Source of the DNA: Acidobacteriota bacterium
GTDB taxonomy: Bacteria; Acidobacteriota; UBA890; WLXD01
Reading direction: 5' to 3'
Assembly (NCBI GenBank): GCA_963666215.2
Contig: CAXWPL010000003.1
Span: forward strand, 128,001-192,000
DNA length: 64,000 nucleotides
The notes beneath the pieces were generated by a model. The model saw only the letters and a list, made by a program, of their open reading frames with translations. It was not told the DNA's origin and made no database searches. This document shows, piece after piece, positions 1 through 64,000 of this stretch. Position numbers and translations under genes: made by a program. Position 1 is the first letter of the stretch. Each line of letters starts with the position of its first letter.

Positions 1-763
1 CGACCGGGATCGCCAGGGCGGGGGCGTCGGTATGGACGAGGTCCGCGCGAGCTGCGCGATCTTCGAGATCCACGCGATCCACGAGATCTACGGTCCGATC
101 GCGCACGGCCAGCACGGCGTCGGCACGCGACGCCACGGCGCGGCTGTGGGTGGCCACGACGAGCGTTAGCCCGCGCGCCGCAACAATCGACGTCAGCAAG
201 CTGATGACCTGCTCGCCGGTCTCCTCGTCGAGGTTGCCGGTGGGCTCATCGGCAAGCACCAACGGCGGCTCGGCGGCGATCGCCCGGGCAATCGCCACAC
301 GCTGCTGCTCTCCGCCCGAAAGACGATCGGGAAACGCCGCCCCCCGATCCGCAAGACCGACCGCGTCGAGGAGCTCGCCGACCCGACGCGCAACCCCGCC
401 GATGCCATTGAGCTCCAGCGGCAGGCTCACGTTCTCGGCCGCCGTCAGCGTGGGAATCAGGTTGAAGAACTGAAAGACGAAGCCAATGTGACGGCGTCGA
501 AACAGCGTGCGCTCGTGTTCGCTGACGTCGGTCATCGACCGCCCTCCAACGAAGATCGAACCGGACGTTGGCGCGTCGATTCCCGCGATCAGGTTCAACA
601 GCGTCGATTTGCCAGAGCCACTGCGCCCGAGGAGAGCCACGATCGTGCCCGGCTCGATCACCAAATCGACAGCTTCGAGCACGCTGCGCTCTTCGGCGCC
701 TTCGGCATAGCGCTTGTTGACGCCCCGAAGCTCGACGGCGGGAGCCGTAGCTGGCGGATTCAT
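1..763 (-). CDS. ABC transporter ATP-binding protein (LolD/YbbA-like), runs off window start
   Basis: Manual minus-strand translation from ATG at 763: Walker [22 protein letters not shown], signature [14 protein letters not shown], Walker [12 protein letters not shown]-loop VATH. Absent from the ORF track because no stop lies in the window. Confidence 0.93.
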
Positions 764-776
764 CGGTTCGAAACCC

Positions 777-965
777 TCAGGCGGACGTCGACGTGGTCCG
801 CTTGGGCCTCGGCCTCAGCTCGCCGCCGCAGTTCGGACACGTACGATCGAGGCTCTCCGCGCACCCGCCACAGAAAGTGCACTCGTAGCTACAGATGTAG
901 GCGTCGTCGGTAACGTCCGTCGCGCGTCCGCAACGCTCGCAGGTCGCCTTCATCTCGAGTGCCAT
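777..965 (-). CDS. DUF1272 family small Cys-rich protein
   Basis: CERC...[14 protein letters not shown]...[12 protein letters not shown] pattern typical of DUF1272. Confidence 0.85.
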
Positions 966-979
966 GGCTGAAGGCCGCC

Positions 980-2209
980 CTACTCGGCTGCAGACTCGTC
1001 GCCGCCGGCTTCAACCGAGGCCCGCAAACGCTGCAGCACGCCGTCCATGAAGCCGCGTTGAATCCAGCGCACGACCACTACGAGATCGTGCTCCGGATCA
1101 ACCCAAACAACATTGCCGCCGCCGCGGGCGGCATACGAGCTGTGCGGCGCGCTCGGCCACAGCAATCCATCGGTGTTGAGCCACCACAGGTAGCCATACT
1201 CAGGCTTGATGTCGGTGGGCGTCGTGATTAGCTCGATCCAGCGCTCCGAGAGAATCTGGGCATCGCGCCAGCGCCCGCGTCGCAGGTGCAGATAGCCGAA
1301 CCGGGCCAGGTCGCGGCTGGCGATCCACATGCCACCACCCCAATGTCCGCCACCGCTCACCGATTGCACTTCGCGTCCGTCGAGCTCCACGTGGGAGTTG
1401 CGATAGCCGTGCCATCGCCAGGAGCGGCTGGCGCCAATCGGCTCCATGATCTCAGTGCTGAGCCTCGTTGGCAGCGCGCCGTTGAAGACTCTCAGCAACG
1501 CCAACGCGGTTCGATTAACGCGAACGTCGTTGTACTCCCAGAAGGTGCCTGGCTCCTGCAGCTGGCGGTCGCGCCCCTCACGCCGGTCGGCGGTGTCGGG
1601 CTTGTCCCAGAGCACACCCTCCCACTCGTTCGTTTGGTTCAGCAGCATGTGCCAGGTGATTTTGGAGTTGTGCGGCGAGTCGAAGCCGCCGTCGTCGACG
1701 AGCTCTGCCACCGGCGCGTGCAAATCCGGGATCGTCTCACGGTCGAATGCTACGCCGGCGAGCGTTGCGAGGAAGCTCTTGGTCACGCTGAACGTCATGT
1801 CGACGCGCGCCGTGTCGCCCCACTCGGCAATGATGTAGCCGTGGCGCAGCACCAGTCCGTTCATTGGCCCACGCTCTTTCAACGGCCCTATGAGCTCCTG
1901 ATCGGGCAGCCCTTCGAAACGCGACTCCAGATAGCCGCGAAGATCCGTTGGCGTGTCGGCCTCGTTGGCTTGGGCGAAGGCAACCGCGGCGGCCAGCAGG
2001 TCGGGATCCATGCCGACCTCGTCGGGCGCCCGCGTCTGCCAGGCCTCGCCGCGTAGCGGGAAGTACTCGGGCGCCCCCACCTCGTCCGCGTCCGAGAGAA
2101 CCGGAGCCACCAGCTCGTTGTCCAGGCAACCCGCGACGATGAGGCCAAGCAATCCGATCGTGATGCTCGACGCCCCCGCACGCCACCAAGACCATCGACC
2201 GCCCGCCAT
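980..2209 (-). CDS. Serine hydrolase, beta-lactamase/transpeptidase-like family, probable lipoprotein
   Basis: SxxK (SVTK), YxD (WEYND), LARFGYL and YGYLWW motifs; lipobox-like IVAGC. Confidence 0.85.
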   Translation of the reverse strand: MAGGRWSWWRAGASSITIGLLGLIVAGCLDNELVAPVLSDADEVGAPEYFPLRGEAWQTRAPDEVGMDPDLLAAAVAFAQANEADTPTDLRGYLESRFEGLPDQELIGPLKERGPMNGLVLRHGYIIAEWGDTARVDMTFSVTKSFLATLAGVAFDRETIPDLHAPVAELVDDGGFDSPHNSKITWHMLLNQTNEWEGVLWDKPDTADRREGRDRQLQEPGTFWEYNDVRVNRTALALLRVFNGALPTRLSTEIMEPIGASRSWRWHGYRNSHVELDGREVQSVSGGGHWGGGMWIASRDLARFGYLHLRRGRWRDAQILSERWIELITTPTDIKPEYGYLWWLNTDGLLWPSAPHSSYAARGGGNVVWVDPEHDLVVVVRWIQRGFMDGVLQRLRASVEAGGDESAAE

Positions 2210-2215
2210 AGCGCG

Positions 2216-2581
2216 CTAGCCCTCCTCTCGGTGGACCGCGTGGGGCGCGAACGCGGGCGCACAAACGGCGATGTACTCGGCACCCTCGGGGCCGGGCGTG
2301 TGATATCGCACCCGCTCGCCGGCCGCCGCGATGACGGCTTGTCCCGGGCCAACACACAGCTCTCCGTCGTCGTGCTCGACAACGAGCTCGCCGCGCAGAA
2401 CCAAGGTGTACTCGTCGAACTCGGGACGTTGGGCGGGCTCAGCCCAGCCACTCGGACTTCGCATGCGCGCGATGCTGACGACCTCCGTGCCCGAAGCAAC
2501 ACGACCGACGAACTCCCCGATCACTTTCGGCTTGTTGCCGGCAGCCTCGATGCGCTGCGGGGCTTTGATCAACGTCGGCAT
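2216..2581 (-). CDS. Cupin domain protein
   Basis: MPTLIKAPQRIEAAGNKPK...EPAQRPEFDEYTLVLRGEL...GQAVI...VRY; start reassigned to ATG at 2581. Confidence 0.8.
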   Translation of the reverse strand: MPTLIKAPQRIEAAGNKPKVIGEFVGRVASGTEVVSIARMRSPSGWAEPAQRPEFDEYTLVLRGELVVEHDDGELCVGPGQAVIAAAGERVRYHTPGPEGAEYIAVCAPAFAPHAVHREEG

Positions 2582-2943
2582 GTGCTCTGTCCTCGGTGCG
2601 CAGACGAATCGGCGAGAACGCATCAACGCTTCAGTGCCTTGACGCTTCGCGCCGCATGGGCCATCGGCGAGCGCTGCAGACACAATGTTCTCAGCGGCCG
2701 CGGCTGCGGCGCTCGCTCGCCCGGCTCAATTTACACCACCCACCACGAGCGGCGACCGCGCGGTTGTTCCTCACATACCTCGGTGGGATACTCGTCGCAG
2801 CGCCCGTTCCTCAGTCGCAGCCGCCGTCTCGATGGACGGATCGTGCTGTGCTCGAAGCACCCGAACATCCAGAGATTGGCGCACGTGGCGGCAGTGGCCG
2901 CCCGCCGTAGACTCCCGTCCGCCGTAATAGGAGAGCCCTCCCG

Positions 2944-5037
2944 ATGCAGCGATACCGCCTGGCGCTTGCGCTAGCGCTCGTTCTCACAGTGTCCTTTTCT
3001 CCGCTGTCGTACGCCCAAGCCCCCGAAGCCGCCCAGGCGTCGGACCCCGCCGCCGCGAAGCTCCAGATCGACATCTCCCAGATCAAGCTCGAGGTCGGCG
3101 AAACTGCCACAATCACGGCCACCGTCACCGACGCCGACGGCAACGTGATCGAAACGCCCGAGTTGATCTACTTCTCCATGGCGCGCCGCAACGTCGGCAT
3201 CAAGGATGGAGTGATCGAGGCCTACCGGCCGGGCGAAGAGATGCGGATTATCGCGGCCGTGCCGCATGACGGAATGAACTTCCGCGCGCTCCGCAACCCG
3301 GCGGCGATTGCTGCCAACCCGCTGATTCAGATGATTACGGTCACGGTTCCGACGCCGCCCATCGCCGACGTCACCATCAACGACCCACCCGAGCTCTTCT
3401 ACTCCGGCACGCGGGTTGTCCTCGAGACCACCGTGACGGACGCTTCCGGGGCCGAGCGCACCGAAGCGGAGCTGACGTTCGACAGCAGCGACGCGTCGGT
3501 GGCGCGCGTATCGCCGTCGGGAACGCTGAGCCTCCTCGCACCCGGGAACGCCACCATCGTCGCGAAGGCGGGCGACAAGACACATTCGCTGCCCATCGAG
3601 GTGATGGCCAACGGCACCGCGTCAGTCGAGCTAACCGCGTCGGCAGAAGATGCGCGTACCGGCGACGTTGTGCGCTTTTGGGCAACGGCCCGCGATGCGA
3701 ACGGCGGCACCTTGGACAGCATGCCGGTGCAGTACGCCTTCCAGACGCGAACGATCAACCACGAGCTCGGCGATCCCGGCTCAGGAATGATCACTGAGGA
3801 CGGCCGGTTCGTTGCTGACGAGGCAGGTGAGTACACGATCTTCGCGATGGCCGGTGCGCATACCGCCTCGATGACGATCGGCGTGACCAACCGCGACGTG
3901 AAACGCGAGATCGAGATCCTCGGACAGGGCGCCGTGCGCGACCGTGCGACCTCCGATCTATGGGTTTGGGAAGGCCCGGACGGCCGCGACTACGCCGTCA
4001 CCGGCACGCATAACGCCGATGGTCACGCCTATTTCTGGGACGTCACCGATCCGCGCAACATGCAGATCATCGATACGATCCGAGTTGATGCTCGCACCGT
4101 CAACGACGTCAAGGTCAACGAGGAGGGCACTATCGCGGTGATCAGCCGCGAGGGCGCCTCGAATCGCCGCAACGGCCTGGTGATCCTCGACGTCTCGGAC
4201 CTGCAGAACAAGGGCGCCCAGATCCTGTCGCGCTACGACGACGAGCTCACCGGCGGAGTGCACAACGTCTTCGTCTACGAGGACCACGTCTACGCGCTGA
4301 GCGCCGGGCAACGCTACGACATCATCAACATCGAAGACCCGACGGCGCCGCACCGTGTCGGCCGCTTCGAGCTCGACACTCCGGGGCACTCGATTCACGA
4401 CGTGTGGGTTACCGACGGTATCGCCTATTCGTCCAACTGGCTCGACGGCGTGGTGGCGGTTGATATCGGCGGCGGCGACAAGGGCGGCACACCCCGCAGT
4501 CCCGTAATGCTGGGTAAGACGCCCTACCCGAACGGCTGGAACCACGCGGCGTTCCCGTTCCGCAGCAAGTCAACCGGCAAGTTCTACATGATCGGCGGCG
4601 ACGAGGCTGGCGAGCGGGGCGGCACCCCGGGCTACGACGGCGAGCCCCCGCGCATGCAGGGCTGGATCCACATCTTCGAGTGGGACGAGTGGGACAACCC
4701 CACCGAGGTCGCACGCTACCAGGTTCCCGAGGCCGGGACACACAACGTTTGGGTCGACGAAGAGAACGAGATCCTCTACGTCGCCTACTACCAGGGCGGA
4801 CTGCGCGTGGTCGATATCTCTGGAGAGCTGCTGGGCGACCTTTACCGGCAGGGCCGCGAGATTGCCTACTTCTTGCCGTTCGACCCCGACGGATTCGTGC
4901 CCAACGCGCCCTTCACCTGGGGACCGCAGCCGTTCAAAGGCAACATCTTCTTCGCCGACTACCACTCGGGCCTGTGGGCGGTGCGCTTGAAGCCCCGCGA
5001 AGGTGAAGAGGGCGTCGCCGACGGATCCCGCGACTAG
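2944..5037 (+). CDS. Secreted Ig-like domain + LVIVD-repeat beta-propeller protein
   Basis: Signal peptide; Big_2-like segments (TFDSSDASVARVSPSG); LVIVD-type repeats (GLVILDVSD, GLRVVDIS); RBS AGGAG upstream. Confidence 0.8.
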   Translation: MQRYRLALALALVLTVSFSPLSYAQAPEAAQASDPAAAKLQIDISQIKLEVGETATITATVTDADGNVIETPELIYFSMARRNVGIKDGVIEAYRPGEEMRIIAAVPHDGMNFRALRNPAAIAANPLIQMITVTVPTPPIADVTINDPPELFYSGTRVVLETTVTDASGAERTEAELTFDSSDASVARVSPSGTLSLLAPGNATIVAKAGDKTHSLPIEVMANGTASVELTASAEDARTGDVVRFWATARDANGGTLDSMPVQYAFQTRTINHELGDPGSGMITEDGRFVADEAGEYTIFAMAGAHTASMTIGVTNRDVKREIEILGQGAVRDRATSDLWVWEGPDGRDYAVTGTHNADGHAYFWDVTDPRNMQIIDTIRVDARTVNDVKVNEEGTIAVISREGASNRRNGLVILDVSDLQNKGAQILSRYDDELTGGVHNVFVYEDHVYALSAGQRYDIINIEDPTAPHRVGRFELDTPGHSIHDVWVTDGIAYSSNWLDGVVAVDIGGGDKGGTPRSPVMLGKTPYPNGWNHAAFPFRSKSTGKFYMIGGDEAGERGGTPGYDGEPPRMQGWIHIFEWDEWDNPTEVARYQVPEAGTHNVWVDEENEILYVAYYQGGLRVVDISGELLGDLYRQGREIAYFLPFDPDGFVPNAPFTWGPQPFKGNIFFADYHSGLWAVRLKPREGEEGVADGSRD

Positions 5038-5104
5038 ACAGCACACTCACGCCGAGGCACCGCCGGGCCAGAGCAACGTACAACCGGAAAGCTTGGAGGA
5101 CTCG

Positions 5105-6307
5105 ATGAACACTCACGCATCGAGGCGCACACTGCCAGGGTTGCTGGCAGTGGCGCTCGTAGCATCGGTGGGAATCGGCGCGGCTGGCGGCTACGAGGTA
5201 GTCGGCGCGCAAGAGCGCACCTACTACCTTTACGTCGCCGCGGAGTCGGAGGACGTGGTCGAGAAGATCTCCTTCGGGCCGGGCGGCTTCCAGAAAATCG
5301 CGAGCATCCCCGTCGGGGTGTTTCCGACCGAAACCGAAGGCCCGCACGGGCTGGCGGTGTCGCCCGACGGTGAGTACTGGTTCGTTACCGTGGCGCACGG
5401 TAACCCGTTCGGCATTCTGTTCAAGTACGACACCGCCACCGACACCTACCAAGGCGATGTCAAGCTCGGGCTGTTCCCTGCGACGATCTCGATTTCGCCG
5501 AGCACCGGCCTGCTGTTCGCTGCCAACTTCAATCTGCACGGCGATCACGTGCCGAGCTCGGTGTCGGTGGTCGAAACCGAGACGATGACCGAGGTGGCGC
5601 AGATTCCCACCGGGGTCATGCCGCACGGCTCGCGCATGAACAAGGCGGGCTCCAAGCAGTACAGCGTTGCGATGATGAGCGACGAGCTGCGCGAGATCGA
5701 CGTCTACCGCATGGAGACGTCGCGCGTCTTGCCGCTGTCGGAGAACGCTCCCTCCTGGATGCACTACCAGGAGCATGGCAATGGGCTCATGGACGAAAAC
5801 ATGAGCGACCATAGCGGGATGGGTCATGGCGCCATGGCCGGCGGTTCGCACGAGGCCATGAAGCCGCCGATCATCAAGCCGACCTGGGCCAGCCCACCGA
5901 CGCCACAGGGCAAGATCTACGTCGCCGGCAACGGCTCGGCCAGGATCCTCGAGGTCGATCTCGAAAGCTGGAAGGTCACTCGAACGTTCGAAAACACGTC
6001 GAAGGGCCCCTACAATCTCGACGTCACGTCCGACGGCAAGCAGCTCGCGGTTACCTACAAGAGTGATAAGGCCGTCGGCATCTGGGATCTCGAGCTCGGC
6101 GAGGAAACCGCGAACATTCCGACGCTGCGGCCCATCCCACACGGCATGGTGATCTCGCCCGACAACCGCTACGCCTTCGCGTCCATCGAGGGCATCGGCG
6201 GCGAGCCCGGCTCGGTGGAGGCCTACGATATGCAGACCGGCGAGCGCGTCGGCAACATCGACCTCGCCAAGCAGGCCGGCGGCATTGTCGTCTGGAAGAT
6301 GCAGTAG
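5105..6307 (+). CDS. Secreted YncE/YVTN-type beta-propeller protein
   Basis: GGAGGA RBS; signal peptide; repeated GPHGLAVSPDG / PHG / PYNLDVTSDG blades. Confidence 0.8.
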   Translation: MNTHASRRTLPGLLAVALVASVGIGAAGGYEVVGAQERTYYLYVAAESEDVVEKISFGPGGFQKIASIPVGVFPTETEGPHGLAVSPDGEYWFVTVAHGNPFGILFKYDTATDTYQGDVKLGLFPATISISPSTGLLFAANFNLHGDHVPSSVSVVETETMTEVAQIPTGVMPHGSRMNKAGSKQYSVAMMSDELREIDVYRMETSRVLPLSENAPSWMHYQEHGNGLMDENMSDHSGMGHGAMAGGSHEAMKPPIIKPTWASPPTPQGKIYVAGNGSARILEVDLESWKVTRTFENTSKGPYNLDVTSDGKQLAVTYKSDKAVGIWDLELGEETANIPTLRPIPHGMVISPDNRYAFASIEGIGGEPGSVEAYDMQTGERVGNIDLAKQAGGIVVWKMQ

Positions 6308-6481
6308 GGCGGCTTTTGGAACTTGCGGTACCGGGCAATCCTCTAGAGCAGACGCCGCCGCTTCGCCACCCTGGTCGGCTGCAGGCCCCACGAACTCGCC
6401 TCGTTCTGGGCGAGCGTGAGTCCTACGCCGTCGACGTCGGGCGCTCGGCGCGTTCCTGCAGCGTTGGCCAGGGGCTCGGTC

Positions 6482-6955
6482 ATGACACTCCAGTACCGCG
6501 AAATGCGAGCTGACGAGGCGGACGCCGTGGCCTCGATGGTTGCTGAGTGCTTCGACCGTTACGTGGGGTCCGATTTCTCCGCCGAAGGGAGAGCGGAATT
6601 CCGGCGCTTCTCCTCGGCGGCGACCATCGCTGGACGCATGCACGACCACTGGCTCCTCATGGCCCTTGGGCCTTCGCAGGAAGTGGCGGGCGTGATCGAG
6701 ATCCGCGCGCTCCGGCACGTGTCGTTGCTGTTTGTCGCCGAGAGTTTTCAACGACGGGGCATCGCTGCCGAGCTCATGAAGCGAGCGCTCGCCAGAATCG
6801 CGGTTGAGGACCCCAGCCTTCGGGAGGTAACCGTGAACTCGTCGCTCTTTGCTGTAAGGGCCTACGAACGCTTCGGCTTTGTCGCCGACGGCCCCGAGCA
6901 GGTCACGAAGGGCATCCGCTTCGTGCCGATGCGCCGCGCTGTGGCGAAACCGTAG
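6482..6955 (+). CDS. GNAT family N-acetyltransferase
   Basis: LLFVAESFQRRGIAAEL (motif A); VNSSLFAVRAYERFGF. Confidence 0.85.
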   Translation: MTLQYREMRADEADAVASMVAECFDRYVGSDFSAEGRAEFRRFSSAATIAGRMHDHWLLMALGPSQEVAGVIEIRALRHVSLLFVAESFQRRGIAAELMKRALARIAVEDPSLREVTVNSSLFAVRAYERFGFVADGPEQVTKGIRFVPMRRAVAKP

Positions 6956-7038
6956 GCGTCTTAGCGTCGAGTCGGGCAACGCGCCGCATCCGAGTCGTCG
7001 ACGCCCGCGTGCTTCTTGCCGCCCCTCGCGAAGCGGCG

Positions 7039-8857
7039 CTAGGGCTGCTTCCAGTTAGTAATCCGAAGCTGGTACAGGCGCGGCGTATCGGGCGGCAGCA
7101 GCCCAGGCGTCAACAGGTCGTTGTCGAACTGAAAGTCGCGAGTTGGAATCCTGTAGTACCAGCAGCACTGGAACTGCGAGTCGGCCCACACGCTCTCCCA
7201 CAGAACGACAGAGCTGCCACGCCACGTGACGGTGTACGGCGAAGAGGGACGCCAGTTCTCGAGCATGCGCATGATGTTCTGCGGACCGCCGTTGCTGCCG
7301 GACGGGGTGGTCTCCATCATCCCGGTCATCATCGAGAAGTTGTAGGTGGTGCTCAGCGGTCTGCGATTCGACATGGAAAGCGAGCTGTACCCCAGGTCGT
7401 CATCCGGCTGGCTGCCCGGTATGTTTCCGCTGGCGTTCTTACGACCCCACCGCCTACTCAGGATGGTGACGGCATCTGCGATGATCGCCGTCGGTTGTTT
7501 CTGACTCGTGTTGTAGTTGCCGCGCACGTATGCGGGGTTGTCGGTCGCCACCGTCAGCGGCCCAGCCAACTCCTCCGCGTTCGCCAACTTGACGGCGAAG
7601 TCGGTATCGCCACCGTTGTAGTGAGCGGCGTACGGAGCCCAGGCCGCTGGCCACGCGGTGGTTGTCCAGTTGCTTCCGTCCCAGAAGGGAATGCCCCACG
7701 TCGGCATCGTGCCGCCCGGCTGCCCCATGGCGACGTACACCGTCCCACCGCCAGCTGGCCACGCAGGGGAACGGCCGAGCTTCTCGAGATCAATCTCGAG
7801 TGTCAGCATTTCGTGACCTTCACGCTGGTCCAAGATCACGGTCGGGCGGATCGCACTCTCACCGGTTATCGGGTCGATCGTCGACACGACGTTGCCGGCG
7901 GCGTCGGTGGGCACGCCGTTGAGGATGAACACATCCGCTTTGTAGGCGAACTTCACCCGCCGCTCGGCGGCGGAGTCGCTCACCTCAGGTGGCTCGATGA
8001 GCACCCGCGGATGGCTCGGATCGGGCAGCGGAAGATGCAACGGCTTGACGCCGTGCGCGCCCGAGCGCAGGTTGCCGTCCCACCGCGCGAGCGAATCCGT
8101 GTACCAATCCGGGCTCGCGGACACCAGCGACCCCATCGCCACAAAGTTGCCGTCGGCATCGCGGAACTGCCGGACACCGCCGCCGTAGCCCTGGAAGGTG
8201 TCGTAGTTGTAGACCTCGCCTACGGCGGTCACCACCCCGTCGAATCGCAACGGGTTCGAATGCGGCCAGTCGTTGGCGTACAGGTCGGCGTTCGTATGCA
8301 CACGACCCGTTATGGTCATGGGGCTACCGGGATTGAACGCCAGATCGTCGTCGAAAAACAGTGCGAACTGGAAGATCGGAATCAGATCCAGCAGCGCCGA
8401 CATCTCGACGGTGGATTTGCCGAACGGGAAGCTCGACGTTTCGCTCGTCACGGCCGCATGGAAAGGCTTCGTGAAGGCCGTGAGTCCCTGGTAGAGGCCG
8501 GTCTGAATCGGCTCGACGACCTCTGCGCCGGTCTCGGCCACACTTACGACGCTGTGATTGACTCCGTGCGTAACCGGCAGGGTGATCGAAGCGAGCTCCG
8601 ACGATGTGGGGAACCCACCGTTCTGTTCCGACAAGCTGAATCACGCGATCGTAGGCGGCGTGCACAGCACCATCGGCGGCGTAGAAGGCACGCTGCGTAG
8701 CCTCGTAGCTACCGGCGATCTCGACCGTATCTCCTGCGTCTCGCGACATCGAGAGCGCCAGCACGCTGATCATCACGGTAACCAGAAGCACCGCCAGCAG
8801 GGCGCCGCCACGCTCGCCATGCGAGCCACGCTCATGCTTGGTACGCCGCCTGCTCAC
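7039..8857 (-). CDS. PilX-like minor pilin with a large C-terminal domain; single frameshift at ~8633-8634
   Basis: GTG at 8857 overlaps the upstream TGA. N-terminus ERGGALLAVLLVTVMISVLAL...RAFYAADG is PilX-like. Removing one base joins it to ORF 7039..8634 (..VIQLSEQNGG..). Confidence 0.7.
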
Positions 8858-9723
8858 GACACGAGTCCAATAACGCGCGGCGAGACTCTCATCCGCAAGG
8901 CGACCTCCGGATGGTTCCCGGTATCCAGGCGCGCCACCGCCGACCGCAGTCGCACATCGAACTCGACCGTCCGGATGCGCAGCTGATCTACGGCGCTCGA
9001 AGGTGTGAAAACAACCTGCGGATCGCTGTTGTCGAAGTACCGCAGCTGAAACATCAGCACGCCCACCGCGAGCGGTTGAGCAGCATCGCCGTTCACCTGC
9101 CGCCACAGCGTCGGTACACCGGTAGAACTGTCATTCCAGTAGGTCACTTGCCGGATCGCGGAGATGACCGAGGAATTGGCGACCGTGTACTCGGCTGCGA
9201 GTCCCTCCTCGAGCTTCAAGCGAACCGGCCCTGGCGGCAATGCCGCTATGCGGCCAATCTCATAGTTGCCGGTGGCGTCGTAGATGGCGATCGGATCGCC
9301 CACAACGAAGCCCGAAACCGAATCGGGGTACACCCAGAACGCAGAGGCGCTGCTGTCCTGCGTGAGGAAGCCTGTCGGCCCCCCGGGGTTGCTGCGAATC
9401 TCGATCCGATTCGTGCCGGTCGGAACAATCAGCGGCATCGGTGCTACGAGGCCGGCGAACCCCACGCCGGCCACGCGCAGGTCTCGCTGCAGCCAATGGA
9501 TCGCCGAGCGGGCCGCCTGATCGATGTCGGCGCGGTTTCGAGCATCGGCGTCGGCGGACTGCACGGAAGACAACATCGTCATGCCGGCCGACGAGATCAG
9601 CGAGATCAGAAGGATCGCGACCAGCATCTCGACCAGCGAGAATCCTCGATCAAGCCTCGCGTTCGGCCGCTCGCCAGCCTGAGGACGCACCGCGCGCCCC
9701 GATGATGTCGACGCCACCATCAT
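8854..9723 (-). CDS. PilW-like prepilin-type N-terminal cleavage/methylation protein
   Basis: RGFSLVEMLVAILLISL class III signal; LQRDLRVAG motif; ATGA overlap with the upstream gene. Confidence 0.85.
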   Translation of the reverse strand: MMVASTSSGRAVRPQAGERPNARLDRGFSLVEMLVAILLISLISSAGMTMLSSVQSADADARNRADIDQAARSAIHWLQRDLRVAGVGFAGLVAPMPLIVPTGTNRIEIRSNPGGPTGFLTQDSSASAFWVYPDSVSGFVVGDPIAIYDATGNYEIGRIAALPPGPVRLKLEEGLAAEYTVANSSVISAIRQVTYWNDSSTGVPTLWRQVNGDAAQPLAVGVLMFQLRYFDNSDPQVVFTPSSAVDQLRIRTVEFDVRLRSAVARLDTGNHPEVALRMRVSPRVIGLVS

Positions 9724-10139
9724 TCCGACTTCTTTCGATACGTCTCGAGCCTCACTTCGCGAGCCGACGCCACCGTCGTCGATCGCCAACCCGAGACCAC
9801 CGTAATGTGGATGAACTGGTAGTTGTCTTCGACGATTTCCCAGCGCACGTAGCGATCCGGATCGCCTTCGTATGGATCGGTCGAGTAACCGCTCACCGAT
9901 GAGGTCGTGCTGCCGCCGGGCTGCATCGCCAACGACTCGAACGTCTGACCCAGCAGCGCCTCCATCCGCTCGGTTGCGGCGACCGTCTGCTCGCTGGTCT
10001 CTCGCGCCACCGACGACGTCAGGAGCGAGCTCAGCACCAACCCGCTGATTGTCACGGCAACGGTACCGACCAACACCAGCGAGACGATCGACTCCACGAG
10101 CGTGAAACCTCGATCGTCCCAACGAGTCGAAACGCACAA
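9720..10139 (-). CDS. PilV-like prepilin-type protein
   Basis: RGFTLVESIVSLVLVG prepilin motif; short PilV-like length; start codon uncertain. Confidence 0.8.
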   Translation of the reverse strand: MCVSTRWDDRGFTLVESIVSLVLVGTVAVTISGLVLSSLLTSSVARETSEQTVAATERMEALLGQTFESLAMQPGGSTTSSVSGYSTDPYEGDPDRYVRWEIVEDNYQFIHITVVSGWRSTTVASAREVRLETYRKKSE

Positions 10140-10536
10140 GATTCTACCCAGTGTTCAATGGAGGCCGGTGGGGATCCCGACCTACGAGAGACGTGTTCTC
10201 GAAGTAGTGACCATCAAGATAGCTGGCGCCACTTGGTCGACAGAAGCACAATCGGCACACTTGCCGGCGGCTCCGTACCCGGCCGGCTCTTGGCGGACAG
10301 CACCGGTCGGCTACCGACAAGACCGGTCCTCGTAGCGTTTTTTGCGGCCAGCCCAGGCGACGACTCTGGCGCTCTGGGCGAGCGAGCCACTTCCGCGGAC
10401 CCGCGGCGCCGCGACGGATAGCCCACCGTCCGCGCCAGGTCGACAGAAACCTCCGGCTCGTTCGTGCAAGAGGCGCCCAAAACGCGAGGCTAGCGCCTGC
10501 CCAGATGTCGAAGTCGGGAGACGATTCCCTTCCGAA

Positions 10537-13500
10537 TCACTCGCTGCCGGGGCGTTCTTTCTGCGAAACGGGGACCAACGGCTTCTCTCTTGTCTCTTCG
10601 CCGCTCGACGACCCGTCGCCCGCGTCACCGGCTTTGTCGGCGGCCCGCGCTTTCTGGGCCTCGTCGACCTGTTCGGCGATGGCGCGCGCCCGCGCCTTCA
10701 GATGGTCCTCGACCTCCAGATACGGCACTCCCTCTTGCAGCCACCCGGGCATGCCGAGGTCGCGCAGGTGGTGGTCGAAGTACTCGCGCATCCGAACCGT
10801 GTAGTCCTTGCGGTTCGACGGCTTGCGCAGGCCGTGGTTTTCACCAACGTACTGCAGCATGACGACGTCCTTGTCGAGACGGCGCAGGGTGTTGTAGTAC
10901 TCCACGCCCTGAGTGAAATCGACGGCGCCGTCCTTATCGTTGTGCAGCAGCATGAGGGGCGAGGTGACGTTCTTGGCGTGGTACACGGGCGAGTTGCGCA
11001 CGTAGGCCTCGGGAACCTCCCACGGGCCACCGGTGAAGCGGCCCTGACTGCTCTCGAAGATGGCGCCGTTGCCACCGCCGCTGTTCTTGTAGATCAAGCT
11101 GTACATGCTGATCATGTTGGTGAGCGGCGCGCCGGCGATCGCGGCACGGAAGCGATCGGTTTGGGTGACCAAGAACGACGTCTGGTAGCCGCCCCACGAA
11201 TGCCCGTGCAGCCCCACCGCCGCGGCGTCCACGATGCCGGTCGCAACAGCCGCGTCGAGCGCCGGTAGCACACACCACACGGCCGACATCCCCGGATCAT
11301 CCACCTGATAGACGATGTCGGGCATGAACACCGCGTAGCCGTTGCTGGTGTAGACCGACTTGTTGAAGCCGCCGGCCGTAGGCGCCGCGTAGCGGTTGAG
11401 ACCCTGCGACAGCTTCTCGTAGATGTAGACCACGGTCGGATAGGCCTTGCCTGGCTCGTAGTCCGCCGGTAAGAACAGCGCGCCCTGCAGCTTGTCGCCC
11501 TTGGCGCTGGTGTAGTCGACCAGGCGGGTCCCAGCCGACCACGCGAAATCCGCCTGCTGCGAGTTGGCGTCGGTGAGTCGACGACCATCGGCGAGGCTGG
11601 CGTCGGCCACATAGAGGTCAGGAAAGTCCTCATGTGTCTGACGACTGAAGAGGAAGCGGTCGGCACTCTCCGCTTTCAGGAGATTACCGAACGCGGCATC
11701 GTCCCAGAGCAACGTTTCGGTGGCGCTTCGTGTGGCGTCGACACGCGCGATGCCGCCCTTCTTGGTCCACTCGCCGTACGCCGTCACGTACAGCGGCGCT
11801 GACAGATCGATGCCCTCGCTGGCGCGACGGTCGGGGTCGAGTCGGAACGGCCGGCCATAGCGGATCTGCTGCTCGCGGCCGTTGGCTGTCAGGTTAACAC
11901 CCTCACCGCCTTCCGCCGGGATCTTCCAGATGTCCCAACCGTCCGACAGCAACAACTCCTGGCCGTCGGCGCTCCAGCCGAGGCCGAACGGGTTGATCGG
12001 AGGCATCACGACGTTGTGGTCGTCGTCCTCGTTCCAGAACTTCACCGGCAGGCCAGCGGTGACGTTGTGCGACGTGCCGCTGGTCATGTCGTAGGTGTGG
12101 AAGTCGCCGTCGCGGAAGTACAGGAAGTGAGTACCGGAGGGTGAAGGCTGGAATAACCAGCGCACCTGCTCGAGAGCCAGCGCCCGCTCACCGGTGCGCA
12201 TGTCGACCACCCACACGTCGTCGTAGCGACGCCCGTCGAGGTTGCCGACGCGCTCATACTCGTCGTTGTCTCGCGCGATTCCGAAGCGCTGCTTCGGCGC
12301 CGGGTCGACGTTGCGAACTTCGTCGTCAGCGAGGCGCAGGAAGCTCTCCTCGGCGACGCGATACACGCTCAGGTAACCGAAAGCCCGATCGCGCTCTTGC
12401 TGCACCTGCTGCCGCGACTGAAGGCGCCTGTCGCGCCAGTGCCAGATGACGAGGTCGGCTGGATCGAGATCCTCGTCCGCGATCCGGCCAGCGTCCGCAG
12501 GCCCGCCTTTCCCTGGCGAGTCGCCGCGTTGGGGACGCTCGACGTCTTGTCCTTCGTGGCCGTCGCCGTCGTCACTGCCGATCAAGGTGTTGTTCGCCTT
12601 GTTCTCCGGGTCGGCCTTCGCCTCCTCGGTGAGCTCGGCCTCGTCGATCCGAAAAAGCAAGGCGTCGCGATCGTCGCTCCATGACGGGGCGTGGTTCGGG
12701 TTGATGGTCATACCAGCGGGGAGGGTGTCGGCCCAGCGCTCGTCGTGAGGGTCGAAGACGGTCAGCGCCGGTTGGGCTGCACCTGACTGAAGCACCCGAT
12801 CCAGCTGTTGAACACCGAGCACGGAGACCAGATCTTCCTCGTGCCGGTCGCTCTCGGTGCCACGCAAGACGGCGAGCGCGTCACCTTCCTCGGTCCAGCT
12901 GATGTGCCTGTAAATCGCCTCGGCCGAGTCAATCGGCAGAACTCGCCCCGATGACAGATGGCGCAGCTGCAGCCCGTTGCCGGCGCGGCCGCGCGTGTCG
13001 AGCGCCACCGCCAGCCACTCACCGGCGTCGTTGAAGGCGTATTCGGAAACGTTGCCGACGCTCATCGTTGTGCCGTCCGCGAGGCGCCTCAGGTGCAGGT
13101 CGGAGCCGCTCCACTTGTCGGCCTCCTTCTGCTGGCTCTCCGGAACCGCCCGGTGGACCGCGAGCCACTCGTCGCCGTTGCGGTGTCCCGATAAGGCGAA
13201 GGGGCGCGCTGGAGAGCCCGAGCCTTCGGAGGCGCGGACTTGTTCGATTTCGGTCATCTCGCCAGTGCTCAGGTCGACGAGGCCAACCGTGTCGTACAGC
13301 TTGGCCTTCGACTTGCGGGCCTGCTTGGCCGCGGCCCGGTTGGGCTTGATGGTCAGTGCCAGCCACTTCGAGTCGGCGGAGAACGCCAGGCGAGCGCTAG
13401 CGAAGCCCTGCATCTCACCGGCCGCGAAACGGTACTCGGTGTCGACGCTGGTGGCGCGGACGACAACTTCGGAGTCGCCCTCGGTGGGGCTCAGTACATA

Positions 13501-13710
13501 GGCGAGCCAGGCGCCATCATCGGACAGCGCACGAGAACCGATGCGCTTCCAATCGAGGATGTCCGGAAGCTCGATCGGGCGCTTGTCTTGCGCCACGGAG
13601 ATGGGTGTTGCTCGCGACAGCAAGGGCACCGACGCGGCGGACACCACGGAGCTCGCCGATGCCAGCAGCAGCGCTAAGAGGAGGGCGGTCACGGGTAATG
13701 GACGCTTCAT
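10537..13710 (-). CDS. S9 family prolyl oligopeptidase / acylaminoacyl peptidase, secreted
   Basis: Signal peptide MKRPLPVTALLLALL; nucleophile GHSWGG; DGAVD and ENHG complete the Ser-Asp-His triad. Confidence 0.92.
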   Translation of the reverse strand: MKRPLPVTALLLALLLASASSVVSAASVPLLSRATPISVAQDKRPIELPDILDWKRIGSRALSDDGAWLAYVLSPTEGDSEVVVRATSVDTEYRFAAGEMQGFASARLAFSADSKWLALTIKPNRAAAKQARKSKAKLYDTVGLVDLSTGEMTEIEQVRASEGSGSPARPFALSGHRNGDEWLAVHRAVPESQQKEADKWSGSDLHLRRLADGTTMSVGNVSEYAFNDAGEWLAVALDTRGRAGNGLQLRHLSSGRVLPIDSAEAIYRHISWTEEGDALAVLRGTESDRHEEDLVSVLGVQQLDRVLQSGAAQPALTVFDPHDERWADTLPAGMTINPNHAPSWSDDRDALLFRIDEAELTEEAKADPENKANNTLIGSDDGDGHEGQDVERPQRGDSPGKGGPADAGRIADEDLDPADLVIWHWRDRRLQSRQQVQQERDRAFGYLSVYRVAEESFLRLADDEVRNVDPAPKQRFGIARDNDEYERVGNLDGRRYDDVWVVDMRTGERALALEQVRWLFQPSPSGTHFLYFRDGDFHTYDMTSGTSHNVTAGLPVKFWNEDDDHNVVMPPINPFGLGWSADGQELLLSDGWDIWKIPAEGGEGVNLTANGREQQIRYGRPFRLDPDRRASEGIDLSAPLYVTAYGEWTKKGGIARVDATRSATETLLWDDAAFGNLLKAESADRFLFSRQTHEDFPDLYVADASLADGRRLTDANSQQADFAWSAGTRLVDYTSAKGDKLQGALFLPADYEPGKAYPTVVYIYEKLSQGLNRYAAPTAGGFNKSVYTSNGYAVFMPDIVYQVDDPGMSAVWCVLPALDAAVATGIVDAAAVGLHGHSWGGYQTSFLVTQTDRFRAAIAGAPLTNMISMYSLIYKNSGGGNGAIFESSQGRFTGGPWEVPEAYVRNSPVYHAKNVTSPLMLLHNDKDGAVDFTQGVEYYNTLRRLDKDVVMLQYVGENHGLRKPSNRKDYTVRMREYFDHHLRDLGMPGWLQEGVPYLEVEDHLKARARAIAEQVDEAQKARAADKAGDAGDGSSSGEETREKPLVPVSQKERPGSE

Positions 13711-13796
13711 GGCGGGTTCCTCGAGTTCGATCGTTTGTAGCGGGCTCCACGAGCCCGGGGCTCCAACTCTGGCGTGGCGGGCGGCGTACGTCGGTC

Positions 13797-14495
13797 CTAC
13801 CCCGTCATTTTCAAGCTCTCGACGGCAAGCAGCTCTTCGGGCACCTGGGGTCGCGGCGGCCGCTCGGCGGCGTGGGCTGCCGCGTAGCAGGCCCGAGCGC
13901 GCTCCTCGATAGCATCGAAGCGGTCGTTGGCAAGATCTTCCGCGGTGAACAAGCTGGCGACAAAGCCAACGCCGTAGACGCCAGCGGCAAACCAGTCGGC
14001 AACATTGTCGGCATCGACTCCCGAAGTCGGTACGACGCGCAGCATGGGTAGCGGCCCCATCAGCATGCGCACGTAGGCCGACCCTATTCCCGGCGTCGGG
14101 AACAGCTTCTGCAGCTGGGCACCGGCCCGATAGGCGGTGTACATCTCGGTCGCTGTGAAACCACCGGGCATGGCCACCACACCAGCGCTCCGGCAAGCGT
14201 CAATCACCCGCTCGTCGGTTGCCGGCGAAACGATGAAGCGGCCGCCCGCGGCGACGACCTTCTCGACCTGATCGGCGTGGAGAACGGTCCCTGCCCCCAC
14301 CACTACACCGTCGCGGCTGGAGAACTCCTCGATGAGCTCGTACACCCCCGGAACACTGAGAGTGAACTCGAGAATCCTGAAACCTCCGCGGGCGGCGGCG
14401 TCCATGGCGTCGGCGGCGCGCCGCTGCGGCTGCGTGCGCAGGATCGCCGAGGCGCGCTCCGTCCACAGAAATTCGAGAAATTCGTCGGGTTTCAT
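13797..14495 (-). CDS. eda: KDPG/KHG aldolase family
   Basis: LEFTL, VGAGTVL, GGRFIVSP, KLFP and VPTSGV motifs. Confidence 0.85.
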   Translation of the reverse strand: MKPDEFLEFLWTERASAILRTQPQRRAADAMDAAARGGFRILEFTLSVPGVYELIEEFSSRDGVVVGAGTVLHADQVEKVVAAGGRFIVSPATDERVIDACRSAGVVAMPGGFTATEMYTAYRAGAQLQKLFPTPGIGSAYVRMLMGPLPMLRVVPTSGVDADNVADWFAAGVYGVGFVASLFTAEDLANDRFDAIEERARACYAAAHAAERPPRPQVPEELLAVESLKMTG

Positions 14496-14719
14496 GTTGC
14501 CTCGCAAAGTGTTTGAAGATCGAGTGAATGGCAAAATGGCCGTCGCGACGGACGCCCTCCTTGAAGCACGTCGGCAGCAGGTTATTTCGGGGTCTCGAGA
14601 GCCACAACCGATCCTACCGAGGTAGCGACGTTGAGCCTGGCACCCGGATGCGATTGACTTGCGCTGGATCCACCGCACCGCTGCCGACGAAAACTCCCCA
14701 TCTCGCGACGAGGCTCACC

Positions 14720-15517
14720 ATGAAAGAGAAACTTCTATCAACACGGAGCGCCGCATGGACGCTCGCGGCGACATGCCTGCTGGCCGCATTCGCTTTACCG
14801 AACGCCGTGGTGTCGGCGTTTGCGAGCTCGGCAGCTTTCGCGCCGGCGACCGTGGCGCTCGACGCCGCCGACGTGTTGGCGCGGAGCATCGCATACCACG
14901 ACCCCGAGGGGCGCTGGGCTCACAGCTCGTGGCGCCTGCAGCTGCGCTCCACACGGCCCATCGCCGGTCCAACCGAGACCTCGATCGTCATCGACAACGT
15001 CGCCGGCCGCTTCCATATGGAGCGCGACCGTTTTGGCAACGTCACCGAAACCACGGTCACCGGCGACGAATGCTGGACCCGCCTGAACGGCTCTTCCGAG
15101 ATCACCGAAGAGCAGACACGGCGCTTCAGCCTCGATTGCGAAGCAATGAAACGCATGCGCAACTACCACATCTTTCTGTACGGCCTGCCGATGAAGCTCA
15201 CCGATCCGGGCACCCGCCTCGATCCGGAGGCGCGCGAGACATCGTTCCAGGATCAGGACGTGCTCGCCCTCAAGGTCACGTACGACGAGGAGGTCGGAAC
15301 GGACATCTGGGACTTCTACTTCGACCCGTCCACCTACGCGCTGGTCGGCTACGGCTTCGTGCAAACCGATGGCGACAAGGAGTACGTCGTGCTGGTACGC
15401 GAAGCCCAGGGCGACGGCGTACGGCTGCCGAAGGTCCGTACCTGGTTCGACGTCAACGCCGACGACCGCCTGCTCGGCACCGACACGATCGTTTCCATCG
15501 AGCGCATCAGCCGTTGA
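14720..15517 (+). CDS. Exported protein, DUF6503-like
   Basis: Signal peptide; SIAYHDPEGRW, RNYHIFLYGLPMKLTDPG, VTYDEEVGTDIWDFYFDP. Confidence 0.65.
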   Translation: MKEKLLSTRSAAWTLAATCLLAAFALPNAVVSAFASSAAFAPATVALDAADVLARSIAYHDPEGRWAHSSWRLQLRSTRPIAGPTETSIVIDNVAGRFHMERDRFGNVTETTVTGDECWTRLNGSSEITEEQTRRFSLDCEAMKRMRNYHIFLYGLPMKLTDPGTRLDPEARETSFQDQDVLALKVTYDEEVGTDIWDFYFDPSTYALVGYGFVQTDGDKEYVVLVREAQGDGVRLPKVRTWFDVNADDRLLGTDTIVSIERISR

Positions 15518-16737
15518 GCTCGGAGGCCGCCGACAACCCGCCCGACCTGGCCCCCTGCATCGACTTCCTGCAGCGGCTGATCCGTACACCGGGCTTGCCC
15601 GGTGAGGAGGGCGCAACCGCCGAGCTGATGCGAGCCGAGATGGAGAAGCTCGGCTATGACGAGGTGAGCGTCGACGAGGTCGGCAACGTCGTCGGTCGGA
15701 TTCGCGGCACCGATCCCGGCAGCGCTCCGGAGGTGATGTTCAACACCCACCTCGACCATGTTGACGTGGGCGATCACGCAGCGTGGCCGCACCCTCCGTT
15801 TGGCGGCGAGATCCACGACAACCACGTTTGCGGTCGCGGAGCCGTTGACATCAAGGGACCGCTGGCGGCTCAGGTGTACGGCGTCGCGAGGATCTTGAAA
15901 GAGGCCTCGCGACCGGCCGCCGACGTGCTCGTCACGGCGGTCGTCCAGGAGGAAATCGGCGGCATCGGCGCTCGCTACCTCATGGAAAACATGCGTCCGC
16001 CGCTGGTGGTCGTGGGCGAGCCGAGCAGCAACAGCTTGCGCCGCGGTCACCGCGGACGCTCCGAGCTCACCGTGAGGGTCTTCGGAAAGAGCGTCCATGC
16101 CAGTGTGCCGGAAGAGGGGGTGAGCCCCTACGATGTTATCGGGCCCTTTCTGACTCGCCTTGGCGAGCTCGACATGCCCTATCAAGAGGACCTGGGACAC
16201 AGCAGCGTCGCTCCTACACTGGTGAGTAGCGACCAGACGAGTAGCAACGTGATTCCTTCACAGATCGATCTCGTGCTCGACTGGCGTCATGTGCCGGGCG
16301 AGAGCGGTGAGGATGCGCGCGCCAAGGCCCAGGCGCTCGCTGAAGACTGCCTGGTGGCGGGTGCTCGCGTCGAGGTCCTGCTCCCGACCTACCGCCGAGT
16401 TACCTACACCGGCCGCACGCAGGAACTCCACGGCAACAACCCGGCCTACATCCTGCCGATCGACCACCCCGCCGTTGCTGCCGCCTGCACGATTCTGCAG
16501 CCGGTGATCGGCACCACCGCTCCGGCCGACGTGGGCACCTGGCGCTTCGCGACCGACGGGGGTCATTTCGCCGCCGCTGGGTGCGCCTGCATCGGGTTTG
16601 GTCCCGGCGACGAGCTGCTCGCCCACACGATCAAGGAATCGATCCCGATCAGCGCGCTTGAAACCGCGCTCGATGGCAACCATCTGCTGGCGCGCGATCT
16701 CGCGGCAAGCGTAGCCACGTCGATGCCCAGAGCGTGA
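15514..16737 (+). CDS. M20/M25/M40 metallohydrolase (ArgE/DapE family, YgeY-like)
   Basis: HLDHV, GRGAVDIKG, VQEE, GEP and GFGPG..LAH metal-ligand motifs; TTG start overlaps the upstream TGA. Confidence 0.85.
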   Translation: MSSEAADNPPDLAPCIDFLQRLIRTPGLPGEEGATAELMRAEMEKLGYDEVSVDEVGNVVGRIRGTDPGSAPEVMFNTHLDHVDVGDHAAWPHPPFGGEIHDNHVCGRGAVDIKGPLAAQVYGVARILKEASRPAADVLVTAVVQEEIGGIGARYLMENMRPPLVVVGEPSSNSLRRGHRGRSELTVRVFGKSVHASVPEEGVSPYDVIGPFLTRLGELDMPYQEDLGHSSVAPTLVSSDQTSSNVIPSQIDLVLDWRHVPGESGEDARAKAQALAEDCLVAGARVEVLLPTYRRVTYTGRTQELHGNNPAYILPIDHPAVAAACTILQPVIGTTAPADVGTWRFATDGGHFAAAGCACIGFGPGDELLAHTIKESIPISALETALDGNHLLARDLAASVATSMPRA

Positions 16738-16749
16738 GGATCTGACGAC

Positions 16750-16965
16750 GTGCGGACGCCGATCGTCGCCGCCCTCACTGGTTGGGCGGGCCGCCTGCGA
16801 TATCCCTATCTCTTCGCTCTGACGGCCGGGCTGTTCGTACTGGACCTGCTCATCCCCGACATGATCCCGCTAGCCGACGAGATCCTGTTGGGTTTGGCCG
16901 CTGTGCTTCTGGGCTCGCGCCAGGATCGCTCAGGACAGCCTGGACCACCCCGAGCCGATCCCTAG
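16750..16965 (+). CDS. Small membrane protein (DUF6116-like)
   Basis: RLRYPYLFALTAGLFVLDLLIPDMIPLADEILLGL. Confidence 0.7.
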   Translation: MRTPIVAALTGWAGRLRYPYLFALTAGLFVLDLLIPDMIPLADEILLGLAAVLLGSRQDRSGQPGPPRADP

Positions 16966-17070
16966 GTGTGTTTTCTGGGCAGGTTGTTCACGACCTGACA
17001 CCTGGAAGTCGATCGGTGTTGTGATGCCGATGCCGGCAGGGTGGAGGGGTCCGAGGGGCAGCGGGTCTCG

Positions 17071-18546
17071 CTAGGTGACAACGAAGTCGCGCACGTGCTC
17101 CTCGGCCATCGGCTTCGTCGCCAGAGAAACGAAGACAAGGACGACCAGATTGGCGACGAGCCCGAAGATCCCGGGCTGGATTCCCTGCCACTGCAGGCTC
17201 GGAACACGGTCGAACAGCACGACAACCGCCACTCCCGTCAGCAGGCCGGCGATCACGCCTGGGGCCGTGGCGCGAGCCCAGAAGAAGGTAGCGAGCAACA
17301 CCGGCGCAATCTGAACAAGAAAGCCGTACGACAGCAACAGGAGCAAGACGATCGACATCTCCGAGACGACGGCGAAGTAGTAGGCCACCGCGGCGATGAG
17401 GATGACGACGATACGGATCAGCTGTGTTTCCTGAGCGTCGGTCAGGCTCGGACGGAACAGCGCGCGATAGAAGTCGCGGATCATGATCGAGCCCGCCGCG
17501 TGAACGATGGCGTCGCCGGTCGACATCGAGGCGGCGAGCGCGCCGGCGCAGAACAGCCCAACAACGAAGGCCGGCAGCTGCATCGACATCAGAATCGTCG
17601 GCAGAATGGCGTCGGCCGGCGTCACGCCAGGATGCGCCAGTATCCCGGCAAAGCCAATGAACATGATCGGAATCAGGAAGATCTGGAAGGTCGGGTAGAA
17701 GACGATCGTCTTCTTGAGGACCGCCTCACTGCGGGCCGTGTAGATCTTCATGAAGTAGTGAGGCCACAGCGAGAATCCGATCGCCGAGACCGCGATGGCG
17801 CTCGAGTAGCCACCCCAGGTCCACGGGTTTCCCGCGGCATCGAGACCCGGCGCGGCCAGCATTTCCGTCGCCCGTGGGGCTCTTTCCAGAATCGCCTCGA
17901 ACATCGCGCCCACGCCGCCGTACAGCCGCCACGGCAAGTAGAGACCGAGCCCCCAGGCGAGCACCATCATGAAGACGCCCTGGAAGGTGTTGGTCCAGCC
18001 GACGCCCATCACACCGCTGCCGTAGACGTAGATGAGAACCACGCCATAGGCGATCGCCGCACCGAGCCAGGCCGGCACGCGTCCTTCGGTGACAACCTCG
18101 AAGACGTAGCCGGCGCCCTGCATCTGCAGAGTCAGATAGGGCAGGAAGGCGAGCAGGCTGATCAGCGCCAGGATCGCCGACAGCCACCGGCTTTGGAAGC
18201 GATCGGCGAACAGCTCCGCCTGGGTCACGTATCCGCGTTGACGACCGAGTCGCGCCACACGCGGACCGAAAAAGTACCAGGGAATCAGCCCCACCGTCCC
18301 ATACGACAGGATGTAGAACGCAGCGGCGCCGCGTGAGTAGGCCCATCCCGGGCCACCCAAGAAAGCGAAGGCAGAGAAGATCGACGCCCCCATGATGAAG
18401 TACATCACCAGGAAGCCGAGCGACCGATCGCCAGCCACGTATCCTTCGGTTGTCTTCGAAGAGCCGCGGCCCGACGCCAAGCCCACCGCGAGTGACAGCA
18501 GCAGATAGCCCATCGTCACGGCGGAAACTACGACCCAGCTCTCCAT
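17071..18546 (-). CDS. Sodium:solute symporter family protein
   Basis: YVAGDRSLG, SAFAFLGGPG, AALAASMST-like motif, many TM helices. Confidence 0.92.
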   Translation of the reverse strand: MESWVVVSAVTMGYLLLSLAVGLASGRGSSKTTEGYVAGDRSLGFLVMYFIMGASIFSAFAFLGGPGWAYSRGAAAFYILSYGTVGLIPWYFFGPRVARLGRQRGYVTQAELFADRFQSRWLSAILALISLLAFLPYLTLQMQGAGYVFEVVTEGRVPAWLGAAIAYGVVLIYVYGSGVMGVGWTNTFQGVFMMVLAWGLGLYLPWRLYGGVGAMFEAILERAPRATEMLAAPGLDAAGNPWTWGGYSSAIAVSAIGFSLWPHYFMKIYTARSEAVLKKTIVFYPTFQIFLIPIMFIGFAGILAHPGVTPADAILPTILMSMQLPAFVVGLFCAGALAASMSTGDAIVHAAGSIMIRDFYRALFRPSLTDAQETQLIRIVVILIAAVAYYFAVVSEMSIVLLLLLSYGFLVQIAPVLLATFFWARATAPGVIAGLLTGVAVVVLFDRVPSLQWQGIQPGIFGLVANLVVLVFVSLATKPMAEEHVRDFVVT

Positions 18547-18815
18547 CAGCGTTCGTCGGCTCCGGCGATGACGCCGCTGCGCAGCTCCCAAACGAACAGA
18601 GCCAAGGCAACGCCGAAAGAAACCACGACCAGTGCCGCCAGGTAAAAGAGACCGAACGGCATGCCGAGCAACAGTGGCCGCGCGCGCGCGAACCATGGGT
18701 AGATTGGCCACATCATCGCGGCGAAGACGACCACGAAGTAAATCGTCGCCGCCGCGTAAACACGGCGCTGCGGAGCAGACAGCTTGCTCGATTGCAGGCG
18801 CGGACGAGTGTCCAC
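18546..18815 (-). CDS. Small 2-TM accessory protein of the symporter (DUF3311-like)
   Basis: GGAGG RBS then GTG; WPIYPWF..PLLLGMPFGLFY; stop overlaps the symporter start. Confidence 0.7.
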   Translation of the reverse strand: MDTRPRLQSSKLSAPQRRVYAAATIYFVVVFAAMMWPIYPWFARARPLLLGMPFGLFYLAALVVVSFGVALALFVWELRSGVIAGADER

Positions 18816-18972
18816 TCCGACCTCCGTTGTAGCAGAGTGATCTACGAAGACCGCCGAGCGCCACGAGCCCTTTGGAAGGCTCGCACCAGCGGTCGAGACG
18901 GCCGCCACAATAGCGACCTTGGCGGCCGCCCGCCAGGAGGCCCGGCTCATGTTGAGCCGCCGAATGCGTCGC

Positions 18973-19395
18973 TCAGTCTTCCAAATCGGCGGGACGACGT
19001 CGCTTTTTGGTCTGGCTGCGCTGACGCTTGGCCTCCAGCCGCCTCGACTTCGAGGCCCGCGTGGGCCGCGTCGGCTGACGTTCCCGGCTTGGTAGCAGAG
19101 CCGCGCGCATGAGCTCCACGAACCGCTCGGTGGCTCGGCGGCGATTGGCTACCTGCGAGCGTCCACTCTGCGACGTGACGCTGAGGATCCCGTCCTTGGA
19201 GATCCGCGTCCGGAGTGCCTGCCTCAGTTTCTGGCGTTGATCCTCGTCGAGGCTGGGGGAACGGTCCACGTCGAACCTGAGGGTGACGCGCGAGCTCACC
19301 TTGTTGACATGCTGCCCTCCCGGCCCGCTGCTCCGCGAGGCGCGGAACTCCAGCTCCGAGCGGCGAATCGACGTTTCGGCATTTATGATGATCAT
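18973..19395 (-). CDS. arfB: Alternative ribosome rescue peptidyl-tRNA hydrolase ArfB
   Basis: RSSGPGGQHVNKVSS, RSQVANR and a basic C-terminal tail. Confidence 0.95.
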   Translation of the reverse strand: MIIINAETSIRRSELEFRASRSSGPGGQHVNKVSSRVTLRFDVDRSPSLDEDQRQKLRQALRTRISKDGILSVTSQSGRSQVANRRRATERFVELMRAALLPSRERQPTRPTRASKSRRLEAKRQRSQTKKRRRPADLED

Positions 19396-19483
19396 TACTA
19401 GCTAACAATAACTTTTGAGATGGTTAATTGTCTTTTGAGATCTATTCTTATGTAAAATAATCTTTTACTGTCTAATTGTCACC
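19396..19483. promoter_or_regulatory. AT-rich divergent promoter region with direct repeats
   Basis: Strongly AT-rich against a GC-rich background; CTTTTGAGAT at 19412 and 19432; GTAAAA-N5-TTTTAC at 19452-19468. Confidence 0.6.
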
Positions 19484-21691
19484 ATGCTCCAACTCACACA
19501 GGACCTCATGTCGAACCAGCAAAAGCTCGCCGTCTACGTCCGGTGGCTGAGCTTCCTGGCGCTGATCTATCTGTTGTCGTTCGGCGCCCCGGGCTCGATT
19601 GCACCGCAGGTCGCGCTGATTGTCGTGGCTGCGCTATCGAACGTCGGCTTGTCGCGTCTCTCCGTCGCCATGTGGGACCATCCCGTCTTGCTGCCTGCGA
19701 TCACGCTGCTCGACGTCTCGATCCTGACAAGCAGCATGGTCCTCGGCAGCGGTTTCAATCGGGACCTGCTGTTCGTCTACTTCGTTCTCGTGGCGTTGGT
19801 TGCCGCGGCGCCGAGCCTGAAATGGGGAACGGCGGCCGCGGCGGGAGCTTTGAGCGGCTACGCGGTCTACCTTTCGCTCGAGAACGGTAGAGCACTTCTG
19901 CAAAGCCCGGAGCTCATCGGGCAGATCGGCCTGCTCTTCAGCGCCGCCATCGTGTACGCGGGCTTGACTGAAGCCAGCAAGGTACGGCTCCAGGAAGCCG
20001 CCGCGCAAGGGCAACTCGTGAGCTGGGTCGACAAGATGAGCGCTGCGTTTTCGGAGGATTTCGACGCCATCGAGCTCATCCGACAAGTGCTCATCGACGC
20101 CCAACGGACCTTCTCCGGCAACGCTCGCAGCTCTCTCGTAGAGCTCACCGGCGAAGTCTTTCAGGTCATCGCCTCGAGCGACGATCGAGAGTTTCGCGAC
20201 AGGCCGCTCAACCTCGACCTTTACCCGGAGCTGCGGCTCGTGGTGAACGGCACCGAGCCTATCGTCATCGACGACATCAAGAAGGACCCCATCACCGCAC
20301 CCGTGCGCGAGCAGGTCGAAGGGCTCGAATTCTCCTCGCTACTGATCTGCCCTGTGCTACTCGATGGTGACAGCAACGACGGCATGGGTCACATCGTGCT
20401 GCGTGTGGCGCGATCTCACGGCGTGTTCACGCCGAGTCAGGTCGCGACAGCACAACACCTCGCCAGCGCCATCGCTCTCATCTTCCGACATGCGCGGATG
20501 CGCGACAGCGTCGAGAAGAACGAACGCATGCCCTTGGTGACCCAGATCACCTCGGGCGTCTCAGACAGCTTTGGTGACATCTTGCAGACTGTCCTGGTTT
20601 CGGCGGAGCTCTTGCGCAAGGAGGTCGTGCGTCAGCAGAACGGCGGCGGCGTGGTCCGCTTCGACCGCGAGGCGATGAGTCGATTCGACGCCATCGACGT
20701 AGCCGTCAGGGAGGGACTGACCATCACGGAGCGCCTTGGCGCCTGGACGCAACTGGGTAACGAGGCCGGCTCAGCCGAGGCTAGAGACCATCAGGTGCTC
20801 GCCCCGGCATCGGTGATGGAAGACGCATGGAGGTATGCGCAGCCCCACTGGATCAAGCGATCGGCCTCCCGCCCGCTGGAGTTCGGCACCGCCATCGAAG
20901 TCGACCCGCCCAAGATCACCGGCAACGCCGCCGAGCTGCGCGAGGTGCTGATCCATTTGATCGAAAACGCGATCGACGCGATGCCGAAAGGAGGCGTGCT
21001 CACCCTCGGGTTGCGTTCGACGGAAGACTCGGTCGTCTTCACCGTTAGCGACACGGGCGTCGGCATCGCGCCAGAAAACCGCCACAAGATCTTCGATCCG
21101 CTGTTCACCACCAAGGGATCGGCTGGTACCGGGCTGGGCCTGAACATCGCCAAGTCGATGGCGACGCGCCACAACGGCACTCTGCGGCTCGACCCTACGA
21201 CCTCGATCGGTACCAGCTTCGAATTCAGCCTGCCGATTGCGACCGATCAGGAAGAGCTCGACGACGGAGCCGAGCCAGTCGCGCTCGCCGCGCCATCGCG
21301 TCGTGTGCTCCTGGTGGAGAACAACCGGCAGGTTCGCGACGTCATGGAACGGGCGCTAGAGGCGTCAGACATTGATGTCGATACCGTGGCATCGGTCGAC
21401 GAAGCAGAGGTCTTGCTCCAGACAGAGCGGCACTACGACGGCCTGGTGGTCGACGCCCAAATCCCGCCGAGCAGCCTTGGCAGCTTCCTCGATGCCGTGC
21501 TCGAGTCGCGCCCCGAGTTGTCGACGCGAGTGTTGTTCTATTCGAACGGTCGCCCATCGAGCACCGTCGTAGATCTTCAAGCCGGCTACGGCTACAGCTA
21601 CGTCGACCGATCGGCCGGCCTGGCGGCCCTCAAGGACGCCCTCGAGAAGCTCTCGAGTGGCGGCAGCCAACAACGGCACCAGGCCGCTTGA
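19484..21691 (+). CDS. Membrane hybrid sensor kinase-like protein (TM-GAF-HisKA-like-HATPase-REC), H-box His apparently absent
   Basis: N/G1/F/G2 boxes (LIENAIDAM, DTGVGI, IFDPLFTTK, GTGLGL); REC-like RVLLVEN...LVVD; H-box region reads ITSGVSDSFGDIL. Confidence 0.85.
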   Translation: MLQLTQDLMSNQQKLAVYVRWLSFLALIYLLSFGAPGSIAPQVALIVVAALSNVGLSRLSVAMWDHPVLLPAITLLDVSILTSSMVLGSGFNRDLLFVYFVLVALVAAAPSLKWGTAAAAGALSGYAVYLSLENGRALLQSPELIGQIGLLFSAAIVYAGLTEASKVRLQEAAAQGQLVSWVDKMSAAFSEDFDAIELIRQVLIDAQRTFSGNARSSLVELTGEVFQVIASSDDREFRDRPLNLDLYPELRLVVNGTEPIVIDDIKKDPITAPVREQVEGLEFSSLLICPVLLDGDSNDGMGHIVLRVARSHGVFTPSQVATAQHLASAIALIFRHARMRDSVEKNERMPLVTQITSGVSDSFGDILQTVLVSAELLRKEVVRQQNGGGVVRFDREAMSRFDAIDVAVREGLTITERLGAWTQLGNEAGSAEARDHQVLAPASVMEDAWRYAQPHWIKRSASRPLEFGTAIEVDPPKITGNAAELREVLIHLIENAIDAMPKGGVLTLGLRSTEDSVVFTVSDTGVGIAPENRHKIFDPLFTTKGSAGTGLGLNIAKSMATRHNGTLRLDPTTSIGTSFEFSLPIATDQEELDDGAEPVALAAPSRRVLLVENNRQVRDVMERALEASDIDVDTVASVDEAEVLLQTERHYDGLVVDAQIPPSSLGSFLDAVLESRPELSTRVLFYSNGRPSSTVVDLQAGYGYSYVDRSAGLAALKDALEKLSSGGSQQRHQAA

Positions 21692-21844
21692 GGCGCCGCG
21701 GCCTGTAAGCCTCCATACGACCTCGCAGAGCCCGAGCCTGGCGCCGCCGGCACCTGCCGGCCAGCAAGTGCGACAATCGTCTGCAACCGCACGCCGATGC
21801 GCGTACGATTTTCGGAAGGCGATCGACACTTGTCCGGAGGCACT

Positions 21845-22885
21845 ATGACTGGCAGGAGCTCCAGGCTGAAAGCACTGACGGCCGGCAGCGGCCTCGTTCT
21901 GATGGCGGCTTCGATTGGCGCCACTGCGGCCGTTGCCCATGCGGCGGCGAGAGGCGGCGGGCAGGCGGCCCAGCAACCCGAGGGCTACCGGCAGATGCTG
22001 CCGCGCGGAGGGATCCCGGCGATCGACGAGCCGCAGTGGGTCGCTGCGAGCGAGGCCAACATACCGGGCCCGGCCTATGTGTTCGGCATCGTCGTCGAAG
22101 GGCAAGCACGCGCCTTCAGCATCAACCTGTTGAACACGCATGAGGTGGTCAACGACAAGATCGGTGCGACCGCCTACGCCGCCGTTTGGTGACCGCTCGC
22201 CAACACGGCTGTCGTGTACAGCCGCGCCTATGGCGGACGCGAGCTCAACTTTGAAGCCTCTGGAGGCCTGATCAACGCCTCGCTGGTAATGCAGGATCGC
22301 GAGACCAGCTCGTACTGGCCCCTCATGAGCGGCAAGTCTCTCGCCGGCGAGTACGAGGGCACCCCCCTCGAGGAGCTTCCGACCGGCGAAAAGGTCCGCT
22401 GGCGCGAGTGGAAGGCCGCTCACCCCGACACACTCGTGCTGTCGGTAAACGGGCGGCAGCATGCTGGCGATGCGTACGCTAGCTACTGGACCGACCCCGA
22501 CGGCTTCAGTGGCTTCACCGCGGAAGACGATCGCCTCGAAACAAAAACGCCGATCTACGCCTTCCGGTCGGGCGACGTGAGCTACGCCGTCGAACTGGCA
22601 AAGGTCTCGGGCGGTCACAGCTTCGACGCCGACGGCAAGCAGATCTTCCTGTATCGCAAGCCGAACGACCCCCTGTTCGCCTCGACCGCGGCGTACATGA
22701 CCAGCGGCGCCGGCTTCGTCGAACGGGACGGGATCTGGGTTCACGTCGATTCGGGAGCAACCTTCGACGACGCGTCGGGCGAATTCACCGGCGCAGCGCC
22801 TGGCGAGATCGAACGCCTGCCGGGCTTCGATACCTTCTGGTACAACTGGAGCCTCACCAACCCCGACACCGAGTTGCTCGAGTAG
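21845..22885 (+). CDS. DUF3179 family exported protein, probable selenoprotein (UGA at 22190-22192 read as Sec)
   Basis: ORFs 21797..22192 and 22214..22885 are in the same frame. Motifs GGIPAIDEP, HEVVND, W-UGA-PLANTAVVY (position of the family CPLC motif), LVMQDRETSSYW; GGAGG RBS; hairpin right after the UGA. Confidence 0.82.
22193..22236 (+). promoter_or_regulatory. Putative bacterial SECIS element
   Basis: Perfect 7-bp stem CGGCTGT (22206-22212)/ACAGCCG (22218-22224) with loop CGTGT, 20 nt after the UGA; possible lower CCGC/GCGG pairing. Confidence 0.7.
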
Positions 22886-22950
22886 CGCCGCCCAGAAATC
22901 CGCTCCAGGTAGAAAACAAGCGCAAGCAAGATCGCAGTGCGACCCGTCCG

Positions 22951-24378
22951 CTACCCGCTGTGGCTGACGGGTCGTGCCGCGTCGCCGGGCACGCCTAGCC
23001 AACCGAGCTGGCGACCGAGGGCATAGACGGCCGCCCCGAGTAGCATCGTGCCCAGCGCCGCGAAGGTCGGCAGGGGCGCGTCGACAAGTCCGTTGGCCCA
23101 AGCGGCCACCGTAATGCCCACGAAAACGAGCGCCGGCAGCGGGAACAACGGCGTCGCGAACACGGCTTCGCCTGGCGCCCCGTCGCGGAGCCGCACAACA
23201 AAGAGCGCGGCAACTGTGAGACCGGCGAAGAGCAGCAGCGCCGAACCGATGTAGGTCAACAGCAGACCGAAGGATCCGGTAAGCGCGAGCAGCGCCGCGA
23301 GCACGCCTTGCGCCACGATGGCAATGCGTGGCACACGACCGGAGGCCGAGATCCGCGCCAGCGCGCTCGGCGCGAGCTGGTCACGTGCCATGGCGAAGTA
23401 GATGCGCGGACCGACTGCTGTCATGGCGCTTACCGATCCGAACATAGCGAAGGCGATGAGCGCGCTCACCGCCAACGCGCCGCCGTGGCCGAACAGGCGT
23501 TCGGCCGCAACCTGGCCCACCGCGATGTCCGCCTGCCACTCCGCCTCGGGCAGGGCGTAGAAGAACAGAGCGTTGAGCGCCAGATAGACAACGGCCACGA
23601 CCGCGGTTCCCAGGAGCAGCGCCCGAGGCAAATTTCGACGCGGCTCGCTCACTTCACCGGCCATGTAGGCGGCAGCGTTCCATCCGGAATAGGCGAAGCT
23701 CACCTGCAGCAGCGCAACCCACCAGCTGCTTTGCCCCGCGGTGCTCGCTCGTAGCCCCGCCGCGCTGCCGGCGCCGGTCGATAGGCCCGCGACCACGAAC
23801 ACCGCGATACCGACCAGAACCACCGCCGCCAGTGTCGTTTGGAAGCGTGAGCTGGAACGCACACCGATGCAATGCAGAACCGTCAGCATCGCCACCAGGC
23901 CCGCGGCACCGAGGGCGGCCTGTGAAACAGGCCATCCGACCACCACCGGCGCATCCGATTGCCAGCCCGGAATCAGCGGGGCAACGTAGGCCATCACACC
24001 GAGCGACGATGCGGCAACCGCTGCCGAGAACCCCACCACGAACGAGGTCCAGCCACTCAGGAACCCCCAAAGCGGACCGAAGACACGCGACAGGTAGCGG
24101 TACTCCCCGCCCGCCCCCGGCATGCGCGTAGCCAGCTCGGCGTAGCACAGCGCCCCGCTCAGCCCGAGCAGCGCTCCAGCAGCCCAGACCCCGAGCGAAC
24201 CGAGCGCGCTCCCGGTGGCCACGCGAACAAAGGCGGGCACAGTGAAGATCCCCGACCCGATCATGTTGGTCACCACGAAGGCGGCCGCCGCGGCGAAGCC
24301 GAGCGAGCGGCGCAAGTCGATAACCGCCGAAGACGTCGGGCGCTCGAGCACAGGCTCGGAGGAATGGTGTTCGGGCAC
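22951..24378 (-). CDS. APC family amino acid permease
   Basis: LRRSLG..VVTNMIGSGIF, CYAELATRMPGAGGEY, FAYSGWN, GPRIYFAMARD; GTG start 8 nt after TATGCT. Confidence 0.9.
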   Translation of the reverse strand: MPEHHSSEPVLERPTSSAVIDLRRSLGFAAAAAFVVTNMIGSGIFTVPAFVRVATGSALGSLGVWAAGALLGLSGALCYAELATRMPGAGGEYRYLSRVFGPLWGFLSGWTSFVVGFSAAVAASSLGVMAYVAPLIPGWQSDAPVVVGWPVSQAALGAAGLVAMLTVLHCIGVRSSSRFQTTLAAVVLVGIAVFVVAGLSTGAGSAAGLRASTAGQSSWWVALLQVSFAYSGWNAAAYMAGEVSEPRRNLPRALLLGTAVVAVVYLALNALFFYALPEAEWQADIAVGQVAAERLFGHGGALAVSALIAFAMFGSVSAMTAVGPRIYFAMARDQLAPSALARISASGRVPRIAIVAQGVLAALLALTGSFGLLLTYIGSALLLFAGLTVAALFVVRLRDGAPGEAVFATPLFPLPALVFVGITVAAWANGLVDAPLPTFAALGTMLLGAAVYALGRQLGWLGVPGDAARPVSHSG

Positions 24379-24609
24379 GGCCGCCAAGCATACCTGCGCG
24401 CGGCCCTCCGAGCTCCGGAGGAGCATCAATGGTGTCCGCTTTCGGGAAGCGGGGTTTGCAATCTGCGCCGTGGCACCGATACTGAGGGGACTCCCCGAGA
24501 GACCTTCAGCCGAAGGCCGAAGGACGACGTCCATCGACCCCGAGAGTGAAGCGCCAGCCTGGAATTCGTTGTTGCGAGCCAGGCCGCGTCGAACACTCGG
24601 ATCCCCGCC

Positions 24610-25065
24610 GTGAGCGAACCCATGGCCAACGTCGAACGTGAGCATCAGATCCTCTCCGAACCACCCACGCAGGAGCTTCTCGAGGCGCGCCAGAACGACG
24701 GCTGGCACGCCGTCGCGATTGTCTGGGAGCGCCAGGGAAGCGACGAAGTAGCGGCAGGCAGAACCCCGGTGGAACGCCAGGCGGTCCCCTTCGGATTGAA
24801 GGTGGCGCCCGATTGTCAGCAACTCGAGACCGACAGCACGGAGCGTGAGGCCATGAAGCTCATGCTGCGGCTCCTCGTCGACGACGTGCCGTTTGCGCAA
24901 GTCGCGGCCAAGCTCAACGAACAGGGCTTCTGTAGGCGGCGGGGGGGCGACTGGAACCAGACCGCCGTTTTCCACATGCTGCCGCGTCTTCTCGAGATCG
25001 CCCCAGCGATGTACTCGAGCAGCGACTGGATCGCTTTGAGGCCGAGCCTTCGGCAGGCAGTCTAA
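24610..25065 (+). CDS. Stand-alone 'Recombinase' (serine-integrase DNA-binding-type) domain protein
   Basis: VPFGLK...EREAMKLM...FAQVAAKLNEQGFCRRRGGDW resembles the PF07508 domain; no catalytic resolvase N-terminal domain seen. Confidence 0.6.
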   Translation: MSEPMANVEREHQILSEPPTQELLEARQNDGWHAVAIVWERQGSDEVAAGRTPVERQAVPFGLKVAPDCQQLETDSTEREAMKLMLRLLVDDVPFAQVAAKLNEQGFCRRRGGDWNQTAVFHMLPRLLEIAPAMYSSSDWIALRPSLRQAV

Positions 25066-25123
25066 CGTCGGCGCCGCCGGCGCTCGCCTCTTCCCCTGAA
25101 ACTGGAACCTTCCGCGTCGGGCT

Positions 25124-26746
25124 TTGAGCGCCGCCAACGTCAGCTACCCATCAGATCCATCAACAACGCCGGTCTCGGTTCTCGTCCATCTGTCGGGCGC
25201 CGACCGAGGGCAAGTGCGGCGGCTCGATCAGAACATCGTCTACCTCGGCCTTAGAAGCACCGGCAGGGGCGGCACAGGCGCGCCCAAGGTCGAGGTCGGG
25301 CTCGACGAGGGCTACGCCGCCGAGAAGACACTCGTGGTCTTGCGGCGCAGCAATCAGACCTACCGCCTGGAGCCGTTCCCGGGCGTTGACGTTTGGATCA
25401 ACGGTGAGCGCGCCGACACTCAGGCGCTCAACAGCGGCGACGTGATCGAGATCGCCTCGGGCAGTGACGGGCTCGTTCTTCGCTTTCGTCAGTACGAGCC
25501 AGGAAGCGACGCCTACAAGACCCTGGGCGAGGCCTTCGCGGATTGCGTCGAGTGCGCGCGCCACGCACACAGCGGCCCCGAGGGGCTGCGAATGCTCACA
25601 GCCGGGCTGCTGCGAGAGCTCGTTGGACACGTTTCCCCGCTCACCCGCGTGGCTGTGGTCGCGGCTGTGATCCTGTTTGTTGCCGCCCTTGGTGCACTGT
25701 GGCGGCAGAACCAGGCCTTGGAGCGCCGCTTTGCCGAGGAGCGCCTGCGTATTGAGGGCCTCGCGGTACTCCTCGAAGACAGCGAGCGCGAGGCTTTTAA
25801 CGTCGACGATTTCTCCGCGGCACGCGCTGATCTCGACATCCGTATCGCCGAGACTCTGGCGCGCCTGGATGCTCTCGAGAATCGAGCGGGCGCCCGCGCC
25901 CGAGTGATCGCCGAGGCTTCGCGCTCGGTGATCTTCCTGCAGGGCGCCTATGGGTTCGACGATCCCGACAGCGGCCGCCCGCTGCGCTTGGCGAGCGGCC
26001 CGGACGGCCGTCCGTTGCGCGACCCGTTGGGCAATATCGCGCTGAAGCTGGGTGGCGACGGAGAACCTCTCGAGCTGCGCTACACCGGCACCGGGTTCGT
26101 GGTCTCGGAGCTCGGTCACGTCGTGACCAACCGTCACGTAGCACAACCTTGGGATTTCGACGACAACGCCAAGCGCATCCTGGCCAACGGCTTCGAGCCG
26201 GTGATGCGCCGCTTCGTGGGCTACCTACCTGGGAACGGAACACCGCTCGCGATCGGCGTTGTAGGCGTGCACGACGAGGCCGACGTCGCCCTGCTGCGCT
26301 GCGACAGCTCCAGCACAGAGGTCGCGGCGCTCGAGCTGACCGGCACCGTGCCCGAGCTCGGCGCCGAGGTCATCGTCCTCGGCTACCCAACCGGGATGCG
26401 GGCGCTGCTGGCACGCGCCGAGCCGACGTTCGTGGAGCGTGTCACCTCTGGCGGATCGGTGGACTTCTGGAACCTGGCGCGCGAGCTCGCCAGCGGCGGC
26501 TACGTTCAACCGCTGGCCACCGTCGGTGTTGTGGGCCAAGCTACCGTGGGCTCGATTGTCTACGACGCCGAGACCACGCACGGCGGCAGCGGCGGTCCTG
26601 TCCTCAACCTTGACGGCCGCGTTGTGGCGATCAACGCGGCCGTGCTGCCGGAGTTCGGGGGCTCGAACCTCGGGGTTCCGGCGGCCGCGGCGCTGGAGCT
26701 ACTCGAGCCTCAGCTTGTTGCTATTGAGGCTGCGTCGCGGCGTTGA
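25124..26746 (+). CDS. FHA-like domain + TM + coiled coil + trypsin-like serine protease
   Basis: VWINGE..LNSGDVIEI (FHA-like); TM VAVVAAVILFVAAL; GTGFVV, TNRHV, DVALL and GGSGGP triad motifs. Confidence 0.8.
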   Translation: MSAANVSYPSDPSTTPVSVLVHLSGADRGQVRRLDQNIVYLGLRSTGRGGTGAPKVEVGLDEGYAAEKTLVVLRRSNQTYRLEPFPGVDVWINGERADTQALNSGDVIEIASGSDGLVLRFRQYEPGSDAYKTLGEAFADCVECARHAHSGPEGLRMLTAGLLRELVGHVSPLTRVAVVAAVILFVAALGALWRQNQALERRFAEERLRIEGLAVLLEDSEREAFNVDDFSAARADLDIRIAETLARLDALENRAGARARVIAEASRSVIFLQGAYGFDDPDSGRPLRLASGPDGRPLRDPLGNIALKLGGDGEPLELRYTGTGFVVSELGHVVTNRHVAQPWDFDDNAKRILANGFEPVMRRFVGYLPGNGTPLAIGVVGVHDEADVALLRCDSSSTEVAALELTGTVPELGAEVIVLGYPTGMRALLARAEPTFVERVTSGGSVDFWNLARELASGGYVQPLATVGVVGQATVGSIVYDAETTHGGSGGPVLNLDGRVVAINAAVLPEFGGSNLGVPAAAALELLEPQLVAIEAASRR

Positions 26747-27281
26747 CGCGTGCGATGAAGGCGTCGGTCACGTCGAGCTCGGGCGAGTAGTACAGGAGTC
26801 CGCCCACCTGACTGAGCCGTGTGTCGAGGATCAGCCCGTAGCCCTCAGTGGCCGCCATATTCTGCAGCTGCGGAATCAGCGCCGCATTGACCGTCCCGAG
26901 CGCTTCCTCCTGCAGGCGCTGCAGCGCGCGTCGGGCATCGTCCTGCATCCGCGTCAGCTGCACCTGCAACTCCTCGATGCGGACATCCATCTGCGCCATC
27001 GCCCGCGCGTTGAGCGTCAGCGCCTGCTGCTGGCGCGTCTGCGTCAGCTGGGTCAGCTCGGTCTGCGAACCAACGAAGCGCGACTCCCAATCGTCAGCGG
27101 CTGCCTGCACGCGAGCGGTGGCAGCGCGACCCACGTCGGTTTGCTCGGTAACACGCTCGCCGTCAATCAGAACTATCGGCAGCTGCCCCTGAGTGGCCGA
27201 TGTCCACGGCGACCAGGATCCGAGCGCGGCAACTGCGGCAATGAGCATGAGCGGAGTGTTCACAGCCTTGTTGAGATTCAT
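26721..27281 (-). CDS. skp: OmpH/Skp family periplasmic chaperone
   Basis: Signal peptide; IVLIDGERV; long coiled coil; GYGLILD...LLYYSPELDVTDAFI. Confidence 0.8.
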   Translation of the reverse strand: MNLNKAVNTPLMLIAAVAALGSWSPWTSATQGQLPIVLIDGERVTEQTDVGRAATARVQAAADDWESRFVGSQTELTQLTQTRQQQALTLNARAMAQMDVRIEELQVQLTRMQDDARRALQRLQEEALGTVNAALIPQLQNMAATEGYGLILDTRLSQVGGLLYYSPELDVTDAFIARVNAATQPQ

Positions 27282-27656
27282 CGACAGGTCTCCTGAGATG
27301 AGTGTGGAGCGGGTCCGAAGCGTCGCGATCTGACGCAGTAGCCGTTGAGTCCGAAGCTGACGAGATCGCGGATCTGATGGCGAATCGAGCGGCTGCATCG
27401 GCGCCACCTGCGACAACAGTAGTTGACCGCGGGCGACGAGCGCTAGCGCGTCTGCGTAACTCATCCGAGGCCCGTGGGAAGCGCGTGCGGTGAGCGGATG
27501 GACCGGCGTATCGCACGTCGTACTCTCACCGCGGGAGGGCTCTGATTCGCCCGCCTCACCCCATCTCACCATGGTACGCTTGCGCGGCTCGCTCCTCGGC
27601 GACCCTTTTTCGAATTGCGCGAATCACTGTCGAGGTCCCCTCGGAGGCCCCCTCTG

Positions 27657-28475
27657 ATGAAGGCACGCTCCGCGATGTTTGCCACGGCACTGGGAGCGGT
27701 ACTGGGCGTCGTGTTAACGCTCGCAACGCCTGGCGAAGCTAGCGCTGCTTGCACCTGCATGTCGCCGAAACGCCCGGCCTGCGAGGTCTACTGGCAGACT
27801 GCGGCGATCTTCGTGGGGCGGGTTGTCACGATCCAAGCCGAAGAAGCCCCGAGCAACACCGGCGCCAACGACCTCACCAGCACCGTCTCCTCTCAACAGG
27901 ACATGGCGCGTGTGGTGATCATGGAGGTGCTCGAGGACTGGCAGGGGGTCGACGGCGAGAAGCGGGTCGAGGTCCGAACCGGGGCCGGCGGCGGCGACTG
28001 CGGCTTCGACTTCGAGGACGGCGAAACCTACGTCGTGTACGCCAACCGCGCACGCCAGACCAGCCGGCTCGAAACCGGAATCTGCTCGCGCACAGCCAAG
28101 CTCGAGGACGCCGCGATCGACCTCGCCTATATGCGTGGGCTCGCCCGCGCCGATAACACCGCGAGCCTGTACGGCTTGGTGATCCGCGAGCGCCAGGCTA
28201 TCGACCCCACGACGCTCGAACCGGGGCGGCGACCGGATCCCGGCGGACCGTTGCGCGATGTCGAAGTTGTCCTCGAGGGCGACCGCGAGCTCAGGATGCA
28301 GACAACCGACGAAGAGGGCTGGTACAAGTTCGACCAGCTACCTGAGGGCCGCTACCGCATTCAGGTCGTTGTTCCCGACGTCGAAGAGCAGGAGCGCTGG
28401 CGCATCCAGATCCCGGTCACGCCGGCGTGCATCTGGCGCAACTTGATCGTCGCGCCGCTGCCGATCGGCAACTAG
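27657..28475 (+). CDS. Secreted protein with TIMP/NTR-like N-domain and carboxypeptidase-regulatory-like C-domain
   Basis: Signal peptide then CTC; IFVGRV; GGDCGFDF..GETYVVYA; CSRT; TTDEEGWYKFDQLPEGRY. Confidence 0.65.
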   Translation: MKARSAMFATALGAVLGVVLTLATPGEASAACTCMSPKRPACEVYWQTAAIFVGRVVTIQAEEAPSNTGANDLTSTVSSQQDMARVVIMEVLEDWQGVDGEKRVEVRTGAGGGDCGFDFEDGETYVVYANRARQTSRLETGICSRTAKLEDAAIDLAYMRGLARADNTASLYGLVIRERQAIDPTTLEPGRRPDPGGPLRDVEVVLEGDRELRMQTTDEEGWYKFDQLPEGRYRIQVVVPDVEEQERWRIQIPVTPACIWRNLIVAPLPIGN

Positions 28476-28580
28476 CGGAGTGGCCGGCCGCGCTCACCCC
28501 GCGATCGGCACAGCGCCGGCAACCGCAGAGCACCCGGCAGATTGCCTGGTGGCACACAGCCGCCGGTCCGGAGCCTGGAC

Positions 28581-28757
28581 AAAAAAATGCCCGGGCGATT
28601 TCCACGATGGCCTCCCTACAGCTCTCCGTCACCCTCCGGTTCAGCAGTTTCCGTGGCCTTTGCCAAGCCCTTTCAGGTCAACCAGGGCTCCACAGTCTTT
28701 CTGTACCCTCACCGGGCTCCGGATTTCCGCCGTTCGGCCGGGGAAATCGTCCGGACA
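28581..28757 (-). ncRNA. Putative ~170-nt rod-like structured ncRNA (6S-like or Csr/Rsm-like; family not assigned)
   Basis: Upstream TTGACC-N17-TTTATT; 16-position closing stem with one mismatch; nested internal helices; ends in T7. Confidence 0.7.
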
Positions 28758-28763
28758 GGCGCT

Positions 28764-28792
28764 AATAAATCGCAGTCTGGGCCGGAGGTCAA
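28764..28792 (-). promoter_or_regulatory. Sigma70-type promoter for the ncRNA
   Basis: -35 TTGACC (28792-28787), 17-nt spacer, -10 TTTATT (28769-28764), 6 nt before the closing stem begins. Confidence 0.65.
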
Positions 28793-28959
28793 CTCCATCG
28801 CCGCACCATCGAAACGATGCCAACATGAATCTCGTAACCTCTTTGTTTTCTTGCACTTGAAGACGACGACTCTTAAGGTGAACGCTGAACGTTCAGTGCC
28901 GGACGGGCTGAACATCCGGCGCCAGACGGGTCGGGTGTAATCGCGGAGGCGAGCTGGCA

Positions 28960-30042
28960 TTGAACATCGTTCATCTAGATCTACAGCGCGGCTGGCGAGG
29001 TGGCCAGCGGCAAGTCTGGCTGCTTATCCGCGAGCTCCATCGGCACGGCATTTCGCAAGCGATGCTCCACCGAGTCGACTCCCCGTACGAGGAGAAACTG
29101 CGCCAGTTCGACTCGGTGCAATGCATATCAACGCCGACGCGGCTGCGCGGCTTCCTGCGCTCCCCCGCCGCCAGCCGGGCGACCATCTTCCATGCACATA
29201 CGGGCAACACCGTGCCGATCGCGCTGTGGGGCGCGCGCTCGCGGGGTCACACGGTGATTACGCGACGTCTCGACCTGCCCATCAAGCCGTGGATGTTTCG
29301 GCGCGCCGCCCGCGTGGTGGCCATCTCACGGCGCGTCGAGCAGGTACTCGTGAGCTCCGGAATCTTGCCCGAACGGTTGCGCCTGATTCCGTCGGCTGTC
29401 GATTTGGAGCGGTCGCTGGAGGCCGTCGACATCGGCGACCTCCGCCGCGAGCTCGCGATCGCGCCCGACGCTCACGTGGGCCTGACGATCGGAGCGCTCA
29501 CGGAACAGAAGGACCCCATGACGCTGGTCGCGGCCTTGCCCAAGCTGCCGCCCAACTACGTGCACATCTGGGTAGGGGCCGGTCACCTCCTGAGCGAGGC
29601 ACAACGATTGGCCGAATACCTCGGTGTGAAAGACCGGCTGCGACTGACAGGCTTCGACTCGCACCCCGACCGGTGGTTCGCCATTGCCGACCTGTTTGTG
29701 CTGCCGAGCATTCACGAGGGTCTCGGAACGGTGCTTCTCGACGCATTCCATTTCGGCGTCCCGGTGGTGGGCACCGCCATTCCGGCGACCTCGGAGTTGC
29801 TCGAGCACGGCACGTCGGCGCTGCTGTTCGAGCCGCGAGACGCCGACGGCTTGGCCGCCGCGGTGCACGAATTGCTGAACAATCTCGAGCTCGCCAGCCG
29901 CCTGAGCACCGAGGGATCGAGCCGCGTCACCGCCTACGATGCTCGTGACATGGGGGAACGTTATGTCGAGCTGTATCGCGAGCTGATCGACGGCCCCGAC
30001 GCGCACCACAGAGAGCACGCCCGGCAGGCCGTGAGCGGATAG
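28960..30042 (+). CDS. Glycosyltransferase family 4
   Basis: WRGGQRQV, HAHT, ADLFVLPSIHEGLGTVLLDA (EX7E-like). Confidence 0.9.
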   Translation: MNIVHLDLQRGWRGGQRQVWLLIRELHRHGISQAMLHRVDSPYEEKLRQFDSVQCISTPTRLRGFLRSPAASRATIFHAHTGNTVPIALWGARSRGHTVITRRLDLPIKPWMFRRAARVVAISRRVEQVLVSSGILPERLRLIPSAVDLERSLEAVDIGDLRRELAIAPDAHVGLTIGALTEQKDPMTLVAALPKLPPNYVHIWVGAGHLLSEAQRLAEYLGVKDRLRLTGFDSHPDRWFAIADLFVLPSIHEGLGTVLLDAFHFGVPVVGTAIPATSELLEHGTSALLFEPRDADGLAAAVHELLNNLELASRLSTEGSSRVTAYDARDMGERYVELYRELIDGPDAHHREHARQAVSG

Positions 30043-30185
30043 AATCCCGGCAGACTCCAAAGCGACCGAAGCCGGCTGGCGCATGCTCTACCCTCGCGAC
30101 GAGGCGGCACTCGGGCGACCCTCCGAGCCCCGCGAGCCACGTTAACGACGTCTCTCCGATCTCTCTTGTAAAGCGAGTCCATCGA

Positions 30186-30770
30186 GTGCACCCATCCGCC
30201 GACCCGATCGAGACCTTCCGAGAGTTGCAAGCGCGGGCGCGCGAAAGTGAGCCGCACGAGGGCACCGCCGTCTGCCTGGCAACAGCCAACGCCGCCGGCC
30301 AGCCGAGTGCGCGGGTCGTGTTGCTCAAGGGCTTCGACGAGCGCGGCTTCGTTTTCTACACCAACTACGAAAGCCCCAAAGGGTGCCAGATCGGCGAAAA
30401 CCCGCACGGCGCGCTCTGCTTCTACTGGAGCAGCCTCAACACTCAGGTTCGCGCCGAAGGCACTGTGCGGCCGGTGTCGGAGGCCGAGTCCGACGCCTAC
30501 TTCGCAAGTCGGCCGCGAGGCAGTCAGATTGGCGCCTGGGCATCAAGGCAATCGCAGCCCATCGCGTCGCGCGCCGAGATCGAGCACCAGGTCGCTGAAG
30601 TCGACGCCCGATTCGACGGCAGAGAGGTCGAGCGACCGCCTCACTGGGGCGGCTTCCGACTCGCCCCTCAGCGCATCGAGTTCTGGAACGCCGGCGAGGA
30701 TCGCCTGCACGATCGCTTCGTTTACACGCGAACAGCCGATGGCTGGTCGTGCGAGCGCCTGCAGCCTTGA
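30186..30770 (+). CDS. pdxH: Pyridoxamine 5'-phosphate oxidase
   Basis: ARVVLLK, FVFYTNYES, YFASRPRGSQIGAWASRQS, RPPHWGG, RLHDR. Confidence 0.96.
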   Translation: MHPSADPIETFRELQARARESEPHEGTAVCLATANAAGQPSARVVLLKGFDERGFVFYTNYESPKGCQIGENPHGALCFYWSSLNTQVRAEGTVRPVSEAESDAYFASRPRGSQIGAWASRQSQPIASRAEIEHQVAEVDARFDGREVERPPHWGGFRLAPQRIEFWNAGEDRLHDRFVYTRTADGWSCERLQP

Positions 30771-30777
30771 GCCACAC

Positions 30778-31845
30778 ATGAGCCGCCCGCAGCGAGCTCT
30801 CGTGCTCGGAGCCGGCGGACAGGTGGGCGGCGATCTTCTCCTCGAGCTCCTGGCAGCGAACGCGGACGTGATCCCCGTCGACCAGCTGCCGGCGGAGTCG
30901 ACGAACGCGTACAAGAAGCTCACGCAACTCGCGCCGAACGACAGCTGGAGCCCCAATTGGGAGCAAGTCGACGTCACCGACGCGGCCGCGGTTGCCGACC
31001 TCGTGGCCCGCACGCGGCCCGATGTGATCTATCACCTGGCCGCCGTCCTCAGCGCCGCCGGCGAGGCCCACACCGGGCTATGCTGGACGATCAACGTCGA
31101 CGGCCGGCGCAACGTCCTCGACGCGATTGTCGGGCTTCAAGACCGGCCGCCGAACGCGATCCGTTCGGACCGCGGCGACGACGAACGCGGCGCCAACGCG
31201 GCATCCCCAACACTCGTATGGCCTTCATCGATCGCCGCCTTCGGCCTACCTCCGGGCGCCGCTTCCTCTGCGGACGGCTACACCGCCACCGAGGAGTGGC
31301 CGTTCTTCCCGATCACCATGTACGGCGTCACCAAAGTAGCGGGGGAAAAGCTTGGCGAGTACTACGCCCGCCGCTCCAAGGTCGACTTCCGTTCGATCCG
31401 CTTCCCCGGCCTCATCAGTAGCGTCGAGCCTAGCGGCGGCTCCTCCGACTACGCCAACGAGATGTACTTCCGGGCTTCTCATGCCGAGCCCGCCGAGTGC
31501 TTTGTGCAGCGTCAGGCGCGCATTCCTTTCATGCACATGGACGACGCCATCAGCGCGCTGCTCCAGCTCGCCGCCGCCGATCGGGACCGCCTCACCCACA
31601 GCACCTACAACATCACCGCGTTCCCCGCCCCGTCGGCCATGGAGATGGTCGCCAGCATCCAGCGCCGCATGCTCGACTTCTGTGTGACGTACGAGCCCGA
31701 CGGGCGCGAAGTCAACGTTCTCTCGTGGCCCAACGAGCTCGACGACTCGGCAGCGCGCACCGACTGGGGCTGGTTGCCAGAGATCGACTCGCTCGACAAC
31801 ATGACCGACAAGCTACTGGCGGAGTTCTCCGCCGCCCGGCGCTGA
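30778..31845 (+). CDS. NAD-dependent epimerase/dehydratase (SDR-type L-threonine 3-dehydrogenase-like)
   Basis: GAGGQVG, YHLAAVLSAAGE, PSSIAAFG, PITMYGVTK, DFRSIRFPG, GGSSDYA, SWP..LDDSAARTDWGW. Confidence 0.75.
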   Translation: MSRPQRALVLGAGGQVGGDLLLELLAANADVIPVDQLPAESTNAYKKLTQLAPNDSWSPNWEQVDVTDAAAVADLVARTRPDVIYHLAAVLSAAGEAHTGLCWTINVDGRRNVLDAIVGLQDRPPNAIRSDRGDDERGANAASPTLVWPSSIAAFGLPPGAASSADGYTATEEWPFFPITMYGVTKVAGEKLGEYYARRSKVDFRSIRFPGLISSVEPSGGSSDYANEMYFRASHAEPAECFVQRQARIPFMHMDDAISALLQLAAADRDRLTHSTYNITAFPAPSAMEMVASIQRRMLDFCVTYEPDGREVNVLSWPNELDDSAARTDWGWLPEIDSLDNMTDKLLAEFSAARR

Positions 31846-31933
31846 AGCCAGAAAGGACGATCCTGCACAGCCGCAAGGTCTGGGGCTCGACAAGGCTCGC
31901 CCTGCAGCAGCTTTCACGTCTCCGAAGGAGCCC

Positions 31934-33520
31934 ATGATGAAGTTGCCAATTCTGGCCGCCGGCTTGGCGGCGGCTCTCGCAACGCTCCCCGCCCCGCCCG
32001 CTACCACCACCGCCACGGTCACCAGATCTGCCGCCGCCGTCGAGGGCCAAAGGCCCTACGACCTCGACATCCGCGAGCACGTCTTCGACAACGGGTTGCG
32101 GCTGCTGGTGCTGGAGCGCCCAGGCGATCCGCGCGTGGCGTGCAAGATCTTCACCGACATGGGCGGTCTCAACGAGACCCCCGGCCAGGCGGGTGCGGCC
32201 CATTACCTCGAGCACCTGATGTTCAAGGGCACCGAGACCCTGGGCACCACCAACTGGACGGCCGAAGAGCCCCTGCGAGAGCAAATCGACGAGGCCGAGG
32301 GCGAGCTGGTCGCGGCACTGAACGAGGCGCGCAACCAGATCGTGGAGCGCGGAGTGTTCCACGATTACCGCCACACCGACACGACGCCCCGCATCGAGGT
32401 GGCCCGCGAGCGGATCCGCCAGCTCGAGTCGGCCGCGGCGGTCCATGGAGACGGCGGCGCCATGATGCGCTGGTACCAGGCCTACGGTGGCACCGGGCTG
32501 ACCGCCACCACCGAGCAGGAGTACATGAAGTTCGACATCAACCTGCCGGTGGAGCGGGTGGAGCTGTTCCTGCGGGTCGAGGCCGATCGCATGCAGAACG
32601 GCGTGTTCCGTGAGTTCGACGAGGAGCGGATGATCCTGGTGGAGCAGCGGCTCGGCGACCTTAACCGCGCCGCGACCCCGTACACCGAGCAGATGGCGGC
32701 GATCTCGGGCGAGTCGAGCCCGGTGTACTGGCCCGAGGGTCACTACCCGACCGACTTCACTCAGTACACCCGCGCCTACCAGCGGCAGCTCTACGAGCGC
32801 TACTTCGTGGTCAACAACACGACGCTGGTGTTCATCGGTGGGGTGTCGCTCGAGGAGATGGTGCCGCTGGTGAAGCGCTGGTTCGGGTCGATAGAAAAGA
32901 GCCCAGAGCCACCTCGATCGGTGGCAGTCGAACCGGTGCCAATCGCCGAGCGTCGTCTCGTCTACAGAAGTGACGAGCTGGCCCCGCGCGTCGAGGTGCG
33001 CCACGCAATCCCCGGTATCGGACATCCGGACCGGCCGGCCTTCGACGTTATGGCCGGGGTCGCGGCGCCAGCCATCGAGCGATCGCTAGCGGCGGCGGGC
33101 GTGGAAGGTGAGGTGAACGTCAACACGCGGGTTATCCACACAAGCCGCTTCGGCGTGCCTTCGACGATGAACTTCGAGGTGGTCGTTGCCGACGCCGACG
33201 ATCTGCAGGCGGCCGAGGGTGCCTTGCTGGCAGCGCTGCGGACGCTCGGCAAGGGCGAGATCGACGCCGAGGATCTGCAGCTCGCCAAGAAGACCCTGCG
33301 CACCGAGTGGTACCGCACCGTGGCCGACGCCGACGCGCTGGCCTTCGAGATTGGTCACTTCCAGACGATGGATCGGTGGGAAACGCTGCAGGATCATCTG
33401 GAGGGACGCGACGCCACCACCGACGAGACAATTGCCCGGCTGGCGGCCCGATACTTCGTTCCCGAGAACCGCGTCGTGGGCACGGTGAGACCCGCCGACG
33501 ACGAGGAGTCGAGGCGATGA
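31934..33520 (+). CDS. M16 family zinc peptidase, catalytic subunit, exported
   Basis: AHYLEHLMFKGT (HxxEH); EADRM; signal peptide; AAGGAG RBS. Confidence 0.9.
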   Translation: MMKLPILAAGLAAALATLPAPPATTTATVTRSAAAVEGQRPYDLDIREHVFDNGLRLLVLERPGDPRVACKIFTDMGGLNETPGQAGAAHYLEHLMFKGTETLGTTNWTAEEPLREQIDEAEGELVAALNEARNQIVERGVFHDYRHTDTTPRIEVARERIRQLESAAAVHGDGGAMMRWYQAYGGTGLTATTEQEYMKFDINLPVERVELFLRVEADRMQNGVFREFDEERMILVEQRLGDLNRAATPYTEQMAAISGESSPVYWPEGHYPTDFTQYTRAYQRQLYERYFVVNNTTLVFIGGVSLEEMVPLVKRWFGSIEKSPEPPRSVAVEPVPIAERRLVYRSDELAPRVEVRHAIPGIGHPDRPAFDVMAGVAAPAIERSLAAAGVEGEVNVNTRVIHTSRFGVPSTMNFEVVVADADDLQAAEGALLAALRTLGKGEIDAEDLQLAKKTLRTEWYRTVADADALAFEIGHFQTMDRWETLQDHLEGRDATTDETIARLAARYFVPENRVVGTVRPADDEESRR

Positions 33521-35013
33521 GGAGACCCGCGAGGATCTCCGATCGTGATCCGGCCCGCGGTGCGGTTCGAGCGACAGGGCCGGTGGCGTTGGTCGGCGCG
33601 ATGATCCTGCCCTTGATTCTCGCAGCACCCAGCGCGACGTTCGCTCAGCAGCAGGAACTGACGCATCCGCGCGCCATGGAGCTCGACGATGTCGCCTGGA
33701 AGGCCCCCGACCCGGCGCCGCTGCGACTGCAGCTCGACAACGGCCTGACCGCCTACGTGGTTGCCGACAATCTCGTGCCGCTGGTGCGCTTGACCGCGCT
33801 GATCGGCGCCGGCGACGCCGACGCCCCCGGAGGCGCCGCCTACGCAGCCGCCCTGCGCGCCGGGCCCGCCGCCATGCGCCCGGGGCGGTTCGAGCAAGCC
33901 CTGACCGCCATGGCGGCGCGCTACGACGTGGCCCCGCAGCACACCGAGACCCGCGTGACGCTCGAAGTGCCCTCCGAGGACGTGACGGCGGCCGTTTCGC
34001 TCTTCTCGTCGCTCCTGCGGGATCCGCTCACCGGCGCTCCGCCAGCGGGCAGCGGATCCAGCGCCAGCGACGAGGCGACCGGAGAGTCGGGACCGGTGCT
34101 GTACGAGGGCTCGATGGATGTGGCCGTGATGTTGCTGGAGCGAGCCGTGTATGCGGGCCACTCGTACGTCGGCGCGCGAGATGCCGAGGCTCCGACCGAC
34201 GCCCCGGCCTCCGCTCCAGTCTCGGCGAGATCCTTCGCCAACCGATTCGTCGTCCCGGCCAACGTCGCTCTAGCCGTCTCCGGCGACTTCAACCCCGCGG
34301 CCATGCGCGCTGACCTGACTTCCGCCTTCGCCGACTGGAGCGGCGAAGCGCCAGCGATGCCGGCCCATCCCCTACCCCAGCGAGCGGCGCGGCGTGAGGT
34401 GCTCACCTACAACGTCGACAAGCTGCAGGGCTGGGTCGCCATCGGCCACGAGCTGCCCGAGGTCCCCACGGCCAACGAGGCCGCGCTGCTGGTGATGAAC
34501 TACATCCTCGGCGGCGGCCACTTCGACACCCGACTGTTCCTTGCCACCCGCGACCGCCGCGGACTAACCAACGACGACAGCGGCTTCCCCGAACAAGGAT
34601 TCCGCGGCCCCGGTCTCTATTCTTTTCGTACCTATGGTCGTCCGGAGGTGGTGCGCTTGCTGATCCACCTGACCCTTCAGGAGATCGAGCGCATCCGTAC
34701 CGAGCCGGTGACCGAGGAAGAGCTGTTCGTGGCCCGCGGGGCGCTGGCCGACGGCGACACTTCCCTGTGGTTCCGCAACGGCGCCGCCACCGCCACCACC
34801 TACGCTCGCGAGTGGCTGCGCTACGGCGACCACACCCGAACCTCGACCTGGTGGCAGCGAGTCCATGCCGTCACCGCCGACGCCGTGCTTGCCGCCGCCC
34901 AGCGTTACCTCGATCCTGAGCGGATGCGAATCGTTGTCTTGGGCCCGCTCGATGCGATCCGCAATGCCGCGACGCTGGAAGACGAACAAGCGTTGGAGGA
35001 GTACGAGCGCTGA
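33517..35013 (+). CDS. M16 family peptidase, non-catalytic partner subunit
   Basis: LDNGLTAYVV, LAVSGDF, MNYILGGGHFDTRL; no HxxEH; ATGA coupling to the upstream gene. Confidence 0.82.
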   Translation: MRRPARISDRDPARGAVRATGPVALVGAMILPLILAAPSATFAQQQELTHPRAMELDDVAWKAPDPAPLRLQLDNGLTAYVVADNLVPLVRLTALIGAGDADAPGGAAYAAALRAGPAAMRPGRFEQALTAMAARYDVAPQHTETRVTLEVPSEDVTAAVSLFSSLLRDPLTGAPPAGSGSSASDEATGESGPVLYEGSMDVAVMLLERAVYAGHSYVGARDAEAPTDAPASAPVSARSFANRFVVPANVALAVSGDFNPAAMRADLTSAFADWSGEAPAMPAHPLPQRAARREVLTYNVDKLQGWVAIGHELPEVPTANEAALLVMNYILGGGHFDTRLFLATRDRRGLTNDDSGFPEQGFRGPGLYSFRTYGRPEVVRLLIHLTLQEIERIRTEPVTEEELFVARGALADGDTSLWFRNGAATATTYAREWLRYGDHTRTSTWWQRVHAVTADAVLAAAQRYLDPERMRIVVLGPLDAIRNAATLEDEQALEEYER

Positions 35014-35144
35014 AGGTAGCGTGGTCCCGCACTAGGGGCACAACCGGCGGGGCTCGCTCAGACGTCCGCGATTGAGGCAGTCCGAGCCGAGATACCGGAT
35101 TGGTAGGCTACCGTCCGCGGCTACGGGGAGCACGACCCAGCTCT

Positions 35145-35852
35145 TCAAGCGTCGGTCGGAGTCGACGGCAATCCATTGGGCACCAGTGGCATTCCGCGCA
35201 GACGCATGCCGGTGGCGTCGAAGATGGCGTTGCCGACGGCCGGGGCGATGCCGACGATCGGGCACTCCCCAGCGCCCGCCGACGGCAGGTCGGGACGGTC
35301 CAGAAGCAGGATCTCGATTTCCGGCACGTCGCTGAAGCGCGGCACCCGGTAATCGGAGAGGCGCGGGTTGAGGATGCGGCCGGCCTCGAAACGGACTGCT
35401 TCGAAAAGAGCACCGCCGATGCCCTGAACGATGGCGCCCTCAACCTGGCTCTCGAGGTGCACCGGGTTGACGATCGCCCCGCACTCGAAGGCCTGGACGA
35501 CGCGCAGAATGCGCACGTAACCATCCGAGCCAACCTCGACCTCGGCGCAGCAGGCCACGTAGCCGCCCTTGTCAATTCCAATCGCGACGCCGCTTCCGAT
35601 CCCGATCCCGGTCCTGGCGCCGCGATTCGACAGCGCCAACCGCTCTTTCCAGCCGAACCGCTCGGCCGCCGCATCGAGCACGGCTCGCAAACGGCTGTTG
35701 TCCCGATTGTCCAGATCAAGCGGATCGCTCGGATCCGGCAAATTGCGACGGCGCATCTCCACCGGGTCGATCCCCGCGGCGTGCGCCAGCTCGTCCATCG
35801 CGGTCTCACGCGCGAAGACGTTGGCAGTGGCGGCCAGCGCTCGGTACGAGCC
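35145..35852 (-). pseudogene. 5'-truncated xanthine dehydrogenase family molybdopterin subunit (IorB-like C-terminus)
   Basis: GSYRALAATANVFARETAMDELA..DPVEMR, ECGAIVNP..LESQVEG, YRVPRFSDVP, GAGE..VGNAIFDATG; family similarity begins mid-domain just below the sua5 stop. Confidence 0.8.
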
Positions 35853-35880
35853 TGCGTCGAAAAGAATCCGGGCGGCGCGC

Positions 35881-37197
35881 CTACGGTCGCTGTGCGGCAG
35901 CGACCATCAGGCGCTCGATCGCGTCCACCGCGCCCACCAAGTCGCTGTCGCTATCGACGACAACCGACGCCGCGCGGCTGAGTCGATCGAGAATTGCTGG
36001 TGCCGTCGTGATCGGCTCGGTGGCGACGTCGCCGGGCGCCTCGATAAGAACCACCCCAACGCCCTCGTCGTCGAGCCGACGGAGATCGTCGTACAGGTGG
36101 TGTGCGAACAGGTCCGAAGAGCGGCGCTCGATAACGATCGGCTGCGGCCCGGACGCGAGCCGCCTGCGGATCGCATCCGGCAAGCCCCCAGAGCTCGACG
36201 CGCCGCGAGTGGCGACGTAGCCGATCGAGCCCTGCGTCGGCTGCTGCGACAACCGCGCGGCGAGCGCGTCCACGAGTCGCTCGATCGCGACGGCGCTCAG
36301 ATCACCCTCCATCAGAACCACCGATGCTCGCGGTCGGTAGTGACGGTGCGCCGCGCCTGGTGATCGTGGTGGTTGTGGACTCGCTCGACCGTCAGCCGAT
36401 GCGGCATCGCCGTCCGCAACCGCGACGCACAGAACAGCGGCAATCGCGCCGGTGTCGATCGAACCTGGACGCAGAACCGCGGGCCGCTCGCCCGACAGGT
36501 CGAGAACCGTTGATTCGATGCCGATGCGGCACGGGCCACTGTCGAGCACCATGTCGATCCGGCCGTCGAGGTCGGCGAGAACGTGGGCGGCGCGGGTTGG
36601 GCTCGGCCGCCCGGAGAGATTGGCGCTCGGGGCTGCGATGGGGCAGCCGGCCGCGGCAATGAGCGCCAGCGCCACCGGATGATCGGGAACGCGGACGGCA
36701 ACTGTCGGCAACCCACGGGAGGCCGCCCGCAGCTCCGGCGCTGCCGGGACGACGATGGTCAGTGGCCCGGGCCAGTAGCGGTCCAAGAGCCGGGGTACGT
36801 GCTCACGCCAGTCGCTTCCGCCACGCTGCGTGGCCGCCGCACTGCCAATCACGGCGTGACCGTCGATCGCCGGCGCGGTGCTCGGCGGCTGTGCGCGCAT
36901 CGCCTGCGCCAGGGCCGTGACCGACTCGAGCTCATGGGCGCTTCCGATGTGGACGATAACCGGGTTGTCTCCCGGTCGCTGCTTGGCGACGTAGATCGCC
37001 TCTACGGCGGCCGCCGATCGTGCGTCGGCTCCGAGCCCATAAACCGTCTCGGTCGGAAAGGCCACGAGCCCCCCGCGGCGCAGAATCGAGCCGGCCTCGA
37101 CCAGCGCTGGATGCTCAGCGAGCACCGCGATTGCCTCCGCGGCCGTGCCCCTGGCGGAGACGTCGGCGACGTCAACAACGTGAACCCGGGTTCTCAT
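35881..37197 (-). CDS. sua5: L-threonylcarbamoyladenylate synthase (Sua5 type)
   Basis: VAFPTETVYGLGA, KQRPGDNP, YWPGPLT, AAPSANLSGRPSPT, GIESTV, SPG..HRHY, RLSRAA. Confidence 0.93.
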   Translation of the reverse strand: MRTRVHVVDVADVSARGTAAEAIAVLAEHPALVEAGSILRRGGLVAFPTETVYGLGADARSAAAVEAIYVAKQRPGDNPVIVHIGSAHELESVTALAQAMRAQPPSTAPAIDGHAVIGSAAATQRGGSDWREHVPRLLDRYWPGPLTIVVPAAPELRAASRGLPTVAVRVPDHPVALALIAAAGCPIAAPSANLSGRPSPTRAAHVLADLDGRIDMVLDSGPCRIGIESTVLDLSGERPAVLRPGSIDTGAIAAVLCVAVADGDAASADGRASPQPPRSPGAAHRHYRPRASVVLMEGDLSAVAIERLVDALAARLSQQPTQGSIGYVATRGASSSGGLPDAIRRRLASGPQPIVIERRSSDLFAHHLYDDLRRLDDEGVGVVLIEAPGDVATEPITTAPAILDRLSRAASVVVDSDSDLVGAVDAIERLMVAAAQRP

Positions 37198-37289
37198 GGC
37201 CGCGAGTGTAGCTGGCCGCCGCCCGCGACGGCTGGCGCGATTCGCGGCAGCGGCAATCGAGCGGCTCGGGGCCAGGCCTCGGTCGAAAC

Positions 37290-37417
37290 GGAGGGGAAGC
37301 GCGTGGCCCGCACAAGGGGCCAGGCCACGCATGGCGAACGGCTGGTGGGCCGGAATCCCAGCGAGGCTGGGGTCCCCGGGTAAACCGAGCTCACCAAACG
37401 GTCGTCAGTCCCTCCTG
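37290..37417. ncRNA. Putative ~125-nt structured intergenic RNA (strand uncertain; promoter evidence favours minus)
   Basis: GGAGGG/CCCTCC end pairing; stems GCGTGGCC/GGCCACGC, TGGTG/CACCA, CCCAGC/GCTGGG; TG-C-TACGTT upstream on the minus strand. Confidence 0.5.
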
Positions 37418-37608
37418 AGCATCAACGTAGCACCGCCGAGACGTGCAGAAAATTCAAAACACTCAGGCACACAACAGCAGATAACAAAGCGCTGTCGGCA
37501 CAAGAAGTTTCCGGACGCGTCCAGCCGAGCGCGGCCAAGATACGCCAGCTTGTGGCTCGGATCGAACGGACAGCCCAGGCCCGTCCAACGGAAACGGCGC
37601 CCGTGACC

Positions 37609-39462
37609 TCAGTCGGCGGCGATCACGTGGCGGCGCTCGCGGATCTCGGCGTCGACCATCTCGGCGAAGGCGTCGAGACGCATCGTTTGCTGTTCTTGGA
37701 TGCCGTATCGCCGCACCGTGACCGATCCGTCGGCCTCCTCGTTGGCACCAACGATCAGCAGCATGGGGATCTTACGGATGCTGCCGTTGCGGATCTTCTT
37801 GCCCATGGACGCATCGCCGTTGTCGACGTCGGCGCGCACCATGTTGCGCCGCAGCGTCGACTGCACCTTGCGCGCGTACTCCTCGTGCTTCTCGCTCACA
37901 GGAATCACCAGCACCTGCAGCGGCGCCAGCCAGGTCGGGAACGCGCCACCGTAGTGCTCGATCAAGAACGCGATGAAGCGCTCGTGGGTGCCCAGCGGCG
38001 CCCGGTGAATGCAGTAGGGCGTCTGCTCGGTGCCATCGCGGTCGATGTACTTGAGGCCGAAGCGGCCGGGCACGGCAAAGTCGAGCTGGTTGGTCGAGAC
38101 GCTGAACTCCTTCTCGAGCACGCTCTCGAACTGGAAGTCGACCTTCGGGCCGTAGAAGGCGGCCTCGCCAGGCGCCACCTTGTACCAGAGGTCGAGCTCC
38201 TCGAGGGCTTCCTGCACGATTTTTTGGGTGAAGGCCCACGCTTCCGGATCGTCGAAGTACTTGTTCTTGCGCTTCTCGTCGTCCGGGTCCCACAGGCTGA
38301 GGCGCAGGAAATAGTTCTGAAAGTCGAAGAGCTCGTAGTAGCGCCGGTGCAGCTCCATCACCGCCTTGAACTCGCTCTTGAGCTGATCGCGCGTGACGTA
38401 CAGGTGCGCGTCGTTCATCGTCATGCCGCGTACGCGCGCCAACCCTTGCAGCTGGCCGCTGCGCTCGAAGCGGTACACCGTGCCGTACTCGGTGAGACGC
38501 AACGGCAGGTCGCGATACGAGCGTGGCTCGGCGCCGAAGATCATGTGGTGGTGCGGGCAGTTCATCGGCTTGAGGTAGTAGAGCTCGGGTTCGCCCTCCC
38601 CTTCCTCGGCGGCCGAACCGCCTGCCGCCGCGTCTTCGAACATGCGCAGCGGCGGGTACATGACCTCTTCGTAGAGCGGCAAGTGCCCCGACGTCCGATA
38701 GAGGTCGGCCTTGGTGATGTGCGGAGTGGCCACGGGCAGGTAGCCGAACTCGAACTCCAGCTCGGCTGCCAGCTTCTCGAGCTCGCGCCGGATGATGGCT
38801 CCGTTGGGCAGCCAAAGCGGTAATCCTTTGCCGACCTTGTCTTCGATCACGTAGATGCCGAGCTTAGGCCCCAGCACCTTGTGATCCTGATTCTTGGCCT
38901 GCTCCACCGCGTCGATGCGCTCGCGCAGCTCGACCTTGTCGGAATACGCGTAGGCGTAGATCCGCGTCAGCATCGCGTTTCGCTCGTCGCCGCGCCAGTA
39001 CGCGCCGGCAACCGAGTGCAGCTTGAACCCTTCGCGCGGCAGCTCGCTGGTGCTGGCCACGTGCGGCCCTTCACACATGTCCACGAACGGCCCGTTGGTG
39101 TAGAAGCCCAGCGTCTCGTTACCGCGCGCTAGGAGCTCCTGCGCGTACTCGAGCTTATGCGGCTCGCCCATCGCGCGGATCCGCTCGAGCGCCTCGTCGC
39201 CCGGCAGCTCTTCCTGCTCGAACGCCTGGTCCTGCCCGATGATCCGGCGCATCTCCTTCTCGATGGCCTTGAGCTCGCCCTTCGAGATCTCGGTGCCCTC
39301 GGGGAACAGGAAGTCGTAGTAGAAGCCGTCGTCGATCGGCGGCCCGAAGCCCAGCAGAGTGCCAGGATGCAGCTTCTGCACCGCCTGCGCCATCACGTGC
39401 GACAGCGAATGTCGTGAGCGGTAGAGCGGAGAGTCTTTCGAAGGTTCCGGGATAACGGGCAT
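37609..39462 (-). CDS. thrS: Threonine--tRNA ligase (short form without the N-terminal TGS domain)
   Basis: RHSLSHVMAQAV, GPPIDDGFYYD, DMCEGPH, KPMNCPHH, AAFYGPK, IHRAPLG. Confidence 0.97.
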   Translation of the reverse strand: MPVIPEPSKDSPLYRSRHSLSHVMAQAVQKLHPGTLLGFGPPIDDGFYYDFLFPEGTEISKGELKAIEKEMRRIIGQDQAFEQEELPGDEALERIRAMGEPHKLEYAQELLARGNETLGFYTNGPFVDMCEGPHVASTSELPREGFKLHSVAGAYWRGDERNAMLTRIYAYAYSDKVELRERIDAVEQAKNQDHKVLGPKLGIYVIEDKVGKGLPLWLPNGAIIRRELEKLAAELEFEFGYLPVATPHITKADLYRTSGHLPLYEEVMYPPLRMFEDAAAGGSAAEEGEGEPELYYLKPMNCPHHHMIFGAEPRSYRDLPLRLTEYGTVYRFERSGQLQGLARVRGMTMNDAHLYVTRDQLKSEFKAVMELHRRYYELFDFQNYFLRLSLWDPDDEKRKNKYFDDPEAWAFTQKIVQEALEELDLWYKVAPGEAAFYGPKVDFQFESVLEKEFSVSTNQLDFAVPGRFGLKYIDRDGTEQTPYCIHRAPLGTHERFIAFLIEHYGGAFPTWLAPLQVLVIPVSEKHEEYARKVQSTLRRNMVRADVDNGDASMGKKIRNGSIRKIPMLLIVGANEEADGSVTVRRYGIQEQQTMRLDAFAEMVDAEIRERRHVIAAD

Positions 39463-39801
39463 CGGTCGCCAGAAAAAGGGAGTCGAGGAGGCGGCGCATC
39501 GATACGACCGCGTCCGCGGAGGGCGACGCCAGGTCTTTTGGAAAGAGCCGGCGATGTCGGAGGCCTGAGGATATCCCAAGGCGATGGCCGCAGACGGCAC
39601 GTGCAACCTGCGATCCCGGCCCGTGCTCGGCGCTCGAAAGCGGCGGCCAGGCGGTGCGGCCCAACTTCCCGATCGACTGCCGGGTCCCCTAGGGCACCAC
39701 GACGTAGTTTCTCGTGATTGCGGCTCATGCGGCCGGTACGCTTCTGCGGCAACATGTGGACGCGCGGCCGCGAGGGGGGCTTGCGCTTGGTGATGCTGGA
39801 G

Positions 39802-39827
39802 TATATCCATTAGTGGATATATCCACT
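39802..39827. promoter_or_regulatory. Two overlapping inverted repeats, operator-like
   Basis: TATATCCA-TTAG-TGGATATA (39802-39821) and AGTGGATATATCCACT (39812-39827). Confidence 0.6.
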
Positions 39828-39879
39828 TGCGAGAAAATCGATGTCGAAGTCCGAACCTCCCGACCGTTCCGGCCGGCTA

Positions 39880-40152
39880 CGCGTTGCGCTCGGCGCCGCA
39901 CCGTCGCACGTCATGCGCCTGGTGATGGTCCAGGGGATGGTGCAGCTGGGCATCGGGCTCAGCATCGGCCTGGCGCTGTCGCTGCTCCTCGGCCGCGGCC
40001 TGACCCTCGTGCTCTACCAGGTGTCGATGGTGGATCCGCTGGTGTTCGGCGGGATCGCGGCGGTGCTGATGATTACCGGGCTGGCGGCGGCTTACATTCC
40101 GGCGCGGCGCGCGACGCGGGTGGATCCGCTGGTGGCGATGCGGGCCGACTGA
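39880..40152 (+). pseudogene. C-terminal fragment of an ADOP/MacB-FtsX-type ABC permease
   Basis: RVALGA..VMRLV..QG...YQVSMVDPLVF...IPARRATRVDPLVAMRAD; only the last ~90 aa of a normally much longer protein. Confidence 0.8.
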
Positions 40153-40302
40153 ACCACAGACACGTCGCTCGGGGGACTCGTCGGGGCCGTCGTCATCCGT
40201 CGATTCGGACTTCGGTCGGAATATGCGCCCGTGGAACCGGCGGTGCCGCGCGCGACTACCGCGGCCGGCGGAGGATCAAGGGCAGGCGGCCGTCCCTCGA
40301 GA

Positions 40303-40724
40303 TCAAGCGAGCCACCCGTTCGCCGTTGCCTTGCGGCCGAGAATTACCAGGCCGATCGCGATCACCAGCACCAGACCTGCAGCCCCATCGCTCCGGGACC
40401 GGCCAGCGAGCCGGCGTTGGTCAGCACGAAGATCCCGAGGTCCTGGACGATCACTCCAACGAGCGACGCGATCAACAGAGGGGTAGCCCACCGCTTGCGC
40501 AAGATGAGACCGATACAGCCCGCCGCCCCACCCCATACCGCAACCGCCGTCGCGGCGACCGTCCACGAGAGCCGGGAAGCGTAGATTGCCTGCTCGGCAG
40601 CGCTCATTGCCGCGACGTCCTCTGGCGTAACCATCACGTCGGCGAGGTAAGCGGCGCAGCCCATCAAGTTCCAAAGAAGGGCACCAATCGCTACCGGTAG
40701 GTACCACTTCGGCGTCGTTTCCAT
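40303..40724 (-). CDS. Four-TM membrane protein, frameshifted at ~40376-40377
   Basis: ORF 40362..40742 (WYLPVAIGALLWNLMGC...) joins the C-terminus GLVLVIAIGLVILGRKATANGWLA of another frame if one G is added. Confidence 0.7.
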
Positions 40725-40924
40725 TGCTTCTCCCGCTGTCATCGAATCGCGAGCGCTCGACCGCCCCGCGCTGGCGCCGGAACGTAGCCAATCCCGCTGG
40801 CAAAGTCCAGGGGTGCGGCCATGCTTTCACCGCGCAGCGGCCGGATTCGGGCGAGCTTCAGACCACGATCTGGGCACTGCGGCCGAGTCGCGGTTTTCAT
40901 CGCCGAACTGTGGCGGTGCGGCAG

Positions 40925-42592
40925 CTAGCTCGACGAGATGCGCTCGCCGGCTTGCATCGTCAGCGCTACAGCCTCGGCGGCGCGGATGCCGTCGACTCCC
41001 GCCGTCAGAATTCCGCCCGCGTAGCCGGCGCCCTCACCTGCCGGGAAAAGCCCGCGGGTGTTGATGCTGTGCCCGTCGTCGCCGCGGCGAATGCGGATGG
41101 GCGACGACGTTCGGGTTTCCACTCCGGTCAGCACCGCGTCCTCCCGCGCAAAGCCCCGGAGCTTGCGATCGAACATGGGAATCGCCTCTCGAATGGCGGC
41201 GATCGCGAACTCGGGCAGGCACTCACGCAGGTCTCCGAGCCGGACTCCCGGCGTGTAGGACGGAACGACGGCCCCCAACGATGTGGACGGCCGCTGGGCC
41301 AGAAAATCACCCACCAGCTGTCCGGGAGCCTCGTAGGTGTCGCCGGCGGCGGCAAAAGCCAGGGCCTCGTAGCGTCGCTGAAACGCCACGCCGGCCAGCG
41401 CGTCGCCCGGGAAATCCCCCTCCGGGGTGATGTCTACAACAATGCCGCTGTTGGCATTACGCTCGCTACGGTGGTGCTCACTCATGCCGTTGGTCACCAC
41501 CCCGCCGAGCTCCGAAGCGGCAGCGACCACCGTGCCGCCCGGGCACATGCAGAAGCTGTAGACCGATCGACCCTCGAGCCCCGGGCCCCGGCAGTGGTGC
41601 GACAGACGGTAGTCCGCCGCCCCGAGCAGCGGATGGCCCGCGTTCTTGCCGAAGCGACAGGCGTCGATCAGCTTCTGCGGATGCTCGATACGCACGCCAA
41701 TCGAGAACGGCTTCGGCTCGAGGTAAACCCCGCAGTCCCGCAGCATCTCGAACGTGTCGCGCGCACTGTGTCCGACGGCGAGCACCACCTGATCGGCGCG
41801 AATCTCCTCGCCGTCGCGAAGCCGCAGCCCGCGGATGGTTTGGCTGGGGCCACCTTCTGTGGTGCCGTCTTCTATAAGGAGGCGATCGACCCGTGTGCGG
41901 AAGCGGATCTCGCCTCCCAGCGATTCGATCTTGGCTCGCAGCTTCTCGAGGATCTTGACGAGCCTGAGGGTGCCGATGTGGGGTCGCGAGTCGTAGAGAA
42001 TCTCGGGCCGCGCTCCCGCCTCCACGAGCTCGGTCAAGACCTTGCGACCGAGGTGGCGGGGATCGCGGATCTGGCTGTAGAGCTTGCCGTCGGAGAACGT
42101 CCCGGCGCCGCCTTCGCCGAACTGCACGTTCGACTCCGGGTCGAGCTCCCTGCCTCTCCAGAAGCCGAACGTATCAGCCGTCCGCTCGCGAGCCTTCTTG
42201 CCGCGCTCGAGAATCAGCGGCCGCAATCCCATCTCCGCCAGGAGCAGGCCGGCGAAGATGCCGCACGGGCCCATGCCGACGACCACCGGCCGCAAGGCTT
42301 TGTCGCTTGCCGCGGCGGGCGCAATCGCCGGGCCGTGGTAGGTCATGTCGGGCGTCGGCCTCACGTTGTTGTCCGTCGCCAAACGCTCGAGCACGCGTGC
42401 TTCGAGCGCGGTCTCGACATCAACGGAGTAGACGAGCTTGACCGCGCTCCGACGTCGAGCGTCATAGCTGCGCTTGAAGACGGTACAGGCAGCGATCTCG
42501 GACCGATCGACCCCGAGCCGCGCGGCCACAGCCTTCAGGAGAGCCTGCTCGTCGTGATCGAGGGCAAGCTCGAGTGAGGTGACACGAAGCAT
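40925..42592 (-). CDS. NAD(P)/FAD-dependent oxidoreductase (uncharacterised, COG2509-like)
   Basis: VVVGMGPCG, QFGEGGAGTFSDGKL, SFCMCPGG, PAGEGAGYAGGI. Confidence 0.9.
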   Translation of the reverse strand: MLRVTSLELALDHDEQALLKAVAARLGVDRSEIAACTVFKRSYDARRRSAVKLVYSVDVETALEARVLERLATDNNVRPTPDMTYHGPAIAPAAASDKALRPVVVGMGPCGIFAGLLLAEMGLRPLILERGKKARERTADTFGFWRGRELDPESNVQFGEGGAGTFSDGKLYSQIRDPRHLGRKVLTELVEAGARPEILYDSRPHIGTLRLVKILEKLRAKIESLGGEIRFRTRVDRLLIEDGTTEGGPSQTIRGLRLRDGEEIRADQVVLAVGHSARDTFEMLRDCGVYLEPKPFSIGVRIEHPQKLIDACRFGKNAGHPLLGAADYRLSHHCRGPGLEGRSVYSFCMCPGGTVVAAASELGGVVTNGMSEHHRSERNANSGIVVDITPEGDFPGDALAGVAFQRRYEALAFAAAGDTYEAPGQLVGDFLAQRPSTSLGAVVPSYTPGVRLGDLRECLPEFAIAAIREAIPMFDRKLRGFAREDAVLTGVETRTSSPIRIRRGDDGHSINTRGLFPAGEGAGYAGGILTAGVDGIRAAEAVALTMQAGERISSS

Positions 42593-42737
42593 GACGCGGC
42601 TCGTCCGCCGGCTCTCATCGCACGGTCGACTGCCACGCGAAGCACGCCGGGAGGGTGGGCGCAGAGCGTACCGGTTCTAGTCGGAGAGCGCGGGCCTCGG
42701 CGCGCTGGCGTTCACCGATGAGGCGCGGCTGACCGGC

Positions 42738-43241
42738 TCACGCACCGGAGTCTCGGACGTATTTCCCACCCATGATCTTGGCAAGAAGGCCGTCGCGTTC
42801 CTGCTGCAGCGTCCAGCGATAACCCTCGAGGGCGAACTCCCACGTTTCGACGTAGCGGCCGCCCTGTTCGCCGTGACTGAGCAGGTCGTGAACGACGGTT
42901 TGGTCGCGCACTCTCGAGTGGTATTCGAACAGCGTCACCGGCATGTCGGTGGCAACAACGATGCCGCGAACCCCTTCACCGGCCGGGTCGGCGTACCAGA
43001 GGCCTTCGGAGACGAGCTTCCATTCGCCCGCGATCATGAAGTATCCGCGCGAGCGGATCGCGGTTTGGCCGACACCCCACTCGAGCACGTGTCGTGAGTC
43101 AGCGGCCTTCCATTCGCCGACAACCAGCTCGGCGAAAGCAGCGAGCTCGCCATTGGCCGGTGGTGCCGCCACCACGGGCGAAGCCGGCAACGTGAGTCCG
43201 AGTAATAGTAGCCATGAAAAAAATCGAGCGAAGGATCGCAT
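42738..43241 (-). CDS. Hypothetical exported protein
   Basis: Signal peptide MRSFARFFSWLLLLGLTLPAS; purine-rich RBS; beta-rich body. Confidence 0.6.
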   Translation of the reverse strand: MRSFARFFSWLLLLGLTLPASPVVAAPPANGELAAFAELVVGEWKAADSRHVLEWGVGQTAIRSRGYFMIAGEWKLVSEGLWYADPAGEGVRGIVVATDMPVTLFEYHSRVRDQTVVHDLLSHGEQGGRYVETWEFALEGYRWTLQQERDGLLAKIMGGKYVRDSGA

Positions 43242-43374
43242 GCGGGATCTCCCTTCCTCTTTTTCTGTTCGGTTCCGTTTGGCGCGCCCACCCGGACACG
43301 TCCGATAGCGCGATCGTAGGTCGCCTGACCTCGCCCCCATTGAACGAATGTGACCGCCCGATGCGCCCTGTTCG

Positions 43375-44157
43375 TCAGCGAATTTGTTCGGGAACGAAGT
43401 TCGCGGCCTCGCCGGGGTCGAGGTTGCGGCCCCACGCCACTTGCCTACGGCGCACGTACTCGCCCGGCGTCATGCCCGTGAACACACGGAATTCGCGGAT
43501 CGCGTGCGGTTGGTCGGCATACCCCGCCCCGGCGGCCTCGTAGGGCCAGCGAATCGGCTTGCGCGCGTCGAGCTCGTCGATCAGGCGTCGCATGCGCGCG
43601 ATGCGCTGCAGCACTTTCGGCGCCAGCCCCGCGCGGGCGCGCACCTGGCCGATGAAGTACCGCCGACTGACCTCCATCTCCTCCTGAACCTCTGCCACGG
43701 TCGTCGGCTCGCCGCTGATTAACCGATCGATCGCGGCAAGCCAATCGTTGCTTCGGTGCGCCGGCTGAATACCTTCGACCAGCCAATCGACGACGGCCGC
43801 GACACCAAGCGCTGGCGTCGTAGCTTCGAGCTGAGCCAGCAGTTTCTCCGGCGGCGCCAGCGTCGTGTCGATCTGGGACAGCGGCAGGATCCGGTTGGCG
43901 AGCATTGCGGCCGAACCCTTCACAAACCCGGAGATTCCGCCCGCACGCATCGATACGCCGTATACGAAGGTCTCCGCTGTCGGCTCGTTGATGATGGGTC
44001 GCTCGTGTGGGCCGCTCAGCCACGCGCCGCGAATCTCGCGGATCTGGCGCTGTGCCGCTCCGGCCACCGGCTCCAGTCTTGCTTCAAGCGGGCCTCGACA
44101 ATCGACCAGGCCGTGGCGTCGAACTGGCGGTTGCGCCGCGATCTGGAGCGTCGCCAC
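43375..44157 (-). CDS. AraC family transcriptional regulator (start uncertain)
   Basis: GLAPKVLQRIARM...GYADQPHAIREFRVFTGMTPGEY HTH signature. Confidence 0.8.
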   Translation of the reverse strand: MATLQIAAQPPVRRHGLVDCRGPLEARLEPVAGAAQRQIREIRGAWLSGPHERPIINEPTAETFVYGVSMRAGGISGFVKGSAAMLANRILPLSQIDTTLAPPEKLLAQLEATTPALGVAAVVDWLVEGIQPAHRSNDWLAAIDRLISGEPTTVAEVQEEMEVSRRYFIGQVRARAGLAPKVLQRIARMRRLIDELDARKPIRWPYEAAGAGYADQPHAIREFRVFTGMTPGEYVRRRQVAWGRNLDPGEAANFVPEQIR

Positions 44158-44218
44158 CGTGCCAGGTCATCGGCAGTACTGGGCCGATACCAGCCATCGC
44201 TGCTGGCGGCACACTAAT

Positions 44219-45511
44219 CTAACTCAGATAGTCGCGAAATTCTTCGTATTCTGTCGACAGCGGCGTGAAGCGCTCGGGCTTGTCCAGGCATTCGGCCAGC
44301 ACGGCCGGCGTCTCGATCGCGTGGCCGATCGTGGGCTCGACGATCTCTTTGAACTTGGCTGGATGGGCGGTGGCCAGGAAGACGCCGCAGCCGTCGGGCA
44401 GTATCTCACCGACCGTGCGCAGGCCAAGGTAACCCACAGCCGAATGTGGATCCAGCACGTAGCCTGAAGCGTGGTAGATCTGTTGCATCGTCCTTTGCAC
44501 CTCGTCGTCCGTATGGTGGCTGCCGACGAGGTCTCGGCGGAGGGCGGCGATGTCGTCGCCGTAGAGATACCGAATACGGCTGAGGTTGCTGGGATCGCCG
44601 ACGTCCATCGCATTGGAGATTGTCGATACGGATGGACGTGGGTCGACGGTCCCGGTTTCCAGATAGCGCGGCACCGTGTCGTTGACGTTCGTCGCGGCGA
44701 CGAAGCGTGCGACGGGTAGCCCGAGTCGCTTTGCCATCAGGCCGGCGGTGAGGTTGCCGAAGTTACCGCTCGGGGTGCTGATCACGGCCGCGCCGTGATT
44801 GTGAGGCAGCTGCGACATGGCACAAAAATAGTAGAAGATCTGGGGCAGGAGTCGGCCGACGTTGATCGAGTTTGCGGACGCCAGAGGACGAACGCGGCGT
44901 AGATCCGTGTCTGCGAACGCCTGCTTCACGAGCCGCTGGCAATCATCGAACGACCCGTCAATTGCCAGGCTCGAGACGTTGCCGTTCAGGGTGGTGAAGA
45001 GCTTCTTCTGGGCCTCGCTGACCTGCCTCTCCGGGAATAGAACCTCCACCCGGAAGCCGTCGAGTCCGTGGAATGCGTGCGCCACTGCGGCACCCGTGTC
45101 GCCGGAAGTGGCGACCAGAATGGTGAGCTCTTCGTCCTGCGCTTTGCGAAAATGGAGCATGAGCTGCGCCATGAAGCGCGCCCCGACATCCTTGAAGGCG
45201 AGTGTAGGTCCCCAGAAGAGCTCGAGGCAGTGGATGCCCTCCTCTATCCTGACGAGGGGCACAGGGAAAGTGAGGCTGGTCTCGACGATTTGTCTCAAGG
45301 CCCCCGCCTCCAGATCGTCTCCCAACAGGTGGCTGGCCAGCCGGCCGGCGATCTCCTCCCGGCTCGCTTCGAGAAGTGTCTCGACGGCCTCAGGCGCCAG
45401 CGGCTCCAGCCGTGCCGGCACGTACAGCCCGCCGTCGGGTGCCAATCCGCTGCCTAGCGCGTCGCGCAGCGACACTTCGGGCGAGGCGCCCCGGGTGCTC
45501 AGGAAACGCAT
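44219..45511 (-). CDS. thrC: Threonine synthase
   Basis: GLAPDGGLYVP, ELFWGPTLAFKD, ATSGDTG, NSINVGR, PSGNFGN, TAHPAKF. Confidence 0.97.
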   Translation of the reverse strand: MRFLSTRGASPEVSLRDALGSGLAPDGGLYVPARLEPLAPEAVETLLEASREEIAGRLASHLLGDDLEAGALRQIVETSLTFPVPLVRIEEGIHCLELFWGPTLAFKDVGARFMAQLMLHFRKAQDEELTILVATSGDTGAAVAHAFHGLDGFRVEVLFPERQVSEAQKKLFTTLNGNVSSLAIDGSFDDCQRLVKQAFADTDLRRVRPLASANSINVGRLLPQIFYYFCAMSQLPHNHGAAVISTPSGNFGNLTAGLMAKRLGLPVARFVAATNVNDTVPRYLETGTVDPRPSVSTISNAMDVGDPSNLSRIRYLYGDDIAALRRDLVGSHHTDDEVQRTMQQIYHASGYVLDPHSAVGYLGLRTVGEILPDGCGVFLATAHPAKFKEIVEPTIGHAIETPAVLAECLDKPERFTPLSTEYEEFRDYLS

Positions 45512-46467
45512 GGTACGGGCGGCAGCTCGGAGTCGGCGAGAACGTGAGCACCGCGGGTGCCGACTGCGGTCGCGTAGTGCTCCGATTCGATGCCGACCTT
45601 GCGCTGGAAAGTCTCGTGCATCGCCAGCGCGGCTGCTGTAGCTCCCGCCCGGTCGCGACAGAGCGCGAAGATGGCGGGCCCGGAACCAGACAGGCTGCAG
45701 CCGAGCGCGCCCGCCTCCAGCGCCGCAGCTTTGACAGCAGCGAAACCAGGCACGATCGGCGCTCGGACAGGCTCTGCCACGACGTCGACCAGGCAACGCT
45801 CGAGCAGTTCCCAGTCGGCCCGATAGAGTGCGGCTATGAGGCCGGCTATGTTCGCCCACTGGGTTACGGCCTGTTGCAGCGGCAGGGTGTCGCCCAGCAG
45901 TATCCTCGCCTCGTGAGTGCGCACCTCGATCCGTGGTCGCAGAAGCCCGCACGAGAGCTCACCTGGAACGGGCAGCTCAATGATGTCGGGCGGCACCGCG
46001 CTGCGCACGAGGACCAGGGAGCCGTAAAGGCTGGGAGCGACGTTGTCAGCATGAACCGATCCGGATGCCGCGCGCTCGCCTTCGATGGCGCAAAGGAGAA
46101 GCTCGTCGGAGCTGAGCTCGCCCTGGAGCGCGGCATCGGCGGCGACCGCGCCGGCGACCGAGCTCGCAGCGCTGCTTCCCAGGCCGCTCGAGAGGGGCAT
46201 GTGCTTGTCGATCTCGAGAACGAGCCCGCGGTCTTTGACTCCGAGTCGGTCGAGCACCGCCTGAGCCGCGATCGAGGCCGTGTTCAGCTGCGGATCTCGC
46301 GGTAGTCGTCCGCGGGCGCCGCGAATCTCGGCGATGACGATGCCGGGCTCCTCCGTGGTCTCGGCTCGGACGATGTCGCCGAGAGACTCGATGCCGAAGC
46401 CGAGGATGTCGAACCCGCAGGTGACATTCGAGACCGAGGCAGGTGCGAAGGCTCTTGCGGCGGTCAT
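45499..46467 (-). CDS. thrB: Homoserine kinase
   Basis: APASVSNVTCGFD, PLSSGLGSSAAS, HADNVAP, SGSGP. Confidence 0.96.
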   Translation of the reverse strand: MTAARAFAPASVSNVTCGFDILGFGIESLGDIVRAETTEEPGIVIAEIRGARGRLPRDPQLNTASIAAQAVLDRLGVKDRGLVLEIDKHMPLSSGLGSSAASSVAGAVAADAALQGELSSDELLLCAIEGERAASGSVHADNVAPSLYGSLVLVRSAVPPDIIELPVPGELSCGLLRPRIEVRTHEARILLGDTLPLQQAVTQWANIAGLIAALYRADWELLERCLVDVVAEPVRAPIVPGFAAVKAAALEAGALGCSLSGSGPAIFALCRDRAGATAAALAMHETFQRKVGIESEHYATAVGTRGAHVLADSELPPVPCVS

Positions 46468-48893
46468 TCTCGGCCCTCGGCGACGGCGCGAAGGAGATCG
46501 GAATAGACGCCGGCGGCAGTGAGCGCGCGCCCGGCGCCGGGTCCGCTGACGACCAGTGGCTGATCGGCGTACCGATCCGTTGTGAAGGCGAAGAGGTTGT
46601 CGGTGCCCTCAACCTGAGCGCAGGGGTGAGAGGGCTCGAGAGCCGCCAGCCCGACGCGGCCGGAACCGTTCTCCCAGCGTGCGAGATAGGTCAGCACCTT
46701 GCCCTCGCTTACGGCGCTCGCGACCTGTCGGGCGAAAGGCTCATCGAGCTCAGGCAGGTGGCTCCAGAAGTCCTCGGTCGTCATGTCCGACCACTCTTCG
46801 TCGAGCAGCGACTCGATCTCGAGGTCGGCCAGATCGAGCTCGGCCCCTGTCAGGCGGACAAGAATGAGGAGTTTGCGGGCCACGTCCATCCCGTTCAGGT
46901 CTTCGCGCGGATCGGGCTCGGTATAGCCGAGCGAGTGAGCTTCGCGCACGACATCGCTAAACTTGTGGCCGGTGCGTAGGCCGGTCATGAGAGTTCCCAG
47001 CGTACCCGAAAAGAGGCCCTCTACTTTGTGCAGCTGATCCCCGGTCGCCAACTGATCCTGGACCGTGCGGATGACCGGCAGCCCCGCGCCGACGGTGGCT
47101 TCAAAGAAGAGGTTGCCGCCTGAGGCCGCTGCTGCTGTGATCTGCCGCCAGCTCTCCTGAGCGCCCGCAAACGGCTTCTTGTTGGCCGCGACGATGTCGA
47201 CGCCGGCAGCGAGCAAGAGCGGGTAGATCGAGCCGAGGGTGTCGCTGGCGGTGCAGTCGATCAGGATTCGGTGGCCGGGCGCCGACGTGATGAAGTCGAG
47301 GCAGCGCGAGAGATCAGTCGCTTCTCCAGTGCCTGCGGCGATGCGGTCGAGGGTCCATGCAGCGTTGTCCTCGCGCCCGAGATCGAGGCTCATCCGGCGA
47401 CTGTTGAGGAGTCCGGAGAGACTCCAGCCCGCAGGTGGTCTAGTCCTACGGAGCTGGTCGAGGAGCTCCGAGCCGACGCCGCCGACGCCGGCCAAGAAGA
47501 GGTGAGTCCGAGGCTTGGCGAAGAACGCCGAGTGCAGGGTCTGGAGGACTCGGGCCTCGTCCGCAGCAGCGACTGCAAAGGAGATGTTGAGCTCTGAAGA
47601 GCCCTGCGCGATGGCGCGCACGTTGATCTCTTCGCGGCCGAGAGCCTCAAAGAGTGTCCCCGAGATTCCAGGGCGGTGGTTCATTCCGGCTCCGACCACC
47701 GCCACGATGGAGAGGTCTTCGTCAACGACCACATCCTTGATGAGGCCGATCTCGCGCTCGCGCTCGAACTCGTTGTGGATCACGTCGCGCGCCAACGTTG
47801 CCATGCCCGGCTCTACGGCGAGACAGATCGAGTGCTCGCTCGAGGCCTGGGTGATCAGAAGGGTGTTGACCTGACCATCGGCCAGGGCCGTGAAGAGCCG
47901 TCGGGCCGCTCCTGCGATCGTGGCCATGCCGTCGCCCTCGAGCCGTATGAGAGCGATATGGGACATGGCCGAGATGCCGCGGATCGGGTTCTCCCCAGGC
48001 TGGGCCGACTCTTCGATGCGGGTGCCAGGGAAGCTGGGATTGAGAGTGTTCTTGATCAGCAGCGGCACCGATCGCGAGCGCGCTGGATGCACGGCCGGCG
48101 AATAGACGACCTTCGCTCCAAAGTGGGATAGCTCGAGCAGCTCGTCGTAGCTCAGCGCCTCCTGGGAGAAAGCCTCCGGTACCTTGCGCGGATCGCAGCT
48201 GAGGACGCCGTCGACGTCGGTCCAGATCTCTATGCGCTCCGCGTAGAGCGCTGCGCCTACCAGCGACGCGGTGTAGTCCGAGCCGCCGTATCCCAACGTT
48301 GCGGTTTCGCCTTGCTCCGTCTGGGCAAGGAACCCTGTCACCACTTGTAGAGGGAGCGTCTGAGAGAAGTGCTCGACGATTCGGTCGTAGGTCGTCTCGA
48401 AGTTGACCCGGGCTGCTCCGAACCTGCGGTCGGCAATGATGAACTGGCGCGCGTCACAGGCCTCGGTCTCGATGCCGCTCTCAGACAGCGCCCCCGCTAC
48501 CAGGGCCGAGGACAGCAGCTCTCCCATGCTCAGCACTTTGTCGAGTGTGCGCGGGCTGCACTCGCGCACCAGACAGATTCCTTCCAGAACGATCTCGAGC
48601 TCCGCGAACCGGCTCCGGATCACCTGCTCGAGAGTGGCTCGAGCATCTCCGCTAGTGAGCGCGGCAGCTATCTGCAAGTGGCGTTCGGCCATCGCGTTGC
48701 AGCGCTCGGGAAACACTCTGTCGCCGCGAGAGCAGTCGGAAGCGGCGTTTCCGAGCTCGTCGGTAATGCCGCCGAGCGCCGAGACGACGACACAGATCTT
48801 CGACTCGAGGCAGGCGGCCGCAACGAGCTCGGTGACGATGCCGATACGCTCGGCGTCGCGCACGGAGGTTCCGCCGAACTTCATGACTCTCAT
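46464..48893 (-). CDS. thrA: Bifunctional aspartate kinase / homoserine dehydrogenase I
   Basis: KFGGTSV, GGSDYTA, ACT domains (QASSEHS, QGSSELN), GVGGVG, EATVGAGLP, EPDPREDL, GPGAG. Confidence 0.96.
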   Translation of the reverse strand: MRVMKFGGTSVRDAERIGIVTELVAAACLESKICVVVSALGGITDELGNAASDCSRGDRVFPERCNAMAERHLQIAAALTSGDARATLEQVIRSRFAELEIVLEGICLVRECSPRTLDKVLSMGELLSSALVAGALSESGIETEACDARQFIIADRRFGAARVNFETTYDRIVEHFSQTLPLQVVTGFLAQTEQGETATLGYGGSDYTASLVGAALYAERIEIWTDVDGVLSCDPRKVPEAFSQEALSYDELLELSHFGAKVVYSPAVHPARSRSVPLLIKNTLNPSFPGTRIEESAQPGENPIRGISAMSHIALIRLEGDGMATIAGAARRLFTALADGQVNTLLITQASSEHSICLAVEPGMATLARDVIHNEFEREREIGLIKDVVVDEDLSIVAVVGAGMNHRPGISGTLFEALGREEINVRAIAQGSSELNISFAVAAADEARVLQTLHSAFFAKPRTHLFLAGVGGVGSELLDQLRRTRPPAGWSLSGLLNSRRMSLDLGREDNAAWTLDRIAAGTGEATDLSRCLDFITSAPGHRILIDCTASDTLGSIYPLLLAAGVDIVAANKKPFAGAQESWRQITAAAASGGNLFFEATVGAGLPVIRTVQDQLATGDQLHKVEGLFSGTLGTLMTGLRTGHKFSDVVREAHSLGYTEPDPREDLNGMDVARKLLILVRLTGAELDLADLEIESLLDEEWSDMTTEDFWSHLPELDEPFARQVASAVSEGKVLTYLARWENGSGRVGLAALEPSHPCAQVEGTDNLFAFTTDRYADQPLVVSGPGAGRALTAAGVYSDLLRAVAEGRE

Positions 48894-49059
48894 GGCAGCA
48901 ACTACTTGGGGCGGCGACTCGAAGAGCGGCGACTCGAAGGGACAGTCCGGCTGGCTCGGTTCTCAGCGACTCGCGGAAGCCTGGAGGGGCGAAAATTGTA
49001 CCAGCGAGAAGAAGCCAGGACAGCAGAATCAGACCATCGGCACTGCTAGAGTCGGCCTC

Positions 49060-49410
49060 TTGCGAAGCGCCAGGACTGGACTTCCATTCACGCTGATGAG
49101 CGGCTCGTTGCGGACTTTCCGAAAGAGGGAGAGTTCAGCTTGGCCCTTGCCTACGGCAACACCTATCGCGTCGGCATGTGGAGCCTCTCGCTGCCGCGGG
49201 TCTACGAACTCGTGCGCGCACAACCGGGTTGGATGTGTGAGAGGTTCTTCTCCGATGGTGAGGAGGTGCCAGGCTCCGTTGAGCGAGGCACACCGTTGGA
49301 GGTTTTCGGCTGCATCGGCTGCATCGGCTTCGAGGTCTCTTTCGAGGACGACTACGTAAACCTTCTCCGCATACGGGTGCGAGCCCGCATCCCGGGCCGG
49401 CGCGATCGCG
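49060..49410 (+). pseudogene. N-terminal remnant of a B12-binding-type radical SAM protein
   Basis: LALAYGNTYRVGM..VYEL..CERFF...GFEVSFEDDYVNLLRI; 9-bp tandem duplication at ~49306-49329; truncated before any CxxxCxxC. Confidence 0.55.
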
Positions 49411-49439
49411 TGATGCCTTCAGTCGAGCATGTCACGGCA

Positions 49440-49700
49440 CTATACGCGAACAACCGATGCGATGCCTCTCACCAACCTGCGCGGCAACGAGAACCCCAGA
49501 TGGCGTCGCGCCGTCGCCCGCCTGGGGCCTGGTCGATCGTCGAGGCGCGCTTGAAGCAAGATTGGAGCCCGGAGCAGATCGCCGGCAGGCTCTCGCTGAG
49601 TGGCGTCCTCTCGATCAGCCACGAGACCATCTACCGCCACATCTGGGAGAATCGTCGAAGCGGTGGGCTTCTCTACAACCACCTCCGAGGGTCGCGAAAA
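49440..49700 (+). mobile_element. IS30 family transposase fragment
   Basis: LKQDWSPEQIAGRL...ISHETIYRHIW motif; DDE domain absent. Confidence 0.8.
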
Positions 49701-50199
49701 GCGCGCTCCACGGGCACTCGAGCTCGCGGCCGACAGCATTGCTCAGGCGACATTGATTCGCGACTCGGCCTACCGGCGTCTCGTTGAGTCCGGCGGGCCG
49801 ATGACGTCGAGCGGGCGCACTCGGCGCGTGTTCACGGTGTGGTGCAGCACCCTCGATCGTCTTGAGCGTCACCTGCGGCTGGTGGGGATGAAACGTGAGC
49901 CGAGGCCGACGAGGACGAACATCAGCTCGCGTAGCGCGCAGAAGGGACATCTGATGCCATGAGCGGCGCGCAGTCCCAGCGTGCGGGACCGACCTTGACC
50001 ATCGTGGACGCGCTACGGGACCACAAGCTGTTCGGCGGAGATCCTCGCCGACCTGAACGCCCTCGCCGACACCCTCACCGCGATGCCCCGCAGCAACGGG
50101 GAGCTCTCCGTGAGTGGCTTTGCCGGCCGCCTCCATGAGCTCGGCGGTGGGCTCGATGGTTGCGTCGTGGCCACACGGGCCGGCAGCAACCGCGCGAGC

Positions 50200-50518
50200 G
50201 GGGCTACCCTGAGGCCGTGTGCAACTTCCACATCTGGCCGAACCGCGAAGCGGGGCTCGCCGAGATCCGACGGGTGCTGAAGCCCGGCGGCACGTTGCTC
50301 CTGGCGGTGCGTACCGCGCCGAGGAGACCGGGCAAGTACCCCCCCCCGGCCTCGACGAAGACGCGATCAGACGCGCCGTCGCAGAGGTCGAGGCCGCACG
50401 GTTCGATGACTTGCGGCTCGAGAGGCGCGATACGGGGCGTCAGGTCGTCTGCATCATCGGTCGAAAGACCGGCGGGGAGGTTGACACCGACAGGCTGCCG
50501 CGCACGGTGAACGCCTAG
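50200..50518 (+). pseudogene. C-terminal remnant of a class I SAM methyltransferase
   Basis: FHIWPNREAGLAEIRRVLKPGGTLLL; frame change within a C9 tract (50339-50347). Confidence 0.65.
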
Positions 50519-50907
50519 GTCCGCGGGCGATAGCTTCGTGCGGAAATGGACAGAGCCGCACGCTCAGATTCCAGCGTGATCACTCCAGAAGACCAGCTTG
50601 ATCGTTCGAGCTCTTCCCGGTTTCTAGGCATCGGCCTCATCGCCGCCGGCTTGGCGGCTTGCCAGTCAGCAGAGCCTTCCCCAGAGCCGTCCGATCTGCC
50701 TGCCGGCCACCTACTTCACCGTGAGCCTGGAATCAGGACGCTATGCCTGGGTCTCGGAAGGTTATGCCAGCGGGGGATCGTGACGAAATTCACCGTCGAG
50801 TATCCCTTGTCGCATTGGCGTAAGATCGACGGGCCCGGGAGCAAGCGACACAGCTCCACCGCGGAACGGGATCGAACGGAATCCAACTCTCGAGAGAGGT
50901 CGACATC

Positions 50908-51861
50908 ATGAAGATCATCAGCGCCGACGAAGTCCATGCCGCGCTCGGCTATCCAGCTCTAGTTGATGCGTTGCAGGACACCTTCGCCAAGGAGTTCAAT
51001 CAGCCGCCGCGCCAGGTCTTCATGCTCGACGACAACCCCGACAACACCGACGCCTTTGCGTTGCTGCCGGCTTGGAACGACAAGATCATCGCCGTCAAGG
51101 CGTTCACCTACTACCCGAGCAACTCGCCGCCGCACGATCTTCTGTACTCCAAGGTCATGATCTTTGACCGGCCGCACGGCGAGCCGCTGGCGCTGGTCGA
51201 CGGCACCACATGCACCTTCTGGCGCACGGGCGGGGTTTCGGGCCTGGCAACGCGTCTGCTGAGTCGCGAAGACTCTTCCACGATGTTGCTCCTCGGCACC
51301 GGCAACCTGTCCACCTACATGATCCGCGCCAACGCCTCGGTGCGCCCGCTCCAGAAGATCATGGTGTGGGGAAATCCCGATGGGCTGCCGCCGGTGGCCG
51401 ACGCCCAAGCAGTGATCGATCAGGTATCCGCCGAGCTACCGAACGTCGAATTTTCGGTCACTTCCGACCTCGAGGCTGCATGCGGCGAAGCCGACATCAT
51501 CGTCAGCGCCACCGCGTCGCCCGACATCCTAGTGCGCGGCGCCTGGCTCAAGGCGGGCACGCATCTCGACTTCATCGGCAATCACCACGCCGACAAGCGG
51601 GAGTGCGACACCGAGGTCATCACGCGAGGCAAGGTCTACGCCGACAGCTACGTCAACGCTTTCAAGGAGGCCGGCGAGATCCTCGTACCCATCGAGGAGG
51701 GCGTCTTCACGAAAGACGACGTCGTGGGCGAGCTCTCCGAAATGTGCTCGGGCAAGGTGCCGCTACGAACCAACGACCAGGAGATCACCGTGTTCAAGGC
51801 GATCGGCCAGGCGGTGACGGACCTTGTAGCAGCGAGCCTCGCCTACTCGGCGTCCGAGTGA
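50908..51861 (+). CDS. Ornithine cyclodeaminase/mu-crystallin family (delta1-pyrroline-2-carboxylate reductase-like)
   Basis: LLPAW, TFWRT, LLGTGNL, ADIIVSAT, GTHLDFIG, EAGE, TVFKAIG. Confidence 0.85.
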   Translation: MKIISADEVHAALGYPALVDALQDTFAKEFNQPPRQVFMLDDNPDNTDAFALLPAWNDKIIAVKAFTYYPSNSPPHDLLYSKVMIFDRPHGEPLALVDGTTCTFWRTGGVSGLATRLLSREDSSTMLLLGTGNLSTYMIRANASVRPLQKIMVWGNPDGLPPVADAQAVIDQVSAELPNVEFSVTSDLEAACGEADIIVSATASPDILVRGAWLKAGTHLDFIGNHHADKRECDTEVITRGKVYADSYVNAFKEAGEILVPIEEGVFTKDDVVGELSEMCSGKVPLRTNDQEITVFKAIGQAVTDLVAASLAYSASE

Positions 51862-51879
51862 GAGTGCGCGACTAGGCCG

Positions 51880-52794
51880 CTAGGCCGGTACCAGCTCTTT
51901 CGGACGAGTCGCCACACAGTTGCGGACGATTCCTAGCACGCGCTCGCGTTCCTCTCCCACCAGCGACAGGCGTGGCGGACGCGTCCGCTCGTGCCCGAAG
52001 CCGAGCTCCTGCACGGTGAGCTTGATGTACTGCACCAGCTTCGGGTGCGAATCGAACACGAGCATGGGCATGTACCAGCGGTAGATCTCCAGGGCTCGGG
52101 CGTAATCACCCGAGGTAGCCGCGTCCCAGAGCATGCGATTCTCGCGAGGGAACGCGTCGACAAGGCCGGAAATCCAGCCCGTACAACCGAGCATGATGCT
52201 CTCGAGCGCCACGTCGTCAAGACCAGCAAAAATCGGGAAGCGGTCGCCGAGCGTGTTGAAGAGCTCGGTGACCCTGCGGACATCGCCGGAGGCTTCCTTG
52301 ATGCAGACGATGTTGTCGACGTCCATCAGCTGCTTGAACATCTGGGGCGTGATGTCCACCCGGTACACGGGCGGATTGTTGTAGCACATGATCGGCAGCG
52401 TAGTTGATGTCGCCACGGTGCGGTAATGAGCGATGGTCTCGCGGGCATCGGCGTTGTAGACCATCGCCGGCAGCAGCATGATGCCGTCGATGCCGGCGTC
52501 CTTGCCGGCGGCCACGGTGTTACAGGCGCCCTGCGTGGTGTACTCGGCCACGCCGCTGAGCACGGGCACATGGCCACCGGCCACTTCCACAGCGGCGCGC
52601 AGCACCTCCACCTTTTCGTCCAGGCTGAGGGACGTGTTCTCTCCAATAGTCCCGAGCATCACGAGCCCATGGATGCCGTCGTCCAGCAGCACCTGGATGT
52701 GGCGCTTGGTGGCCTCGATGTCCAAGGAAAGGTCTTCCTTGAACTGCGTCGGCACTGCAGGGAAGACACCGCCCCAATCGACTTCTAACGGCAT
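51880..52794 (-). CDS. Dihydrodipicolinate synthase family (delta1-pyrroline-4-hydroxy-2-carboxylate deaminase-like)
   Basis: WGGVFPAVPTQFK, LGTIGE, YNNPPVY, IKEASGD, GWISGLVDAFP, KLVQYIKL. Confidence 0.85.
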   Translation of the reverse strand: MPLEVDWGGVFPAVPTQFKEDLSLDIEATKRHIQVLLDDGIHGLVMLGTIGENTSLSLDEKVEVLRAAVEVAGGHVPVLSGVAEYTTQGACNTVAAGKDAGIDGIMLLPAMVYNADARETIAHYRTVATSTTLPIMCYNNPPVYRVDITPQMFKQLMDVDNIVCIKEASGDVRRVTELFNTLGDRFPIFAGLDDVALESIMLGCTGWISGLVDAFPRENRMLWDAATSGDYARALEIYRWYMPMLVFDSHPKLVQYIKLTVQELGFGHERTRPPRLSLVGEERERVLGIVRNCVATRPKELVPA

Positions 52795-52907
52795 AGTGAC
52801 CTCTTTCGCGATCCTGGTAGGCTTCAGATCTTGAAGCGTATTCGGTACCGTGCGACCCAACAAGCTGCCCGCTCTCGCCTCCCTTTTATGATCACAGGAC
52901 CGCTCCC

Positions 52908-53978
52908 ATGGCCAAGCCGGTTCGCATCGCCCTCTTGGGCAACTCGCACGCGGAATCCGTGCAGCTTCCGGCACTTGCGCACATCGGCGGCAACCAGGTC
53001 GTCGGGATCGCCGGCCACAACGCCGACAAGGCGGCGGCCACTGCGCACAGTTGGGGAATCGAGCGCTCCACCGGCGACTGGCGCGAGCTCCTGGATCTCG
53101 ATCCCGATCTGATCATCGTCGCCACGCCGGTCGACCTGCACTACGAGATGGTCCGCGCGGCGCTTTCGACGAACGCGGCGGTACTTTGCGAAAAGCCCTT
53201 TACGCTGAACGTCGAACAAGCAGAAGAGCTCACGTCGGGCGCAAAGGGGCGCTTGGCGCTCATCAACTACCAGATGCGCTGGAACCCGAATCGCCGCAAG
53301 ATGCGTGCTCTGTGTGGCGACGGATTCGTTGGAGAGGTGCTCCACGTCCGCGCCGACCTGCTGCGCGACACCGCTAATTTCAGGGAGCGACCCTATGGCT
53401 GGTGGTCCCAGGCTTCGCGCGGCGGCGGCGTGCTCGGAGCCACTGGCACACATCTCGTCGACAACATTCAGTGGATGTTCGGCCCGATTCAAGCCGTGAG
53501 CGCGCGCTTGGAGACCTTCGTGGCGCAGCGATTCGACGCTCAGGGGCTCGAGCACAAGGTGACGTCCGACGATTTCGCCGAGTTGTCGCTCCGTCTCGAG
53601 AGCGGCGCCCTCGTCACGTTGACCGTCAGCCTGGCGCTCCGCGGCGTGGCGCGCTGGTTGGTCGAGATTGCCGGCACCGAGGGTGCGCTTCGTTTGGACC
53701 GCGAACAGCACCTGACGGGCGCGCCTCACGGAACCGCGATGACGGCGATCGACAGCGGAATGCCTTGGATCCCTCCCGAGGAGTACGGAGTCGTGGGTCG
53801 CGGCCCGTTCGCGGCGCTCGAGGTCGCGCACCTGGCGGCGATCGTCGAGGCGGTGTCGCGCGGAGAAACGGAGCTCGAGGAAGCGGCGACGTTTGCCGAC
53901 GGCTTGGCCAACGTGCGCGTCCTCGAGGCCGCACGCGCGTCCTCGGCCGATGGCGGAGGGTGGGTCGCTTGTAGCTAG
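52908..53978 (+). CDS. Gfo/Idh/MocA family oxidoreductase
   Basis: IVATPVDLH, VLCEKP, GGGVLGATGTHLVD. Confidence 0.9.
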   Translation: MAKPVRIALLGNSHAESVQLPALAHIGGNQVVGIAGHNADKAAATAHSWGIERSTGDWRELLDLDPDLIIVATPVDLHYEMVRAALSTNAAVLCEKPFTLNVEQAEELTSGAKGRLALINYQMRWNPNRRKMRALCGDGFVGEVLHVRADLLRDTANFRERPYGWWSQASRGGGVLGATGTHLVDNIQWMFGPIQAVSARLETFVAQRFDAQGLEHKVTSDDFAELSLRLESGALVTLTVSLALRGVARWLVEIAGTEGALRLDREQHLTGAPHGTAMTAIDSGMPWIPPEEYGVVGRGPFAALEVAHLAAIVEAVSRGETELEEAATFADGLANVRVLEAARASSADGGGWVACS

Positions 53979-54079
53979 GGGGTCGCTGAGGTCGCCCGGG
54001 GGGCCCTGTGAAGGGGCATGGTGGAACCGAACCCTACGTGTAGGCCCTGTTCCGGGCAGATACCCGTTAGGATGCGGCC

Positions 54080-56299
54080 ATGCTCCGCAACGCCTCCCCT
54101 CGCCACTGGCTGGCACACCTGTCACTCGCCTGCGTTGTGCTGGCTGGGATCCCGACAGCGATCGGCGCCCTTGTAGCCAATGCAAGGCAAGAGCGAGAAG
54201 GCGTTCTGATCGAGCACATCGCTCACGCCGCGTTCCGCATCACGTCGGCAAGCGGATCCTCCGTCCTGGTCGACCCGTACGCCTCGCGCACATGGATCGG
54301 CTACGACTTTCCGGCCGGTCCAGTCGACGACGACGCGGTGCTCATCACGCATCCGCACTACGACCATGATGCGGGGATCTACCGCGGGATGGATCCTCCG
54401 TGGGACGACGCGATGCCGGTCCACCGCGAACCCGGCTACTACGAGGTGGGCGACATTCGTGTGCTGGGCGTACAGGGCAAGCACGCCGACCCCTACGGCA
54501 CGGAGTTCGGCCAGATCAACACGATCTGGCGCATCGAGGTCGATGGCGTAGCGATCGTACATGTGGGCGACAACGGCCCCATCGACGACGCCATCGCGAC
54601 GCAGCTCGGAGAGGTCGATCTGCTGCTGCTGCCGATCGACGATCAGTTCCACATCCTCAGCCAGTTCGAGATCGAGGACGTTCTGCGGCGCCTGGATCCG
54701 AGCCTGTTGATCTCAATGCACTACCGCGAAAACGCGCTCGAGCCAGCTGCCGACGAGCCAGAAGCTCTCGGCGCGATCGAGGACTGGTTACGGCTGCATG
54801 GCTCGCCGACTCCGGTTCGACGCGCAAATGGCCACGCGGTGCGCCTGACGGCCAACGATCTGCCTGGCGAGCGCGAGATCTTGGTGTTCGGGGTGTCTCC
54901 CGACGTGCCACCTCCCGCCCCGAGCTTGATCGTCCGCAACGTCACGGTGATCGATCCGGCTACCGGCGAGCGGCCGGGCATGAGTGTGGCGATCGCCGGC
55001 GACACGATCGTTCAGGTAGCCGACGACGAGATCCCCTCCGACACTACGACCGTGGTTGTGGATGGCACGGGAAAGTACCTGCTGCCAGGGCTGTGGGACG
55101 CCCACGTGCACTTCGCCTACGACCCCGAGATCGCGCCGGCGATGTTCAACCTGTTCCTGGCGAACGGCATCACCAGCGTGCGCGATACCGGCGGTCAGCT
55201 CGAAACGGTGCTGCCGTGGCGCGATCACGCGCGCTCCGGCGAGTTGCCGGCGCCACGGGTGTTCGTCGCCGGCCCGCTGATTGACGGCGACCCGCGGGTG
55301 TATGACGGCCGCGCCGGCCGACCCGACCTCGGAACTCCTATCGGCTCGCCCGCCGACGCCCGACAGAAGGTCGACGAGCTCGTTGCCGCGGGTGTCGATC
55401 TCATCAAGGCCTACGAGCTTCTCTCGCCCGCAACCTTCGACGCCGTGGTGACTCGCGCCGCAGAGCTCGGGCGCCCCGTCACCGGGCACGCGCCGCTGAG
55501 CATGGACGCCAGCGACGCCTCCGTGGGCATGAGCAGCATGGAGCATCTCCGCAACCTCGAGCTGGCCTGCTCGAGCGAGGCCAGCGCCATGCTGGCCGAG
55601 AGGCGCGACCTGATGGCGGCCGGTTGGGAGAGCGGCGGCAGCCTCCGCGGCTCGATCCATGCGGCGCGGAGGCCACGAGCGGTCGACACCCAGGACGAAG
55701 CTCGCTGCAACCGGCTCGTCGCGACCCTGAAGGCCAACGGCACCTAGCAGGTGCCCACGCTGACGATCGTGATGCCGCGCGTGACTCGCCTGCACGCGCG
55801 ACCCGAATGGCGTGCCAACTTCAGCTACTTGCCCGAGCCGGTTCGCGTCCGCTGGCTGCAGCGCGCCGAGGCGCTGACCAGCAGCACGCCCGACGCCGCG
55901 GCAATCGCCCACGCCGACTGGGCGCGTGCAATGGTGCTGCGACTCAGCCGGGCGAACGTTCCGATCATGGCGGGCACCGATACGCCGATCTCGCTTCTGA
56001 CTCCGGGCTTCAGCCTCCACGAGGAGCTCGCACTCCTGGTGGAGGCGGGGCTCACGCCGCTGCAGGCTATCGAAGCCGCGACTTTGACGCCGGCGCGGTT
56101 CTTCGGCCTCGAGAACATCATGGGGACGATCGCCGCCGGCAAGCAAGCCGACCTCGTCCTGCTCACGGCAAACCCGCTCGACAACATCCGCGCCACCGCG
56201 AGCATCGATGCCGTGGTGCGCGCCGGCCACCTCTTCGACCGCGCCACGCTCGACGAGCTGCTGCGAGCCGCTCCCGAATCCGATGGACGAGCGCACTAG
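54080..56299 (+). pseudogene. Exported MBL-fold + amidohydrolase fusion interrupted by an in-frame TAG (55745-55747)
   Basis: MBL THPHYDH and HVGD; amidohydrolase PGLWDAHVH, GVDLIK, GH, EH; the frame continues NGT*QVPTL...AGTD...GKQADLVLL. Confidence 0.75.
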
Positions 56300-56444
56300 G
56301 GCCGCCCCATAGCGATCCTCGAGATCACCCTTCGGCCCCCCTCCCCCACGTATCCAGGAGCGGGCTGAAGACCGGACGCGCTACTGGCTTCCTACGTCGC
56401 GTTGCCGACCTACTGGGTTGGCGGCCTCCTGTTACGATTTTCGA

Positions 56445-60674
<4,230 letters not shown>

Positions 60675-60734
60675 GTCGGCCGGCGATCCTCCGCTGAGCA
60701 ACAACCGTCGAGTCTCCCTCCGGCGAGACCGCCG

Positions 60735-61181
60735 TCAGGTGCGCCAGGCCTCGTCAATCGTGAGGATGCGTGCCTCTTCGTCGTCCGGGTGGTAGTCGAC
60801 CTCGACCATGATCGAGCTGCCGAGGTCCCATCCCGCCTCTTCGAGCCGCTCCCCCCACTCCACCGCGACCACGACGTCGCTGGCGTAGAGATCCTCCAGG
60901 CCGAGGTCCGTGAGGTCGGCCACCGCCACACGGAAGAGGTCGACGTGGTACAGGGTCATGCGCCCGGGGTGTTCGTTGATGAGCGCATAGGACGGACTGC
61001 TGATGGCCTTGGGGTCGATACCGAGGCCGGAGGCGAAACCGCGCACGAACTGGGTCTTGCCGGCGCCGAGCGGCCCGAACAGCAGCAGCACCTCGCCGCC
61101 GCGCATGCGACGACCGAGAGACTCGCCGATCTGTTCTGTTTCTTCGACCGACTTCGAGAGGTAGTCGCGAGTGCGATTCAT
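60735..61181 (-). CDS. tsaE: tRNA threonylcarbamoyladenosine biosynthesis ATPase
   Basis: GPLGAGKTQF, SSPSY, HVDLFR, VEW. Confidence 0.93.
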   Translation of the reverse strand: MNRTRDYLSKSVEETEQIGESLGRRMRGGEVLLLFGPLGAGKTQFVRGFASGLGIDPKAISSPSYALINEHPGRMTLYHVDLFRVAVADLTDLGLEDLYASDVVVAVEWGERLEEAGWDLGSSIMVEVDYHPDDEEARILTIDEAWRT

Positions 61182-62923
61182 GAGGCCTGCTCACGCAGCC
61201 AAGCGAGTGCGTTGGGGAGCTCGTCGATCAGATCTTGTGCCACCAGCGCTGTTTCGCCTACTCGCGCAGCCGCGAGGTCGCCGCATCGGCCGTGGAGAAA
61301 CGCTCCAGCTCGGGCGGCATCGGCCGGTTCGATTCCTTGAACGATCATCGCCGCGAGCATGCCGGTCAAGACGTCTCCTGAGCCGCCGGTTGCCATGCCG
61401 GGGTTGCCGGTGGGGTTGAGAGTTGGCGATTCGGCGGCTTCGGCTTCCGCTTCGGGTGTGGCCACCAGCGTGCCCGAGCCCTTGAGCAGCACGATCGCAG
61501 CGGAGAGCTCGGCGGCACGGCGCACGGCGCCCACACGATCGGCCTGGATCTCGGCAGCTGAAACCCCGAGCAATCGGCCCAGCTCGCCCGGATGTGGCGT
61601 CAGCAACAGAGGCGCGGACGGCTGGCGGGAGTGCCGTAGATCGCAAATTCGATGCAACGAGCCTGCGAAGATGTTGAGAGCGTCGGCGTCGAGTACCACG
61701 GGCTTGGCGACGTGCTCGATCAATGCGCACACCAGCGCTCCCACGTCGGGGGACGACCCGAGGCCCGGTCCAACGGCAACAACATCCGCGCGCGCGGCGA
61801 GCTGCAGGAGCTGATCGAACGCGGGGTGCTGGTCGCTTGCCGCGACGGAGGCTTCGGGGGTGATCTCGCCAGCGGATCCTCGGGCTCGAGCGCCTCGGCT
61901 GCCTGAACTGTCGGAACGGGCGGTGAAGGCCGCCGCTACGGCCAGTGGGACGACGAGCGCCTCCACCAGTTGCGAGGCCACCGCAGCGTGAACCTGCTCG
62001 TCACATGCGACAGTCACCAAACCGGCCCCGGTTCTGAGGGCCGCGCGTCCGGCAAGCACGGCGGCGCCCGCCATGCCAACGGAGCCAGCCACAATCAGCA
62101 CGCGGCCGTAGTCGCCCTTGTGACCAACGCTAGCGCGGGACGCAATGAGATTGGTGGCCAATGCCGCGGCGTCGGCGGGGGTCATCAGCCGCAGGATGGC
62201 GGGCGCGGCCTCGAGCAGCTGCCGCGGAATGCCGATGTCGACGACGACTACCTCGCCGCACTGATCGGCCGCTGGCGAAACGACGTGACACACCTTCGGC
62301 GCGGCAAACGTCACCGTCACATCGGCATCAACAACTGGGCCGGGAAGATGCCCGCTGTCGGCCAAAAGCCCGCTTGGCAGGTCCACCGAGATCACCAACA
62401 CACCCGCCGCATGTGCGGCGTTGATCGAGCCCGATCCGCAGTCGGCGCTGGAGCCGATTCCATGGATCGCCTCAGCAATCGCCCCGCGCGCCGGGCCCGT
62501 TGCTCCTGTGCCCAGCAACGCATCCACGATGCAGTCGTGCCCCGACAAATCGGGCAGGCGGGACGAATCGCCCCCGGGCTCACTCGCCTGAGCCTCGACG
62601 ATGTGCACGCCCATGCCGGCGGCGATGCGAAGATTGAGCGCGGCATCTCCACGAAGCTCGTCGGCGCCGGCAAACAGATACACCACAACGTCGGAGCCGA
62701 GGTTGTGAAGGTGGCGCGCCACCACCAGCCCGTCGCCACCGTTGTTGCCCTTGCCACACAGCACCGCGACCGAGGCGGGTAGATCGCCGTCGAAGTGCTC
62801 GGCGATCGAATCGAGCACATGCACGCCGGCGTTCTCCATCAGGAGGGCACCGGGAATGCTGTATTCTTCGATCGCCGCAGCATCGCAGCGCTGCATCTGC
62901 TGCGCGCTCAGCACCTTGATCAT
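61178..62923 (-). CDS. nnr: Bifunctional NAD(P)H-hydrate epimerase/dehydratase
   Basis: LMENAG, CGKGNNGGDG, DALLGTG, HKGDYG, GPGLG, LTPHPGE, MATGGSGDVLTG. Confidence 0.94.
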   Translation of the reverse strand: MIKVLSAQQMQRCDAAAIEEYSIPGALLMENAGVHVLDSIAEHFDGDLPASVAVLCGKGNNGGDGLVVARHLHNLGSDVVVYLFAGADELRGDAALNLRIAAGMGVHIVEAQASEPGGDSSRLPDLSGHDCIVDALLGTGATGPARGAIAEAIHGIGSSADCGSGSINAAHAAGVLVISVDLPSGLLADSGHLPGPVVDADVTVTFAAPKVCHVVSPAADQCGEVVVVDIGIPRQLLEAAPAILRLMTPADAAALATNLIASRASVGHKGDYGRVLIVAGSVGMAGAAVLAGRAALRTGAGLVTVACDEQVHAAVASQLVEALVVPLAVAAAFTARSDSSGSRGARARGSAGEITPEASVAASDQHPAFDQLLQLAARADVVAVGPGLGSSPDVGALVCALIEHVAKPVVLDADALNIFAGSLHRICDLRHSRQPSAPLLLTPHPGELGRLLGVSAAEIQADRVGAVRRAAELSAAIVLLKGSGTLVATPEAEAEAAESPTLNPTGNPGMATGGSGDVLTGMLAAMIVQGIEPADAARAGAFLHGRCGDLAAARVGETALVAQDLIDELPNALAWLREQAS

Positions 62924-62940
62924 CACCGGATTATAAGGCC

Positions 62941-64000
62941 ATGCCCCTGCGTTGTTTGCGCTTTTCGAGCGCCGGCGAGTCCCACGGCCCCATGCTGATC
63001 GGCCTCCTCGACGGCCTCCCCGCGGGCCTGCCACTCGACCTGGCGGCGATCGATGCGGAGCTGGCGCGCCGCATGAAGGGCTACGGTCGCGGCAAGCGCA
63101 TGAAGATCGAGGCCGACGCGGCCCGCATTGTAGGTGGCGTGCGGCTGGGCGAGACGCTCGGAAGCCCGGTAGCGTGGCTCATCGAGAACCGCGATTGGCC
63201 CAACTGGCAGGAGGTGATGTCCGCCGGCACGATCGGTTCGGGTGGTGTGGCCGAAAGCGGCAATTCGATGTCCGCCGACGAGCAGATCGACAGGCGGCGT
63301 ATCAGTCGTCCGCGGCCGGGGCACGCCGACCTTGCCGGCGGTCTCAAGTACGATCGCGGCGACCTGCGCGACATTCTCGAGCGCGCCAGCGCCCGCGAGA
63401 CCGCCTCGAGGGTGGCGGCAGGAGCCATTTGTCGGCAGCTGCTCGAGAAGTTTGGCGTGGCGATCACCAGCCACGTCCGTCGCATCGGATCGGCGGCACT
63501 CGACGACGATCGCACGCTCAGCTTCGAGGACATCACGGCCGCCGTCGACGCGTCGCTGGTGCGTTGTGCCGACTCGCAGCTCGAAACCGCGATGATCGCG
63601 GCCATCGACGTCGCAACCAACACCTTGGAGACGCTCGGAGGCACGTTCGAGGTGGTGGCGCGAGGATTGTTGCCCGGGCTCGGAAGCCACGTGCAGTGGG
63701 ATCGCAAGCTCGAGGGACGCATCGCTCAGGCAATGCTGTCGATTCCGGCTCAGAAGGGCGTTGAAATTGGACGCGCCCGGTGGGCGGCGGCACGCCCCGG
63801 ATCCGAGGTCCACGACGAGATCCACGTGGACGAAGCAACGCCCGGCGGCTTCCGCCGCTCGAGTAACACCGCCGGCGGGATTGAGGGCGGTATCAGCAAC
63901 GGCGAGGAGTTGCGCGTGACCGTCGACATGAAACCCCTGTCGACGCTGCGTAAGCCCCTCGCTTCGGTCGACATCGACACGCGCGAGCCCATCGAAGCGG
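62941..64000 (+). CDS. aroC: Chorismate synthase (runs off window end)
   Basis: Manual translation: SAGESHGP, RRMKGYGRG, RPRPGHADL, LERASARETA, GGIEGGISNG, MKPLSTL. Confidence 0.96.
   Translation, partial: MPLRCLRFSSAGESHGPMLIGLLDGLPAGLPLDLAAIDAELARRMKGYGRGKRMKIEADAARIVGGVRLGETLGSPVAWLIENRDWPNWQEVMSAGTIGSGGVAESGNSMSADEQIDRRRISRPRPGHADLAGGLKYDRGDLRDILERASARETASRVAAGAICRQLLEKFGVAITSHVRRIGSAALDDDRTLSFEDITAAVDASLVRCADSQLETAMIAAIDVATNTLETLGGTFEVVARGLLPGLGSHVQWDRKLEGRIAQAMLSIPAQKGVEIGRARWAAARPGSEVHDEIHVDEATPGGFRRSSNTAGGIEGGISNGEELRVTVDMKPLSTLRKPLASVDIDTREPIEA

Follow-up and report, generated by a model that had tools for sequence, protein, structure and literature searches.

The 64,000-nt stretch of acidobacterial DNA analysed here (the window) holds, on the minus strand between two plus-strand reading frames, a segment of about 175 nt that had been singled out as a rod-shaped, GGA-rich non-coding RNA with its own promoter and U-tail. 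Is this segment an independent gene, and if so, is its product a divergent 6S RNA, a protein sponge or a member of a new class? The class of the window's genome was represented by 26 species genomes in two families, the window's own (f1, 11 genomes) and a sister family (f2, 15 genomes); the order and the class comprise the same 26 genomes in the set. The segment very probably encodes an independently transcribed, abundant and stable small RNA (sRNA) of ~175 nt, founding a family without a match in Rfam 15 that is confined to one marine Acidobacteriota class.

As read from the sequence, the sRNA gene (minus strand, 28757-28581) is self-contained: hexamers resembling a promoter precede a closing stem of 16 positions, and U7 forms the tail (Table 1). 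The promoter of the original prediction, TTGACC-N17-TTTATT, is present on the minus strand, with a -10 hexamer that lacks an A at position 2. The predicted pairing of the two ends is also there, with 15 of the 16 positions of 28757-28742 and 28603-28588 paired (one of them as G.U) and U7 following. A simple promoter and terminator scan called neither element at the sRNA, because the scanner demands an A at position 2 of the -10, and because it limits hairpin loops to 3-8 nt while the terminator stem of the sRNA is long-range. In the sister family, TTGACA lies at the same upstream distance in 25 of 25 copies inspected, and the longer homologues of the window's own family have TTGnnn-N17-TTTGAT upstream. 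Every form inspected, short or long, has a U-tract 3' of its closing stem. Two small ORFs overlapping the sRNA were scanned, and neither had a Pfam match.

Table 1. Coordinates of the sRNA gene, its structural elements, its RNA-library contigs and its neighbours in the window.
Feature	Position	Strand	Basis or remark
CarboxypepD_reg-like protein ORF	27615-28475	+	convergent neighbour of the sRNA
sRNA transcript, ~170-177 nt	28581-28757	-	closing-stem start to U-tract; covariance model match and RNA-library contigs
U7 tract, 3' end	28581-28587	-	directly after the 3' strand of the closing stem
Closing stem P1, 3' strand, 16 nt	28588-28603	-	forms the terminator with the U-tract
Contigs of the RNA runs	28591-28742; 28595-28747; 28594-28729; 28588-28731		four studies
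Most conserved element: GGGAGG, 3' GGCC of helix P1b and bulged UCG segment	28603-28616	-	invariant alignment columns
Kink-turn, non-bulged strand: NC-stem ACC, 3n G, GA, C-stem GGG	28632-28640	-	G-GA in 26/26 members
Apical hairpin AGCCCU/AGGGCU with conserved CUGGUUGA..GAAA loop region	28666-28689	-	MFE fold; conserved with type A of the sister family
Kink-turn, bulged strand: C-stem CCC, loop GGU, GA, 3b G, NC-stem GGU	28705-28716	-	signature and covariation
Closing stem P1, 5' strand, 16 nt	28742-28757	-	pairs with 28603-28588
-10-like hexamer TTTATT	28764-28769	-	17-nt spacer to the -35; closing stem starts ~6 nt further on
-35-like hexamer TTGACC	28787-28792	-	sequence read; not called by the simple promoter scanner
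GT4 glycosyltransferase ORF	28960-30042	+	divergent neighbour of the sRNA

Assembled contigs from RNA libraries matched the locus. Four RNA runs from four studies yielded one contig each, together covering 28588-28747 only, and contig depth was zero across the rest of the 601 bases from 28400 to 29000. Two of the four contigs carried sequencing adapters at both ends. Six public runs recorded as RNA contained 12-21% of the sampled words of 28400-29000, and fourteen other runs (DNA or of unstated kind) contained at least half of them. The fact that four independent libraries assemble just that piece argues for a discrete sRNA transcript far more abundant than its neighbours, with the qualification that assembled contigs give no strand, exact ends or expression level and that DNA carry-over is possible in principle. 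The sRNA is a transcript that marks its class in the RNA libraries examined.

Homologues were collected by several routes. A BLASTN search with a 231-nt query gave matches in 6 of the 10 relatives of the window's own family, in 10 of the 15 genomes of the sister family and in 1 of 35 other Acidobacteriota, the last being weak (E = 0.008). A covariance model built from ten short forms, which matched the window's RNA with 149.3 bits at 28580-28758, was positive in all 15 genomes of the sister family and also detected the 3' parts of four RNAs of the window's own family. The sRNA is thereby carried by 9 of the 10 relatives in the latter (G006 included by direct reading), and the sole relative without it is a 77%-complete genome. 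Searched against 139 Acidobacteriota outside the class, the model found no credible copy and two weak matches, both taken as chance: one (L083) sits in coding-like sequence, and the other (L084) is a 73-nt partial match from which the end motifs of the family are absent. A strict sequence pattern retrieved 12 loci, eleven of them duplicates of genomes in the set and one (L034) adding a type-A copy. The matches listed for a loose IUPAC pattern were scattered over many phyla, and 80 loci checked among them included no real covariance model match, with four short matches of 16-18 bits; this pattern is uninformative on distribution.

The two families differ in copy number and length. Genomes of the sister family carry one to three paralogue types: type A (178-181 nt; covariance model scores of 158-188 bits), type B (178-180 nt; 70-93 bits) and type C (104 nt; 27-40 bits), the last located directly upstream of a homoserine dehydrogenase gene in several genera. 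In the window's own family the sRNA gene is single and measures 353-512 nt in seven fully delimited relatives; the window's genome, which has one copy only, is the sole member with the short form. The neighbours of homologues elsewhere include genes for citrate synthase, an HtrA-like protease, a symporter or PNPOx, and no consistent partner gene was found across the sRNA loci. A role as a cis-acting leader was rejected for the window's sRNA, as its downstream gene is convergent; the same holds in L005, L007 and L010, the relatives of the same family with an identifiable downstream gene.

Folded alone, the 180-nt minus-strand sequence reached -76.8 kcal/mol (z = -2.55; 3 of 200 shuffles were as good) and the plus strand -64.7 (z = -2.06). 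This single-sequence fold is only modestly better than shuffles, and the real proof of structure is comparative. Collecting homologues and examining their covariation, as the original prediction had proposed, gave the 9 of 10 and 15 of 15 carrier genomes described above and double-sided changes in 27 of 51 pairs among 20 short forms (19 distinct). In this set 90.6% of 877 cells are standard pairs and none of 500 shuffles reached the observed values; the counts come from sequences aligned to the covariance model, and such a model-fitted alignment favours structure. As a control, partners slid by 1-3 columns paired in 32-42% of cells. An independent MAFFT/RNAalifold analysis of ten sequences found compensatory changes in 24 of 51 pairs. 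Helix 1, the closing stem, has compensatory changes in 6 of 17 pairs, with 92.6% of cells paired.

Against a gene at this locus, one could propose a chance hairpin, a terminator at a gene end or a repeat element, and the z-score of -2.55 and the absence of scanner calls would fit. That reading is already refuted by the RNA-library contigs, which are confined to the sRNA, and by the compensatory changes with which the structure is kept across two families; the promoter-like elements at a fixed distance in the copies inspected and the single copy in the window's genome also speak against it, leaving it a negligible probability. The independent non-coding RNA gene that had been predicted is borne out by conservation, covariation and the RNA-library contigs.

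Conserved unpaired nucleotides cluster at four places in the alignment. One is a 3x3 purine loop beside the invariant GGCC/GGCC helix P1b, whose 5' strand lies at 28739-28736; another, near the 3' end, is the invariant GGGAGGCC-(A)UCG-YG segment with its bulged bases. The remaining two are the centre of the hairpin and the apical hairpin with its GAAA or GCAA loop, which the type-A alignment shows as a conserved GNRA tetraloop. Conservation in the family is strongest in the closing stem and in the central element, a kink-turn.

At the centre, the 5' strand CCC-GGU-GA-G-GGU (28716-28705) faces the 3' strand ACC-G-GA-GGG (28640-28632). A standard kink-turn consists of a canonical helix, a three-nucleotide bulge, tandem G:A/A:G pairs and a non-canonical helix, according to PMC8191799. 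This signature was found in 25 of 26 members (the window's RNA, 8 type A, 10 type B and 7 long forms), 22 times by script and three times by direct reading just outside the search range of the script; the exception, the type-A copy L014, deviates at 1b, where A replaces G. All 26 members have G at 3n, and 3b is A, G or U but never C. The flanks of the element covary, with double changes in 2 of 2 pairs of helix 5 (100% of cells paired) and in 6 of 8 pairs of helix 6 (89.7%). The same source gives the rule that a kink-turn with G at 3n, and a 3b:3n pair that is not Watson-Crick, is expected to fold in metal ions without protein. From these rules the kink-turn of the sRNA is predicted to fold with Mg2+ alone and to bend the helix sharply. 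No L7Ae-family kink-turn binder was found in 61 genomes, so a self-folding kink would be needed. The nested helices of the originally predicted rod lie where they had been placed, with the exception that CCGGU/ACCGG is replaced by the kink-turn in the consensus; the sRNA is accordingly predicted to be bent, with a kinked three-dimensional shape, rather than a straight rod.

Closing stem, second helix and kink-turn are all retained in the long forms. Past ~20-30 bp of helix, their predicted folds open into a multi-branched crown of 4-8 hairpins, mostly capped by GCAA or GAAA, with flanking purine strands drawn as 4x4 loops; z-scores for three such folds were -6.4, -6.8 and -2.0. A pattern of GGAAG, a short GC helix, GCAA and UGGAA recurs in L002, L004, L005, L010 and G006, and its GGAAG/UGGAA flanks could form a G.U pair plus four purine-purine pairs. 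The apical arm of the window's RNA is short, about one such unit, versus 4-8 units in relatives.

To which family does the sRNA belong? Rfam 15 gave no family on it, neither across the whole window at gathering scores nor in the 801-nt region 28300-29100 at E <= 10, and nothing on the RNAs at 13 loci of relatives at gathering scores or, with the cut-off at E <= 1, at seven loci that represent types B and C and the long forms. Two sub-threshold archaeal C/D-box matches were seen off the RNAs in L002 and L010. The Rfam scan, which had been suggested with 6S and Csr/Rsm families in mind, thus returned neither RF00013 nor a Csr/Rsm family on the sRNA, and the proposed new RNA class is upheld in the sense of a new family. 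A full-text literature search, with supplements and subscription journals outside its scope, found no description of the sRNA. We rate it as a new family that would work like the known stable regulatory RNAs and belongs to none of them.

The 6S question deserves separate attention. The sRNA is a hairpin of ~180 nt closed by pairing of its 5' and 3' ends, as expected of 6S RNA, and RNase P RNA, SRP RNA and tmRNA are all present elsewhere in the window's genome; 6S is the only classical stable RNA unaccounted for there. No RF00013 match was obtained in the window at the gathering threshold (46.4 bits), nor in 28300-29100 or the whole genome at E <= 10, so that the search for another ssrS ended without one. 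Across genomes, RF00013 was found in 0 of 26 of the class versus 24 of 35 other Acidobacteriota, with 11 of these 35 also lacking a match. The 35 include one genome flagged as unpublished (G047), without which the counts are 24/34 for RF00013, 9/34 for CsrA, 31/34 for Hfq and 29/34 for RRM_1. 6S RNA has a large central bubble unpaired on both strands. The original prediction had noted no obvious bubble of this kind in the sRNA, correctly: the centre is a small kink-turn-type loop of 6 + 3 nt, or at most ~10 + 7 nt unpaired when neither the 2-bp C-stem nor the G.A pairs are counted. Size, rod-like fold and the lack of another 6S match in the genome could still be explained by an ordinary but divergent member of RF00013. 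However, none of the motifs of the sRNA is shared with 12 acidobacterial 6S RNAs, which are quite different, and no intermediate sequences link the two among the 139 other Acidobacteriota. Together with the failed RF00013 search at E <= 10 and the missing bubble, this makes membership in the 6S family, one of the identities first considered, very improbable.

The GGA content had pointed to a protein sponge. The sRNA does contain nine GGA triplets in 177 nt, but the roughly three originally expected become 5.2 when calculated from its own composition (the window average is 2.5 per 177 nt), and the excess is weak: P is 0.04 with mononucleotide shuffles as the reference and 0.29 with dinucleotide shuffles. 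Kink-turn and G.A-pair motifs explain much of this content: of the nine triplets, three are placed, one each in P1, in the kink-turn strand that has no bulge and in GGGAGG, the invariant element. The placed triplets are in helices, internal loops and the kink-turn strand, and none is in a hairpin loop. The suggested check for csrA came out negative for the window's genome: searches for CsrA (PF02599), whose positive controls worked, hit 0 of the 26 class members and 9 of 35 other Acidobacteriota. A Csr/Rsm-type RNA, sequestering CsrA through GGA, would share several traits with the family, as CsrB and RsmX/Y/Z are also stand-alone genes with terminators, a variable number of hairpin units and several paralogues, and as the length and repeat number of the sRNA vary among relatives. 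The sRNA differs from them in that its lineage has no CsrA, its placed GGA lie outside hairpin loops and no Rfam Csr/Rsm family matches it. In addition, the GGA excess loses significance in shuffles that preserve dinucleotides, the conserved type-A apical loop is GNRA and the long-form folds have recurrent 4-nt hairpin loops. With CsrA found in none of the 26 genomes, the sRNA does not qualify as a CsrA sponge; that part of the original prediction is essentially refuted and keeps next to no probability.

Other protein-dependent identities were rejected as well. Searches for Hfq (PF17209) were positive in 32 of 35 other Acidobacteriota and in 0 of the 26 class members, which dismisses an Hfq-dependent sRNA. 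A Y RNA was dismissed because no Y RNA family matched and because the window's genome gave no Ro60/Rsr TROVE protein (PF05731). One RRM_1 protein per genome is encoded by 11 of 11 genomes of the window's own family, where the long forms occur, and by 0 of 15 of the sister family, which has short forms only; in the window's genome it maps to contig C1, 617433-617645.

Among the functions that can be weighed, the one we favour, as a possibility still some way from probable, is that of a protein decoy acting through its shape, which would take the place of 6S by titrating RNA polymerase. In the architecture itself, which we hold very probable, the transcript starts at the first base pair of the long closing stem and ends with U7 directly past the other strand of that stem, and the whole molecule is one hairpin doubling as its own terminator. 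This hairpin is broken by purine-rich internal loops and by the central kink-turn (3-nt bulge, tandem G.A/A.G, 3n = G), past which the apical arm is short in the window's genome and a branched, GNRA-capped crown in relatives. By its shape the sRNA could bind and titrate the RNA polymerase holoenzyme, the long paired arms standing in for duplex DNA and the non-Watson-Crick centre for an opened promoter. The distribution of RF00013 (0/26 in the class, 24/35 elsewhere) is consistent with such a role, as is the fact that 6S is the one housekeeping RNA missing from a genome with RNase P RNA, SRP RNA and tmRNA. So are the constant 178-181 nt of types A and B, and the two ~180-nt paralogues per genome of the sister family; 6S RNA likewise comes in two copies in Bacillus. 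Like the 6S bubble, the non-canonical centre is reached ~45 nt into the molecule from the 5' end, the consensus TTGACA in all 25 copies inspected in the sister family points to sigma-70-type promoters, and the transcript assembles alone from metatranscriptomes. On the other hand, the sRNA has no sequence or profile similarity to 6S and no motifs in common with acidobacterial 6S, its small centre with a tight kink is unlike open promoter DNA, and family forms of 104 nt and 353-512 nt fall outside the 6S size range. Eleven of the 35 other Acidobacteriota equally have no RF00013 match, and since the class also lacks Hfq and CsrA, the absence of 6S may reflect general loss rather than replacement. 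The -10 hexamer of the window's own promoter is poor, and the RNA-library evidence consists of assembled contigs, which carry no strand, exact ends or expression level.

Nearly as likely as a polymerase decoy is a sponge or scaffold of modular build whose partner would be some RNA-binding protein and not RNA polymerase, in which each GNRA-capped, purine-flanked hairpin would be one binding unit. This would account for a unit number that varies widely on a constant basal rod, for hairpin units conserved in sequence across genera (L002, L004, L005, L010 and G006) and for up to three paralogues per genome; in a lineage without Hfq and CsrA another global RNA-binding protein is plausible, and the RRM_1 protein follows the long forms (11/11 versus 0/15). 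Yet the window's genome has the RRM protein and a short RNA, no conserved neighbour gene points to a partner, and it is the closing stem and the kink-turn that are best conserved, the variable units less so. We regard as unlikely a function of the RNA alone, in which the kink-turn and GNRA loops would build a compact or multimeric, ligand-sensing or self-assembling architecture. A kink-turn predicted to fold without protein where no L7Ae was found, apical hairpins capped by GNRA, invariant asymmetric loops of the closing stem as possible receptors and a leader-like 104-nt paralogue upstream of homoserine dehydrogenase would suit it, but no covariation was seen between loop and receptor, the gene context suggests no ligand, and the convergent downstream gene in the window's genome and its family leaves no room for a cis-regulator. 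A base-pairing regulator, whose Shine-Dalgarno-like GGAGG/GGGAGG would pair with C/U-rich targets (sRNAs or the 16S 3' end), is similarly improbable. GGAGG-type motifs are conserved in all three paralogue types and the gene stands alone with a terminator; however, the conserved G/A segments are explained by the kink-turn strand, the 3x3 purine loop and helix P1b, little conserved single-stranded sequence remains as a seed, and Hfq is found in none of the 26 genomes.

Stable housekeeping and global regulatory RNAs are few (RNase P, SRP, tmRNA, 6S and Csr-type sponges). In an uncultured marine Acidobacteriota class, the three best-known hubs of RNA regulation, namely 6S, Hfq and CsrA, were none of them detected, and the class carries instead a structured RNA that is conserved, highly expressed and present in as many as three paralogues. 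We put forward, as a speculative reading, that this class without detectable Hfq, CsrA and 6S may have evolved its own global regulatory RNA built on another structural principle, with a self-folding kink-turn set in a self-terminating hairpin and an apical arm that grows from one to about eight GNRA-capped, G.A-flanked modules (104-512 nt), and that this RNA may replace 6S by a new geometry or act as an RNA-only or multivalent assembly that has no known parallel. If the sRNA does occupy the 6S niche, polymerase titration would be achievable with a different fold; if it does not, it would mark a new ribonucleoprotein or RNA-only device. In either case the family is a clean, well-bounded candidate for Rfam, and RNA biologists should take an interest in a whole class that shows no 6S, Hfq or CsrA, in an RNA with a kink-turn at its core and in the expansion of that RNA from 104 nt up to 512 nt.

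The sRNA can be compared with several known systems. 6S RNA resembles it in its ~180 nt, paired ends, long interrupted hairpin, stand-alone gene and abundance, as well as in a non-Watson-Crick centre ~45 nt from the 5' end and two paralogues in some genomes, and the sRNA is present exactly where RF00013 was not found. Unlike 6S, it has its own U-tract terminator, a small kink-turn-type centre and members of 104-512 nt, and there is no similarity between the two. Lineage-specific substitutes have taught new biology before. Ms1 RNA of mycobacteria is a lineage-specific, rod-like RNA, longer than 6S, from bacteria that show no canonical 6S; initially regarded as an analogue of 6S, it sets a precedent for a 6S-like shape with a different polymerase-related role. 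The likeness to the sRNA, across phyla, is that of a lineage-specific rod where 6S is undetected. OLE, ROOL and GOLLD are large ornate bacterial RNAs, to which the 353-512-nt forms bear a qualitative likeness in their branched, GNRA-capped hairpins; the sRNA family is much smaller, has another gene context and no Rfam match.

The closest parallel in the core motif is with drum, RAGATH-18, HOLDH and Actinomyces-1, which in PMC8191799 are orphan RNAs found by comparative genomics and, like the sRNA, contain a standard kink-turn. The sRNA family differs from these orphan families in architecture, taxon and apical modular growth, and none of them matches it in Rfam 15. The combination reported there for drum and RAGATH-18, with -1b:-1n = C:G, 3b:3n = A:G and 4b:4n = G:U, recurs in many sRNA members. 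The family also lends itself well to testing the folding rules that have been published for kink-turns.

Three hubs of RNA-based regulation were searched for in the 26 marine Acidobacteriota genomes of the class (G000-G025) and in 35 other Acidobacteriota genomes (G026-G060). None of the 26 showed Hfq, CsrA or a 6S RNA (RF00013), in contrast to the other genomes, where these were found in 32, 9 and 24 of the 35, respectively. RRM_1 proteins divide the class, since they are present in the window's own family (11/11 genomes) and absent from the sister family (0/15).

In the window, genes for a Trypsin_2 (HtrA-like) protease and an OmpH-like chaperone lie ~1-3.5 kb from the small RNA, and in the sister family an HtrA-like Trypsin_2-PDZ gene is located directly downstream of the type-A RNA, on the same strand. 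The proximity of an HtrA-like gene to the RNA in both families may be a leftover of a shared gene order. The window also contains a 532-aa ORF, in which a NAD-dependent epimerase/dehydratase domain is restricted to the C-terminal two thirds, and the N-terminal 180 residues had no Pfam match.

Coordinates of protein-coding genes and RNA paralogues in the window and in loci of relatives
Feature	Sequence	Position	Strand	Remark
Trypsin_2 (HtrA-like) protease gene	window	25124-26746	plus	
OmpH-like chaperone gene	window	26721-27572	minus	
532-aa ORF	window	30247-31845		NAD-dependent epimerase/dehydratase domain, residues 184-456
Type-C RNA	L066	1501-1604		
Homoserine dehydrogenase ORF	L066	1586-2635		
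Locus L086, with the partial type-B RNA	G015:C11	50500-51200	minus	

In the long forms of the RNA at loci L002, L004, L010 and L085, the GCAA-capped modules are accompanied by another small hairpin, whose loop reads UCGUCAGA and which recurs across different genera. At locus L086 in the sister family, a type-B RNA is represented by its 3' half alone; the sequence at the place of the 5' half is unrelated, and this copy may have decayed or been rearranged.

The 104-nt type-C paralogue showed 91% identity among seven copies (L066, L067, L068 and L079-L082). In L066-L068, which belong to one genus, and in L080 and L081, from two other genera, its 3' end is no more than ~10 nt away from a conserved start-like sequence; in L066 this sequence is the opening of a homoserine dehydrogenase ORF, while in L079 the gene is ~160 nt further downstream. 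The U-tract of type C is weaker than those of types A and B, so that the type-C RNA may be a leader or attenuator for homoserine dehydrogenase.
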